Assembly: GCA_030704615.1 (NCBI GenBank)
Contig: CM060732.1
Location: 31,992,001-32,056,000, forward strand
Reading direction: 5' to 3'
Origin: Takakia lepidozioides
Taxonomy: Eukaryota; Plantae; Bryophyta
Length of the DNA: 64,000 bases
Shown: positions 1 to 64,000 of the stretch, piece after piece
Numbering within the stretch: the first letter of the stretch is position 1
Layout: every line of letters starts with the position of its first letter
Program-made: the position numbers and the translations under genes
Notes under the pieces: generated by a model
Told to the model about the DNA's origin: nothing
The model's database searches: none
The model's input: only the letters and a program-made list of their open reading frames with translations

Positions 1-780
1 ATGCCTCCCCGCCCAGCCGCAGCACAAGATCGCCGCTCATTAGAAAAAAAATGAGGCCAACGAAAGGCTGTCCCATGTTCAACTTGGCCCCTATAGCCGC
101 TCAAGGCGGGTAGAGACATTTCAAATATCCGTGGTCGATTTGAATGGCCAGCGTGGCAAAATTGGTTCCACGTATGACGTCTCCACCGTGACGATGTTTC
201 CACCTTGGCAAAAAGGATTCCACGTAAGATGTTTTGGCGCGCTTCCGCGCTGGGTTCTGGCGCGTTTTCTCCCGCCGGGTTTGCGGGCTTCTTCCCTCGC
301 CCGTTTCTTCCCCCTAGTTCTCGCAGCGTTTCTTACCATCTTGTACGCGTCGCTTCGTGCAGTGTGCGTCGACACCCTGAAGCACATGATCATGTCCTAG
401 AACAGGTGCTACTTTAATCTTGTTCCTCATATCAAGCAGTTCAATATCATCATACACTTGTTGTACGTTTGGCAAACGGTCCTCCAGAAGGTCACCTTTA
501 TCCTCGTGATGGTTGCTAGATTCCATAATGAACTAGCAGTCTGAATTGTTGATCTTTGGCTGAGTGCTGAGTGCGGTCTTTTCCTCAGTTGGTCTAGACA
601 GCTCTTGGAATCAATTAAAGTCCAAGTTTTCAGCTCCTAATCCCTAAACAATCACATTCGTGTGTGGGACAGCTAAAGTGAAGTTAACTCTTGTCAATGC
701 GATGGCACTGGCCCGGGAGAGAGAGATGGCAGTTACGTACAAAGTGACAAAGAGTTCATTTATCATGTGATGACTGGCAG

Positions 781-927
781 GGCCAGCAGAGTTTGTAGGA
801 AATGGAAAGAGGGCATGAGGCAAGCCCTGGCTTGTCGGGACAAGTTGAGCTTTGCAGGCTGGCGTGCCGATGACGGTGCTATTTCTCGTCTGGTAGATGT
901 TCATTGCAACCTTCGGGAACTTAACAT
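781..927 (+). pseudogene. Isolated exon of an F-box/LRR protein (At5g67140-like)
   Basis: After AG at 779-780 it reads RASRVCRKWKEGMRQALACRDKLSFAGWRADDGAISRLVDVHCNLRELN, matching the remembered plant F-box motif ASxVCKKW...LSFAGWKMDDDSTSRLV...NLKELD. No flanking exons of this gene are visible. Confidence 0.75.
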
Positions 928-1144
928 GCTAGGCTTTCTTTTCATAAACCTCAGCTCTGCTTACATCTTGAGCTTCGCTCTGGACATGTATAATCATCGT
1001 TGTCAAAACAAATTAGGAAGTGTTGCACACATTGAGGAAGTGTTGCAAGTACTTTCAGGGGATATTACATGTACTTGTATTGTTTTTCCCTCTTCATGGT
1101 ACGAATGCAGAAAAGAATTAACCCTGGTCATAAGTTCTATCTAG

Positions 1145-2240
1145 TGCAGGACGGCACTGAAGCCTGATGGACAGTTTCTGGCAGCCCTGTTTGGAGGCGA
1201 AACTGTGAGGTTGGACCTTTTCTCTTGATTTTTTCCACTGCCAGTTGCACTGCAATTTGAAAAGGGTGTGCACGCTCATGCAAGAGTGTTCAATTTGTGT
1301 TGTAGAGGGAAAATCTTGCGCTCATCTGGTAGATGTATTTGGATATGAGACTAGTCTTCCATGTTGCCCTTATTGAGACTGCTTCTGTCTCTTTTTCTGG
1401 GGGGTTTTCAGGGAAACTGAGAATAGCATGCACAGTGGCACAGGTGGAGCGTGAAGGTGGTGTGAGTCCTCGCATCTCGCCTCTGGCTCAGGTGAGTCTC
1501 TTCATTTTGGTGTAGGAATGAGGACACACACACATAAGCTAATAGGGGAGAGAAACAAGGGGTTGGCAATGGGTTATATGCAAGTGACAATTGTCAAAAG
1601 TATGTTCATTGTGGGTGATGAATAGGTACGAGTTGCACTGCCTGCAGTTGTTGTGGACGAGTACATTGTGCGATATCCCAGTGGTGTGATACCTAGTAAC
1701 TCTAATTGATTTGGATTGTTGGAGAAGCAAGCCATTTGTTATGTCTTGCATTATACAAGCTACCTACATACAGCACAGACCGTCATTCTGCTTTGGAATA
1801 TCTGTGCTTCAGTATTTGTGTGCTGCCAGACATAGGCATCCTGGAACAAAGTTAAAAACAGTAATGTAGAGTATCAGCAGAATTAGGGAAGTGAGACAGA
1901 GATAGCGATGTATACAATATTTATAGAATTGTACTCATGGTATGTTCCCAGTCAAGGTGTAATGTCCATGCAGCTTGGTGGTATGAAGTGTGTTACCCCA
2001 TTGCCGATCTATTACTACCGTTGTCCTGCCGGTCACATTGTAAGGCATGCCTGGAGGGTAAAGACTGTGCTGGATGAGAGAAATTATGTAAAATCGTGAA
2101 TTGTCTTGGTCAGGGTTTTACCAGTCTTGGGGCCTTTGCATAACAACGTCAGAGCCTGTATTGACTTATGTGCAGCAATTGAGTTGATTAAGCACTTGCG
2201 GGCCATGGGGGAAGTCAACGCTGCTCGTCAGAGGAGTTTG
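1145..2240 (+). pseudogene. NDUFAF5: Four consecutive internal exons of an NDUFAF5-like mitochondrial methyltransferase-fold gene, introns retained
   Basis: Exons 1145-1209 (CRTALKPDGQFLAALFGGETVR), 1412-1491 ([25 protein letters not shown], +1 frameshift at the start), ~1626-1683 (VR..ALPAVVVDEYIVRYPS, internal deletion) and 2176-2240 (AIELIKHLRAMGEVNAARQRSL), all AG/GT bounded. The 5' and 3' exons are absent. Confidence 0.85.
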
Positions 2241-3332
2241 GTATAATTCAACCTACATCATTTTTCTTTGTTACCTAGTGTTTAGGGCACCATGGACACA
2301 TTAGGGGCTCCTGGCCCAAACCTGCTCAGCATTGACGGCAATGGCATAGCTCAGAGTACCCATTCATTTTCTATCCTCTGTTCCTCGAGACACTGGTTTT
2401 CTAGCAAGTAAAAGTTGTCTTAATCTATTGAGTGCGACAGATAGCAATGCCTAGAGGAGGGAGCTGCCTGCACATGACAACATGACAATTGCTACAGCAA
2501 AGGTAATAGCTCTTTAAATGGGAAATTCAGTTGTAAATCTGAACATGTTTTTGCCCTACATATTGCCACTTGCTTGTGGCTTGCTGCTTGCTTGAGTGTG
2601 AGACTGCCTCTGGTTGGAATTCAGGGGGGACTTCGAATTGCAGGTCGGTGGAGGTCTGCCCAGCCCTCGAGGCTACAACAGCCCAGCCCTCGGGTTTTAC
2701 CAGTCTTGTATTTGATTGGTGATGTGAGGTGATGTGAGGTGATGTAATGTTGCATTTGATTGGTGGCTGGCAGGGCTTTCTTAAGTTCAGCACACTTCAG
2801 GAGTGGATTGTTTATCAGCCATTCAGAATTGTGGCCTATGGTACGTGATATTGCAGAATTTTGAACAAAATTGATTGGTGAGGACCAGCAGGAAAGTGCT
2901 GGCGATATATCATGATTCAGGAACATCTGATCTGGTTACTCTCTACCTCAAGGTGGCGCTCTACTTTTCTTGACTGGAATTGCTTAGCTTGGGAGGGATA
3001 TACTGATATACTTGGTGATTGGCGCGCACAGGTGGCCATCAGGGTCGGGAGCCAGTGTATGAGCAGTTAGATTTTTTGTTTCAGCTTTCACGGTGCTTCC
3101 TGACCAGCTTAGTGGGCTGGTTGAATGGACTTGTTTTGATTTGTGTTTTTCGGATAATTGTTTCAGAAGTGGTGCAAGGGAAAGCAGAAGGAGAAGGTAA
3201 ACAACTTAGTGTTGTTCGATCAAGGCACTTACGACAAGCTGCTGAGTGAAGTGCCCAAATACAAGCTCATTACCCCTTCAGTGTTGTCCGACCATCTTGG
3301 GTACTAACTCTCTGAATATAACATGTGGATAG

Positions 3333-3488
3333 GATAGTGAGCCAGTGGTTGCATTTGTCCAGTATAGATTTTTAGTGGAGCATGACTTGCCAGCTCTGTA
3401 TGTTTATGAGCTGCAGCTGGAGCAATGCGTTCAAGGAAAGGGGCTTGGCAAATTCCTGATGCAGTTCCTTGAATTGATTGCACGAAAG
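3333..3488 (+). pseudogene. NAA40: Isolated exon of N-alpha-acetyltransferase 40 (NatD)-like GNAT
   Basis: AG|DSEPVVAFVQYRFLVEHDLPALYVYELQLEQCVQGKGLGKFLMQFLELIARK|GT: the GNAT acetyl-CoA motif QGKGLG in NAA40-type context (YRF...LYVYELQLE). Confidence 0.85.
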
Positions 3489-4793
3489 GTGTATCTCTTT
3501 CCTTATTTTGTCCTGGGAGCATAAGTGTAAACTAGATATGTTAATTTCAGCTCATGCTCTGTTATAGGTCAGTCATTCTCTTTGCCAACATCGAGATGTG
3601 ATAAGTGGTCCCTACAATCAAGAATGGCTTTGGTGTTGATTGTGTGTTGATTTAGTCATACAAATTCATCTACCAGTCTATCCTGAATGAATCATTTAGT
3701 TGGAGGACTCGTAGATAATCAAGATGATTTCTATGGTGTGATGACATCACAAGAACCATGGGGGGGGGACTGTGCAGCAGCAGACCATTCAAAGGCTGCT
3801 ACCTGCAACCATAAGTTGCTGCTATGAGTGAGAAGCATTCAAGTTGTCCGTCTGCCAAGGCTGCAATGAGTAGCTTGCGAAGACCTTTTCACATATTTCT
3901 CACCAGGTGCTGGGACAGGTGCTACAGCAAACAACGTTGTATATGTTGTTGGCCCTGATATCAGAACATGGTGCCATCAATAGTAATGCGAAAAGCTGAA
4001 TATAAGAGCTCATCTGGGGAGGACCTCATCTGGTACTTCGGGCCGGATGACATTTGTACAGAATGTAGAAAAGAATGTAGAAATGACATGGTTCTGTTTG
4101 CACATTTGAAGTGAAGTTTGGGACCTTGAACCAAGAAAGAGGGACTGGTCAAAATCAATTCTGACCTGCATTGCTCAAGTTTGCAGTTGGGATATCGGAT
4201 GGGAAGTGGAACTTTTGTAGGTCAAAATTGCTGAAGCCACACCTTGAGCAATGTCATTCGAGGCCGTGGTTGACAGAGATCTGCCTTTCATGGACACCTG
4301 TTCTGTATGATAGCAAGTGCACTCATCCCTGTAAAATGTACCACCATTGGTATCTCCATGGAAAGGAGGGATCAGCTGAGCTCAGGTGCTGGATAACAAC
4401 TTGTTTCCCCACTTGGCTGGCCCTTCATGAACTTATGTTAAAATTAACCGGGAATGGATTGGGAAAACTTCTTATGCTGGTTTTTTATTGATTCATGCAA
4501 ACCAGAAATTATATGCTAACCCCTGATACAAGAAAAAGGAGACAAATAAGGTGCCAAAGTCTTGAACCCCTCACACCAAAGTAGCCAAAGATAGAACCAA
4601 AATCACTTGGCTCCTTAACAAAGTGTTGTAGATGCATATGGCCTTATCTCTGAATTAAAGTTAAATCAAATAAATCGATACTTGAATCAGATAACAGAAG
4701 CCACACTTTATGAAGTGTTGTGGCAGGTCATACACCAAATCCAGACGTGCGATCAGCATCTGAACTTCAGGCAATTCCTAATACCCTCACAGA

Positions 4794-5059
4794 CTTTTGT
4801 AAAATTGGAGCACTCCATTAGTCAGACAATACCAAGGAATTAACAAATGGGATACTGGCTTTTGTAAAATTGGGGCACTCCATTAGTCAGACAATACCAA
4901 GGAATTAACAAACGGGATACTGGCTTTTGTAAAATTGGGGCACTCCATTAGTCAGACAATACCAAGGAATTAACAAACGGGATACTGGCTTTTGTAAAAT
5001 TGGAGCACTCCATTAGTCAGACAATACCAAGGAATTAATAAACATGATACTAGCTTTTT
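4794..5059. repeat. Tandem repeat, 4 x 65 bp, immediately upstream of the transposase ATG
   Basis: Unit cttttgtaaaattggRgcactccattagtcagacaataccaaggaattaacaaaYgggatactgg starts at 4794, 4859, 4924 and 4989. Confidence 0.95.
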
Positions 5060-5084
5060 ACCTTCAGGCATTCAGCTACTGAGA

Positions 5085-8000
5085 ATGGCATTGTCAGAGA
5101 TCACAAATTTGCCGTTGAGCAAGCAGCCTCCTTATAACGTGCGGGTTGCAATTGATGGAAAGTATGCGATTTTGAGAGGTCGATTACTAGAGGAGCAGAC
5201 ACCGAAGTCAAACTTCTCTAAAAAATGGAGAGCAGGAGGTACGAACATAGATCTCTGGCTTGATTCATCCCTTTATCCTAGTGACCCAACTACAGGAGTA
5301 CGTCCCAACATGAGTTCCATAAGAGACTTGCTTCAATTCGTGGGAGATGGAGAGGAGGGTTTTCTGGGTTATGTGAAACACCTTCAAAGTGTTTGCTCAA
5401 CCAATGTAGAGACTGCAAATTGGCGAATTCTATTCGAAGCTGCACAACAGCAAAACGCAGTAGAGATTCAAAAATTGAGGGATCAAATTCAAGTAGAAAG
5501 TTCCTCCCGCATGGAGAGTGATTCATTGAATGCTCAAATCACCACTCTGGAAAGCAACATGAGCAACATGAGAGCTTCATATGAGAGTCGGCTGCATAGT
5601 CTGCGGTTACAAGTTCAAAATAAAGAAGAAGAAGTTCGTGTAATGGATGGTGTTTGTGAAGCTCAATTGGAAGCTGTACGATCAATTCATGCGATGGAGT
5701 TAGATCAGATTGAGAGTTCCCACAAGTCCGAATTGAGATCTGTTGCAGCTCACGAGGTCTAGGGCTTGGAACAAAAACTAAGTAAGGTTCACAACACCCC
5801 CTATGGACCTAGAAGCCAAATATGCCAGAGGAACAATCTTGCACCAAACGGTGGACAAGCCAAGGCGCTTAGAAGATTGGCACGGAGTATCATTATGCCA
5901 GCTACTACACAAAAAGTGCAACAAGAGAACGCTGCATCAAACAGCAAGAAGAGGCTTTGTGGCGATAGAAGTACCCAAGAAGAATGTGGAAAAGTCTTCG
6001 CTCAAATTCTATCAAGGACTGAGGTAGATTCGATGTTGCATGTGCCTACTTTTACTCACGTAGGTGCAAAAATGGCAAATCAATATCTCAATGAAATCGG
6101 CAAACAAGTTGGGCCCAGTGAGATTTTGGAGACCTGTGACACAAATGGGATCACCCAAGCATGTTACAGTGCAATTTACAAGAAATTTAAAGGTGGTGTA
6201 AAAGTTGCCTCCAAAGGGATGAGAGTAGGATGTCTGCCCAATCCGCATCGAGTGTCAAAATTGCGCAAGGAATTGAATTCCAAGCTTCAGGATTTCGTAG
6301 GTGAATACTATCACTTGAACAACAGCCTTGAAGTTCCTAAAAAGGTCAAGCACGGTGAAAAAAATGATGCTACTCGAGTGACACTATCCGAGCACAATTC
6401 TTTTTTCGCGGATGTGGAGCAGGTGCAACATACCATGGTCGAACTGTATGAGATCACACTTGCCGGTAAGTTTTCTACATCGTGCACCTATAAATTCTGT
6501 GTTTTTAATCTTTAATTTCATATATTCTTAGTACTGATTGCTTCATTTTGATTTTACAGAATTGAAGGGGAGCCCTCTACAGTTTGTCTTGAAGCTTGAT
6601 GAGGCAGAGATCATTCATGCCCAAAAGCTAGAAAGAGTGAGTATTACCCTCATGAACCGTGCATTAGACCCATCCATCACTCCGGATAGTGAAAAGTTTT
6701 TCAGTGTGCAAAGCGAGAGAGAGATTTGCCTATAGCTTGTTTTCAAGTGGCAAAGGAGAACACAGAGGTTCTGAACTGGGTGTTCCAACAAACCAAACTC
6801 CCTTCGCTAATTCAAGTCCAAGAAAATGGGCAACTTCTTCACGTCCCAGGTTTTGGTGATTACAAGGTAGAGTGGCACATGGCAGCCGACATGAAGACAA
6901 TAAAAGCCATGTTCGGTTTGAAGGGAGGTGCAAATAGTTTGCATTCTTGCATTTATTGCATGCAAGAGAGAGTCAAGTTTGTAGAGGGATCCATGAAGGA
7001 CGCCGCTGCTGCTATTAGTAAGCGTTCCCATACATGGAATGGAGGCTTATTTGCCCAAAACATTACTGCTAAACCTGTAAGTGGGAGTCAGGGAAAAGAT
7101 CGTTGGAAACCAGTGTTGCCCATCCCCATTGAAAGAGTGCATATTTGCACTTTACACGCCATGAATAGGATCATTGAGAAAATGGTCCACCTCCATTTCA
7201 TGTTCGTCTGGACCATTCGCGATAAGAAATTACAAGAGTTAGCTATTGCTGACATGGAAAAAGTGTTGTCCAGCACTGGTGCACACAGTGGTTTGGTTAA
7301 GATCATGAAAGATGATCAACTGTCTGGCAAATTGAGTAATATCCCCAACAAACCTTTGTTCAGCGGCCCACATGCTGCCAAACTCTTTAAACCGAGTACT
7401 TTAGAGGGAGGCTCCGACAAGTTGTACATTGATGTGGTAAAGTTCGAGCACAACCACACTGAAGATGGGGCATGTAGGAGAAATCGATTAGCATGTTGGG
7501 TTGCATTTGATAAATTGCGACCCTATCTTTCTGGCCTTACACTCACCGGTGGACAAAAAGCTGAATATAAGAAATGTGTGGAGGAATTCAGACGCGCTTT
7601 CATCAAGAGTTGGGGGGAGGGTCCAGTTACACACTATATTGTGAGTATCTAAAACATCCCTTGATATTGATTGGAATGCTTATAGTAAAATTTTGCATTT
7701 CAATCATAGCACTTATAGATGACAATGCTAATTGTTCATGTTGATTGGAATGCTTGTAGTAAAATAGCATAGATGACAATGCTAATTGTTTAAGTTGATA
7801 ATTTGCAGCATGTATTGGTCAAGCACACCCCGTGGTTTGTTGAAAGGTATGGAAGCCTATCTGTCTGGTCATGTCAAGGAATGGAAAACTCGCATCACGC
7901 AGCAAAAACGGCATATCAGCGTCATACTCAACATGCTGGAACAAAATGCAAGAAAAGTCCTTTGGTACAGACCTATGAACACTGGTTCAGGTTCATTCAA

Positions 8001-8240
8001 CATAGATTCAGAAACAAAAGCCTTCAATCGAATGTTGCCATTGGTAGCCTTAGAGGTGAGGAGGCAATTCAGGCCCGACGTATAGCATCCTTAAACTCAA
8101 GCGCAGCAGCGCACAGCGCTTTGTGGAGATTAAGATGCACTCGGGTTGGCAGTAGATGGGTACCAAAGTCTGAAGAGCTGATTGTAGAAGAGCCGATTGA
8201 GGAGTCACCGGAGGAGCCAATTGCGGACTCCCAGGTATGA
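5085..8240 (+). pseudogene. RAG1/Transib-like DDE transposase gene, spliced, with 1 premature stop and 1 frameshift
   Basis: Exons 5085-6465, 6560-7640 and 7809-8240, GT-AG introns in matching phase (possible short extra exon 8351-8377). In-frame TAG at 5760-5762 and a 1-nt loss near 6726. Motifs in RAG1 order: coiled-coil N-terminus; ITQACYSAIYK..LPNPHRV; FVLKLDE (first D); AADMKTIKAMFGLKGGANSLHSCIYC (second D plus CxxC); ICTLHAM; VTHYIHVLVKHTPWFVERYGSLSVWSCQGMENSH (HxxxxH plus catalytic E). Confidence 0.85.
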
Positions 8241-10212
8241 GGTTCAAAGTTTAACCACTTCATGCGTTGTAAACAACATTCGGTACTTTCCTATGTTTTG
8301 TTTTGCTTGTTTTGATGTACGTGTTGGTGTATGTGTTGATGTTCTCACAGGTGCCCGCATCATTCGTTGCGAGCTGACAAAACTGCGATGGAACCAAGCC
8401 TAGGTCCTGCAGGTGAGGGATGCATGGGTCTTACCTGGCCTAGGTCTTACATGTAAACACAAGCTACCTACAGACCTAACTATACCTGCAACATTAGTAC
8501 CTCATCAACAAATTCTGGCTTTTGGTCTGTGTCAAAGCAGTCAAGTGCCTTCTTGGCAGCTTTAGCCTCAGCTCGAGCTTCTTCAGCAATAGCCTGCAGG
8601 CAGCTCCCTCATGTTGTCATGTTGTCATGTCAGGCAGCTCCCTCACTGAGGACAACACCAAGACCACCAAGAGTGAGTATCTCCAGCTTCTGTGGATCCA
8701 CCAAGCCAAGCCTCCAGAAGTGCATGCGTTTGGTTACATCACCATCATACTTTGGTGGATTGTAGCCAGAATGCCTAGTGCAACTAGGCTCCAAGACAAT
8801 ACAAAACAAAGAAATAGCTCAACTAGTTGTCTGTCATCATCTCCATCAGACCACAACCAATGTAGGAATACCTGGGAACAATGGTGTACCTCAAATCAAG
8901 TCATACAAAGTAGAAACTGTAAGTTCACTCATCACCCGTTCCTTCACAGTCTTGTCCACCCATGTACAACAAGTTCTTCCTCCTTCTTCATTCAGCATCC
9001 CTCCTTTCCTCCATCCTATCCTGTAATATACTTTGCCATCCAACCTTACACTACAAAGAAGACTAGTTGCTTTCACTTCTCAGCAGAATGACTACTCTTG
9101 ATGAACCTGGTATGACACCTTCCAGTAATATCAGGCACCTTGAACGAATTCACAACTAGGGTTTGTCAACTAGGGCAAAAGATCGATAAGCACGTCTCCC
9201 TAACCCGCTCTCCTACGAAGCACCGCTCTCCCGAGCATCACCGCTGTGCACTGAACACTGGAATGTTTTGCTGTTACCTGGTTTAGCTTCTTTGAAATGG
9301 GAACACAATACCAGCTGTGCTTGGGGTTGAGCCTAACTAGTCTGAACCTGAAGCTGCAGCCGTTGCCACTTCTTCTCCTTGTACAGTGCTCTTTGTACAG
9401 TACATATAAACATACCCAGACCAAGACCAAATGCCCAAAGATATCGTTGCCCAAAGAATTCTCCAAGTCCTCGTTTGTTGAGTCCTTCATGTCCTCCATG
9501 CTCGCATGTTCCATCTCCTCATCGCTCGAAAGCTTCATCTTGCCTGGACTTGCTGCTCAGGGGGCGGGCGGTCGTCGCTGCCAGTGGCGGATGCAGATAC
9601 TGGTTTTACGCACACACTCTCCCTATCTAAGTATTTAGTGTGAGTAATGTAACAGATAGTGAAAAGCAACTCACCTGTCAACTAACCTTCACATTTACAA
9701 ACCAGACTCATACAAAATGGAAGCATGGATAGAGAAGCAGACCCCATATCAATCTGCGCACCAAACATCCATCCATTCAATCTCATCTAAATCTAAACTT
9801 GAGTATAAGTATAAAGAAAGTTTCCATATTTTCAACGGATCATCAGAGCATTCTTGGTTATCATGGCAATCTTAAACACATCGCCAAACAAAAGGTCCTC
9901 GGTTCGAATCTTTGAACAATTCACCTCACATAATAAAGGTAATATTTTTTGTTCAACTAATTTTTTGTAAATTGCTCAACTAGTTGTCAATTTTTTTGTA
10001 ATTGCTCAACTAGTTGTCTGTCACCATCTCAATCAGACCATAACCAATGTAAAAAAGGAGGGAACAAAGGGGAATTTTTCATATAACAAAGGTAAAACTA
10101 CCAACCTGAAACTTTAAAATGTCACCTAAAATGTCATCTAATGTTGCAAATGTCATCTAATCTTGTGGCCCACGGACCTAATGCCCACAGCCCTAGAGTC
10201 TAAGGCTACACT

Positions 10213-11605
10213 TTAGGATGCATTGGCCACAAGTCGTAGTCGCTTCGGAGGCAACACATCGACAGCTGTGTACTTCTTCTCATTTCTAATGTTTACCTAT
10301 CAACAAGAAACATGTAATTTTGTTAGAAGCTGTCATAACATTTGAAGCTGTGAATGGATTACCATGATTGCTGATAACTAATTCCACATACATTTTTGGA
10401 CTTGATCCCATCTTCATCCACTATCGTGAAGTCCTCAGGAATGTCTGAACCAAAAGCAATCGTAATCTCATGTCGAATGCTTGACATTGTCCAATGTCGC
10501 CCAACCTCAATTTCTTGCTGTCTTGCATCATATTCACAACATAAACTGACCATCTCCACAAACTGAACCTGATCCATCGTTTCCCATTTGTTTTCGGATA
10601 TCATGCGTTGCCGATTGAATTGAAATGTGGCGTATAAAACAGATTGGCCAATGTGATATCTGAATCTCAGTGTTGAACGATCGACAACACATCTAATGAC
10701 ATCGGCTCCAATGGTGATTTTTGTATCACATCCAGTATCCATTAGTGATTCCAACAGCTTCTCACATGGTTCTTTGAAAGTGAACATGGTATTGCTCTTA
10801 GAGATATTGTTGGCCACTGAAAATAGATCTACCATTACTCCGATTGGCATAAACCATTGTAAGTGGGTTGATTTGCTTCCTGTTCTGGGTTTCATAGAGG
10901 ATAAGAAATCAGACCGCAACTTCAGTCTGAAAGACTCACTGGTCGCCATGTCCGGTAATGGCCAAGCTGGATCACTAAAACCAGGAAGAGGGATCGGCTG
11001 CACTGTTCCAAACTCAGATCTACCATTGTGTGGGGTGTAAAATGCATTGTAGAAGTACACATGATTTTGCAGAAGCTCCTTGTGCGTTCAATTTCCACGG
11101 CAAGCCTCACCTACTTCGGCGTGCACCACATATAGAACATCCATTATACTCTTCGGATCAATCCAATCTTCAAAAGTGGAAAGGTATAGGTCTGCATTGA
11201 AAACCCCACCCTCATCATATTGTTGTTCCACTGTGCACAATACAAGGTGAACTTCATAGCAAATAATGTAAACTTATGAGGAAAGTTAGACATCTTACAA
11301 TTGCAAGCGCCTCTGCTGAAAGCTACATCTGGAGGCAAATCGAGTTGCCGTTGCATGTAAGTATGTTGAACACAGATTATGGATACCACTATGGATCCAC
11401 CTTCGAAACGAAACTTCAGCACCTTCGCCTTGTACGCCCCCTCTGTTGTAGAAGTTCCGCCATGCTTCGATGAATCTTTAGCATGATCGCCTCTTTTACC
11501 CGGCATCAATGCTACCCAAGAGTTACTCTCCACCATCATCCAATTATCATCCTCGTCTTTTGAATTGAACAATATCACAGATCCTACTTCACTTCGTGGC
11601 CGCAT
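10213..11605 (-). pseudogene. Spliced gene with BAH-like domain, an unknown middle domain and a C-terminal ubiquitin-like segment
   Basis: Exons 11605-11299, 11191-10392 and 10296-10213 join in frame via GT-AG introns, with one internal TGA at 11088-11090. BAH-like pattern: MVESNSWVALMP..AYKAKVLKFRF..ICVQHTYMQRQL..NYLYLSTFEDWIDPKSIMDVLYV..VYFYNAFY. C-terminus EIEVGRHWTMSSIRHEITIAFGSDIPEDFTIV...VLPPKRLRL is beta-grasp-like. The true start may lie further upstream. Confidence 0.65.
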
Positions 11606-13778
11606 TGTGTTTCGGATTTGCAATTCCCTCTGTATCCCACCAAGGAATCAACTTAGAATCTGTTTATACCTTTGTGAGGAGGGATCCCTTTCCCTATATA
11701 GGCATCCCTTTCCTCTATATAGCTCTTCACAGATGGCATTTATCTCCTGTCTATGAGCTCCCAGCCATAAAACCCCAACGGGGCCAAGGCTTTAGGCTCA
11801 ACCTCAAGATTTTGAAAGTTGATGAATAGAGGTGCAGGGACTCTGTGAAGTGGAGGTCCTCTCTGATGAGAATACCCTGGACATTATATCAGAAAATGGA
11901 TATTGCATATTGGAAATTGGATATTGGATTTTGATATATGAAAAGATGGATATTGGATATTGATTAGATATTTGATATTTGAGAGGTAGGAAGGGAGACA
12001 GACTTCATTTGAAACATATTCCAGACTGTTCCATTTTCACCCCGAAACATGGCTGCCAGTCATCACCAAGCACTGTCCAGTTTATCCATCCACAGGGGCT
12101 TGAAATTCAGTTCAATGTCTCTTCTGAAATCAAAAGAAAAAGCATTGCCAGAACAGCATGCATTGTTTAAGGCACTTGTCCAAAAACACATCAGTCAGTT
12201 CTTCCTGCCTGGAGGCACTTGCCAGTACAGCTACCCGCCATGATCAATGACATCACTAGCATATTGGAAGTCTTCGATGTCATTCAGATTATACGAGCCA
12301 GTCTCTTGACCAGCCTCAAGAGACAATCTCTTTTGAAGAACGGATTTTTCAAATGTGACTGAGTATAAGTTACCCCCAAATGAATCGTGGGGTCTCTGAA
12401 GTTGCATGGATTACCATTGCTACCATGGCTACCAGTTGGGATAGTACCCTGGTGGATTAGTGGGAATTGACTTTCACAATGTTCACATGTGTGAATAATT
12501 GTACATTGCTGTTGGCATTTCATTCTTGGTCAAGAAGATATACACCTGCTGCAATAGCGAAGATATTGGAGACATGTAACAACCTATTGAGGATTTTGGT
12601 TTTTTTGTCACCCTTCAAACTTTTGAGGGCAATCAGTTTACATCACAAATTGAATGGCTAGGTGCCCTGAAAATTGAGTAGTCTATTACCCGCCCCATGC
12701 TGCTTTACAAGGTCTTATACTAAACTGAAATGGACAGGGAAAGCCAGGCCTTGGACGCTCCAGTGTCATCGCCAACCCCAGTATGTATACGGTCCTATCA
12801 TTACTTCCTTGCCACATACAAAGCATGCAAAGTACTCACCCAAGCAGGTGCCGACTCCTTGGCAGCGGGCAGAGTCAAGTGCTTGGGGTCGACACCTCCT
12901 AGCAATGGTCTGGTTTTGTCACTGTAGCTTGCTAGCACTGACCTCACCTGTGTCAAGCCACAACTAACCACACTTCAGTATGGCAACATGTAAACAAATG
13001 GGAAGAGTTTGAGGAGTGAGGAAAGGGCAGAATGAACAGACCTATGAACATTGGTGTTTAGCTCATACACAGAACCACCAAGGGGAGGCAAAAACGAGGC
13101 ATTAGGAGCCCAGGTGGGAACAAACATTTTTCTAATTATTTGTGTAAGTTATGAGTTTGCCTCCATGTCTTGGTTCGAATGATGTCTATAGAACTTAAAC
13201 GCTCAAGACTCTCAGACTCCAACACGTAGAGAGTGACTCCCACATTGGCTATGGCGCACACCGCCACAGTAACTCGTTTGCAAGTGTGAGATGGATCTGC
13301 AGCTGCACTAAAGCAACAAAACGCATACACTTGTTTAAGCTGATTCCCCTCTCTTCCTCTATACAATACCGAGAGGCACAGGTACACACAACATTACTCA
13401 ATATCAGCCATGTTGATGGTTTGGCGATTCCCAAATGCACCATGCTGCTTGAGAATAAACTGGGAAATGTGGAGCAATGCAAGTTCAGTCACGGGCCCAA
13501 CTTGGCCACCGGTTCTATCCCTGTTTGCAGAAACATTGTAATGAAAGGACAACTGGCAATTTCTGCTGCCAAATCACTTAGCAAAGATTCAATAAATAGC
13601 CATGTAGCAGGATGCCCATCCTTAAAGCAGCCATCCCCTTATCTGCTTTCCTCACATGAGAACATCCACCAATCATTAGACCTCCCATACTGAGACCGCG
13701 TCGGACGATTACAGGGAGGGTGTGACGACCAGATTGTAGCAACTTGATAATAAAAGAGAAAAAAACGAGAGGTCGTGC

Positions 13779-13781
<3 letters not shown>

Positions 13782-13826
<45 letters not shown>
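13782..13826. repeat. (GA)n microsatellite
   Basis: Uninterrupted GA run. Confidence 0.95.
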
Positions 13827-13828
<2 letters not shown>

Positions 13829-15193
13829 TTGTTACCTACTAGAACAGCTTCACATGCAAGCCCTCTTGTGTGCGTTGCTTTCGTCTATAATCTGGAGATC
13901 TTGGAGTGATTTGTGAAAGAAACCAGGGAGCAGCTGAGCAGCCAGAGTCTCAACCCTGGACCCAAGTACCTTACAAACTCTACGGAAAAGACCTTGCGCT
14001 GCATCTTACTTTCATGCCCTACTGATGAGGAACAGCCTCGGTACAGACAGTACAGTAACCTCAGCTTTTGCAAAGCCAAGCAAGATTCTACCTTCACCGA
14101 ACAACTAGGGTAAAATGTTTGCGCCTTGTCCTCCTGGAGCCAACCATTCGTGGCGATCAAGGATAGACGCAATGCAAAACGCAGCAGGAGTTAAACACCA
14201 AGCAAAGTCAACAAGAGCGGCGAGGGCCTGGATGGCGCCTCGCACGGAGAAGCTCAAAAGCGCGGGCGAACAGCGCCTCCCGAGTGCCCCCTGCAAGATG
14301 CGCGGAGTCCGGCGCACAGACCAGCGAGGGAAAGGCCACAAGCGAGGGAGAGGCCACGGTTTGTGTTGAGCACCACAACTGTTGAGAGCTTCCAGCTTGC
14401 AAGGTGAACGATCGCGGGAAGGCCCAAAGCTTGCAACGATGGCAGGAAAGCCCAAAGCTTACGTGACAATCGCAGATCGCACTTACACTTAAAAAGTCCA
14501 GGGAAACGTAGAGTGGAGACACTCTTGTCCCTCGCGATGCACCTACGTGCCACCGCCGGTGCCAGGATGTACTATTTTTATCGGACCCGTAGGAGGTCTC
14601 CTTAGTACAACAACCAAGAATGGGCAGAATTCAAGAAAACAAAACTCGCAGCCTTCGTAAGGGTCCATTAAACTTCTAATGCAGCAATTACACACGGACT
14701 GTCACAGTTATGGCTCCCCCCTGCCCGCGCTGTTCATTCAATATACCAAGCCGTCACCCCTCTACAACAACAATCTCTCCTCGAAACCCAGCCATCATAT
14801 CTGGTATGCCCCCTCCCAACCCAACCCGTAACTGTCTCCCTCACCTCAACCTCTGCCACCCACTCCTCCACCACCCTTACTACACTCACTCGTGCACCAC
14901 CCACTTAGCCTCTTCTTCTGCCATTCCACTCTCTTTATACCACCCCCTACTTCGCTCCCTCTGTAATCCACACACTCACTTTTGCCCTCTCCTCCTCTCA
15001 AACACAACGTACAGTTTATTCCCATTCTGCTTCGTACTCTACCACTCCCCCTCTCCACGCATGACTAGCGCACAGGTAGCATCCAAAAACAGTCTCACAC
15101 TCCCCATAAGCAATCCCACTCCATAGACAAAAAAAAACTCACAGTCGAAGGTCACCTATTAGCCCCAGCCGTGTCCGCAGCCCCTCTGCCACA

Positions 15194-17286
15194 ATGAAGC
15201 AGCACCTCGATGGCGACGAAGACATGCTGCTCCACAACGACACTGATGTCAGCGAAATGCATCTCTCTGACGAACAATTCTTCGCCAACCCTCAAGCATA
15301 CCAAACACGCTCAGCTCACAAACAAACGGCCTCCCATATGTAGCACACATTAGGTCACCCCCTCAACACACCAAGTCCACAACAGCCAACGCAACAATTA
15401 GCACTGTGTACCCTAGCGAAGATGCACAACAGCAGCCCACACCACAAGCGTTCTCCGAGCAATTACAACAGCGATGCGGGGAGTTCCCACTCGGATCCAA
15501 AAAAATCCAGGGGACATTCCCCCCCTGGCCCAGTGCAAATCATGGAGATCTCAAGCTACCAGGTTGACCCCCGACTCTGGATGGGCTACTACGCCTTGGA
15601 TAAACATGCAAGTGATACCAAGCTCCCCTACATCAAGGAGACCCGCTCCACGTTAGCTCTCCAAGCCCTGGGCCTCTCGAACAATGAAATCTACGAGATG
15701 AGGCACAGTCTCAAAGCCTATCCTCACGTCCCTCAATTATTCTATCCCGCGGTACGTCCAGATGGGAGAGAAGGGCAACTCTACCCGCTCACGCAACTAC
15801 CAAAATCGACCCAGTCTCAAGTCTGCCTGCAACGCCATATCACATCATCATACGATTTGACTCCAACACTGACATGCCCAAGGAACAGGCTCTGTTCAGG
15901 GCTCGCAAGAGATTTGAAGTTATGAATATTCCTCTCGGCAAAGTCCTATTAGCACCGATCACAGCATATACAACGCACACAAGCAAACTCTGGGCAGATG
16001 TTTTCAAAGTTGAGCTCCTACACCCCGCCACCGACGGTGTGGCCATCTTGAAAGGCGACCATGCCTTTGTAATGGAGATGGCCTCTGGCTTACAGGTCCA
16101 AGGGAAAATAAAGAAGGCATTTGATCTGCCTGCCTCCCCCGAATATCTCTCTCTTTACTTGACCAGCGAATCCTTACTGGGAGCTCTCAGCTACAACCTC
16201 ACCAGGCAGTTCATCCTGGAGTCATATTCGCATGAAGACGAATTCGAAATCCTTCACGTGCACAAACCAGGCCCAGAGTCAAAATTCTGCTTTGTCTACT
16301 TGGCCTCAGAGGACACCAAGCAACGTATGTTGATGCATGGAATCCGCTACGAGCATACACTCCTCAGGCCACAGCTACGGGTCAAAAAGACAAGTATGAC
16401 TGGACTCAAAGCTACCCCGCAAGAATTGGTTGCAGAACGTGATGCCCTTACACTGGTGGTCAAGAATCTCAACCCCCTTCACTCTCAGACTACTACCATG
16501 AACGCCTTCCACTCCCTCTTTGGCAAAGACAACATTGCACAACTGCACTACAACTCGGTGGCTCCCACGGAAAAAACAAGGCATACTGGTATGGTCCTAA
16601 TCACCTGTAAGAACCCCAATATCTACACTCAGTGGTGTCACAAGCCTGACATTATGGTCATTGATCGACGGATCAAATTCGAGCCACATGCACACAGTCT
16701 CAACGGCTCGTCCCCTCCACCCAAAGAGATACTTGACCGAATGCGGGTGGCGAACATTAATCAGGCGCTAGCTGACACTGTTAATTCCATCAGCATTCAA
16801 CCCGACGCTGGTCCTAGTCGGAACCACGACCAGATGATGTCAGAAATTGACAAACGGCTTGCCGACCATGCTATTTCCATACGCAAGGACATCCGTGGAG
16901 ATCTTGCAGCCATGGAAGGCAGAGTTGCTTCCACCATTCAAGCACAACAGGAAGTCCACCATACGTATCTGGTCTCGCTACAAGAGTCAATCACCCAGAA
17001 TCTAGGAGACAATCTGGCCAGCTTTTACAGACATGCTAACCTGGTTATGAACAAATTACCACCCCCCTCCAGTATGGCTACTCCTTCTGCAGGAACGGGA
17101 GAGGCCAAGGATGGGACGGAGGCTCTAACATGTGGGTACCGGCCAGCAGCTGCGGTCGAACTGCACCATACACTCCCTCCGCGTTTCAACATTGCAGATT
17201 CCCCCTTTGCCCAAACTGGAGCTGGCTCTACGCACCAGCTACGGTTGTTCCACAGATTCGTCGCCCATTGCTTGTTCAGATCTTAG
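15194..17286 (+). mobile_element. Degenerate ORF1/gag-like gene of a probable non-LTR retrotransposon (tandem RRM-like domains plus coiled coil), no ORF2
   Basis: Intronless frame from ATG 15194 (stop ~15340, frameshift ~15870) into the 470-aa ORF. RRM-like segments FCFVYLASEDTKQRMLMHGIRY and LTLVVKNL...HTGMVLITCKN...IKFEPH, then a heptad-rich region. Preceded by a C/pyrimidine-rich leader at ~14750-15130. Confidence 0.45.
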
Positions 17287-17889
17287 CCGCTTGGACGCCT
17301 GTGCATGCACTTGCGTTTGATAACTATAATGCCAGAGGCGTTTTGATGGTATCTGATCATGTTCAGGGAGATGAAGCGTTGCATAATTGGAAGTTTTGAA
17401 ACAACCGTTTAAAATAGTTAATACACTAAGAATTTTTTAAGAATGGTACCTGGGTTTAGTGGTTAAGGAAGTTATTTGTGTATCATAAGGCGGAGGTTCA
17501 AACCTTGTTCCTACACCATTCCCTTGTAGTTAGTTTTTTTTTCTATTTATTTCAAGATTCATTGGATAGATCCTAGAAATGAATATTGAGTAGTTAAATT
17601 ACTGCTTGTACTCTCACAAATCCACCTTGGTTTGTTGGTTAGGGACCTCCGCTGCATCGCCAAAGTTGGGGGGTGAACTCTCGCTATATATATATATCAT
17701 AATTATTTATCCCGAAGTAATTATACATTTGCCTTACTTATTTCTAGACTACTGTTTTCATAAATATGTCAATGAGTTAACACTAACTGTTGGTTACAAA
17801 TTACAAACACAAATACTTATAACATAGAAAATTTATAAATCCACACTAGCGGCACCCTTGGAGCTAGGCGGCGCATTCGGGACCTAAAC

Positions 17890-18102
17890 GGGGTGCATTA
17901 ATGGTTGACATATTTTTGGTGCGTCTGCCGAGAGATAGACTAGCTGTTTGTAGTGTTCTGAACATCTTGTTTTCGTTATTTTGAAATTTATTACAATAAT
18001 TCTCAAATATTTCAAGATGGCTGTGCAGATTAAAGAAGATGGTAGCGAACGATCGGTTTTTTTATCTCCTTTGAGAGAAGAGTGCAAGGGCACTACCGCA
18101 CC
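17890..18102. repeat. Dispersed ~210-bp MITE-like repeat, copy 1
   Basis: Collinear with 19029-19234 (tggttgWcatatttttggtgcgt...tagactagctgttt...gaagatggtagcgWacgatcg...cgcacc). Confidence 0.6.
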
Positions 18103-19028
18103 ATTTCATCCTATTATTTAGGGGAGTGAGAGCCCAAGGATCAAAGAGAGATCACGCATCTGTGTTTGAGCAAAATCCTCGAGATTGCTGAAGAGTATCG
18201 CGGCAATTGGATTGAGGCAAAAGTAGGTCCTCCCACACCTGGGGCTTACATGGCACCTATCGTAGAGTTTTTTCGACTCAATACTAGATGGCCGGGATGT
18301 TGTGAGCCACTCTTCCTGAGGAAGGGGTGGCCGTAAAAGATCATCTACACTACACCGCAATAACCAACAAACCCAATCGTGCTTTCTATCGATATGAGTA
18401 GTGCTACCTCGTGTCTATGTTTAAATACACATTGGTTAATTTATTATTTGCTTAAGTTAAGGTGAATATTTTTAAAAAGGGTTGGCAAGATGAATGACAT
18501 CCGTCAAATCGATGAATGGTGATGATGACGTGCAACAACAACCAAAAGCGTGCTGTATGACAGGCCTGGGAGTACCGCAAGATTATTATCAGCGGAGAGT
18601 AATAGCGAGCGATCAGTCGAATGTAAATAAACAATAAATTAACCAATGTGCATTTAAGCACCGACACCTAGTAAAATAATTAATCAGTTTTTTCTAGATT
18701 GCCCATTAATATTAAATCTGATCCATTCATCTGGATGGACCAGATCGAGCCACCTCTTCATCCACAATTGAGTCTCATTTCATTCGAATTTCATCACACA
18801 TTCACCGAGGGTTTCAAGTTTTGAACCCCGAACTTTGATCCTTGCAACTTCCGTCTATCCAAATATCACCTTCCTCATCCATGCAACTTCATCCGTGATC
18901 AATGGTGGTCATTGATTATAAGCCGATGCTTCAGATTTTGCCACCGCTTCATATTAACTTCCATTCACATTTTCCGTCCACTGATCCATTAATCTAATCC
19001 CCGAATCTAATTTAAGTATGCAATCATT

Positions 19029-19234
19029 AGTGCGGTGCTTCAGTGGTTGTCATATTTTTGGTGCGTTTGTCGGGAGCTAGACTAGCTGTTTTTAAATCCT
19101 TAAATATCTTGTTTATTGAGATAATAAATTATTTTACAGAATATTCTTGAAAATGGTTGTGCAGAAGGAAGATGGTAGCGTACGATCGATTTTTTGTATC
19201 ATTTGAGAAGAGAGTACATGGACATTATCGCACC
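19029..19234. repeat. Dispersed ~210-bp MITE-like repeat, copy 2
   Basis: Similar to 17890-18102; ends gtgcggt.../...atcgcacc are weakly inverted. Confidence 0.6.
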
Positions 19235-21747
19235 ATATCCTCATGTCATTTTGGAGAATGGGATCCCAAGGATCACTGCGTTAACCCCAACTTGGTTTTT
19301 TCCTTGTCTTTTCACAAATGCTTCGGGTCAAGTCATCTTTTATGAAAAAGAAAATCCCTTTAAAACTCCAATTTCTGGTTTTTAAGGGGGGTCAATTTAA
19401 TCAAAGCTTCAATGACATTTATCATTATTTAACAATTGAAATAAAATACGAAAAATAATTAAATATATATATAAAATCCCTAATATGGAAATTTTCGTGG
19501 ATCCTCAAATTACCTTCAGAGGAGCCCGGGAACGGGCCGGGGAGCAGAAAATGTCGAAGAATGGTTCTCCTGCTGCTTTGAGTGCCGCCCAATCAGCGGA
19601 TGGACGAAAAGTTGCAGCGGATGGACAGAAAACCGACTTGCTTATCCAATAATATTAAAACGTGATGGGTGTAAGCTTAAAATAATACAATGGTGGCGCC
19701 TATGGTTTAGCCACATGTCCCTTAAGTGTCCCCTTGGAACGTAAATCAAGGGTAGAGGGGTCCTTTTCACTTAAAACTTGTCATCCCCTCTCTCTAGCTC
19801 CTATACTATTCACTACTGTAGCCTAGATTTAAGGATAGTGTAGTTTCAGTCCAAATTTATTCCCTCACTGTCTCGTTGTGTAGATCGAGTCCATTTAAAC
19901 CCCAACTCCATATATTTCCTCTTACACATAGAGGGTTAATTCTTTTCAAATGAAAATAAATCCACAAGCTTATGGCATAAAACATGAATGGAATAAAAAT
20001 CAAACTCAATTCAAATGAGGTAGGCGGTGAATCACCCTCCAAGTATGAGATGGTGCTTGGGATGTTCTAATCGTTCGGTGGTATGGTACTCATTTCGACC
20101 TTTCTTAGTCCTCGTCAAACTTGGTCCATACCCGGCATTCTTACTCGTCTCCAAGTCTCCCATCCTACTCTTGGCGTCTACAATCCCTCCTTCAACTACT
20201 AAATGGCTCAAAGGCCAATGAGCTAGGACCTCGCCCCTTAGCTCTTAAAAGCTTTCATAATACTAAAGAGCTCAAGCTCTAGTATCTAGGATCTATGCTC
20301 TTCTGGCCACTATCAAGCTACACTAACAAAATAACAAAGCAAGAATGAAGCAAAAGGTAATGGAGCCTTGTCTTTCTTTTATACTACTTTTGGGCCTAAT
20401 TAACTAATGGAAAATAAAATTAAACTAATTTAGACTATAGGGGGCCAAGCAATAGATGGCTTTAGACTAATATTTTGGATGGAAATCATTTTAGTGAACT
20501 AAAAAATGGTTTTTTATTTTTAAACTTGATGACTAATTAATTCTAATAATTCAAACAGCTCCAACGTCGAATTTGTCATTTTTTCACCAATAAGAAAAAT
20601 ATAAATCCAAACAAACGGGCACCGTCGGTGGCTTTGAAATTTGGTGCCATTGATAACGTTAATCATAATTCACCAAACTTGGTGATAAACTATAATTAGG
20701 TATTCCGTAATAGTCTGTAAATTCTCAGGGTCATCGGATCTAAAAAACCTTTTCAAATCTCATTCTTCGTTGATCCAGATATATACATTGTAAAAATAAA
20801 TGCTATCAGATTGGAATCTGCATTATGATACCGATGTGAATAGCTTGAAAAAACGTTCGGACCAATTTTTATTATTTATTGATTTTGTAACAGCAATCAC
20901 TTGATTATGTTCGGGATGATTATCAATAATCAGAGACAGGGTTGTCGATTAACATGTCCGGGATGTGCAATAAAATTATGTTCATCCTTGCATATGTCTA
21001 TGTTTATTTAAGACTTTGACACGTACGTAATCAATAGCAGCACATACTAGATGCCAAATAGATTGTTGGAATCTGTAATATTTGTCGACCGTATACAGAT
21101 GGTTTATTAGTTCTACAAAAATATTGCGATATTTATAGTGTACATGTTCAATTCAATGATGATGGTTTGGTTGTTGACAGAAATATATATTGGCACATAC
21201 CTCATTGTACCATAGTTATTAGCGTGAGTGACGTTATGTCACGTCAGATCTGACGCTGACGAGGCCTACGTCATGTCAGTTTTGAGATATATAAAGATAA
21301 ATTTTAAGGGGTGAAAAATATGACACGTAACTATACATGTCCTCCGTAAAATTACACGTGGGTATTTTTCAGTTTAATTTTTTTTATTTAAAAACAAATT
21401 GTACGATAGTTTGCGGTCGTCCCATTGTCGCAGTCATCCAGCAGTCGCACGAACTCATTCAAAAAGATATTATTAAAATAAAATAAAATAAAAAACCACG
21501 CATAGTCATTGTCGTTCAATAACTACCGTCGTCCGACGGCCGCCCATTGTCAGATGGTTCGTCCAGAAGTCGTCTAACTCGCCGTCGCCCAGTACTCGTC
21601 CGATCCAAACATAAAAATAAAAGTTATATAGCCACCGTCATTGTCGCCCAGCGATCAGTCAAATAAAATTAAAATAAATAATAAATAAAAATGCACATCC
21701 GGCGTCGCCCAGTAGTCATTTGAACTAATAAATAAATGGATAGATGC

Positions 21748-22463
21748 AGGGTAAGGTGGACCAATATTAGCGTCACCGGCACAGTTGTTAGTGACTGTTG
21801 TGCATGATATCATGAATTGCTTTGAGTATAATCAATAATGTTGAGAAACATTTTCCATACTGGATTCATAACTTCAATATCTACCTATATCTACCGTCAA
21901 ATTGTCAATCAAGTAAAACGTCCAAAATGTATGGACTTTTGATCACAACAACTGTGGATTTTACTACTGCAAATGAAAATATATGGACTCAAAATAAGCC
22001 ATTGTGCTTTTGGTGTATTGCTTTGAACTTTTGAGGTAAAGATGCCAATTTAGATAACACTCTAGATTTCAATTTAAAATGACTATATCAGCTATCATTT
22101 ACTACCTATGGACTAATATGAGTGTTATATATAGGTGGATTTGTTCTAATTTAGTACATCTTGTGTTTTGGGCTTTTGAGGTGTCATATTTTACTACAAA
22201 AGATACAAAAATGTAATCTTGGTTGTATATAGATAAATCGATATAAATTCTAATTTTTGATATATCAAATCTTATTCAAATTAAGAAAAAAAAATTATAG
22301 TAAAAATTATCTTTGATGTTGGGGATAAGATCATTTGCTAAAAATGTTAAATACATAATTATCTATCATAGTTTGAAATTATTTGGGAAAATATTGTCAA
22401 TTTTAAATTTGGTTATGAACTTCCATGAAAGGCAGCATCTGCCGTTTTGGTCCACCTTACCCT
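21748..22463. mobile_element. Non-autonomous TIR element (MITE), ~716 bp
   Basis: Perfect 17-bp terminal inverted repeat agggtaaggtggaccaa (21748-21764) / ttggtccaccttaccct (22447-22463) around an AT-rich non-coding interior. Confidence 0.75.
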
Positions 22464-23844
22464 ACAAACTATCCAAAATACTTCTTTCTTCATAACTCTT
22501 ATGCCGGTGTCCTCGAAGAACACTTACAGAAATGCAAATGATGAGTCCGGCTTGGCTTTAGTAACGTAATAGAGCTCGTTTGTCTCATCTCGTATATGAC
22601 GTCATGTGTAAAGAGAAATAGTCCACAGTAGCTGTCATGTCCAAGTTTTTCTCCACTTTACCTACAACACTTTCTCCTGGGGAAAGTTCAAGAGAAAAGA
22701 TTTTTTCTCCGCGAAAAAAAGCAAGCCCATCCAACCCGGGGTTTTGAGTTCCACTTTTATAAATCCGCTCCACAATCTTGTTTTAGATTGTATGATAACC
22801 TTGATCGATGAGTTGAGCTTGGTGCCGATATGTATCTCATGTCAACGAATCGTTTCTTGGCCAAGACTAGGAGGCGCTAATCCATTTCAAATCCATAATC
22901 AAATCGGATCAAAATATGTTATAATCGGCAGAGATACCTATTTTTTCGTCAATCTTGGTGCCTTTAGGGATTTGCATAGGATGATAAAATTATCCTTTGA
23001 TACCATCGCACCTTTTCATAAGGTATAACCATTGTAAGTGCCACGATTTCTGATCTAGATGATATTAGTAGTACATACGGCAGGTACCACCGCCAATGTT
23101 CTATGGTTGTGGGAACGGCACGGCAGCCGAACTAGTTTTCCTGTTTATCCAGTTGCATTATATTAATGTTACTGAGCATGTTTGCAAGATTTGTTACTAA
23201 TCCGGGATTTATATGCCCATTTGTAAATAATACTGAATATTCGTAAACTTATAAGAGCAATATCTTAGGGCTGAACGGCATCTACTCAACTCTGTCTAAT
23301 CCCCAAGTCTAATTTAAGTATGCAAGTTCTTATCATCTGAGTCTTAGGTTCTGATGTTGAAAACTTTGGCGAAGGCACAATAATATTAGGTCTAGGATAG
23401 AAGCTTATATTGATCGACTTGCCCTACGCAAAATAAGACGGTGAATTAATGATCGAGTTTGGTTGGATAGAATACTACCAAATGGACGACAACTTGAGAA
23501 TGCATATGAATTTATTTAGGAGCCATACACTTGAGCCCAATCCATTCCGCTACACACCTCAACCCCTCGAAAATCTCATTGGCTCGAAATTCAAAGCAAG
23601 AGCCATGTGCAATGCTCTATTATTAAATGAAGATCTCATTGGCTCAAAATTCAAAGTGATGTGATTACAGCCATGAACATTATCTTTGGATCCCAAACAC
23701 GTCTTTTGCTATGGTTGACCCAATAATTGTCCAGAATAATTGTCTGTTTGGCATCTAGAGAAAGAGGATCACTAGATGTTGTATCCTCTTCATACTCATC
23801 TGCCCCTCAATTATCCCGTTTATTTTTTTGCATGCTCATACGTT

Positions 23845-25245
23845 GCTGATGCTCCGAGCGGGTTGGGCTGGCGTATCCGCCGGCGCATACCTATGCAGCA
23901 GGGCTGCTCAAATGTTTCAGGAAGTTCTCACCTTTTCCATCTCCTTTGTTTTTCCGCATGCTCAAAAGTTGTTGATGCTCCGAGCGGGCTGCACTGGCAT
24001 ATCCGCCGGCGCATACCCATTGAGTATATTCTTTTTTGCTCAGCTTATAGGTTTTAGGAACCTCCTGCAAGCGTCTCCGCCGGCGGAGACACTTGGAGCT
24101 TAGTTTTTTTTGCATATTCCTTGTGTTACGGAAGCTCCAAAGCGCCAAGGCTGTCACCTCTGTCAACGCAGACCCGTGCAGCAGGGCTGCTCACATATTT
24201 CAGAAAGTTCTCCCCCCCTTCCATCTCTTTTGTTTCTCCGCATTCTCATAAGTTGTTGATCCTCCGAGCGGGCTGGGCTGCTATATCCGCCGGCGCATAC
24301 CCATTGAGCACAATCTTTTTTTGCTCAGCTTCTAGGTTTTAGGAACCTCAGCAAGCATCTCCGCCGGCGGAGATGCTTGGAGCTTGGTTATTTGTTGTAT
24401 ATTCTTTGTGTTACGTAAGCTCCAAAGTGTCGAGGCTGTCACCTCCGTCGGTGCAGACGCTTGGGGAACCTTCCCTATTTTGGTTGATCATAGTATTCAA
24501 GTATCTCAAAGCTTCTACGTTGCCACCTCCACAACTGCACATGCTTCCATAGGCCTAGTTTGATCTTTGAAGGTGCTCCTGTATGTTTGGCTACAACCTC
24601 CCTTCCATGGTATGCGCCGGCGCATATGCTTGGAGCTCCTTGAGTAAAAATTTCTTCAAGGACCTCAAAGCTTGTCAAATTTTGAGTTGGTTGCACATAT
24701 GTGTCATATGCGCCGGCGTAGGTGGTCGGAGGTCCTCTGTCAGGATGCTCAGGCCTGTATTCTGCTCCAAGTTGTAAGCTTTGAAAGTCAAAGATATTCA
24801 TGGAATTAGTTGATTATCCAAATTCATTTGTTTTCTTCATGCAACCATGACACTGAACTGCTCTTTTTACATGTTATACATTCACACATGTGCTATTCTC
24901 ATACACTGACATCTTGAACTGTTTTGGTCTATGGAATTAGGAAATTACTACTACAACTGAAGCTGTGGAGGCTGGGACGCTTGCAACCATTATTGACGAC
25001 ATTGATGCACTTCCTGAAACATGTGAGCATCCCAGCTCCAACGGTATGCACCGGTAGAGGTGGCAGCCCAACCCTTCCAAGCATCAGAAAAAACCATGGG
25101 GAATGAGCTGTCTCCGTCGGCGGAGACGGTTGTGTGTATGTGTGGAGATTCGCAAACTTGTGAGAGTTGAAGTGACTTAGGCATCTGCGCCGGCGGAGGT
25201 GCTAGATTAGGAGCAGCTTGGTGGGGCTTATGCGATGGCGCATAT
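23845..25245. repeat. Repeat region with a ~285-bp tandem duplication and recurrent GC palindromes (ccgccggcgg / gcgccggcgc)
   Basis: ctccgagcggg..atccgccggcgcatacc near 23850, 23975 and 24260; tctccgccggcggaga near 24075 and 24359; tatgcgccggcgcata near 24611; variants near 24708, 25111 and 25184. Confidence 0.8.
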
Positions 25246-26399
25246 GCCTAAGTGCAGGTCATGAAAAAAAACAAAACTACAACTTACCTTCTCCGTCCGC
25301 AGCTTGCCTCTACCACCACCACCACCAGCAACGCCTCCCCCTCAAGTGTCTTACTTCCTCCCTATCGCCGCAATAGCTCGTTACTAGATGACACAATTTA
25401 TTTACAATCAAATCCCATGACATGTATGTTGATTTGTTCTTTGATTACTCATGTAAGTCATTTAATGTATTTGCATAAGGTCTTGCAAGATGTGCGCTTT
25501 CATTCATTTTGCATCTTCTCTCAAACTTTGAGGGCATTGCCATATTATCTACATTTAATGTGACAGCACACCTAACATATCATCTGTATAACATATCATA
25601 TGTATGTTATAGGGCCCACCCTTGAAAGGGGGCAGTAACCGTGAGGCGAAGTTCTTAGTTATGTCGGCTTTGGCCGGAGTCTTCTCTCTCTCTCTCATAT
25701 GTATATATGTATGTATCGCTTGGGGTAATTTTTTGAAAGACAATAGTAATGTAAGAATTTTAATGGACGCGTGCAATATTACAGTACTTTCATCGGATTC
25801 CAACAGTCTGAGTTCTCCTGTAGGGCCTTTGTCAAATCCTTCCCCACCCCTTTTACCTCGGTTTCAACTTTCACTATTTCTAGCTAGGACTGAAGATTCT
25901 AGCAACGACTAAATGTCGTTTCGTCGCCACGTCGTCGTCGTCAAATGTTTTCGGACGCTGCCCGAAAAAACGGGGAGAAGTATGTTGCAGCGTGGGGAAG
26001 GATGACAATGTCCCCGCTTGCTTGATCGCAGAGGGATTTCACACACCAATCGAAGAGGGAGATCTTACATGGTGGATGCTTTACAACCTTTTACTCGTTC
26101 GTAAGAGCTGTTCCAACTTTGCTCATGCTCAAGAACTGAAAAATAGATTTTCAAGTCAGTATAGAGAGCCATGAACTCTCCATTATTTTATATGTTCTTC
26201 AACAAAAGCTTGATCTTTATGTCAGATTTGGTGTAACTACCTGAGAAATGAACACAATAGTGATTTTGTCATAAGTTTGAAACCATAAAGATTTTAAAGG
26301 CATGCCCATATGAACTGCCATATCATTTGTTGTAAAACCGAATAGTCCAACCTCTCACTCTTCTTGCCTGATTTCCATAATGGATCCCAACTAGCGGTC

Positions 26400-27150
26400 C
26401 ACGGACTTTTTATGCACTAGTCACCGGGTGGACGGTTCATTTTTTAAAAATATTTTTGAATAAAATTGGAATAGCCAAAGTTGACAATCTTTATTTATTT
26501 ATATTAGAATCGGGACCACCAGAACTAATGGTCCCAAATCTTATTTTAATTTTCTTAAATCGAGGCCGCTAGAGCTGGCGGTCTCAATTTTTTAATTTTT
26601 AATATTAAAATTGGGGCCGCCAAAGCTGACGTTCTCATTTTTTTTTGTTTATTTTTTAAAATTAAAATTAGGACCACTTTGAGTTAGCGGTCCCGATTTT
26701 ATCCAATTAAAAATTTAAAAAATAAAATTTGGTACCCCTAGTTGTGGCGGCCTTTGTTTTTTCCATAAATAAGAATAAAAAAAATAAAAAATAACTTGAG
26801 ACCGCCAGCTTTGGTGGTGCCGGTTTTATCCAAAAACAAAATAACAGAAATCGGTCTCAAATTTGTAAATAATTTATTAGACGTTGGGATCGTCAAAGCT
26901 GACGGTTCCGATTTATTATAATTGTTTTTTTAAGTCTGAGCTGACGTTTTTTATTTATTAAATGTTTTGTTGAACATTAGGACTGCCTGAGCTGACCGTC
27001 TTGATTTTATTAAACATTTATTTAAAAATCAGGACCGCCAGCTCAATTTATTAAGTATATATAATTTGAGACCGTTAAATCAGCTAACGATCTTAAGTTT
27101 TTTTTCAAATAATTTTTTAAATTTTTTGAACCACTAGATATGACTTGACG
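26400..27150. repeat. Array of short imperfect GC hairpins (gRgaccgcc..agctg..ggtcYc) separated by A/T tracts; foldback/subterminal-repeat-like
   Basis: About 10 degenerate copies roughly every 50-60 bp, e.g. gaggccgctagagctggcggtctc, ggaccactttgagttagcggtccc and gagaccgccagctttggtggtgcc. Confidence 0.6.
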
Positions 27151-29678
27151 GCTTTCGTGTTACTTTGATAAACTATACAATACAAAAATTAAAATGAAAA
27201 TACAAATACACGACCTAAAGTCAGTTTTTGAAGTGATATGAGGCACGTTATGAGGTGACTTCGGATGTGACGTTCATGTGTTAGCGCCATGTCACATCCT
27301 TTGATACAACTAGGTTGGATACTTATTTGTGTTTCCATCTGTATTTGCAGAACATGTATACCCACGACTTTTCGACTTACCAAGCCCTCGTCTTGTATTT
27401 GATCCACTCCGTCCTCTGGTACTAACAAAAAATATGAGTACATTTTAGATCGTAAAACATCAGCATCTGTGCTAATTGTAACGAGGCTGATGCATCTTGT
27501 ATGGATTTAGTGAATGTCAGATCTTTTGTGAGTAGACAGTACCGTTAGAATGGGTCCTGGCCCTGCCAACGTCATCTGACAAGTGTATTCAATCTGTAAC
27601 GGTATTCTTCCAGCAGTATAAGAAAGAGGTACAAGGCCTCCTACGACTAGAGTGATTTTGATGAAATACTGTTGGTACTATTCTCCTTCATTCTAGTGAA
27701 GATAGTATGTGCATGGTATTTGTACTGTTCTACTTTGCTAATATTGTGTGCATAAAGACTTGGAAATATTTCACAGCTCAACCTGAGAGAAAGCTAATCA
27801 CCGTTCATCGAGATCTGATCCAACAGTCATGATTTATCCCCACAACGCGTTATACTTCCCTGCATTATGCGTTGCAAGGCGAGACACCTCTATATGATCA
27901 CTGATATCGCACAGGGCAAATTATTGGCATTACATAACTCAGATCTGAAATTTTAATTTCGTTTGTTATTTCTATTTCTCGAGGTTTCTTCAAACCAATT
28001 TTAAACAACATATTTTTATTATTATAAGGATGGACTTGAGTACACCCAAATACGTGGATCCATTGAGATGTCACTATATCAGGGCGTCTTTACAAGACAA
28101 TGTAAATTAACTAACTAAACATTTTGTTATCGATATATTAGTTAATTTATTAATTTTAAAGTCAATTATCGCCGCAGACTCATACATGAGTAATGAAGAA
28201 TAAAGTAACATACTTACATCATACTAACATATGATGGGATTTTATTGTAATAAATTGTGTCGTATATTGTGTCACTTCATAGTTGGACGTTGTTTATGTT
28301 TGTTTCTGTGTAAGATTTTTCGTAGATGCGATCTTCTTTTCTCTCTTTCTTGTCTCATTTTCTCTCTTCATCTGTATTTACTCTTTGTTGTTTCTTTCTC
28401 TATAATTTTTTCTTCAAACTCTAAAAGATATAACCACTCTTTCAAAACGGATATGACTATTGTTTAAAAAAAAATCTTCAGTATTTATTTATTTTTTGAT
28501 TAGGTTATTCATATTTTATCCACTAAATTTTTATTCACACTTCTTTCTAGTTTTTTTTGTAGACCACTGTTCTAAACTATTCTGACATCTTTGAAGATTT
28601 GATTGAAGAAATAAAAACAAAAGACAATGGAATTGATGAACAACCTATTCGAAATCCTATCATGGGAAAAACATATCATCGTTTGTCACAATCCCAAACA
28701 TGGCTTGTAGATAATTGTGGCTTGCATCCGCTCGTTTTTGCAGGATTTGAATCTTGCCGCGCTATTAAGAAATTTGTTGATGACAGATTTACATTCCGAG
28801 AAGAATTTCGAAAGAAGTTTGGAGATGAACCTGCTACATGTATAATTATTCATTGACAACTATTTACATAGAACCAATTCTTAGTCCGACCGGCAAAGAG
28901 AGTTCAATGTCTCTTTCTCATAGGACAAGATTGTGTTTCCTAGTCCTACGGTATTTTTTTAATGTATTTTCATAATATAATTGTCGTCCAAGTCTTGATT
29001 TATTACTAATATCTACGAGCCTAAACCCCCGAGGTGCTTATCAATTCTAGTCCCTTCACAAAGCACCTAATCCGAGTTTAAGGAGAAAATGTAAACATCA
29101 TTTCTCAATGCCCCTCCACTCCTGGGTGGTTGAGTTCAAACCTAGTACCCTTAAGAGAGACCAAATCTTAAAATTTTAATAATAATAATTTAAATTTAAA
29201 AATAAATAAATAAATAAACATGTACATGTGGGAATTCTCAAGGAGACTAAATATTCCACTGACATCTCCAGGGGATGTAGAATGAAAACTATAATTAACT
29301 CCAAAAGAAGAATTAGTCAGTCCAAAGTTCGTTTATTGGGAAAGAACACAACAACGATGAAGTAATGATGTTTAACTGCTCGATCATATTTAAATCTCTC
29401 TTCCAAGTGGTTTCTACCACCAGTCACATGCCTCTAACTTGATTAATGGTCTCCCAATCCCAAAGTTAACATTCCAATCATTCATTAGTTCTGAATATCC
29501 ATCAAAAGGTCTTATACCATATCTCTATCCAGTTATGCCTCCAATAACAAGCTCTGTATAGGGCCGATAGCTCTCTATACCACCATTTACTCAGAAGTTC
29601 TAATTGAAATATTTCTATGTCACTACAGTATAGCTTCTTGAATATCTCTACCGATTTATCGTCTGGTAATCTAGTAAT

Positions 29679-30048
29679 TATTAAGAAAATGTATGGTGTT
29701 AACCCCAATGCAGCTATTAGCGATGTATGGCTAACACCATGTATCGTTTGAATTCTGGGAGGCAGCATGAAAACCATCATGAGTCTCTTTCCCGCTCATC
29801 AGCCTGTAGTACTAATGAGACAGTCTCCCTTATCTTTTGTTAAGTTATCCGTGTGTAACATTGTGGTTTAGCACTCTTAGGCTAGTGAGCTAATCAAGCC
29901 GTTGTCATGTGCAATGACGTATCGTACCAAAAGCTGTGCTTTGTGCTCAGAAATTAATACACTGGAATGGGGTTTGTGGTACATTCGGTGTATGTGTGAG
30001 TGAGTCAGTGTCGTGGCTATGAATGCCTGTTTTTAGTCACTCTTAACA
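29679..30048 (+). repeat. 5' LTR of the copia element (TA...CA termini)
   Basis: Aligns with 34485-34873, with visible substitutions and indels. Confidence 0.88.
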
Positions 30049-33000
30049 AATTATGGGCCCTAGCCTCTAGCTTTCGAGAGGCTATCTTTAACAAGTAATA
30101 CCGTTTTAGTTTGTCTAAACTAAGTATCTTGAAGAACATCCCAGTATCAGTAGAGAGTATTGCTTTTACGAGTGAAAGTACTGCTGAGAGGATATTTTTC
30201 TGTTAAGTGAGAGTTTCACTTGTTCTAGTATTGGTTGAGAGTTTATCGTGTCAGTGGAGAGTACTGCTCTTAGAGCGTAAGTACTGCTGCAAAGAATCTT
30301 TACCGTTAAGTTATACAGTACTGTTGTCGGATAAAGATCTACCTTTTGTGTCTGTGAAAGTTCTCTTTTCGTCAGCAGTGGGAGTTTGAACGTAATTTAA
30401 AGGTTTCTTGGTCCGCAATGGTGGAACATAGCGGGCGCAGCGAGGTTGGCCACATCCAGGCTTTCAACGGCGACAACTACCACATCTGGGCCTTTCAGAT
30501 GCGCGCCCTGTTCCTTGGAAAAGAGATCATGGGAGTTGTCGATGGTACCGAACAGAAGCCTGAGGCTGCAAATGCGTAAGCGCTGGCAGCCTAGACGAAG
30601 AAAAATGACCAGCGTGCCAACGAGAGCATTCATAATCTCCGTGAATTTTTTTGCATCTAAGATGGAGGCTGGAGACACAATCGCTTCATTTCTTGGCAAG
30701 ATTGGGCTTCTCAAGAGTCAGCTTGTCCGCATGGGGGAGACTAGTATCACGGACAAGACTGTCATGGCGAAGGTTCTTGACAATCTGCCAGATGAGTATA
30801 GATACTTTCATTCTTCTTGGGATATCACTGCGACAGCAGACAAGACTCTCAACAACCTCCTCATCAGGCTGATTCGAGAGGAAACAAGAATAAACGAGAT
30901 GAAGGAACGAGAGGCGGCGTCTTCACCTGCTTCAGCTTTCGTAGCAAATGCAAAGCGCGGAGAAGGGACCAACCGGCCGTCACTCACATACGAGCAGCGG
31001 CAAGCGAGGAAGAAGGAGTTAGTAGAGCGTAAGAAGAATGCGGAGTGTTGGAGATGCGGGACATGCCACTACTACCGTGACTGTAATGAACCAGCGTCGA
31101 AGAAAAATAACAGTAGCTCACCTTTGAAGAGCCACAAGAGCGGTAATACCAACCTTCGAGCTTACATGACGACCTCGCAGACGGTTGATGTAAACTGGCA
31201 TTTCATCTCAAGGCCGTAAAGTTGAAGGCATTGGAGGGATCAAGCTGTCAGTCCAAAGTGTAGGCAGCATCAATATTCGCACCTACAACGGACACAAGTG
31301 GGAGACTGCAGTCATGAAAGATGTCCTACACGTTTCAGGCCTGGGCATAAACATTTTCTTCGTATGGCGAGTTGCTCTTCTCAACTTTGATACCATACAC
31401 ACGAAAGATGGCTGCAGGCTAATTTTGAATGGAGAGACCCTAATTCAGGACGTTATGGAGGGAACAATGTACGAGCTGATGATCGTAGCAGAGCCACCCT
31501 CCGATACAGCATGCATCGCAAACACTTTTGGCATCGAAACAGCAAAGGGATCGACGCAGAGTCTAGAGGTATGACATCACAGGCTTTGTCACGTTCAACA
31601 TGCTCTGGTTCGGAAGATGACACATACATAAATGGTAGATGGGCTTGAACTCAGTAATGACCAGCCAGTTTTCTGTGAGGGCTGTGTGTTTGGGAAGAGC
31701 AAGCGGCTCTCGTTCCCCACCACTCAGGATCTTGCTCAGTCAACAGTGGCAGGGCAACTTATCCATACCGATGTATGTGGGCGCCCCATGTCGACACCGA
31801 CAGTGGGAGGATGCATGTACTACGTCTTATTCAAAGATGACTTCACTCGGTATATAGTCATTTACTGCATCAAGAAAAAATCTGAGGTGTCAGATTGCCT
31901 CAAGAAGTATTCCGCCACCCTCAGCCGTGAGACGGGACATACGATCAAGGCCATTTGGTCAGATCGAGGCGGAGAGTACACAGGAAGGGTCGTGCGTGAT
32001 TGGCTTGCTGAATTGTAGATTGAACAACAGCACACAGTACCATATAGTCCAGAACAGAACAACACCGCTGAACGAGAAAACATGACTATAATGGAGGCCG
32101 TGCAAAGCACGATCAACACCAGTCAAGTCCACCTGAAGTTTTGGGGGGAGGCTGTGCATACAGCAGTATACACACTTAACCGGTGTGGTACATCAACTTT
32201 GGAAGACATCATACATTTCGAAGCATGGCACCGCAAGCGACCCTCAGTCTCTCATCTGAGGATTTTTGGTGCCACCGCTTATCTTCACGTGCCCAAAGAA
32301 CTTTGAAAGAAGTTAGATCCAAAAGCTAGAAAAGAAATCTTCATGGGGTACAGCCTCGTTAGTAAGGCTTACAGAATCTGGTACAATGAAGATCAGAAGA
32401 TTCAGGAGAGCCGCGACGTAATATTCGACGAGTAGTCAGTCTTCCAAGCCACGGTGACAGGCGAACCAAGAGACGTAGCCATATAGAAGATGGTGACGCT
32501 CACTCTTCTGGAGCAACCAAGTAGCTTGGGGTCACCTGATGAAGTACTAATAGTACCTCCACAATCGAGTAACCAGGCACTACCTAGCTTCCCTACATCT
32601 GACTCCAGGAATGACAATTTCGATAGTCCCAGTGAGGAACCGTGTGGAAGCAAAAGTGGCTCAGACCTGGAACCAGACAACACACTTGCGAAGTGAGAGG
32701 ATATCACACTTAGTGACACCGCAATTCTAGACTGGAGACCACCAAACATACATGTAACGACTGATGGACTGGGGGGTGCTACAGAAGAGCAACTAATTCT
32801 CGTCGATGCCCCAACAAGCCTTAACATCACCGTGGAGCCAGAGTCGTATCAAGGTCGTAGCAGACGACCAACAACACGCTATGGGGATTGGGTTTATGTT
32901 GTCACTGGCGCCGACCAATACAGCTCCGATTTCTCCAATCCTGAGGAGCCAGAAATCTTAGAGGCCGATCTCATCTGTCCTGATGAGCCTCTCACAGTGG

Positions 33001-34484
33001 AAGAAGCGAGGCAGAGCCCGGAGAAGGATGCCTGGAAGGCTGCCATATATGAGGCGTATAACTCCCTGCTAGCAAACAATACCTGGTCGATGTGTAGTTT
33101 ACCGGCAGGACGTAAGCTAATCAGAAACAAGTGGATCTTTAAGTTAAAGTTCAACCAGCATGGAGCAGTCAATCAGTACAAGGCCCGATTGGTGGCGAAA
33201 GGCTTCACTCAGAAGGCTGGAATCGACTATCAAGAAATATTCAGCCTTGTCGTGAAATTTGACTCAACTCGGACCGTGCTCTCTATTGTTGCCGCAGAAA
33301 ACCTGGAGATGGCTCAATTCGATGTACAAACAGCTTTCTTGTATCGCGATATTGAAGATTGGCCTGTGTTTTCGTCAATCTTTGTCTCGATCAGGCCAAT
33401 CTGTCCCTGAAGCCGAACGAACTTGTCACGGAGCAGAGGTTTCGTTAAAATGTCAGCCAACTGGCTGTCTGTGGGAATATACCGGGGAAAAAGCTCATGC
33501 CTGTGAACCTCCTCATGAATCTTGTGGTATCGGATATCAACATGTTTGGTCCTCTGGTGAAACTCAGGGTTGAGAATCTAACGATCTGCGGGATGGTTGT
33601 CGCTGTATAGTACAGTGGGCTGAGGTTGTGGATAGCCCAAATCTGCAAGAAGTTATCGGATGAAAATAATCTCTCTGCTGGCATGATGAACGGTGATGTA
33701 CTCCGATTCAGTTGTGCTTGTGGTTGTACAAGTTTGCTTCTTGCCCCCCCAGGCAATATGACCACCGTTCAGCATGAGAATGTATCCAGAACGGGACTTA
33801 CGATCATCAACATCACCTGCAAAATCTGTATCGCAGTAGGCAATAAGCTGGTTGGTTTGCTGGCCTCCTCCGGAGTATATCCGCATATTGGTAGTACCGC
33901 GTAGGTATTTCAGCACCCGCTTTAACAGCGTTGACGTGCGGGGACTTGGCACCTTTGAGAAATTTGCCAGCGTGACTCACAGAATATGTGATGTCAAGGC
34001 GCGTACCTTGGCTGACGAACTGCATACTTCCCACTGCTGGCCTATACGGGAACTGGTCATCGTCGGGCTGATCAATGGTCGTGACCTAGTCGGGAATGCT
34101 GCATGGATCAGTTGGTACAACAGCTGGGTTGGCATTGTCAAAACCAAACTTCTTCAGCAGGCGATTGATGTACTGGATTTGATCTATCTGTATGGTGTGG
34201 GAGGAGCAATCCGCAGGCCGACGTACACTTCTGGTTGGCTTTCCTTGATCACAAACGCTCCGGCCATGTATTCGTGTGTACTATGGTTGTGGCTCACGTA
34301 GACACATGGATCAACTGAGGATGGCACGAGCTGATATCTAACAAGAAAATCATTAAACTTCTGGTTCCAGACCCTGCTCGATAGCTTAAGCCCATAGAGC
34401 ACCTTCAGCAGCTTGCACACCTTTCCTGACTCACATTGGTCCTCAAATCCTGCAGGTAATGCCATGTAAATAGCCGAGTGGGAG

Positions 34485-34873
34485 TATCAAGAAAATATAT
34501 GCTGTTAATCCCAAGAGCAAAGCTATCAGCGATGTACGGGTGAGGTTCACCGGGTATCATGTCTAACACCGGGTATCGTTTGAATTCTGGGAGGCAAGAT
34601 GAAAACCATCGTGAGTCATTTTCCCGCTCATCAGCCTGTAGTACTAATGAGACCGTCTCCCTTACATTTTGCTAAGTTATCCATGTGTAGCATTGTGGTT
34701 TAGCACTATCATGCTAGTGAGCTGATCAAGCCGTTGTCCTCTGCAAGGACGTACTGTACCAAAAGCTATGCTTTGTGCTCAGAGATTAATACACTGGAAT
34801 AGGGTTTGTATCGGTGTATGTGTGAGTGAGTCAGTGTCGTGGCTATGAATGCCTGTTTTTAGCCACTCTAACA
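34485..34873 (+). repeat. 3' LTR of the copia element (TA...CA termini)
   Basis: Follows the PPT and ends ...ctctaaca before TSD gtaat. Confidence 0.88.
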
Positions 34874-35410
34874 GTAATTAACTCTTGAGCATAATTATCA
34901 TTTCCATCATTGATACACATTAGTGTAGAATAGAGAAGAAGATAGAACAATAGATTTATTTTCCAATGGTAGATTGGTTCTGTGATACTGTACTTGACAT
35001 TTGTGAAGAAAAGGAAGGAAAAGAAGAAGAGTTCAATTTGTATTATCTGTTGAAGGATTAATAAGAAGTGTGGAATGATTTACAATCGAAGTGTTGAATT
35101 ATACTATTTTGAGTGAAATAGACACACGCACTCTTATCTCCCTCTGGTCAGGGCTCTTTGGCTCAACTGACATCGATTAATTCCACAATAGCACAATTGC
35201 TCCAACAACTATTGCAACCGTTTCTAACTTTTTTCATTCATCCAAGAATTTCATCCAACACTATCATCCAATATCGAATAGAATCAGCTTATTCAGCATA
35301 GCCAAAGTCTTGTGAAGAGCTATATCGATGGTATTATAGGACATATCGGCTGAGAATACACTAAAGAGTCTTAAAATTGGAGCACAACTAAAAATTTCTA
35401 TGGTTGAATC

Positions 35411-36309
35411 TTGAATAACCACGAATCTATGACTCTTGAACAACCACGGCTATCCTTGAAAAAAGCAAAGAATCTTGCTCTGGCAGGCATGCAACTATCG
35501 GTAGCAGATAGTCTTCTAGGATTTGTGTCGAATTTCAGCGATCCAGCACTTGCATGGGATGGCTTGCGTCGCAAGTTCGCATATGGGAATCAGTTACATC
35601 TGCTCATGCTAACGAATCAGCTCCAAATTTCGCTGTCCCTCAGGAATTTGGCTTCATCAGAGAGCTTATATCAGGAAACTATTGAAAAGATATGGAATGA
35701 ACAATTGTATACCAACAAAAATACCAATCAATCCTGGAGTACAATTGCAAAAGAAAATGGGTACCCGAAGAGTAGACCCAGAGTTTTATAGATCGCTGGT
35801 GGGTAGTTTGATATACCTGACCAATACAAGACCAGACATATATGCTTTGCAGTAAGCTGTGTGAGCAGATATATGGACGAACCAGTAGATGCTAATCTAC
35901 AAGCAGCCAAACAGATTTTGAAATACTTCAAGGGTACTCTTGATTTTGGACTACATCTGTCGTGCAAGGGAGATGAGGTCTACTACACTTTTGTGGACGC
36001 TGATTGGGGACGTGACTTGGACACTAGACATTCAACCATTAGCAAACATTCAGTTGATTTTCAATGAGGCTGAGAGCAAGAGGGGGTGTTAGATTATGTG
36101 CTCTCAGTTTTAGCGCATTAACTGATCATCTACATGTCATAAATATTTGTATCAGTACATTTACACAAGCTTATATTAGTATTCAAACGTGTACATCTTA
36201 GTGTGGAAGCGGTGTCCACTGTTCTATAAAAATCTCACTGTATATATTCAAGGACTGTTTCACAGTTCCTCAGTTGTAATACAAACCTCTTGAGGTACGA
36301 TTGACAACA
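35411..36309 (+). mobile_element. Second, heavily deleted Ty1/copia remnant
   Basis: Gag-like piece (AWDGLRRKF), RT/RNase H piece (LTNTRPDICFAVSCVSRYMDEP...FVDADWGRDLDTRHS), purine tract gcaagagggggtg followed by a TG...CA LTR-like segment at ~36087-36309. Confidence 0.7.
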
Positions 36310-39300
36310 CTGCTGGCAGTTCAGTCAGTGCCAGACGCTCCCCGATTGAAACAGATGAAGTTGAGGTGAACTGTTTAGAAACTGTCACCAACGTAGGTTT
36401 AGAAAGGAAAATCCAAAGCACATCTGTCTTTTGATCAACCTAAGCATAAGAGAGGCAGCATATGGTGATGTAGCTTCGTGTTTGTTTTCTTCTATTGTTT
36501 CAGATCTTACTGTTCTCCCGGTCTCTTGTCTCACAATAACTCTATCCTAACTATTGGCTCGGAGCAGTGTCTCGTTTCTCAAACTTCATGGCAATTGTAA
36601 GGTTATTTTTTCCTTATCTTTTTTAATAAAACTGGGGCCGTATTCCCCTTAAAAAAAGTACAAACAAAAAACAAAATCCTTTGGTCTCAGCAAGTTTATG
36701 TGGTTCGGCCTCGTGTTTGCTTCATGGCTCCCGGCCTTGGGATTGCCCCTCCCTCGCCCTCCTTTAATAATAAAATTTTGAGAGCCGTTGTCCCCTCATT
36801 TAAAAAAATAACAGAAAAATAAGGGAAAAAAAAAACGGACAATATGTGTATATGTATCAAATTTTTAGAGGAAATGTAATGGTCATATGGAGAGCCCATA
36901 GTATGAATTGACCATCTACTGCTCATTCTTATGATGCGTTTCTGATGCTCATTCTTATGAGCGTAATGGATCAGTGACCGGTTTTGATAGAGAAACGACA
37001 AATCTAAGGACAAGGAAGAGAGAGCCTCAAGACAGCAAACCAAGTACCTCTACGGACTTACTCAGGTGATAAGTGTTGCCCTAGTTGTTTCTCGGATAGT
37101 ATCAAATTCTTGTATTTCAACAATGGGGCCAAAGGTCTTTAAAAACTATGTCAAAGTGGATATTGCCAGAAATTCACGTTCACTTTGGGTGGATGGAACT
37201 ACCTATCAAGAAAAACCTCAAACGCTCTGCACTTCTGCACTTCTGGTGCTCTTTTGCCTCTGCCAAGGGCGAGCAATCTTTGAGAGTGCCCATGATAGTT
37301 TGCTCGAATCTCGAGAGAAACAAACTTTGGCACAGAGGAGAGAGAGGGAGAGATTATTGCAAGACCATCATAGAAAATAAGCTGCATGCATGTACATGTA
37401 CAATCAATGGAAGGGATGGGTACACTTCGGAGAATTATTAGGTGATTCTGATTAGGTGTCTAATCAACTTGAACATCGTCATCCTAATCATTTCAAGCAC
37501 CATCAACCAAATGCAAGTACTTGTACTATGACCCACTTTAGCTGAAAAGACGCAGAGCTGGCATGCATGGTGATATCAGTTGCAGACCGTGATGTTACTA
37601 CAGACATGTCTCAGGCTGCTGCATCATCTCAAAAGAATGTTGCTTTGATACCTCGGCCTGTCAGCGCCAAAAAGAAAGCTGCGTATCATATGAAAGTCCA
37701 AGCTGGCATGGCCACACACAAAAACTATCCATCCATGAAAGGCTATTTCGTCGTCTGCGGCAGCTTAGAGCGACCATGAATCTCCCCAACGATATGGATC
37801 CATGTTGAGGACAGAAACAGACCTCACATGGTGTTAAGTAGAGGTGTCTAGCAATTTAATCAGAACCCTAGTGGGTAGTGGCAGGCTTCTTCACAGGTGA
37901 CCAAGAAAATACATGATGAAGATCGAAAGGCAACTGCTTGAACCTCATGATGAACGGTTCAGAAATTTTCCTCTGTAAACTCTGTGCAACTGCGTTGTTT
38001 TATGTACAGGGACTTCTGCAACACCACAGTCCTATTATAATCCGAGTCACCAGAATGACAGTAGATAATTATCAAAGTTTCCATTGATCATCCTCCAAAT
38101 CTTCATCACAATTTTAGCCAGACGTGCGAGAGGCTTAATAGGATGTTGATCAGACCTCGAAGTCCAATTGACATCTGAGCAGGTTGAATGAAATTCTATG
38201 TACACTTATATTTGATAGGACCAGTTGTCTGCAAGATGCCTGAGAAATTAACATGATCAGTCAAGAGCTCTCTGAATTCAACTTGTCGTTAGATGAAGTA
38301 AAAACAATATGCGAATGGTTGCAGAGTCTTTTAACTTGCAGCAGCCTGAGATGTGCAGTACATCTCTTGACGAGCTCTTGACCAGAAAGTCAATATGCTG
38401 ACAGCAACTGGGTCCCCAGCTTGCCCGCACAAATCAATACAGAGGGGACGGTCTTCCTACATCCTTGAATCAGGTTCAGCTTCAAGACTTCACAAGCGGC
38501 CTCTTCCGGACCTTGGGAAACGACAGTGCAATGACTAGAGTCCAATATTGTGCCGCTAGCTCTGCTGAATGTTAATTTGAACGGTTGATGTTGCTTTAAA
38601 CATTAACCAAACCTGCATCTTAAACAGTCCTTTTAACGATAACATCCAATCTTGAACACTGGATGTCAAGCGAGATTTCAATTCACCATTTCTGCCATTA
38701 AAGACGACCCCAGCTTGAAAGCTAGTATTTCAGATGGAACAGCCTAACTTGATACCTGTAGTCATGTCACCCTGAGTATTCTTCTAGAATCACAAGTTTC
38801 AAACTCCTTAATCTAGCACGACCAATCTAGTGCTCATGTTCAAGTCTTTGTACACCTAGTTTAAAACGGCTGATCAGTAGTATGTAAATGTGGATCTATA
38901 CTATTAACTACGTGCTTAGGGTGTGTTCAAGTATTGCCAGTTCAACCTTGCAGGTCCACTGTGATGTGCACCGAGTCTCGCATGGACCACAGTTTCTTGG
39001 AACAGCAGCGCAGGCGGCCAGTGACCGAGTTGGATACCCGCAGTCAAAGCACGAGTGCGGAGCGCGAGGATGAGCTTGTTGACGGATCGCACCACACGTG
39101 CTTGACACTGACTCCGACAGCATGGATGACAAATCATCCTTTGAAAACATGAGCCATTCAAAGCACTATTGGATGAACATCAGTCGGATGTGGATGAAAA
39201 CGAAGTCGACAACTTTGACTAACCTCTCTCTCTCAGCTCGTTTCTCTCACCCCGGACTAAGTCAAATCAGGCATCCATGGCAATCACGCAGCGCTACACC

Positions 39301-39325
39301 AATTTGACTATAGCTTCAAACAACG

Positions 39326-39332
39326 TATAAAG
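39326..39332 (+). promoter_or_regulatory. Putative TATA box of PAL (G-box CACGTG at 39095-39100)
   Basis: TATAAAG ~270 bp upstream of the ATG, followed by a pyrimidine-rich stretch. Confidence 0.45.
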
Positions 39333-39596
39333 AGCAGCTTCATATTCCTTCTCTCATCATCACAGAAACCTCATCTACCTGGGTTGTAGACGGGCAAACA
39401 ATATACAGTCTGCATTCTCTCCCGGCCTCCCCAGTTTTGAATTCTACACTACATTACTCAGAGCCGATCGGCATATACCGCTCCCTCAATCCAGCACTAC
39501 TTAGTCAGTCGTTTCCAGGTTCTACACCAGCGTTCCATTGTGTAATCCATACCAATACACTCTCTCGAAGGGTCTCGCTCTAATCCCAGCAGCAGA

Positions 39597-41786
39597 ATGG
39601 TGATGGCCAACGAAGCTCAGGCGACCATGAACGGAAATGCAGCGAAATCCTTGCAATACCATACTGGAACTGATTCTTTTTGTTCTGCAGACGTCCAGCT
39701 TGCGGACCCTCTAAACTGGGCGCGAGCAGCGGCAGCCATGAAAAGCAGCCATTTGGAGGAGGTTAAAGATATGGTGAAAACATTCTACGAGGCAACTGAA
39801 GTAGCCATTGAAGGGGTGACTTTGACGGTAGGTCAGGTGGCAGCCGTGGCCCGCCGACCAGAAGTGAGAGTGGTGCTGGATGCTGCCAATGCAAAGAATC
39901 GAGTAGATGAAAGCTCCAACTGGGTTCTGCAGAAGATCATGAACGGGGGTGATATCTATGGCGTCACAACTGGTTTTGGAGCCACATCTCACCGGCGTAC
40001 ACAGCAAGGAGTGGAGCTCCAGCGAGAGCTAATCAGGTTTCTGAATGCGGGAGTCCTCGGCAAGGGCAACACCCTCCCGACGTGCACCACGCGGGCAGCC
40101 ATGCTTGTGCGCACCAATACATTGATGCAGGGATACTCAGGAATTCGGTGGGAGATTCTGGAAGCCATGGAAAAGCTTCTAAATGCAAATGTCACACCTA
40201 AGTTGCCACTGCGCGGGACCGTTACTGCTTCCGGAGACCTTGTTCCATTGTCTTACATCGCGGGACTGCTTACGAATAGACCCAACTCCAGGGCCGTGAC
40301 CGACGACGGGACGGAGGTGTCTGCCTTGGAAGCTCTGAGACTCGCTGGGGTCGAAAAACCGTTTGAATTGCAGCCGAAGGAAGGCCTGGCCATTGTCAAC
40401 GGAACAGCGGTGGGGTCAGCCTTGGCTTCCACTGTGTGCTTTGATGCCAATGTGATGGTGCTACTGGCTGAAGTTCTTTCTGCGCTGTTCTGTGAAGTAA
40501 TGCAAGGAAAGCCCGAGTTCGCTGACCCGCTGACGCACAAACTAAAGCACCACCCAGGCCAGATGGAGGCGGCTGCGATCATGGAGTGGGTGCTCGATGG
40601 AAGCTCCTACATGAAGGCCGCTGCACAGCTGCATGAGACTGACCCGTTGACGAAACCCAAGCAGGATCGATATGCGCTGCGTACTTCCCCACAATGGCTG
40701 GGCCCGCAGGTGGAGGTAATTCGCAATGCCACCCACGCCATTCAAAGAGAAATCAACTCGGTGAACGATAACCCAATCATCGACGCTGCTGGGGACAGAG
40801 CCCTTCATGGCGGAAACTTCCAGGGAACCCCCATTGGAGTCTCCATGGACAACATGCGGTTGGCCATTGCTGCGATTGGGAAGCTCATGTTTGCACAGTT
40901 CTCTGAGCTGGTCAACGACTACTACAACAATGGGTTGCCCTCAAACCTGAGCGGAGGACCTAACCCCAGCCTGGACTATGGCATGAAGGGAGGGGAGATA
41001 GCCATGGCTTCCTACCTCTCAGAACTGAACTACTTGGCCAACCCAGTGACCACCCACGTACAAAGTGCTGAGCAGCACAACCAGGATGTAAACTCGCTGG
41101 GATTGGTGTCCGCCCGCAAAACTGAGGAATCTATTGAGATTCTTAAGCTCATGAGCTCCACATTCTTGGTAGGGCTGTGCCAGGCCATCGACCTTCGTCA
41201 CATCGAGGAGACAATGCAGGCGACAGTGAAGCAAATTGTTTCCCAGGTTGCCAAGAAGACGCTCTTCACAGGCAGCAACGGTGCACTTTTGCCAGCACGG
41301 TTCTGCGAGAAAGATCTGTTGCGCGTGGTGAATTGCCAACCTGTTTTCAGCTACATCGACGATGCAACTAGTCTATCTTACCCCCTGATGCAAAAGTTGA
41401 GGGAAGTGTTGGTGCAACATGCTCTCCAAAACCCCAAGAACGAGAAATTGGAATCCACCTCTGTGTTCCACAGGATTTCTGCCTTTGAAGAGGAGTTGAC
41501 CACATTCCTGAAGGCTAAGGTACCTCTAGTCCGTGAGGCCTACGATAACAAGGGATACTCCCCGGTACCGAACCGGATTGAGGAGTGCAGAACTTACCCT
41601 CTCTACAAGTTTGTGCGCTCCGAGTTGGGCACGCAGTTGTTGTCAGGGTTGAGAAGTGTGTCTCCGGGGCAAGAGATTGAGAAGGTGTATGAGGCCATCT
41701 CAGAGGGAAAACTAGTGGCTCCTCTCCTCAAGTGTGTTGAAGGATGGACTGGAACTCCCGGGCCTTTTGCCCATGGCAGCTGCTAG
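39597..41786 (+). CDS. PAL: Phenylalanine ammonia-lyase, intronless, 729 aa
   Basis: DPLNW start, YGVTTGFG, the MIO-forming [32 protein letters not shown] and HNQDVNSLG; ELIRFLNAG carries Phe at the selectivity position, which favours PAL over TAL. Confidence 0.98.
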
Positions 41787-43751
41787 ACTTGTAGAACCAG
41801 CTTCCAGCTACACTAGGCCTGCATCCGCTATAATAAGTTACTTGACCGTAGTGGTAGTATAGTCATGTCATGGTTCAAATTCGATGGTCTTGATTCAGAC
41901 CAACTTAGCCGACTAGGTAGTCACTTAAAATCCTTGAACCTCTTCAGATCACAATTCATGTGTACATAATTTTATGGTCTAGAAGGAACCGATCTCATGG
42001 TTCATTTAAAAGAGGACTGAGCTTCATCAAGAGCAATACCATGTAAGTAAGTCACTTCCGCTTGGAAGACATTCAATCACATACTCAATCCCAAGCTCAT
42101 TATGAGACATTCTGCACACTTTCCACAAGTGAATTTTTTTCAGTTAGTTTTTCAGAGGGGAAGTAAGCCTCAAAATTTTATTGATCAGGGGAAAAAACAA
42201 AACCCCAAGGGATCATAAAGCAAACACACCAATAGTGGATGCGGGAGGAACCCAGTAACCAATACGGAGAGAAAAACCATCAAGCAGGATGAAACCAAAT
42301 GTGAGATCATCACAGGAGTGCTTTTCAGTACCAAGAGTTCAGAAGTTCATAAAAACGTCAATGTCAGGTGATGAGGTGAATGCCATTTTCTAGATATACA
42401 ACTTTGGATTGCGTTGGATTTTGAAGATGAATCACCGGAGAGCATGCACATTCCAAAGATAAATACCCATGTTTGTGTTCATATTTCTATGGACTACCTA
42501 TTAGCCGCTTGTTGAGACGTTGCCAGATGTCTTGAAGATATGTATCTTACATTGCATACTGATAATATACCGCAAAAGAAGGCTCCATTAAAGTTGAGAG
42601 GGAGTGAGTCCCTCAGTGCATTCTGTTGCAAGTTGTTTCCCTCTAGAGATCCCTTCCCTTCTTTTTGGGGGAAAGGTCAAGCAGTGAGCTGCCATGGTGC
42701 AATCTACCCATAATCGGGTCTTGATAGTTGTTGCTGTCAAAAAAGTGTTGAGGGAAGTCTTGACGAAGTGATGCCAGTCATTGTCAATTGACAATTTTAG
42801 ACAAACTTCCAACTGCCTAGCTAAACTGGACACTTATTGCTTGGTTTTGTGTACTTTGCAGGTATCCTGAGGAATGGCAAACTTCATAGGCAAGTTATTG
42901 GACCTAATCTGAGAGACTATATTTCAGACTGAATCTGGAAATAAAGATGAAGTTCCCAATCTGCTGTTTGTGAGTTGCCCAGCAATTAGACCCCAACAGG
43001 GCCAGGGCTTTAGGCTCAGCCTCAAGATTTCGACATTGGTGAACAGAGGTACAGGAACAATGTTCTTGTTGTTCCTGAAAAGGATCACTCTCCGGGTGAG
43101 ATTACCCTGTACAACCTGATCTCAGACAACCTATCAGGAAATGGAAATAGTCTGCAGGCTGGCAGTAAATCGGGTAATTCTTCCTCTCTACATCTATTTA
43201 CGGTTCACCACCGCCCTATATCTGGTAGTAGACATGCAATTCAATCGAACCCACCATCTACATGTAGAATGTCCTTTGTAAGACTTTGTTTGCAGTATAG
43301 TCTTGTGGCCATAGACCCCACCCCAGTTTGGACCGTATCAGAGGGAATAGACACTACCTTGGAAGGGATCACTCCAGAAGTTAGAATCACCTTGATATAA
43401 ACAATTAGATTAGTCTGGGTTTCCACATTTCCTCTACAAAGCCCTTCACACAAGCATCAAATCTGCTGTGTGTGAGCAGCCCAAAAGTTAGATCTCAACA
43501 GGGCCAGTGCTTCAGGCGCTGCCTCGAGCTTTTGAAAGGGAGCCCAAGAAAACAAATGCTTGCTGCGTACCTGGCATAATTGATTCAAATGTACAACTGT
43601 AGACGAGTTTTGATTTTCTTCCTTTTCCAGTGCACACCCCCCCACCCCCCTTGCCTCGTTCCCCACATGCCCTCACCCTCACCAACTCCACCTCTTGTGG
43701 AAGTGGAGAGGTTAACCAAAAATATTGTAAACTACGAAGATGTTTCCATCC

Positions 43752-43895
43752 TTAGGTAACCATTGGGGTACCTTGCTCGTTTTCAACGACTGAAGGTGCC
43801 ATTACCTTTCTTGGCTTAGAAAGCTTGGTCACAACCTCCATCCTCACAGGCTCTTCAATGCCTCTGATGTCCAATATTCTAAGCCTTGTCAGCTC
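43752..43895 (-). pseudogene. RPL21: Terminal exon of an organellar ribosomal protein L21 gene
   Basis: AG|ELTRLRILDIRGIEEPVRMEVVTKLSKPRK...*; ELTRLRILDI is the bL21 C-terminal motif that follows GHRQ. Confidence 0.7.
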
Positions 43896-44141
43896 CTGCA
43901 TCAAGCACCATAGAACTTTCAAATACAACCAAGAAGACAGGAAATCCAGTTACATTAGATGTCCAATATTCTAAGCCTTGTCAGCTCCTGCATCAAACAC
44001 CATAGAACTTTCAAATGCAACCAAGAAGACAGGAAATCCAGTTACATTAGATGTCCAATATTCTAAGCCTTGTCAGCTCCTGCATCAAGCACCATAGAAC
44101 TTTCAAATGCAACCAAGACGACAGGAAATCCAGTTACATTA
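43866..44141. repeat. Tandem repeat, 3 x 92 bp, spanning the RPL21 intron/exon junction
   Basis: Unit gatgtccaatattctaagcc...ccagttacatta starts at 43866, 43958 and 44050. Confidence 0.95.
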
Positions 44142-45771
44142 TTGACTGTTGATATTGTGGATAAACATTAGCTTTGGTGTGAATTCACTAGAACTATCTT
44201 GTGTGCATTTGCAGTCACTGTTCAACTCAGGCAACTCATGGTTTTTTCAGTCATCATCTCACCATGAAACCCCCACCATTTCCTCTTACCAAGCAGCTCT
44301 CCATCACTTTCTATCTCTGTTTTCTCTTATCACTGATGTACAGTTCTGAACACAAATCACTAAGAGATCAAAGGCACACAACACTGGACTTTATCTGCAG
44401 TCAACTCATGGTGTTTCCTTTCATTCACTTCATGCCTCCCTCTTTCCCATTTTACTGAGCAACTCTACCATCCATCCCTTTTCTCTTCTCACAGCAAGCC
44501 AGCAAAGTGTATAACTCCTTGTGCAATTTTACTACATGCCAATGCAGAGTGCCAGAGTCAGATTATCCAGTTGGTGGTATCCTGCAGATGTCATCACAGG
44601 AGTTTGGGAAGTACACATTCTAATACTAACACAAGGCAAGCCCTCTCTCTCTTTCGTCATGACACTGATAGCCTATCATTCTCATTCTTATGCTATGTTC
44701 CAATGTGAAGTATCAGCAGACTATTCACTTCTACACAAACAGAGATCAAAAACCTAATTCCAGCAATTTAGGTCTCCATCCCCCTTCTCTCCTCGTATCA
44801 CTCTGTTGTACCCACTTCTCAGTTGCAGACCAATCTGTCTATCATGAACCTCTTTATCCTCCAATCCCTAAAATCCTAAGTAAACAGCTCATATTCTTCC
44901 TCTCTCATTCAAAGAAACACCCAGGCAGTATGACCTCCCTTCCTATGTTTACAAACTAGGTAACACTGATTTCTATAAGTAAAATCACCACCCCTTAAAC
45001 CCTATAGCAGCATTGAGTCCAGACTCACAATGCTGGAACCAGAACAACAAGAGCAACGTCAAAAACAGCAATTCCAAGATGCCCAGGCTACTACACTGCC
45101 CCCAATGGAGAATTGCATCACCTCACTCTCCCTCGACACATTCCTAAATCCATGTCGTACCTCATCCCATTTTTCAAAAAGCTTTCTTTCGCTCAAGTCT
45201 GGTGTAAAGCTACAATCGTAGAGCAACATTACATGTAATCAGAAGAAGAGAATCTCATTGCACTTCACTCTCTTATACCCCACTCAGGCGGTCGAGCTCC
45301 ACTGGCTACAATTCACCCACATCCTCTGTCAGCATCTCTTGACGCCCGCAATCTCTGCTCGGTCGGCGCTCTCCCAAATAGGAAACATCAAGGCCTGGCC
45401 AGTGGCCTTTCACCGCCCTCCTTTGCTATCCTATCTCTTAGTGAGCAAGACATCAAGTGTCATAAACACTACGGCTGCACCACACTTCTCCTGGCCTCAC
45501 AAGCTTAACCCCCCCATTGCTGTTGCTCTCATTCGGCGCACCCCTGATCAGGAATCATCAAGGCTCGCCTTTGAACTCCTCACCGCCCTCAACTATCCTA
45601 TCCTCCAGCACGCCATGCTCCCACAACTCATAAGCCTTTGACAGCAGTACTGGCAGCAGCACCGTTAACCATGCTGCCTCACTAACCATTCTTGTCTTGT
45701 GACTTTACTGCTTCTAAATCGGGCCATGAATCAAAGTTCACAATCATGAAACAGATCGCGCACACAGGTCT

Positions 45772-45965
45772 CAAGTCAGCACACACTCGTAGATTCTTGA
45801 CAACGTGTATAGGTGTCCTAGGGGGTGTCCTCATGAGCCCAAAAGCAATGGCCAGCTTCTCACTGTGGTGGCAAAGAGAGACTTCCTTTTGCTCCTCCTC
45901 CACATCATGCAATACAAAGCTTGTGTCGGGCGCATACCCAGCCTCCTTCATCTGTCCAGACAATC
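45772..45965 (-). pseudogene. Fragment of a PPR-DYW deaminase domain
   Basis: [60 protein letters not shown], truncated inside CxxC, with no PPR repeats upstream. Confidence 0.9.
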
Positions 45966-46559
45966 TTTCTGGGTGAAACATGACTGTTTCAAGAAAGGTA
46001 GCTCTTTATAAGAACCCCAGTAAACACTGGACATGATATCGATTGGCAGAGACACACATATATAAGGGACATGGTATCATGCCAGGCCAGCCCTATAAAG
46101 TTACACCTAGCTCCTTAAGTAAGAGTTTCCTTTTCTTAAGAAAACTATTTGAGGTGTTCAGAACATATAAATATGCCTCAAGAACATTGCAGTCAGACCT
46201 GAGCGCTTGTAATCCTGAAGCTGCATATGTATAGAGACCAACACAATATGGAAAAACAGAGCGTTGTCATAAATACCCCACAGCAATCGGTCACCTCCAA
46301 TACTTTGCTTCTCATGTGTTTGAAACTTTCTCTATCGTACAATTTACTCCTACCATCCTTCAGAATGTCATTCTGCTTTGTATCTTGCATCCAACCCTGA
46401 GAAAAAATAGTGGACAATTGAACTGATAACCTCAGATCTGGTGACGGCTGCTGGAAAACTTCTAATTAGTAGGGGCTGCTCCAATTCAGCCGTGTCTACA
46501 AGCACATGTGATGGCCCACTAATATGCCACTTCCTGAATATGGTTGGAACACAATTGAC

Positions 46560-47142
46560 TTATGTGGTAAAAGACTCGCCACAGCCACATTGCCCCTTCG
46601 AGTTGGGGTTGATGAAGATGAATTCAGACCTACATTAATCAATCATGCATGGGTTAAACATAGACAACAAATGTTACCACAGCGAATTTAAAAGCACTCG
46701 TTCTATGCAGACCATTGCTGAAAAAAACCAACTGAAAAGGGGTGCAAGGGGCCTCAGAGGAGCTTCGACAGAATGAAAGATATTCTACTCCAGGGGTCCT
46801 ACAGAAATACATGAGGAGAGACAGAAAGATACAGACTTGAGAAAACTACACGGGCTCTTGTAAAAGACAGATGCACTCATTAACCTATTGCGTTTCACCA
46901 TGGTGACCATAAACCCTAATTGGGTTTGTCTTAAGAAAACAGCCAGCACCCCATAAAGCAGTAGCCTTGTGCTTATGTCACCATTACACCATCTATTGCA
47001 CTTCTTCCTCCCTCAAAAGCTGGGTAGACGATCCATCCCTTTGCGCTTGAGTTTGAGTTCTGCACTCACAGTATCACCTCTCTGCATATACTGGCTTAAA
47101 AAGGCCTGTGTGCTAGCAGAGGTTTTTTTCTGATTTGATGTT

Positions 47143-47189
<47 letters not shown>

Positions 47190-47745
47190 TGTACTTTAGG
47201 CGATCTTCCACGAAGTCCATCTTGGTCCCAATCACATGCATCAACGCTCGGGGGTCAATCAACACTTTAACGCCTTTGTCTTCCACTATTTCATCAAATT
47301 TTCCCCGTGCATCTGCCAATCAACCCCATAAATCATGGCGCCTATTGGCCAAACTGCTCGCGACACCATAATCAAAGATTTCCCTGAAAAATCTAATTAT
47401 TGCTGTTCCGACACAGAATTGTGGTGGAATGATACGCTTGCACTAGACATGAATCTGGTAAATTGTGAGTTAGCTCCCTCCCAATTTCCTCTCTCTTTGT
47501 TCTCTGATCTTGCACGAAAGGAGTATAGTTATAAAGAAAGGGCAATATAGGTTGATACCAGCGTAGTTCAGAGTGTAGGTGAGGCCATTGCAACCACGAA
47601 CTTTGACGCCCAAGCGCAGAAATTCTTTCTGCCTCGCATCTAGAAGTTGCCGGATCCGGTTGGCCGCAGCATCTGAGAGAGAGAGCGCTTGACGTCTGAC
47701 AGCAGCCGTCTTCCCCCCAGACTTCGCTAACGCAGAAGCACACAT
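46560..47745 (-). CDS. ISCA1: Iron-sulfur assembly protein IscA-like 1 (mitochondrial), 3 exons, 124 aa
   Basis: Exons 47745-47559, 47312-47195 and 46629-46560 sum to 375 nt in frame; motifs LRLGVKVRGCNGLTY, IGTKMDF and NPNSKGQCGCGESF. Confidence 0.92.
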
Positions 47746-48097
47746 CGCTAACGGTAAAGTAAGCCTTGCAAATTGAAACAAAACCATGAAACCAGAGTCC
47801 ACTGGAGCGATGCAGGGCTGCAATGAGAAAATCTTCAGAGCACCATGGACTGGGCCGAACCCTGTCCTTTTCGGGGTAAGGTGCCTAACTATGTTATTGC
47901 TACGGGAGCATCACCTTTTAATAAGATACTATTTTACGAGCCTTTCTCTGTATAGTAGCAGTATTTTCCGGAATATCATACACGGGGAGGGACACGACGC
48001 CGAGGCCGTCTGGTTCATGTCACCCCGCCAGATATCCTACTTAGTCTTGTCTGCGGATTGTCTTACTTGTGAAGTATCACCGTGCTCTTGGTTGCAG

Positions 48098-48172
48098 GCA
48101 TTAGATGAGAGAGTCATAATTTTCAAGAAGAAGCGGCGAAAAGACTATCGGCGTACAACTGGTCACCGCCAA
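48098..48172 (+). pseudogene. RPL21: Penultimate exon of an organellar ribosomal protein L21 gene
   Basis: AG|ALDERVIIFKKKRRKDYRRTTGHRQ|GT, the bL21 signature. Confidence 0.85.
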
Positions 48173-49327
48173 GTCAGGCTTCTACTAGTCTGGGCTTTCT
48201 GTGGATGTTATAGAATTCCTTTCTAATGTGATGTTTAAGTTTCTTTTGTGGTTGTATTTTGTCGCTTATGAGCCTCCCGTCAATGTGAGAAACTTTTTTC
48301 CCTCTTTTTGTTAGTGCTGGAGCCCCATGTCATGCTTTAATCATGATGTGCCAGTCATTGTCAATGCTAACTGTGGATTGTGCCCTGCAAGTATTAGAAG
48401 GTGGATATCACCTCATGGGTGCATGGCTAACCTAACTCTGTGGTGATCTATGTGGTGATACATCAGGAAGAAACACCCTGGCATATGTTGTGACCTGCTC
48501 TAAAAAAAACACAATAAGTACTTAGATAATGAGTCCCAGCCATGTCCATGTCTTCTCTTCCGCTGCGGCTTAGATAAAGTCTCTAGTCATAAATGAATTT
48601 ACAATGAACAGAATTGTACCCGAATTGCGGCCAGTCCATAGGAGGGCTCGGAAAAGATTCCAAAACTGGTTCTTTTATACTCACGGACTTTCGTTTTGGG
48701 ACTTGTCCAAAGAATCTTATGCTTCATTCGCACCCTCGCATTCCCATTTCCGTCGATGGCTTTTCCAAAGTGATGCGAGGGGATATAGTGCAGAGATGTC
48801 CTACTAAGCATCAGCCTAGTCACGGACAAAACGATAGCAGAGATCTTAAGAGGATATCCAGGAATATCTGAAAGATTGTCTGTGAGGGAATAAATGTCGA
48901 AGCCATGACTTTGAGAGAAAAGCGTGGGTCTGGGAAACTGATAGAGAAACACAAAGATACACATACAGGCATAGGAAAATACTTTGTGCGGGCCAGGAAA
49001 GATGAGAAGCAGAAAGGGTTGTAGTTCTCACTTCTCACCCGACATGTGACTTACTGCAAGTTAGTCTATGTGTGTGGCTCTTGTTTGACAGAACAATGAG
49101 GATTTGGGGTTAGCATGGAGAGGAGTAAGGACATTGAGTTGGATGAGGAGCCTGGTGGTGCAACTATTTCTTGGATGGGTTCAAAGTGCACGGTCTGGGT
49201 TGCAGCAAAAACTATCTTCTGCTCTCGTAGGGATGGCAGCCTGCTCCGGGGTTCTCCTTAGTGCGCATATGGACCCCATAGCCAAGGCCCTATCTTTTCG
49301 TCTCGATCATGCGATAGCCCTCACATC

Positions 49328-52300
49328 ATGCAGCAGCTATTCGCAGACAAGAAAGATGGGACGATGTGGATGTGTGTTGATTACAGGGCTCTGAATAAGG
49401 TGACTATAAAAAACCGGTACCCTTTGCCAAGGATCGACGACCTCTTCGATCGGTTGGCAGAAGCAAAGTATTTCAGCCGAATCGATTTGTGCTCGGGTTA
49501 CCATCAAATCCGAGTGGCGGAAGGAGATGAGGAGAACACCGCATGCAGGACAAGATATGGTTCATATGAGTTTTTGGTGATGTCTTTTGGGCTCACCAAT
49601 GCACTCGCGACCTCCAGTACACAGTTGGGTGACTGACCTCTCTTTTCACCTTGTCCTTATGTTGGGTAGCAAGAAATTGAACAGCCTTTTCCATGAGTGG
49701 TTGGATGACTTTGTGATCGTATACATCGACGACATCTTGGTGTACTCGAAAACAAAGGAAGAGCACATGGAGCACCTCAAAAGGATGTTCCAGAAATTGC
49801 GGGTATGGAAGCTGTATGCCAAAGCTTCAGTGCGAATTCGGGGTCACAAAAGTGGAGTTCCTAGGGCATGTGATTACACAGGACGGGATCAAAATGGATG
49901 ACAGAAAGGTGAGGGCGATCTTGGACTGGGAGCCTCCGACTTCAGTCCTGGGAGTGCGATCCTTCCTAGGACTCACCACCTATTACTGAAAGTATGTGAG
50001 AAATTTTGCCAAGATCACGGGGCCGTTGTCAGACCTTCTGTATAAGTCCAAGGTATGGGTATGGAACACCTTTTGTGGCCAAGCTTTTGCCAAGTTGAAG
50101 CAGCGGATAGCGGAAGCTCCAGTCCTGAAAATCCCAGAGTTTGACCGTCCATTTGAGATTCATACAGATGCGTCAGACTTCGCAAATGGGGGTGTACTCA
50201 TGCAGGATGGACGTCCAGTAACTTACGAAAGTAAGAAACTGAATAAAGTGGAGCAATGGTGGCCTACGCACGAGAAAGAAATGAAGGCGGTGGTGCATTG
50301 CCTTGAGCTTTGGCGCCACTATGTTGGTTCCAACCCGGTGAAGGTGTTAACGGACAATGTCACGGTAAAGTATTTTGCCACATCCTAAGTTGTCCCCAAA
50401 ACAACTTAGGTGGCAAGACACTTTGGCAGTGTTCGATGTGGATATCCAGTACAAACCGGGACGGGACAATGTGGTGGCCGATGCCTTAAGTAGAAAGCAG
50501 CAGCTCATGTTGGTGTACAGGGGCGAGACGGCGCTCCAAAGGAAGATCCGGAAGGTTTACCGAAATGATAAGATGGCGAAGGCTGTGATGCGGGACTTGA
50601 GGTTGGGGGTTAAATCGTAATTCCACTTGCACAATGGACTGCTCCGGTACAAGCAAAAGCTTCTCTACGTGCCGAAGGGAGGGATCAGAGATAGTCTCTT
50701 TAGATAAGTCACGATGGCCCGCTTGCGGGCCATGGCGGAGCCAAGTGCACCGCGGCACTCTTGAAGAAAGAGTATTTCTGGCCCAAACTGAGGGAGGAGG
50801 CCGAACAATATGTCAAGACATGCACCACATGCCAACAAAACCGGAGCGAGTACAAAAAGCAAGCGGGGCTGTTACAACCCTTGCCGATTCCATAAGGGAC
50901 TTGGAAAGCGTCTCGATGGATTTCATGACTGCTATGCCGCTGTCAAAAGGATTCGATGCAATCATGGTGGTGGTGGATAGGTTCAGTAAAATGGGCCATT
51001 TCAGCCCCACCAAGGAGACGGCAACGGCGCATGAGACATGGCGACTTTACTTCGCCCACGTCTTAAAGCATCATGGAGTCCCGAAGGATATTGTCTCGGA
51101 CCGCGATCCAAAGTTTACGAGTAAATTTTGGATGACACTTTGGAAGAAGATGGGGACGAGGCTGAAGATAAGCACCGCCTTCCGACCTACGACCGACGGC
51201 CAAACGGAAAGAGTGAATTCCGTAGTGAAGCAGATCTTGCGGAATTACGTGTCGGCAGACCAATCAGACTGGGTGGAACACTTAGACGCGACAGAGTTCT
51301 GTTATAATAACACGGAACACTCCGCAACGGGAGTTTCCCCTTTCGTATTGGTCTATGGAAAAGCTCCTCTGGTGCCAACAAGTTGGGCCGCCCAGGACGT
51401 TGAAGAACCGGCAGTAGCGGCGGTACTAGAAGAACGCGAGCGTTTGTTGAAGCTCGCAAAGTACAACATTGCCAAAGCTAGGAAACGGTATGAAAGGTAG
51501 GCGAATCGGAAGCGGAGGGAAGTGAAGTTTGAGGTAGGCACGGAGGTCTGGTTGAACATCAAGAATTTCCGACTACCTCCGGAAGTGCGTCCGAAGTTCG
51601 TACCTCCGTATGCGGGACCCTTTCGCATCCGGAAGGTTATGAATGAGGATGTGTATGAATTGGAGCTGCCGGAAAACAGCAAGGTGCATCCAGTATTCCA
51701 CGTCTCCCTTTTCAAGCCTTACTTCAAAGATGAAGCGCGTCCGAATCGGCATCAAGTGTTACGTCCACCACCCGTGCTGTTGGATCATGAAAATGAACCT
51801 GAGTACGAGGTGGAGGCAGTGCTTAAGTCGAGGAGGTTCAAGAACCGAGAAACGGAGTATCTCGTGAAATGGAAGGGCTATCATCATGTGGAGGCATCTT
51901 GGGTGCGTGCCTCAGAAATGGAAAACGCATCCGAGGCGGTTGAAGCGTTCGAAGGGCGACCTCAAAAGCGGAAGAAGCGTTGATGGGGACATCAACCTTG
52001 GAGCGTGGGGGAGGAAATGCATGCTTAGCCTGGCTTAGCTAGCTCAAGAATCCGATTGCAAAAACTTGTATTGTACAAAAATTTGTTATAAAAGAAATGG
52101 GTTCCAAATGTTGTGCGTCCCATTTTGTTTGGAATGGTGATGCATGGTGTGGTTGGCTAGTGTGTAGAATGCATGCTAGCTTACAAAAGTGGGAGAGGTA
52201 AATTGGGTTAATCGTGTGTTTGCGCAGTGCCGAAATCGGGTGACTCCCATCCAAGGGGCAAGGAAACTTGCGCCTTCTTTAGGAGTTCACGTGCTAGTGC

Positions 52301-53344
52301 GCACCTGGCGTGTGCACGTACTATAACTGCGCTACTGAGGGGGTTGTCTTGTAGTGTGGGCTAACGCGGAAGCTACGTGCTTCCATTCACGTACTATAAT
52401 CGTGTAACCTCGGGACGAAGTCGTAGTGCGGCTTTGGCGTGTTCCCGTACCTCAGGCCAGCATTCCAAGGCGGACCCAATTGTAGTGATTGGGGCGCACG
52501 GTTGGTTCAAGGTTATCGTCCCAGCCAAAGAGGGTTCGAGGTGAACCCTTGCTCAAGGTGATGCCAAAAGCGGCATCATGAGCGGTCGCAAGCAATGTTG
52601 TTGCAGTAAGGCGATTCGATCCTCGGGAGGATCGTTCCTTGGCCTTGAAGTAGGCCAAGAAGAGTGCACTGGGAGGAGCTTGAGAGGCTTCACCCTTGGC
52701 CGGGACTTGGAGGAAGTCGGCCGAACTAGCTAGTGGAGAGTAGAGTCAAGTGTGGGGTTTGGTTCTTTGCCATGGGACGCCATGGTACGGAAACAAACTC
52801 CTTGATGTGGGACGCCACAACTTGGATGTTCGTTTCTCCAAAATGGACAAGCCGATGAGGACATCGACTCCCTGTTGGTAGGGGTGTGTGTCGCGGCCCT
52901 TTGCCTTGAGGGCAGGGGGTCGGGACACAAGAGGGGCTGCCCCTGTGGTAGGGGCAGTGGCAGCGATAGGTATGGGGGGGCTGAAGCACCCTTGAGTGCC
53001 CAATGCACTCAAGGAAGCGGAGGCGCTCACTAGGTGGAGCCCCGCACACCGGGTTGCGGTGGGGGTGGCTCCACAAGGGGTGGTGGTAGCTTAGCGGGAC
53101 TTCACCCTGGGGCGGAGACCTCGTGGTAGGAGTCGTGGGGAGTCTTGGGACTCATCACGGTCCATAGGGGCCGTGGTGGGTGGGCCAAGACTCACCGCGA
53201 CTCATCACCGGGAGTCGAGGGTGTTCGTGGTGGTTCGCCATAAAATGTCATGGTTGTTTGTGAAACCCCGGACAGCTACAGAAGTATATATAGGGAGTAG
53301 TAACCCTGAGAATGGTGCAAGCCCGTTGGTGACCAAAAACTAGT
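49328..53344 (+). mobile_element. Truncated Ty3/gypsy chromovirus (RT-RNase H-integrase-chromodomain, partial 3' LTR)
   Basis: [35 protein letters not shown] and chromodomain YEVEAVL..YLVKWKGY, with many stops and frameshifts. The LTR starts tgtcgcgg at 52889 and is cut at ~53344. Same family as 56573-63082. Confidence 0.93.
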
Positions 53345-56300
53345 TTCAATCCATCCCTATTTCGAAGCTCAAACAGTGTGCGCCAACGCACACTGTTCGA
53401 GCCCCCCTTCTCATTGTTTTTTTCACAATAAAATCGTCCAGACAGGGTATCTCTATGAGGTTCAATCAACAATTTCTTGGCAGCTCTAGCAGTGTGCGTC
53501 AACGCACACTGTTTGAGCCCACCTTGTCATTATTTTTATCATCTAAAAATCGGCCACATAGGGCATCTCTTTGAGCTTCAATGCACACTTACCTAGCAGC
53601 TCAAACAGTGTGCGTCAACGCACACTGTTTGAGCCCACCTTGTCATTGTTTTTTTTCATTTGAAAATCGGCCACATAGGGCATGTCTTTGAGCTTCAATG
53701 CACACTTACCTAGCAGCTCAAACAGTGTGCGTCAACGCACACTGTTTGAGCCCACCTTGTCATTGTTTTTGTCATCTAAAAATCGGCCACATAGGGCATC
53801 TCTTTGAGCTTCAATGAACACTTACCTAGCAGCTCAAACAGTGTGCGTCAACGCACACTGTTTGAGCCCACCTTGTCATTGTTTTTTTCATTTGAAAATC
53901 GGCCACATAGGGCATCTCTTTGAGCTTCAATGCACACTTACCTGGCAGCTCAAACAGTGTGCCTCAACGCACACAGTTTGAGCCCACCTTGTCATTGTTT
54001 TTTTCAATTGAAAAACGGTCACATAAGGCATCTCTTTGAGCTTCAATGCACACTTACCTGGCAGCTCAAACAGTGTGCGTCAACGCACACTGTTTGAGCC
54101 CACCTTGTCATTGTTTTTTATATCTGAAAATCGGCCACATAGGGCATCTCTTTGAGCTTCAATGCACACTTACCTGGCAGCTCAAACAGTGTGCGTCAAC
54201 ACACACTGTTTGAGCCCACCTTGTTATTGTTTTTTTCATTTGAAAATCGGCCACATAGGGCATCTCTTTGAGCTTCAATGCACACTTACCTGGCAGCTCA
54301 AACAGTGTGCGTCAACACACACTGTTTGAGCCCACCTTCTCATTGTTTTTTTCATCTGAAAATCGGCCACATAGGGCCACTCTGGCAGTTTCAATCCACC
54401 CCAAATTGGAAGCTCAAACTGTGTGCGGCACCGCGCACTGTTTGAGCCCACCATTTTGATTGTTTTTTCATGTTCAAATTGGCCACATAGGGCCATTCTG
54501 TCAAGTTCAATCCACCCCGAATTGGAAGCTCAAACAGTGTGCGGCACCGCACACTGTTTGAGCCCCCCATTTTGCTTGTTTTTTCATGTTCAAAACGGCC
54601 ACATAGGGCCACTCTGGCAGATTTAATCCACCCCGAATTGGAAGCTCAAACAGTGTGCGTCAACGCACACTGTTTGAGCCCCCCATTTTGCTTGTTTTTT
54701 CATGTTCAAAACGGCCACATAGGGCCACTCTGGCAGGTTCAATCCACCCCGAATTGGAAGCTCAAACAGTGTGCGTCAACGCACACTGTTTGAGCCCCCC
54801 TTGTGCCTTGTTTTTTGGTGTGGAAATGGTGCACACAGGGGCCTCTCTGTCTGGTTCAATCCACCCCTAATTTGAAGCTCAAACAGTGTGCGCCAACGTA
54901 CACTGTTTGAGCCCCCTTCTCATTGTTTTTTTCATAATAAAATCGTCCAGACAGGGTATCTGTGTGAGGTTCAATGAACAATTTCCTGGCAGCTCAAACA
55001 GTGTGCGTCAACGCACACTGTTTGAGCCCCCCTTGTCATTGTTTTTTTTCATGTGAAAATCGGCCACATAGGGCCACTCTGGGAGGTCCACTCCACCCCT
55101 ATTTGGAAGCTCAAATAGTGTGTGGCAACGCACACTGTTTGAGCCCCCTTTTTAGCTTGTTCCTTCATGTGAAAATCGGGCACGTAGGGCCAATTTGGCA
55201 GGTTGAATCCACCCTGAATTGGAAGCTCAAACAGTGTGCGGCAATGCATACTGTTTGACCCCCCCATTTGCCCTGTTTTTGGGTGTTTAAATAGTGCACA
55301 CAGGGGCCTGTCTGTCTGGTTGAATCCACCCCTATCTCGAAACTCAAACAGTGTGCGTCCACGCACGCTGTTTGAGCCCCCCTTCTCATTGTTTTTTTCA
55401 TAATAAAATCGTCCAGACAGGGTATCTCTGTGAGGTTCAATCCACACTAACCTAGCAGCTCAAACAATGTGCGTCTACTTACACTGTTTGAGCCCCCCTT
55501 GTAATTGTTTCTTTAATGTGCAAATCGTGCACACAGTCGCCTCTCTCTAAGGTTCATTCCACCCCTTTTTGGAAGCTCAAACAGTGTGCGGCATTGCACA
55601 CTGTTTGAGCCCACACTTGACATTATTTTTTTCCTTTTAAAATCGACCACAAGGGTCATCTCTGTCAGGTTCAATTCACACTTACCTGGCAACCCAAACA
55701 GTTTGCGTCAACGCACACTGTTTGAGCCCCCTGATTTGCTTGTTTTTTTACATGAAAATTGTGCACCTAGGGCCAGTCTGGCAGGTTGAATCTACCCCAA
55801 AATGGAAGCTCAAACAGTGTGCGCCAACGCACACTATTTGAGCCCCCTTCACTGCTTTTCTTTTATTTCAAAATCGGCCACTCATGGCCACTATGCCATG
55901 TTAAAATCACACCTTATTGCAAGCTCAAACAGTGTGCGGCAACGCACACTGTTTGAGCCCCCTTATCTGCTTGTTTTTTTATGTGAAAATCGGGCACCTA
56001 GGGCCACTCTGGCAGGTTGAATCCAACAGCTCAAACAGTGTGCGGCAACGCACACTGTTTTGAGCCCCCTCTCTGCTTGTTTTTTTTATGTGAAATTGGG
56101 CCAAACAGGGCCAGTATGCATTCTCAAAACTCCCATAGTTGGAAGCACGAAGAGTGTGCGACAACGCACACTGTTTGTGCCCCCTTTTTTTCCCTCTCTG
56201 CCTATTTTTTTTGTGGAAACATTCCACATAGGGCCAAATGTCATGTTCAAAACACCACTATTTAGAAGCTGAAACATTGTGCGGCAACGCACAGTGTTTT

Positions 56301-56370
56301 CGGCCCCCACAATGCTTGTTTTCTGATGAGAAATTGGGCCACACAGGGCCTGTCTACCATGCTCAAAACA
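53345..56370. repeat. Satellite-like array, ~26 x ~116 bp, each unit containing a 36-bp palindrome
   Basis: gctcaaacagtgtgcgt-ca-acgcacactgtttgagc or variants at 53367, 53483, 53599, 53716, 53832, 53948, 54064 ... 55923, 56029, 56145 and ~56268. The intervening ~80 bp are related but fall into subtypes. Confidence 0.97.
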
Positions 56371-56572
56371 CCATCGTTTGATGCCTCTCTCTTATATCAA
56401 TTTGAATGAACAACCCTGCAGGAGAAGATGCAAAGTGTGGCGGATGAGATCCCTTCGGGGCAGGGGAAGGAGATCATTGTTGATGTGGACGATGAGTTCT
56501 ATGAAAGCAAAGCTGCTGAGATGCTGGGGGGTCAGAAGGTAAACTCTCAGTTTGTGGTGCAAAGTATGCTTG

Positions 56573-57302
56573 TGTCGCGCACCTCACTTCGGTAAGCTCC
56601 CCTTCAAGTCATAGTTACTCGCTTTGATGCGCGCGCCTGACTCCCAATCTGGCCGCTGGGCCAACTTGGAGCTTCGGCTGCTCACCGGGGCATAACGGTC
56701 CCCCTTTGTTCTCCAAAGAACCCTCCACCGATTTGGAACCAGCGGGAATTCCCTTTGGTAGTTGGCAGTCCGGAACAGCTCCCCACTCTTTGGTCGCTTT
56801 CCGGCTCGCTCGCTTACTCACTAGTTTTTGGTCACCAACGGGCTTGCACCGTTCTCGGGGTTACTACTCCCTATATATACTTCTGTAGCTGTCTGCGGGG
56901 GTTTCACAACCAGCCATGCCATTTTATGGCGAACCACCACGAAAACCCTCGACTCCCGGTGATGAGTCGCGGTGAGTCTTGGCCCACTCACCACGGCCCC
57001 TATGGACCGTGATGAGTCCCAAGACTCCCCACGACTCCCACCACGAGGTCTCCGCCCCCATGGTGAGTCCTAAGCCACCCCCACTAAGTCCCGCTAAGCT
57101 ACCACCACCCCTTGTGGAGCCACCCCCACCGCAACCCGGTGTGCGGGGCTCCACCTAGTGAGCACCTTCGCCTCCTTGGGTGCCTTGGGCACTCAAGGGT
57201 CCTTCAGCCCCCCATACCTATCGCTGCCGCTGCCCCCACCACAAGGGCAACCCCTCATGTGTCCTGACCCCCCCCCTGCCCTCAAGGCAAAGGGCCGCGA
57301 CA
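56573..57302 (-). repeat. 3' LTR of the Ty3 element
   Basis: Near-identical to 62354-63082. Confidence 0.95.
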
Positions 57303-60300
57303 CACACCCCTACCAACAGGGAGTCGATGTCCTCATCGACTTGTCCATTTTGTAGAAACGAACATCCAAGTTGTGGCGTCCCACATCAAGGAGTTTGTTT
57401 CCGTACCATGGCGTCCCATGGCAAAGAACCAAACCCCACACTTGACTCTACTCTCCACTAGCTAGTTCGGCCGACTTCCTCCAAGTCCCGGCCAAGGGTG
57501 GAGCCTCTCAAGCTCCTCCCAGTGCACTCTTCTTGGCCTACTTCAAGGCCAAGGAACGATCCTCCCCGAGGATCGAATCGCCTTACTGCAACAACATTGC
57601 TTGCGACCGCTCATGATGCCGCTTTTGGCATCACTTTGAGCAAGGGTTCACTTCGAACCCTCTTTGACTAGGAAGATAACCTTGAACCAACCATGCGCCC
57701 CAATCACTACAATTGGGTCCGCCTTGGAATGCTGGCCTGAGGTACGGGAACACGCCGAAGCCGCACTACGACTTCGTCCCGAGGCTACACGATTATAGTA
57801 CGTGGACGGAAGCACGTGGCTTCCGCGTTAGCCCGCACTACAAGGCAACCCCCTCGGTAGCGCAGTTATAGTACGCGCACGCGCCAGGTGCGCACTAGCA
57901 CGTGAACTCCCAAAGAAGGCGCAAGTTTTCTTGCCCCTCGGATGGGGGTCACCCGATTTCGGCACTACGCAAACACACGATTAACCCAATTTACCTCTCC
58001 CACTTTTATAAGCTAGCATGCATTCTACACACTAGCCAACCATACCATGCATCACCATTCCAAACAAAATAGGATGCACAACATTTGGAATCCATTTCAT
58101 TTATAGCACGTTTTGTACAATACAAGTTTTTGCAATCGGATTCCTAAGCTAGCTAAGCCGGGCTAAGCATGCATTTCCTCCCCACGCTCCAAGGTTGATG
58201 TCCCCATCAACGCTTCTTTCGCTTTTGAGGTCGCCCTTCGAAAGCTGCAACCGCCTCGGATGCGTTTCCCATTTCCGAGGCACGCACCCAAGATGCCTCC
58301 ACATGATGATAGCCCTTCCATTTCACGAGATACTCCGTTTCTCGGTTCCTGAACCTCCTCGACTTAAGTATTGCCTCCACCTCGTACTCAGGTTCATTTT
58401 CATGATCCAACAGCATAGGTGGCGGACGCAACACTTGATGCCGATTCGGACGCGCTTCATCTTTGAAGTAAGGCTTCAAAAGGGAGACATGGAATACTGG
58501 GTGCACCTTGCTGTTTGCCGGCAGCTCCAATTCATACACATCCTCATTCATAACCTTCCGAATGCGAAAGGGTCCCGCATACGGAGGTACGAACTTCGGA
58601 CTCACTTCCGGAGGTAGTCGGAAATTCTTGATGTTCAACCAGACCTCTGTGCCTACCTCAAACTTCACTTCCCTCCGCTTCCGATTCGCCTGCCTTTCAT
58701 ACCGTTTCCTAGCTTTGGCAATGTTGTACTTTGCGAGCTTCAACAAACGCTCGCGTTCTTCTAGTACCGCCGCTACTGCCGGTTCTTCGACGTCCTGGGC
58801 GGCCCAACTTGTCGGCACCAGAGGTGCTTTTCCATAGACCAATACGAAAGGGGAAACTCCCGTTGCGGAGTGTTCTGTGTTATTATAACAGAACTCTGCC
58901 GCATCTAAGTGTTCCACCCAGTCTATTTGGTCTGCCGACACGTAATTCCGCAAGATCTACTTCACTACGGAATTCACCCTTTCTGTTTGGCCGTCGGTCG
59001 TAGGTCGGAAGGCGGTGCTCATCTTCAGCCTCGTCCCCATCTTCTTCCAAAGTGCTCTCCAGAATTTACTCGTAAACTTTGGATCGCGGTCCGAGACAAT
59101 ATCCTTCGGGACTCCATGATGCTTTAAAGACGTGGGCGAAGTAAAGTCGCCCTGTCTCCTGCGTCGTTGCCGTCTCCTTGGTGGGGCTGAAATGGCCCAT
59201 TTTACTGAACCTATCTACCACCACCATGATTGCATCGAATCCTTTTGACAGCGGCATAACAGTCATGAAATCCATCGAGACGCTTTCCCAAGTCCCCTCT
59301 GGAATCGGCAAGGGTTGTAACAGCCCCGCTTGCTTTTTGTACTCGCTCCGGTTTTGTTGGCATGTGGTGCATGTCTTGACATACTCCTCTGCCTCCTCCC
59401 TCAGTTTGGGCCAGAAATACTCTTTCTTCAAGAGTGCCGCAGTGCGCTTGGCTCCGCCGTGGCCCGCAAGCGGGCTATCATGGCATTCTCTCAAGAGGCT
59501 ATCTCTGATCCCTCCCTTCGGCACGTAGAGACGTTTTTGCTTATACCGGAGCAGTCCATTTTGCAAGTGGAACTGCGATTTAACCCCCATCCTCAAGTCC
59601 TGCATCACGGACTTCGCCAGCTCATCCTTCCGGCAAGCCTTCCGGATCTTCCTTTGGAGCGCCGTCTCGCCCTTGTACACCAACAAGACCTGCTGCTTTC
59701 TACTTAAAGCATCGGCCACCACGTTGTCTCGTCCCGGTTTGTACTGGATATCCACGTCGAACACCGCCAAAGTATCTTGCCACCTAAGTTGTTTTGGGGA
59801 CAACTTGGGCTGCGTGGCAAAATACTTCACCGTGACATTGTCCGTGAACACCTTCACTGGGTTGGAACCAACATAGTGGCGCCAAAGCTCAAGACAGTGC
59901 ACCACCGCCTTCATCTCTTTCTCGTGCGTCGGCCACCGTCGCTCCACTTCATTCAGTTTCTTACTTTCGTAAGCCACTGGACGTCCATCTTGCATCAGTA
60001 CACCCCCAATCGCGAAGTCCGACGCATCTGTATGTATCTCGAACGGACAATTGAACTCCGGGATTTTCAAGACTGGAGCTTCCGCCATCCGTTGCTTTAA
60101 TTCAGCAAAAGCTTGGCCACAAAAGGTGTTCCATGCCCAGACTTTAGATTTACACAGAAGGTCTGACAGCGGCCCCGCAATCTTGGCGAAATTTCTCACA
60201 TACTTCCGGTAATAGGAGGCGAGTCCTAGGAAGGATCGCACTCCCGGGACCGAAGTCGGAGGCTCCCAGTCCAAGATCGCCCTCATCTTTCTGTCATCCA

Positions 60301-62353
60301 TTTTGATCCCATCCTGTGTAATCACATGCCCCAAGAACTCCACTTTCGTGACCCCAAATTCGCACTTTGAAGCTTTGGCGTACAGCTTCCATTCCCGCAA
60401 CTTTTGGAACACCCTTTTGAGGTGCTCCAGGTGCTCCTCCTTTGTTTTCGAGTACACCAAGATGTCGTCGATGTACACGATCACAAAGTCATCCAACCAC
60501 TCCTGGAAAAGGCTGTTCATCAGCGTGCTAAAGGTCGGAGGTGCATTGGTGAGCCCAAAAGGCATCACCAAGAACTCATATGAACCATACCTTGTCCTGC
60601 ACGCGGTCTTCTCCTCATCTCTTCCGCCACCCGAATTTGGTGATAGCCGGAGCGCAAGTCGATCCGGCTGAAATACTTCGCTCCTGCCAACCGATCGAAG
60701 AGGTCGTCGATCCTTGGCAAAGGGTACCGGTTTTTTATAGTCACCTTATTCAGAGCCCTGTAATCGACACACATCCGCAGCGTCCCATCCTTCTTGTCTG
60801 CAAATAGCACCGGGGCTCCGTAAGGTGACTTACTCGGCCGGATGTACCCCTTTGACATTAGATCCTTGAGCTGAGTCTTCAGCTCGACCAACTCTCTGTG
60901 GCTCAACCGGTAGGGCGCCTTGGCAGGCGGTTCCGATCCCGGTATCACCTCAATCTTGTGGTCAACTCCTCTTCGCGGTGGCAAGCCGCTTGGTAAATCC
61001 TCCGACATCACATCCTGGTATTTCTCCAAAACAACAACGACACATTAGTTCCGGATATTATCCCATCCACGAACAATAACTGACTCCCTTTACGCAGGGC
61101 GCCAGTTTCCTGATACAACTCACAAGAATAGTTGCCTACCTTGCAATCCTGGCGACCACCGCTTCCACCAAGCGACTGATGGTATCTTCCGACAGCTCCG
61201 TGGTTGCCCGAGTCATGTTCAATTGTCGAGGTTTCGTGCACTTCTTGGCCATGTGCCCGGGCTCCCCGCAATTGAAACACACTCCATCAAAGGTCGCCTT
61301 CTGTCCGCCATAAGCCGCTCCACCCGCTTTTCCTTTGGAAGCACCGGGTGCCGCCTTGACGTGTGAAGGTCCTCCCTTCGATTTCCACGTGCCATTGTCG
61401 CCGCGTGGCCTATCCCACTTCTTTTCCGGTCGGGAGGAGTCACCTTCCCGCCGGGTCTTCTTGTGGTTCAGCTCCGTACGGCCTTGTCTTTCACCCCTAG
61501 GGACATCCGAGAAACATTCAGCCCTCTCAATTGCCTTGTTCAAAGTCTTGGGTGGCTTCTCCTCCAACTTTCGCCTGGCCCATGGGGCCAGTCCCGCCAC
61601 AAAGTTGAAGACCATTTCTGGTTCTGCCATATCCGCGACTTCGAGCACAACACATTGAAAGCCTGGACATACCCCCGAATGTCATCTGTTTGCTTCAAAT
61701 TCCTCATCTTGTCCCGGGCAAGCCAGGACGCGTTGAGGGGCACAAACTGTCTCTTCATCAATTCCTTGAACCCACTCCAGTTCAAGGTTTCCGGGCTTGG
61801 ACCTCGGTCGTGAAGGCGTTTCTGCCACCATTGTTGAGCATAGCCCCTCAAATAGGTGGGAGCCACTTCCACCCGATCCTCGTCACTCAACTTGGCCGCC
61901 CGGAAGTACTGCTCTAGCTCCAAGAGCCAGGTGTTGAGTGCCTTCCGATTTCGGACGCCCTCGAAGGTGCCGGGTTCCTTAGGCTTCACCTTAAACTTTG
62001 CCTTAGCAGAAGTGGCATTAGCCGCCTTCAACACGTCTTTCAATGTCCCGCCAAACTGCGCCAACAACCCTTTCCAAAAAGCTGCCGGCATGGGAGGCAT
62101 CTGTTGGTCTGTCGGAGCTCTCAGGGATTCCTCGGGCTCCGACTCCTCGGATTCCTCCCGCTCTTGAGCGGCCTCGTTTTCAGAAACCTGCGTCGCTTCC
62201 TCAAACGGCCGCTTCGGTGACACGTCGCCCCCATCGGGCTCACCAGGATCATCATTTTTTGGGTCGTTCCGCTTTTGCTTTGGCTTGCCCGACCCCATGA
62301 AGAGGCCAATCCCAAGGACGATCGCGTACTGAACTCTAGGCTCTGATACCAAG

Positions 62354-63082
62354 TGTCGCGCACCTCACTTCGGTAAGCTCCCCTTCAAGTCATAGTTACT
62401 CGCTTTGATGCGCGCGCCTGACTCCCAATCTGGCCGCTGGGCCAACTTGGAGCTTCGGCTGCTCACCGGGGCATAACGGTCCCCCTTTGTTCTCCCAAAG
62501 AACCCTCCACCGATTTGGAACCAGCGGGAATTCCCTTTGTAGTTGGCAGTCCGGAACAGCTCCCCACTCTTTGGTCGCTTTCCGGCTCGCTCGCTACTCA
62601 CTAGTTTTTGGTCACCAACGGGCTTGCACCGTTCTCGGGGTTACTACTCCCTATATATACTTCTGTAGCTGTCTGCGGGGGTTTCACAACCAGCCATGCC
62701 ATTTTATGGCGAACCACCACGAAAACCCTCGACTCCCGGTGATGAGTCGCGGTGAGTCTTGGCCCACTCACCACGGCCCCCTATGGACCGTGATGAGTCC
62801 CAAGACTCCCCACGACTCCTACCACGAGGTCTCCGCCCCCATGTTGAGTCCTAAGCCACCCCCACTAAGTCCCGCTAAGCTACCACCACCCCTTGTGGAG
62901 CCACCCCACCGCAACCCGGTGTGCGGGGCTCCACCTAGTGAGCACCTCCGCCTCCTTGGGTGCCTTGGGCACTCAAGGGTCCTTCAGCCCCCCATACCTA
63001 TCGCTGTCGCTGCACCCACCACAGGGGCAACCCCTCATGTGTCCCGACCCCCCCCCTGCCCTCAAGGCAAAGGGCCGCGACA
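62354..63082 (-). repeat. 5' LTR of the Ty3 element
   Basis: Adjacent to the PBS; followed by TSD gcttg. Confidence 0.95.
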
Positions 63083-64000
63083 GCTTGCCCCGAGTGGGAG
63101 GTTGAAGATTCCCTGTGTAGGTTGGTTTCCATGCCCGTCGTTCGTCCACCCTCATGAAGGACATCCTGAAGCTGGAGGCCGAGTTTGTTCATGGGTATTT
63201 GGATGGATCCGCAGTCTTTTAACGTTTCTACAAGGGATTCCAGAGGCAATGAGCTCCTTGTGGATGAGTCAATCGTGGACTTCTGGGATCCCATTTGGAG
63301 AGAGGTGAACGAATCCTTCGAACTTCTTCTCTCCAGGAAACCTTCCACCCAGGCATTCTTAGGGAAGATGTTTCACGTTTGGGATAGCAACCACCGGTTG
63401 CTTGCATGGATGGCTGTCATTGGGAGGCTGCACTCACAGGAGGAAGAGTGACATTACTCTGTTCGATCGATGGTGCTGGATTGTGACAGGAATATGATGG
63501 GTCTTCTGACGGCAATGAATGATGTGAACAGGTTGGTTTCTCATTCTACATGTTCCACTTGTGGTTCCGTGGTTCTTTGGTTCCAGTCCTCTGTTGACGG
63601 TCCTTGAATTTCATTCTGACTTTCAGACATCATTCTGCAGAGGGACGGAGACATCACATGTCAAAACGAGTCTGGTTCACACACTGTACATGAAACAAAG
63701 GATCGGGCAGATTCCCTTGACCAACTTCAAGACCATCCTTTCAGCAAAGACGTACAAGAAGTGCGAAAGCTCCAAGACATCAGAAACGTGGTACTCATTG
63801 ACCCGTGAGGCTTTCATGGAGTATATGTACGCGGTGAGATACATCTTCCATCATCTGGCCTTTCAATATTCCTGCTTCCACATGTTTGTTTCTGTTTGTT
63901 TCCCTTGCCCTTGGGTTGATGCAACTCTCATGCATTCCCTTGCAGCAAGACATTGCAGATGCAGGAGAGCGTGGCAAACTGGAATACTACAACTCTACCC

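Follow-up and report, generated by a model that had tools for sequence, protein, structure and literature searches.

Two convergent genes, for a RAG1/Transib-like transposase and a predicted BAH/ubiquitin-like protein, in a decayed DNA transposon of Takakia lepidozioides

V(D)J recombination is traced back to a transposon with convergent RAG1-like and RAG2-like genes, and it is still debated for what reason a transposase of the RAG1 type requires a second subunit that reads chromatin. In the window analysed here, a stretch of 64,000 nucleotides from Takakia lepidozioides, a transposase gene (plus strand, 5085–8240) and a partner gene (minus strand, 11605–10213) lie tail-to-tail with 1,972 nt between their stop codons, raising the question of whether the two form one element and how such an element is related to the RAG pair. 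Most probably, the pair represents a single, decayed copy of an autonomous DNA transposon of the cut-and-paste kind. Its two convergent genes encode a DDE transposase of the RAG1/Transib fold and a BAH/ubiquitin-like accessory protein, which would couple transposition to chromatin. No published description of an architecture combining a RAG1-like transposase with a BAH-like partner was found in the literature.

A sequence-only reading of this DNA had described a second, spliced gene with one internal stop, ending at 11605 and converging on the transposase from about 2 kb away. The distance given above, the GT-AG introns, a TGA at 11090–11088 and the exact coincidence of 11605 with the partner ATG confirm this description, and the gene structures were resolved as follows.

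4794–5058, no strand: tandem repeats, a 65-bp unit present four times just before the transposase ATG (93–96% in self-BLAST)
5085–5762, 5766–6515, 6538–6735, 6726–7652 and 7803–8240, plus strand: pieces of the transposase in the ORF list
5085–6465, plus strand: transposase exon 1, encoding the N-terminal region, which includes a coiled-coil stretch; in-frame stop at 5760–5762 and GTAAGT donor at 6466
6466–6559, plus strand: transposase intron 1, GT-AG, 94 nt; the frame resumes as ELKGSPLQFVLKLDEAE, which is the family consensus
6560–7640, plus strand: transposase exon 2, with the first Asp (LKLDEAE), the second Asp (ADMKTIK), the CxxC zinc motif CIYC and the HICTLH motif
7641–7808, plus strand: transposase intron 2, GTGAGT...CAG, 168 nt
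7809–8240, plus strand: transposase exon 3, with the Hx4H zinc motif and catalytic Glu (HVLVKHTPWFVERYGSLSVWSCQGME), the C-terminal tail and the stop
8241–10212, no strand: tail-to-tail spacer, longer than in most relatives (0.1–0.75 kb)
10213–10296, minus strand: partner exon 3, which completes the ubiquitin-like domain with its last strand(s) (VNIRNEKKYTAVDVLPPKRLRLV) and contains the stop, located by tblastn with the C-termini of P0067, P0074 and P0160
10297–10391, minus strand: partner intron 2, GTATGT...TAG, 95 nt
10392–11191, minus strand: partner exon 2, encoding the other half of the BAH domain, the middle domain and the larger part of the ubiquitin-like domain
11192–11298, minus strand: partner intron 1, GTAAGA...CAG, 107 nt; the junction restores ...ACN/YLYLSTFEDW as in homologues
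11299–11605, minus strand: partner exon 1, ATG at 11605 and N-terminal half of the BAH domain

The transposase has a length of about 964 residues. Exon 1 gave collinear tblastn matches from residue 1 in L001, L003, L010, L014, L016 and L017, and exon 3 is kept in copies at other loci. Two lesions interrupt the gene in the window, the stop at 5760–5762 and, relative to the family consensus, a 1-nt deletion in a Trp codon of exon 2 (6727–6728). In the partner, the in-frame TGA of exon 2 falls at an alignment column with Arg in homologues, and intron 1 is missing from the copies L004, L007, L013 and L016. The short third exon was probably missed in the sequence-only reading. With a stop and a frameshift in the transposase, a stop in the partner and no recognisable terminal repeats, the window copy, to judge from its sequence, cannot be active. 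Searches used single exons or naturally intact homologues as queries, and folds were predicted on homologues (P0265 for the transposase and P0070 for the partner) rather than on the broken genes of the window.

The partner protein, of about 396 residues, has a predicted BAH domain at its N-terminus, a fold that reads nucleosomes and histone tails, then a middle domain and, at its C-terminus, a beta-grasp domain of ubiquitin/UBX-like type. It belongs to a family of 186 clusters that includes uninterrupted ORFs of 373–418 residues. For the model of the intact homologue P0070 (pLDDT 88.8, pTM 0.80), the best 50 Foldseek matches were all BAH domains (E ~2e-5), and VIA-align matched residues 6–189 to BAH (Z 13.5–9.5; rmsd 2.6 A over 130 residues against Arabidopsis ORC1b) and residues 334–418 to ubiquitin/UBX-like domains (Z 11.0–8.4). 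The earlier proposal of a BAH-like plus ubiquitin-like protein without kelch propeller, for which a fold prediction showing no BAH domain was to be fatal, is thus borne out by a BAH fold with Z up to 13.5; a kelch propeller was absent both from the matches of the partner model and from the called genes of related loci. The nearest clusters in the ESM Atlas carry PF01426, and Pfam, including PF01426, gave no match on the window pieces and 40 members of the partner family. In a hand alignment to the EBS-type motif, which is weak, the aromatic-cage positions of the partner appear as Trp/His/Phe, His and Tyr/Phe, versus Tyr-Trp-Tyr.

That the partner serves in counter-defence and not as a transposition cofactor is rather unlikely. 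As a counter-defence protein, it would compete with or redirect host BAH silencing readers, or recruit Cdc48/p97 via its UBX-like end so that silencing or transposition complexes would be stripped off chromatin, with the transposase working without it. Mutator-type elements of plants are known to carry anti-silencing genes (VANC), the BAH structures nearest to P0070 include the plant silencing-related readers EBS, SHL, AIPP3, ASI1, ZMET2 and MET1, and its top beta-grasp match is the UBX domain of PUX5 bound to CDC48A (9v9o, Z 11.0), with the UBX domains of Shp1, UBXD2 and p37 coming next. However, UBX is ahead of other ubiquitin-like folds by just 1–2 Z units (many ubiquitin-like domains score 8.4–9.6), the UBX loop motif was not confidently recognised in the partner, where the family alignment shows a conserved (V/I)NxRxE loop that cannot be equated with it, and strict retention beside the transposase over deep divergence suits a cofactor equally well. 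In the preferred reading, that of a cofactor, nucleosomes or a histone mark would be recognised by the BAH domain, the ubiquitin-like end would be the contact site for the transposase or for a factor of the host, and the partner would tether or license the transposase, as the RAG2 PHD finger does for RAG1, while being unrelated to RAG2; the transposase itself would cut and paste the element.

Kinship of the transposase was sought through the AlphaFold model of P0265 (pLDDT 67), a homologue 54% identical to window positions 6726–7652. Ranks 1–46 of its Foldseek matches were exclusively RAG1, BbRAGL or HzTransib (best E 3.8e-5), followed beyond rank 46 by unrelated structures with E>0.2. VIA-align gave Z 9.9 over 294 residues for RAG1 (4wwx, residues 579–933), Z 9.1 for BbRAGL and Z 7.7 over 240 residues for HzTransib, the remaining rows being 50-residue helical hairpins. 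The RAG1 match of about 290 residues spans the RNase H, ZnC2 and ZnH2 regions. The motifs LKLD, ADMK, CIYC, HVLVKH and GME, corresponding to the D-D-E triad and the zinc ligands, are present in the window and conserved family-wide. They are spaced as D76-104-D180-20-CxxC and Hx4H-20-E, the intervals D-20-CxxC and Hx4H-20-E being those of RAG1. With phmmer, exon 3 aligned with the Hx4H...E motif of RAG1 at a single-sequence E of ~1, with 13 of 28 residues identical in the ZnH2-Glu motif, and in a language-model feature search RAG1 families (ZnC2/ZnH2/RNaseH) occurred in 7 of the 9 distinct family-set rows listed.

Sequence searches were otherwise negative. Pfam gave no match on the window pieces and 45 members of the transposase family; profile searches (A1, A5) of PDB sequences did not reach RAG1 chains; PDB-chain sequence searches yielded no significant RAG1 or BAH match, the exon-3 motif alone reaching RAG1 at E~1; and a family-profile search for annotated distant relatives returned 213 matches, with no Pfam label among the 120 listed. 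The predicted fold, together with the catalytic and zinc motifs, supports the assignment of the transposase as RAG1/Transib-like.

The ends of the element were found in relatives. L003 (6539–12941) and L014 (7138–16567), located on different contigs, are 93% identical end to end and unrelated outside, and their homology runs exactly between 32-nt inverted terminal repeats (CATTAGAG...) with both genes inside. L016 likewise encloses both genes between 34-nt inverted ends (97%) with the same start. These bounded elements measure 6.4–11 kb. Their ends lack the CACNGTG heptamer, and no 5-bp target duplication was seen in the three, a provisional result for elements of moderate age. In the window, no terminal repeats were obtained by a 12-mer search requiring a perfect 5-bp duplication, heptamer-anchored pairs occurred at chance level with none usable, and local alignments of the flanks did not outscore those of shuffled sequence. 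The label "RAG-like" given to the element from sequence alone therefore stands for fold, catalytic motifs and zinc motifs, but not for a Pfam or profile link, CACNGTG ends or a 5-bp target duplication. Since the ends are of the CATTA type, no 5-bp duplication was seen and a sequence link is lacking, it is not a canonical Transib or RAGL element.

The element might belong to or branch with CACTA/Mirage/Chapaev (CMC) instead of Transib/RAG, the partner being the counterpart of the second CACTA gene (TnpA) and the RAG1 matches arising only because no CMC transposase structure has been solved. The CATTA start is one base off CACTA, the flanks of L003, L014 and L016 share 2–3 bases (AGA/AGG, TAG/TAT, AAA/AAA) rather than 5, a two-gene layout is typical of CACTA, and one near language-model cluster (rank 9) carries PF02992 (Transposase_21). 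However, PF02992 was not matched by any family member even at E=1, and the predominance of RAG1 families among the language-model rows, the RAG1 spacing of both zinc motifs, the identities in the ZnH2-Glu motif and the structural match across three RAG1 regions all speak against a CMC origin, which we regard as unlikely.

Whether the RAG1/Transib-like transposase and its partner belong together was judged in part from their joint occurrence. Tail-to-tail pairs were present in 10 independent loci or elements (the window, L003, L004, L005, L006, L007/L010, L013, L014, L016 and L017). L001 has the partner on the same strand as the transposase, 5.8 kb downstream; L002 and L015, both 3'-truncated, have a transposase with no partner within the fetched flanks; and L018 and L019, of more distant RAG1-like lineages, have no adjacent partner. 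Divergence of the two genes is correlated (Mantel r 0.95, p 0.0018; r 0.85, p 0.008 without the near-duplicate L014), so that transposase and partner have co-diverged over deep family splits. The sequence-only reading had suggested checking co-occurrence, conserved convergent orientation and congruence of trees, and had named a lack of linkage of the BAH-like gene to RAG1-like ORFs elsewhere as a refutation. Linkage recurred tail-to-tail in 9 further independent loci or elements, so the pairing is not due to chance, and divergence was correlated (r 0.85–0.95, p 0.002–0.008); neither of the two refuting outcomes named in that reading, absent linkage or an absent BAH fold, was observed. From the shared terminal inverted repeats of the related elements, the convergence in 10 loci and the co-divergence, we conclude that both genes are parts of a single transposon and move as one unit.

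Capture of host gene fragments is frequent among plant DNA transposons, and BAH and ubiquitin-like domains are common in hosts, so the partner might be a captured host gene, a passenger without a role in the life of the element. This is very unlikely: the partner is full-length, has its own introns and start and retains an intact ORF in some copies (P0070, L013); it is present alongside transposases of element families only 42–64% identical and has co-diverged with them; and it has no detectable sequence similarity to host-type BAH proteins. That the two genes are unrelated neighbours converging by chance, as the lack of terminal repeats in the window copy and a 32-nt inverted repeat (2457–2488 / 8614–8644) bracketing the transposase alone might suggest, is refuted by the nine further pairs, by the repeat-to-repeat homology of L003 and L014 that takes in both genes, and by co-divergence, and is hardly credible. 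The inverted repeat, one arm of which (8614–8644) lies in the spacer, was also considered as the boundary of an element with the transposase alone, and was rejected in that role because the ends of related elements enclose both genes.

The two-gene unit resembles RAGL/ProtoRAG of amphioxus and other invertebrates and vertebrate RAG1-RAG2 in its RAG1-fold DDE transposase with a split CxxC/Hx4H zinc site. It also resembles RAGL/ProtoRAG in that one pair of terminal inverted repeats (here in related elements) encloses a second gene of convergent orientation, and RAG1-RAG2 and RAGL in a second protein with a domain of chromatin-reader type, here a predicted BAH fold. It differs in its plant host, in CATTAGAG ends instead of RSS-like CACAGTG ends, in the absence of a visible 5-bp target duplication and in a RAG1 sequence similarity below profile-search detection. 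The chromatin-reader domain of RAG2 is a PHD finger (PMC7204232, PMC4411706). Since the plant partner has BAH, middle and ubiquitin-like domains and not a kelch propeller with PHD, it has no homology to RAG2. With Transib, as represented by HzTransib of Helicoverpa zea, the transposase shares the fold, the DDE triad and the zinc motifs. Transib elements, however, are described by Kapitonov and Jurka (2005, PMC1131882) as 3–4 kb long, with a single gene, ends of the form CACAATG...nonamer and duplications of 5 bp, whereas the plant elements are larger, have two genes and other ends, and encode a transposase of ~964 instead of ~700 residues. The 'Transib-like' proteins of plants in the count of Tao et al. 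2022 came from angiosperm assemblies, not mosses.

CACTA (En/Spm) and PIF/Harbinger elements also combine a transposase with a separately encoded accessory protein, and the start of the ends is one base off CACTA, with a target duplication that may be 2–3 bp; in contrast to both, the plant element has no sequence match to Transposase_21 or Myb-like/TnpA partners, and has a RAG1-matching transposase fold and a BAH/ubiquitin-like accessory protein. The partner shares the predicted fold of its residues 6–189 with BAH readers (ORC1, EBS/SHL, AIPP3, BAHCC1, TNRC18, DNMT1/MET1) but differs in lacking a Pfam BAH match, in its fusion to a C-terminal ubiquitin-like domain and in being transposon-encoded. 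As Pfam-based transposon annotation is blind to both genes, the two-gene family is probably unannotated in bryophyte genomes.

It is possible, if somewhat doubtful, that RAG1-fold transposases have been paired at least twice independently with a separate convergent chromatin reader, namely the kelch-PHD protein RAG2 in animals and the BAH-ubiquitin-like protein in plants, and that direct binding of the BAH partner to the transposase puts cleavage or integration under the control of a histone mark. If this is true, chromatin coupling would be something that RAG1-fold enzymes require in general, and not a chance feature of the vertebrate immune system. The plant lineage, which shares the enzyme fold and convergent layout but has an unrelated reader domain, is a natural replicate of the RAG arrangement and makes the question of the second subunit testable in a tractable system (moss or yeast).

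Two features of the window copy concern its non-coding parts. The 65-bp tandem units upstream of the transposase are possibly subterminal or promoter repeats of the element. The long spacer, which contains a 72-nt direct repeat (8813–8884 / 10000–10070), probably holds later insertions; in the corresponding spacer, L014 has a 3.1-kb insertion relative to L003.

The two genes of the window converge, the stop codons of the transposase and of its partner lying tail to tail and 1,972 nt apart. Two spliced convergent genes, about 2 kb apart and lightly decayed, had been proposed at these positions in the sequence-only reading, which was accurate:

5085-5762, 5766-6515, 6538-6735, 6726-7652 and 7803-8240, + strand: open pieces (ORFs), all of one transposase gene
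6466-6559 and 7641-7808, + strand: GT-AG introns of the transposase gene, junctions read in the sequence
5085-6465, 6560-7640 and 7809-8240, + strand: transposase exons, coding for about 964 residues
11605, - strand: ATG of the partner gene, the end already assigned to it in that reading
11605-11299, 11191-10392 and 10296-10213, - strand: partner exons, coding for about 396 residues
between these three exons, - strand: partner GT-AG introns of 107 nt and 95 nt, from the sequence

The transposase carries an in-frame stop (5760-5762) and, relative to the family consensus, a 1-nt deletion (6727-6728) in a conserved Trp codon; the partner has a single in-frame TGA (11090-11088) in a column where its homologues carry Arg. 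All searches were run with single exons or natural intact homologues. Partner intron 1 is present in the window and in loci L005, L006 and L008 and absent from L004, L007, L013 and L016, indicating intron gain or loss in the family.

Whether the two genes move as one unit was decided by the boundaries of related elements. Loci L003 and L014, on different contigs with unrelated flanks, share 93% identity exactly from L003 6539 (L014 7138) through L003 12941 (L014 16567), interrupted solely by a 3.1-kb insertion in the L014 spacer. Their ends form a 32-nt inverted repeat, CATTAGAGCCATATT(C/G)GGGTCTCTA(C/G)ATGCCT, which is absent from the remainder of the loci and from the window. L016, of a different family, has 34-nt inverted ends (97%) that begin CATTAGAG, as in L003/L014, and enclose both genes in 11.1 kb. 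The unit that transposed therefore holds both genes.

Linkage of the partner to the transposase elsewhere, the absence of which would have refuted the sequence-only reading, was examined from both genes and was borne out by 10 independent tail-to-tail pairs, including that of the window. When transposase homologues on long contigs from one ENA assembly were taken as the starting point, a tail-to-tail partner was found at L003, L014, L016 and L017, with spacers of 0.2–5.7 kb; at L001 the partner lies 5.8 kb downstream on the transposase strand. As both L001 genes group with those of L016, this locus is a rearranged copy rather than a stray neighbour. No partner was found in this survey at L002 and L015, in both of which the transposase is 3'-truncated. 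The converse search, begun with the partner on JGI metagenome contigs and one Logan contig, placed a convergent transposase tail 0.1–0.4 kb past the partner stop at each of L004, L005, L006, L007/L010 (a single element) and L013; at L009 the partner is followed by 2.6 kb of other sequence, and the L008 contig ends too soon after the partner for pairing to be scored. Pairwise protein distances of the two genes are strongly correlated (Mantel r 0.95, p 0.0018; 7 elements, all 5,040 permutations), also without the near-duplicate L014 (r 0.85, p 0.008); transposase and partner have co-diverged.

In L005, a 75-nt inverted repeat (1621-1695 / 3374-3448, 96%), with one arm in a partner intron and the other beside the last transposase intron, suggests that a small repeat inserted twice. 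Genes neighbouring the elements on the related contigs are plant-like, consistent with a moss-type host. ORFs matching DUF7869 (Pfam) near two elements (L002 11426-11872 and L017 1303-2043) could derive from a different transposon family. L018 3017-5390 and L019 1142-3904 are RAG1-like genes that are more remote (35% identity to the window), with nearly intronless ORFs of 660–790 residues on low-GC contigs (34–36%). A phosphoglycerate kinase gene lies 1.4 kb from one of them, and no BAH partner was found near either.

A search for terminal repeats of the window's own copy found none. An ORF at about 3345-3524 (+) with a GNAT acetyltransferase-like motif (QGKGLGKFLM) is probably a host gene exon, which limits the left end of the element to about 4200-5085; a tandem array of four 65-bp repeats occupies 4794-5058. 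The spacer of 2 kb, longer than in most relatives, probably holds later insertions, by analogy with that of L014, and a 72-nt direct repeat inside it (8813-8884 / 10000-10070, 85%) may flank one. A 32-nt inverted repeat (2457-2488 / 8614-8644, 97%) brackets the transposase and excludes the partner; its right arm lies within the spacer, with an internal duplication of CAGGCAGCTCCCTC. A repeat of about 100–150 nt (82%) just upstream of the partner start (11742-11841) recurs on the same strand 31 kb away (42959-43058), with no inverted repeat around the distal copy. An uninterrupted 470-residue ORF without a Pfam match occupies a GC-richer stretch at 15874-17286 (+).

Neither the transposase pieces of the window nor any of the 45 relatives scanned matched Pfam, and profiles built from the relatives did not reach RAG1 among PDB sequences. 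Three lines of evidence nevertheless agree on a RAG1/Transib assignment: 1) In a language-model search, most of the clusters neighbouring 6726-7652 carry the RAG1 ZnC2, ZnH2 and RNase H families. 2) With exon 3 alone, 3 of the best 4 phmmer matches in PDB are RAG1 chains (E about 1, not significant alone), the alignment falling exactly on the Hx4H zinc ligands and the catalytic Glu. 3) The model of P0265, a natural homologue of 459 residues with 54% identity to 6726-7652 (pLDDT 67, core 75–95), matched only RAG1, amphioxus BbRAGL or HzTransib at Foldseek ranks 1–46 against solved structures (best E 3.8e-5), followed by unrelated structures with E>0.2. An aligner independent of Foldseek gave Z 9.9 for RAG1 over 294 residues (579–933), 9.1 for BbRAGL and 7.7 for HzTransib, all remaining matches being 50-residue helical hairpins. 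The motif spacing, D76-104-D180-20-CxxC and Hx4H-20-E, resembles that of mouse RAG1, D600-108-D708-19-C727xxC730 and H937x4H942-20-E962, and the D-D-E, CxxC and Hx4H residues are all retained in the window copy.

The ends differ from those of RAG/Transib. Bounded elements begin CATTAGAG, whereas the Transib/RSS heptamer is CACAATG/CACAGTG (PMC1131882), and the flanks of three elements (AGA/AGG, TAG/TAT and AAA/AAA) have 2–3 bases in common rather than the 5 of RAG/Transib. Such ends and flanks, together with the two-gene layout, recall CACTA-type elements, and a CMC affinity is kept as a rival reading; we know of no CMC structure for comparison. No member of the family has a CACTA transposase match, and at the motif level it is RAG1 that is matched; a divergent lineage with a RAG1/Transib fold is therefore the best description.

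The partner had been read as BAH-like plus ubiquitin-like, without a kelch propeller, and the model of a homologue supports this at the fold level. Among 1.84 billion representatives, all scanned with HMMER, 186 clusters are related to the partner, including uninterrupted proteins of 373–418 residues, none with a Pfam domain; PF01426 is present in the closest ESM Atlas clusters, none of which matches over the full length. P0070, an intact homologue of 418 residues (42% identity to partner exon 2), was modelled with a 40-sequence alignment (pLDDT 88.8, pTM 0.80). Its top 50 Foldseek matches are all BAH domains (E about 2e-5), among them TNRC18, BAHCC1, ASH1L, ORC1, Sir3, EBS, SHL, AIPP3 and DNMT1/MET1. 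By an exhaustive aligner, residues 6–189 of the model correspond to BAH (Arabidopsis ORC1b, Z 13.5, rmsd 2.6 Å, 130 residues) and, as a separate match, residues 334–418 to a ubiquitin/UBX-like beta-grasp (Z 11.0 to the UBX domain bound to CDC48A, 8.4–9.6 to many ubiquitin-like domains), leaving 190–333 between them unassigned; a kelch propeller is absent from the fold matches.

We infer that the BAH-ubiquitin-like protein would be an accessory factor through which the transposase is linked to chromatin, whether tethered or licensed, and would be an analogue of RAG2 histone reading, not a homologue of RAG2. As a serious alternative, the partner would act in anti-silencing or recruit Cdc48 via its UBX-like end.

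Our literature search found no paper joining Transib with a BAH domain or linking the bromo-adjacent homology domain to a transposon-encoded partner, and papers in which Transib and moss are both mentioned contain no description of such elements. Angiosperm assemblies are the source of the plant 'Transib-like' proteins in Tao et al. (2022), and a Pfam-based plant transposon survey (PMC12973397) would overlook both genes. A distant partner homologue, cluster P0183 (29 members, contigs of about 2.2 kb), has a zinc-ribbon region fused at its N-terminus; this first exon (L012 464-1003) sits on a contig that lacks the BAH part. Found almost unchanged across many runs, P0183 may be a host gene, domesticated or chimeric, that arose from the partner.

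Follow-up and report, generated by a model that had tools for sequence, protein, structure and literature searches.

A recently disabled, intron-bearing transposase gene with a RAG1-like fold in Takakia lepidozioides, most likely of the Lanisha superfamily

The spliced transposase gene at positions 5085–8377 (forward strand) of a 64,000-nt stretch of Takakia lepidozioides DNA (the whole of which is called the window here) raises the question of which kind of mobile element it comes from and whether this element is new. A first-pass annotation had read the gene as RAG1/Transib-like and had assigned it to an undescribed plant lineage. We ran the searches exon by exon, and the folded models are those of natural relatives. 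Our data suggest, with a probability of about 0.72, that a cut-and-paste transposon of the CMCT clade (CACTA, Mirage, Chapaev, Transib and allies; Kojima 2025), intron-bearing and present in many copies, left this transposase gene, which was disabled recently. Most likely the element is of the Lanisha superfamily, with which it was compared by host, distribution and clade features only.

We observed five ORF pieces (frame 0, 5085–5759; frame 0, 5766–6465; frame 1, 6560–6726; frame 0, 6726–7640; and 7809–8234), and all features of the locus are collected in Table 1. The gene had been estimated at roughly 950 aa; its coding length adds up to ~970 codons. Both GT–AG introns that had been proposed are borne out, the first by unbroken relatives and the second by spliced contigs as well, and a third one, intron 3, can be added. 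At the first intron the unbroken relatives P0068 and P0218 read '...YGIT..E..G.L.FV.KLDE' through the junction. At the second, contigs of two runs (X6 and X7, whose run type 'RNA' is a guess for which the spliced joint argues) splice 7640 to 7809, and the unbroken relatives P0103 and P0141 read THYI followed directly by HILYAH. The position of this intron is kept throughout the plant clade, and all genomic homologues stop at 'THYIVS'. Exon 1 gave a weak Pfam coiled-coil match. The 65-bp repeat array that reaches into the start codon is covered at high depth by DNA contigs of the organism, and its repeats may belong to a promoter or be sub-terminal in the element. The window has a plant setting with a PAL gene as well as copia and gypsy elements, and the sequencing runs behind the contigs carry the labels of one organism and of a plant metagenome. 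An Rfam search of the window gave no match.

Table 1. Positions of the transposase gene, its motifs, the second gene and the candidate element ends in the window
Feature	Position	Strand	Description	Evidence
65-bp tandem repeats, five	4724..5113	+	reach into start codon	repeat search (family D1)
Exon 1	5085..6465	+	conserved N-terminal region, coiled-coil stretch, basic/pre-catalytic region	ORFs, sequence
Intron 1	6466..6559	+	GT..AG, 94 nt, phase 1	sequence; junction residues agree with contiguous homologues
Exon 2 (catalytic core)	6560..7640	+	D1, D2, CxxC, CxxH	alignment A1
D1 in KLDE	D codon 6598-6600	+	catalytic	
D2 in AADMKT	D codon 6888-6890	+	catalytic	
CxxC (CIYC)	6948-6959	+		
CxxH (CTLH)	7146-7157	+		
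Intron 2	7641..7808	+	GT..AG, 168 nt, phase 0	spliced contigs, unbroken relatives
Exon 3	7809..8234	+	H-x4-H, catalytic E, acidic tail	alignment A2
H-x4-H (H-VLVK-H)	7809-7811, 7824-7826	+		
E in MENSH	E codon 7884-7886	+	catalytic	
Intron 3	8235..8350	+	GT..AG, 116 nt	joint 8231>8348 (cut +3), run X6
Last exon, short	8351..8377	+	8 codons plus TGA	sequence, joint
ORF2	10362..11647	-	tail-to-tail with transposase; two or more exon pieces (11147-11647, 10362-11087)	
Candidate left terminus (CATTAGAAAA...)	38..71	+	window's best match to sister-family terminal repeat, 22/34; not significant alone	
Candidate right terminus (reverse complement CATTAGAAGTTTAATG...)	14648..14681	-	weak; 21/34 ungapped, local score not above background	

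The copy in the window is broken, and both lesions of the earlier account, one stop and one frameshift, could be located. An in-frame TAG (5760–5762) lies inside a poorly conserved linker (about 5661–5844), and in tblastn the homologues L001 and L002 match on either side of it; the linker, over which no RNA runs, may hold a short intron in place of the stop. Exon 2 loses its frame where one nucleotide has been deleted from a Trp codon, TGG (6727/6728). Here the homologues back the frameshift: the extra G is present in related DNA and RNA contigs, and 22 of 22 homologues read 'EIWPIACFQV' at this site. The findings support the proposal of a recently inactivated gene for a DDE transposase whose introns are spliceosomal.

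We found the catalytic and zinc-type motifs in the order given before (KLDE, AADMKT, CIYC, CTLH, H..H, MENSH). The second Asp, CxxC and CxxH are invariant in the 23 aligned homologues of alignment A1, and the DDE residues are conserved throughout the family in the alignments. CxxC, CxxH and H-x4-H are all invariant in the plant clade and unbroken in P0103 and P0141, while a distant clade (P0133 and others) carries neither CxxC nor HxxxxH. As a RAG1-like signature, however, the motifs are not specific, since the set is common to the whole CMCT clade including CACTA; this clade is defined by D, D, C(2)C, H, H(3-4)H and E together with CA..TG ends and 2–5 bp duplications (PMC12730594). Both the DDE triad of this clade, on an RNase-H fold in the models of relatives, and its CxxC/CxxH/H-x4-H set were found.

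The gene belongs to a protein family with 556 representatives among 1.8 billion proteins, which span 25% to 58% identity and of which none is named and none has a Pfam domain. Among the unnamed Atlas clusters, those nearest to it are of Cnidaria, Streptophyta, Rotifera and Mucoromycota, and the fern match (P0115) is an Adiantum gene model. Searching Pfam with all window exons and 13 long relatives gave nothing significant, and no full-length relative with both zinc half-sites came out of a word-based search of proteins. Among 50 members, Pfam RAG1 (PF12940; E 0.003) was the one family with matches in more than a single protein; two proteins matched it, and the best score was 16 bits, below the cut-off of 25 bits. 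P0103 and P0141, which have the same motif as exon 3, match its positions 553–593 (E 0.003). The window exons themselves showed no match to it, and PF26100, PF26101 and PF26104 were not matched. Nor is this a Pfam-recognizable CACTA protein: PF02992, PF13960 and PF13963 had no match in the 50 members even at E 10, and the first two had none in the window exons.

When the sequences of solved structures were searched with the core and C-terminal exons, and also with two profiles of the family, no RAG1 match was obtained. With the model of P0133, all 49 Foldseek matches to solved structures at E<=0.001 were RAG1, BbRAGL or HzTransib (best E 9e-11). The model of P0001, which is 58% identical to exon 2 of the window, was searched by a method other than Foldseek; here the top six were RAG1 (13.8), BbRAGL (12.3) and HzTransib (10.1), followed by the next structure at 6.4, and the model aligns to RAG1 residues 574–942. 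Both models have Asp residues on beta-1 and after beta-4, while the E-bearing helix is at low confidence in the P0133 model (pLDDT <50 from residue 507). The fold of the RAG1 core, which comprises pre-RNase-H, RNase-H, ZnC2 and ZnH2, was recognized in the models of the relatives. In the searches by ESM features, RAG1 clusters reached 0.95 for the window's own exon (6726–7640; 186 shared features) and 0.90–0.93 for P0133, and a Plavaka cluster was observed at 0.91. Judged by these models of relatives, RAG1, BbRAGL and Transib are the solved structures nearest to the fold, which agrees with the RAG1/Transib-like reading of the first-pass annotation. A placement with RAG1/Transib in particular is not established, however, because the predicted structures of CACTA match the fold about equally (TM 0.49 compared to 0.49–0.52 for RAG1 in the Atlas fold search), and a RAG1 match in a structure search does not tell Transib apart from other CMCT lineages.

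These results bear on the possibility, unlikely in our view, that the gene truly belongs to the Transib/RAG-like lineage, as its first representative in land plants, and is sister to animal Transib/RAGL and not to the other CMCT lineages. Its sole strong PDB matches are indeed RAG1, BbRAGL and Transib, but the PDB is without a CMC structure and any CMCT protein would therefore match RAG1 first; ESTA transposases likewise matched RAG1 first in HHpred (PMC12730594). RAG1 clusters outrank CACTA in both ESM-feature searches and slightly in the Atlas fold search, where, as stated, the TM values nearly coincide. Pfam RAG1 recurs as a weak match, as no other family does, although it stays below its cut-off and PF26100, PF26101 and PF26104 are unmatched. 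In RAG1, H937 and H942 are zinc ligands along with C727 and C730, and E962 is catalytic along with D600 and D708; the H-x4-H spacing with 20 residues to the Glu agrees with H937, H942 and E962. Against a Transib/RAG-like member also speaks a published tree that puts Lanisha outside a Transib clade with 100% support, as do the element ends described below.

Evidence for mobility comes from the copies. We observed that 222 DNA contigs with 90–99% identity map onto 4 kb. A self-comparison of the window revealed no second copy. Inverted ends and element size were observed in a sister family (47% aa identity), of which four copies of 17–19 kb, 96–98% alike, are located at unrelated sites. Similarity between these copies ends exactly at 34-bp inverted repeats (5'-CATTAGAAAAC...GTTTTCTAATG-3'), so that all four have the ends CATTAG...CTAATG, which are CA..TG termini of the CMCT type. 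At the target site a 2-bp match was found in two of the four copies and nothing longer; a 5-bp and a 3-bp duplication were each seen in 0 of 4. The sister-family elements are transposons, but not of the Transib type: CAC-initiated inverted repeats had been expected from an alignment of the flanks, and the ends are CATTAG rather than CACNGTG, with no 5-bp duplication. Around the gene in the window, inverted-repeat and TIR+TSD searches returned chance-level pairs only, one of them a pair of 10-mers with CACAGTG at 1431/11235, and these were discarded. A distant intact homologue (L003/L004) was set aside too, as its two contigs are one locus seen twice, without usable ends.

The same elements invite comparison with CACTA. 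Their CATTA ends are one mismatch away from CACTA and the elements are long; En/Spm has a two-gene layout with TnpA and TnpD, which resembles the one found here, and the architecture of D, D, CxxC, DxxH/CxxH, HxxxH and E is shared. That the element is a divergent form of CACTA/EnSpm (CMC), and thereby falls into a plant superfamily of long standing, is nevertheless quite improbable in our view: the three CACTA profiles named above are unmatched, none of the four sister-family copies has a 3-bp duplication, and the motif around the Glu reads W..QGMENSH in place of a WMYPFER-type ending, whose absence had been noted before. CACTA clusters do occur among the Atlas fold and feature matches, but they rank under the RAG1 clusters.

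We also considered a pseudogene of a domesticated host gene, outside any mobile element. A transcribed relative without 27 codons around the second Asp (6848–6928 skipped) would fit a host gene, but the many diverged DNA copies, the invariant catalytic residues of the family, the sister family with its inverted ends and near-identical 17–19 kb copies at unrelated sites, and the broken state of the window copy itself make this explanation highly implausible.

On the opposite strand lies a second gene, ORF2, which shares 45% identity (256 aa, E 5e-76) with an ORF carried by the 17–19 kb elements of the sister family. ORF2 matched no Pfam family, and neither kelch nor PHD domains were detected in it. 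Reading it as 'BAH-like' or 'ubiquitin-like' was rejected, as Pfam gives no support and the sole PDB match is weak (2kan, an uncharacterized protein; E 0.6). It is a rather far-fetched idea that ORF2 is a functional partner of the transposase, like RAG2 in ProtoRAG, and that Lanisha-like elements are the plant-side sister of Transib/RAG, keeping the RAG1-type C2H2 zinc site and the H-x4-H spacing. If true, the two-subunit architecture of a RAG-type recombinase would predate the plant–animal split or would have arisen twice.

A CMCT element of the Lanisha type is the reading that we prefer. Lanisha is a cut-and-paste superfamily of the CMCT clade that was published in 2020–21 from the moss Ceratodon purpureus (Maumus, McDaniel & Carey 2020, Repbase Reports 20:2521; Carey et al. 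2021, PMC8245031; GenBank MT647524), where its share is 1% on the autosomes and 5.8% on the V chromosome (PMC8245031). The Repbase families of Lanisha in the published tree are of fern, Rhizophagus and coral origin, and this host range (fern, Mucoromycota, Cnidaria) overlaps the phyla of the nearest relatives of our family. The description as an undescribed plant lineage is hence probably wrong, since Lanisha of a moss has already been published (PMC8245031). As the locus is most likely Lanisha, it is real but not a new kind of element. A CMCT lineage separate from Lanisha and so far undescribed would agree with the depth of the family (25% to 58% identity) and with a distant clade that lost its zinc ligands; it would, however, require a second high-copy, unclassifiable moss CMCT family with the same odd host range, which is less parsimonious, and we hold it to be fairly improbable.

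If the Lanisha-type reading is correct, the intact protein would be a DDE enzyme with an RNase-H fold, its first Asp on strand beta-1, its second just after beta-4 and its Glu on a helix some 330 residues downstream. As in RAG1, a putative C2H2 zinc site (CxxC and H-x4-H) would pin the long helical segment that is inserted after the second Asp and ahead of the Glu. By analogy with RAG1 and Transib, the transposase may bind the CA...TG inverted ends and then nick them, and the element would be excised, probably via a hairpin on the flanking DNA, and reinserted. The element would also bear the second conserved gene, which is arranged tail-to-tail with the transposase in the window.

Taken together, a large unannotated family (556 representative clusters) can be described as RAG1-fold transposases that are abundant in bryophyte-type genomes, and it is probably tied to the barely characterized Lanisha superfamily. 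This aids repeat annotation in the genomes of mosses and ferns, whose genes of this kind otherwise carry the label 'hypothetical' or are merged into host models (as in Adiantum P0115). The conserved second gene and the element size of 17–19 kb are new descriptive details.

Compared to known systems, the gene differs from RAG1, BbRAGL and HzTransib by a sequence identity of only 13–17%, by Pfam RAG1 scores under the threshold, by its spliceosomal introns, by a partner gene without kelch or PHD match, and, in the sister family, by CATTAG ends instead of a CACAGTG-like heptamer, no 5-bp duplication and far larger elements (17–19 kb). With CACTA/En-Spm (PF02992 and PF13960) it shares plant hosts, the motif set, long elements that have CA...TG ends and several genes, and a similar predicted fold (TM 0.49), whereas the lack of a profile match, the E motif (W..QGMENSH vs WMYPFER) and the lack of a 3-bp duplication in the sister family set it apart. 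Plavaka and ESTA are likewise divergent CMCT transposases with RAG1 as the only detectable structural relative, but their hosts are fungi, they are often TET/JBP-linked, ESTA makes TA duplications (PMC12730594), and PF18759 is unmatched in our family. From Lanisha, to which our family is likened by host, distribution and clade features, no difference is known: both are high-copy moss cut-and-paste DNA transposons of the CMCT clade that standard profiles leave unclassified, both have C(2)C and H(3-4)H, and the Lanisha hosts (fern, Rhizophagus and coral) belong to the phyla in which the nearest relatives of our family are found.

The transposase gene of the window is composed of four exons on the plus strand (coordinates in the table), which were analysed one at a time. 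The first-pass annotation had described a spliced reading frame of roughly 950 aa with two introns, one stop and one frameshift; both introns and both lesions were recovered, while a third intron was added and the coding sum was corrected to ~970 residues. Intron 2 is proven by the evidence listed in the table, and relatives read 'THYI-HILYAH' straight across its junction. The two lesions are a TAG at 5760-5762 and the deletion of one base from a Trp codon (6727/6728). The deletion is certainly genuine; we observed 'EIWPIACFQV' across the site in 22 of 22 aligned homologues, and close-relative contigs of this organism have the extra G, in DNA as well as in presumed RNA runs. The TAG falls in a weakly conserved linker between two blocks alignable to other copies, and as RNA coverage of this linker is nil it may sit inside a small unrecognised intron. 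The window copy is unable to make the transposase protein. A close relative, about 95% identical, is transcribed and spliced in contigs of two runs presumed to be RNA (X6 and X7). It is without 81 bases in frame, corresponding to 27 codons around the second catalytic Asp (window 6848-6928), so that this Asp itself is lost, and because the missing stretch has the ends AG..GG this looks like a deletion derivative and not an intron.

Features of the window transposase gene, the second gene and the sister-family elements (positions without contig name refer to the window)
Feature	Coordinates	Strand	Evidence or remark
Transposase exon 1	5085-6465	+	ORF calls and sequence
Transposase intron 1	6466-6559	+	fits contiguous relatives
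Transposase exon 2 (core exon)	6560-7640	+	ORF calls and sequence
Transposase intron 2	7641-7808	+	spliced contigs in two runs, uninterrupted relatives
Transposase exon 3	7809-8234	+	ORF calls and sequence
Transposase intron 3	8235-8350	+	joint in one run
Transposase last exon (nine codons)	8351-8377	+	sequence
ORF2 (second gene)	10362-11647	-	tail-to-tail with transposase
Sister-family element	L005:7406 to L008:17682		34-bp inverted ends CATTAGAAAAC...GTTTTCTAATG in all four elements
Sister-family element	L007:7424 to L009:16299		34-bp inverted ends
Sister-family element	L010:1680-18657		34-bp inverted ends
Sister-family element	L006:7404 to L011:17110		34-bp inverted ends

Around the gene, a 65-bp unit is repeated five times in tandem (4724-5113, middle copies 94-97% alike), reaching into the transposase start codon, and is covered at high depth by the organism's DNA contigs. 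At 8590-8614 several RNA and DNA contigs of relatives part from the window with loose ends on both sides, possible causes being local sequence divergence and a splice site belonging to the minus-strand gene; this region has a 26-nt inverted match at 2447-2472. Farther away, an unbroken 729-aa ORF (39597-41786, plus strand) encodes a PAL-type aromatic amino-acid lyase (E 1e-146), with remnants of copia and gypsy/chromovirus retrotransposons on its two sides (about 30-33 kb and 50-63 kb).

Searching with the core exon we found 66 unnamed proteins of 41-63% identity, all lacking Pfam domains, and a profile run against 1.8 billion representatives recovered 556 family members. Nearly all are exon-sized fragments ending at the same 'THYIVS/GT' intron, from which it follows that they are gene calls on eukaryotic DNA. 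The few contiguous members are found in a distant clade (P0133, P0213 and P0240, about 600 aa) and, for the C-terminal half, in a nearer one (P0103 and P0141). In the fern Adiantum nelumboides, the NCBI gene model P0115 joins a DUF7794 domain (PF25070) to a family fragment, a chimera likely created by annotation across a transposon relic. Fragments and contiguous members retain the motifs LDE, (A/C)D(M/L)KT, H.C(S/T)(L/M)H and W..Q(G/A)ME(K/N)SH. The CxxC and H-x4-H pairs are retained in the window's clade and both lost in the distant clade, which therefore probably has no zinc site. The distant-clade proteins P0133, P0213, P0240, P0158 and P0193 (contigs L003/L004), from soil or plant-associated metagenomes, are apparently intron-less and retain D, D, CxxH and E.

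Two natural family proteins were folded on family alignments, and the analysis shows the fold as well as the catalytic residues and how these are conserved. The models place two Asp on beta-1 and just past beta-4, as in RNase-H-fold transposases. The observation of the first-pass annotation is confirmed, the gene being a real RAG1-fold transposase in a plant, and its interpretation is supported in part. In language-model features of the exon 2 product RAG1 clusters rank top (0.95, 186 shared features), followed by CACTA (0.93) and Plavaka (0.91). Of all Pfam models, only that of RAG1 was hit in at least two of 50 members; the match spans exactly the H-x4-H...E stretch at 16 bits, below the 25-bit cut-off. 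Comparing the P0133 model with the ESM Atlas, we found unnamed clusters from Rotifera and Mucoromycota in the top rows, predicted CACTA structures at TM 0.49 (379 residues aligned) and RAG1 clusters at TM 0.49-0.52; taken as a whole, the evidence sets the transposase firmly inside the CMCT clade (CACTA/Mirage/Chapaev/Transib and allies), where its distance to RAG1 is only slightly smaller than that to CACTA. To our knowledge, RAG1 and Transib are the only solved structures within this clade, so that any CMCT protein will match these two before anything else. In HHpred this happened with ESTA transposases (PMC12730594). The motifs that the first-pass annotation had read as RAG1-like turn out to be the clade signature: the three catalytic residues, two Cys and three His are common to EnSpm/CACTA, Mirage, Chapaev, Transib, Plavaka, ESTA, Lanisha and RAG1, with C(2)C and H(3-4)H placed after the second Asp and before the Glu (Kojima 2025, PMC12730594). 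Kojima, who named the clade, gives mostly 5'-CA..TG-3' ends and duplications of 2-5 bp (PMC12730594).

The ends were analyzed in four sister-family copies fetched from a public assembly with plant-type contigs, whose transposase core is 47% identical to that of the window. These copies share 96-98% identity, starting and stopping at the same bases, and their limits are 34-bp inverted repeats (5'-CATTAGAAAACTTT...AAAGTTTTCTAATG-3') enclosing 17-19 kb. Duplications are 5 bp in Transib and 3 bp in classic CACTA. No 3-, 4- or 5-bp duplication was seen in the flanks of the four copies, leaving the Transib-type length at 0 of 4, and two copies have 2 bp common to both flanks. A 2-bp duplication would lie within the CMCT range, and the flanks speak against Transib and classic CACTA. 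The best window match to the sister terminal repeat, CATTAGAAAA... at position 38 (22/34, not significant alone), is a candidate terminus upstream of the transposase gene in the right orientation, and a weak candidate right terminus, likewise not significant alone, ends at 14681. ORF2 matches an ORF within the sister elements (L007:19411-20253; L005:19082-20128) with 45% aa identity (E 5e-76), there on the transposase strand about 8 kb downstream, so that the relative orientation differs between the families; its conservation inside these elements indicates that transposase and ORF2 travel together. No Pfam family was found for ORF2, and its lone PDB match is weak (2kan, deposited as uncharacterized protein, E 0.6). 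Inside the sister elements there are also a block of tandem repeats and several further unnamed ORFs (554, 185 and about 396 aa). The window family is a transposon. By analogy with the biochemistry of RAG1 and Transib, the transposase would be a DDE enzyme stabilised by zinc; it would nick at CA...TG ends, the element would then be released, probably via a hairpin on the flank, and the same enzyme would integrate it.

Instead of the undescribed RAG1/Transib lineage first proposed, we thus see a member of the recognised CMCT clade, probably the published Lanisha superfamily. Lanisha, from the moss Ceratodon purpureus, accounts for 1% of the autosomes and for 5.8% of the V chromosome and was classified by remote-homology tools alone (Carey et al., PMC8245031). 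Kojima counts it in the CMCT clade, with tree families from a fern (DrEr), Rhizophagus irregularis (RhIr) and the coral Stylophora (StPi), beside Chapaev with weak support and outside the 100%-supported Transib clade (PMC12730594). The window family likewise has multiple copies in a moss-type genome, with 222 DNA contigs of 90-99% identity over 4 kb, likewise occurs in a fern (the Adiantum nelumboides fragment) and has its nearest unnamed Atlas clusters in Cnidaria, Streptophyta, Rotifera and Mucoromycota. Comparing the two by copy number, hosts and clade, we assign the window family to Lanisha with a probability of about 0.7-0.75.
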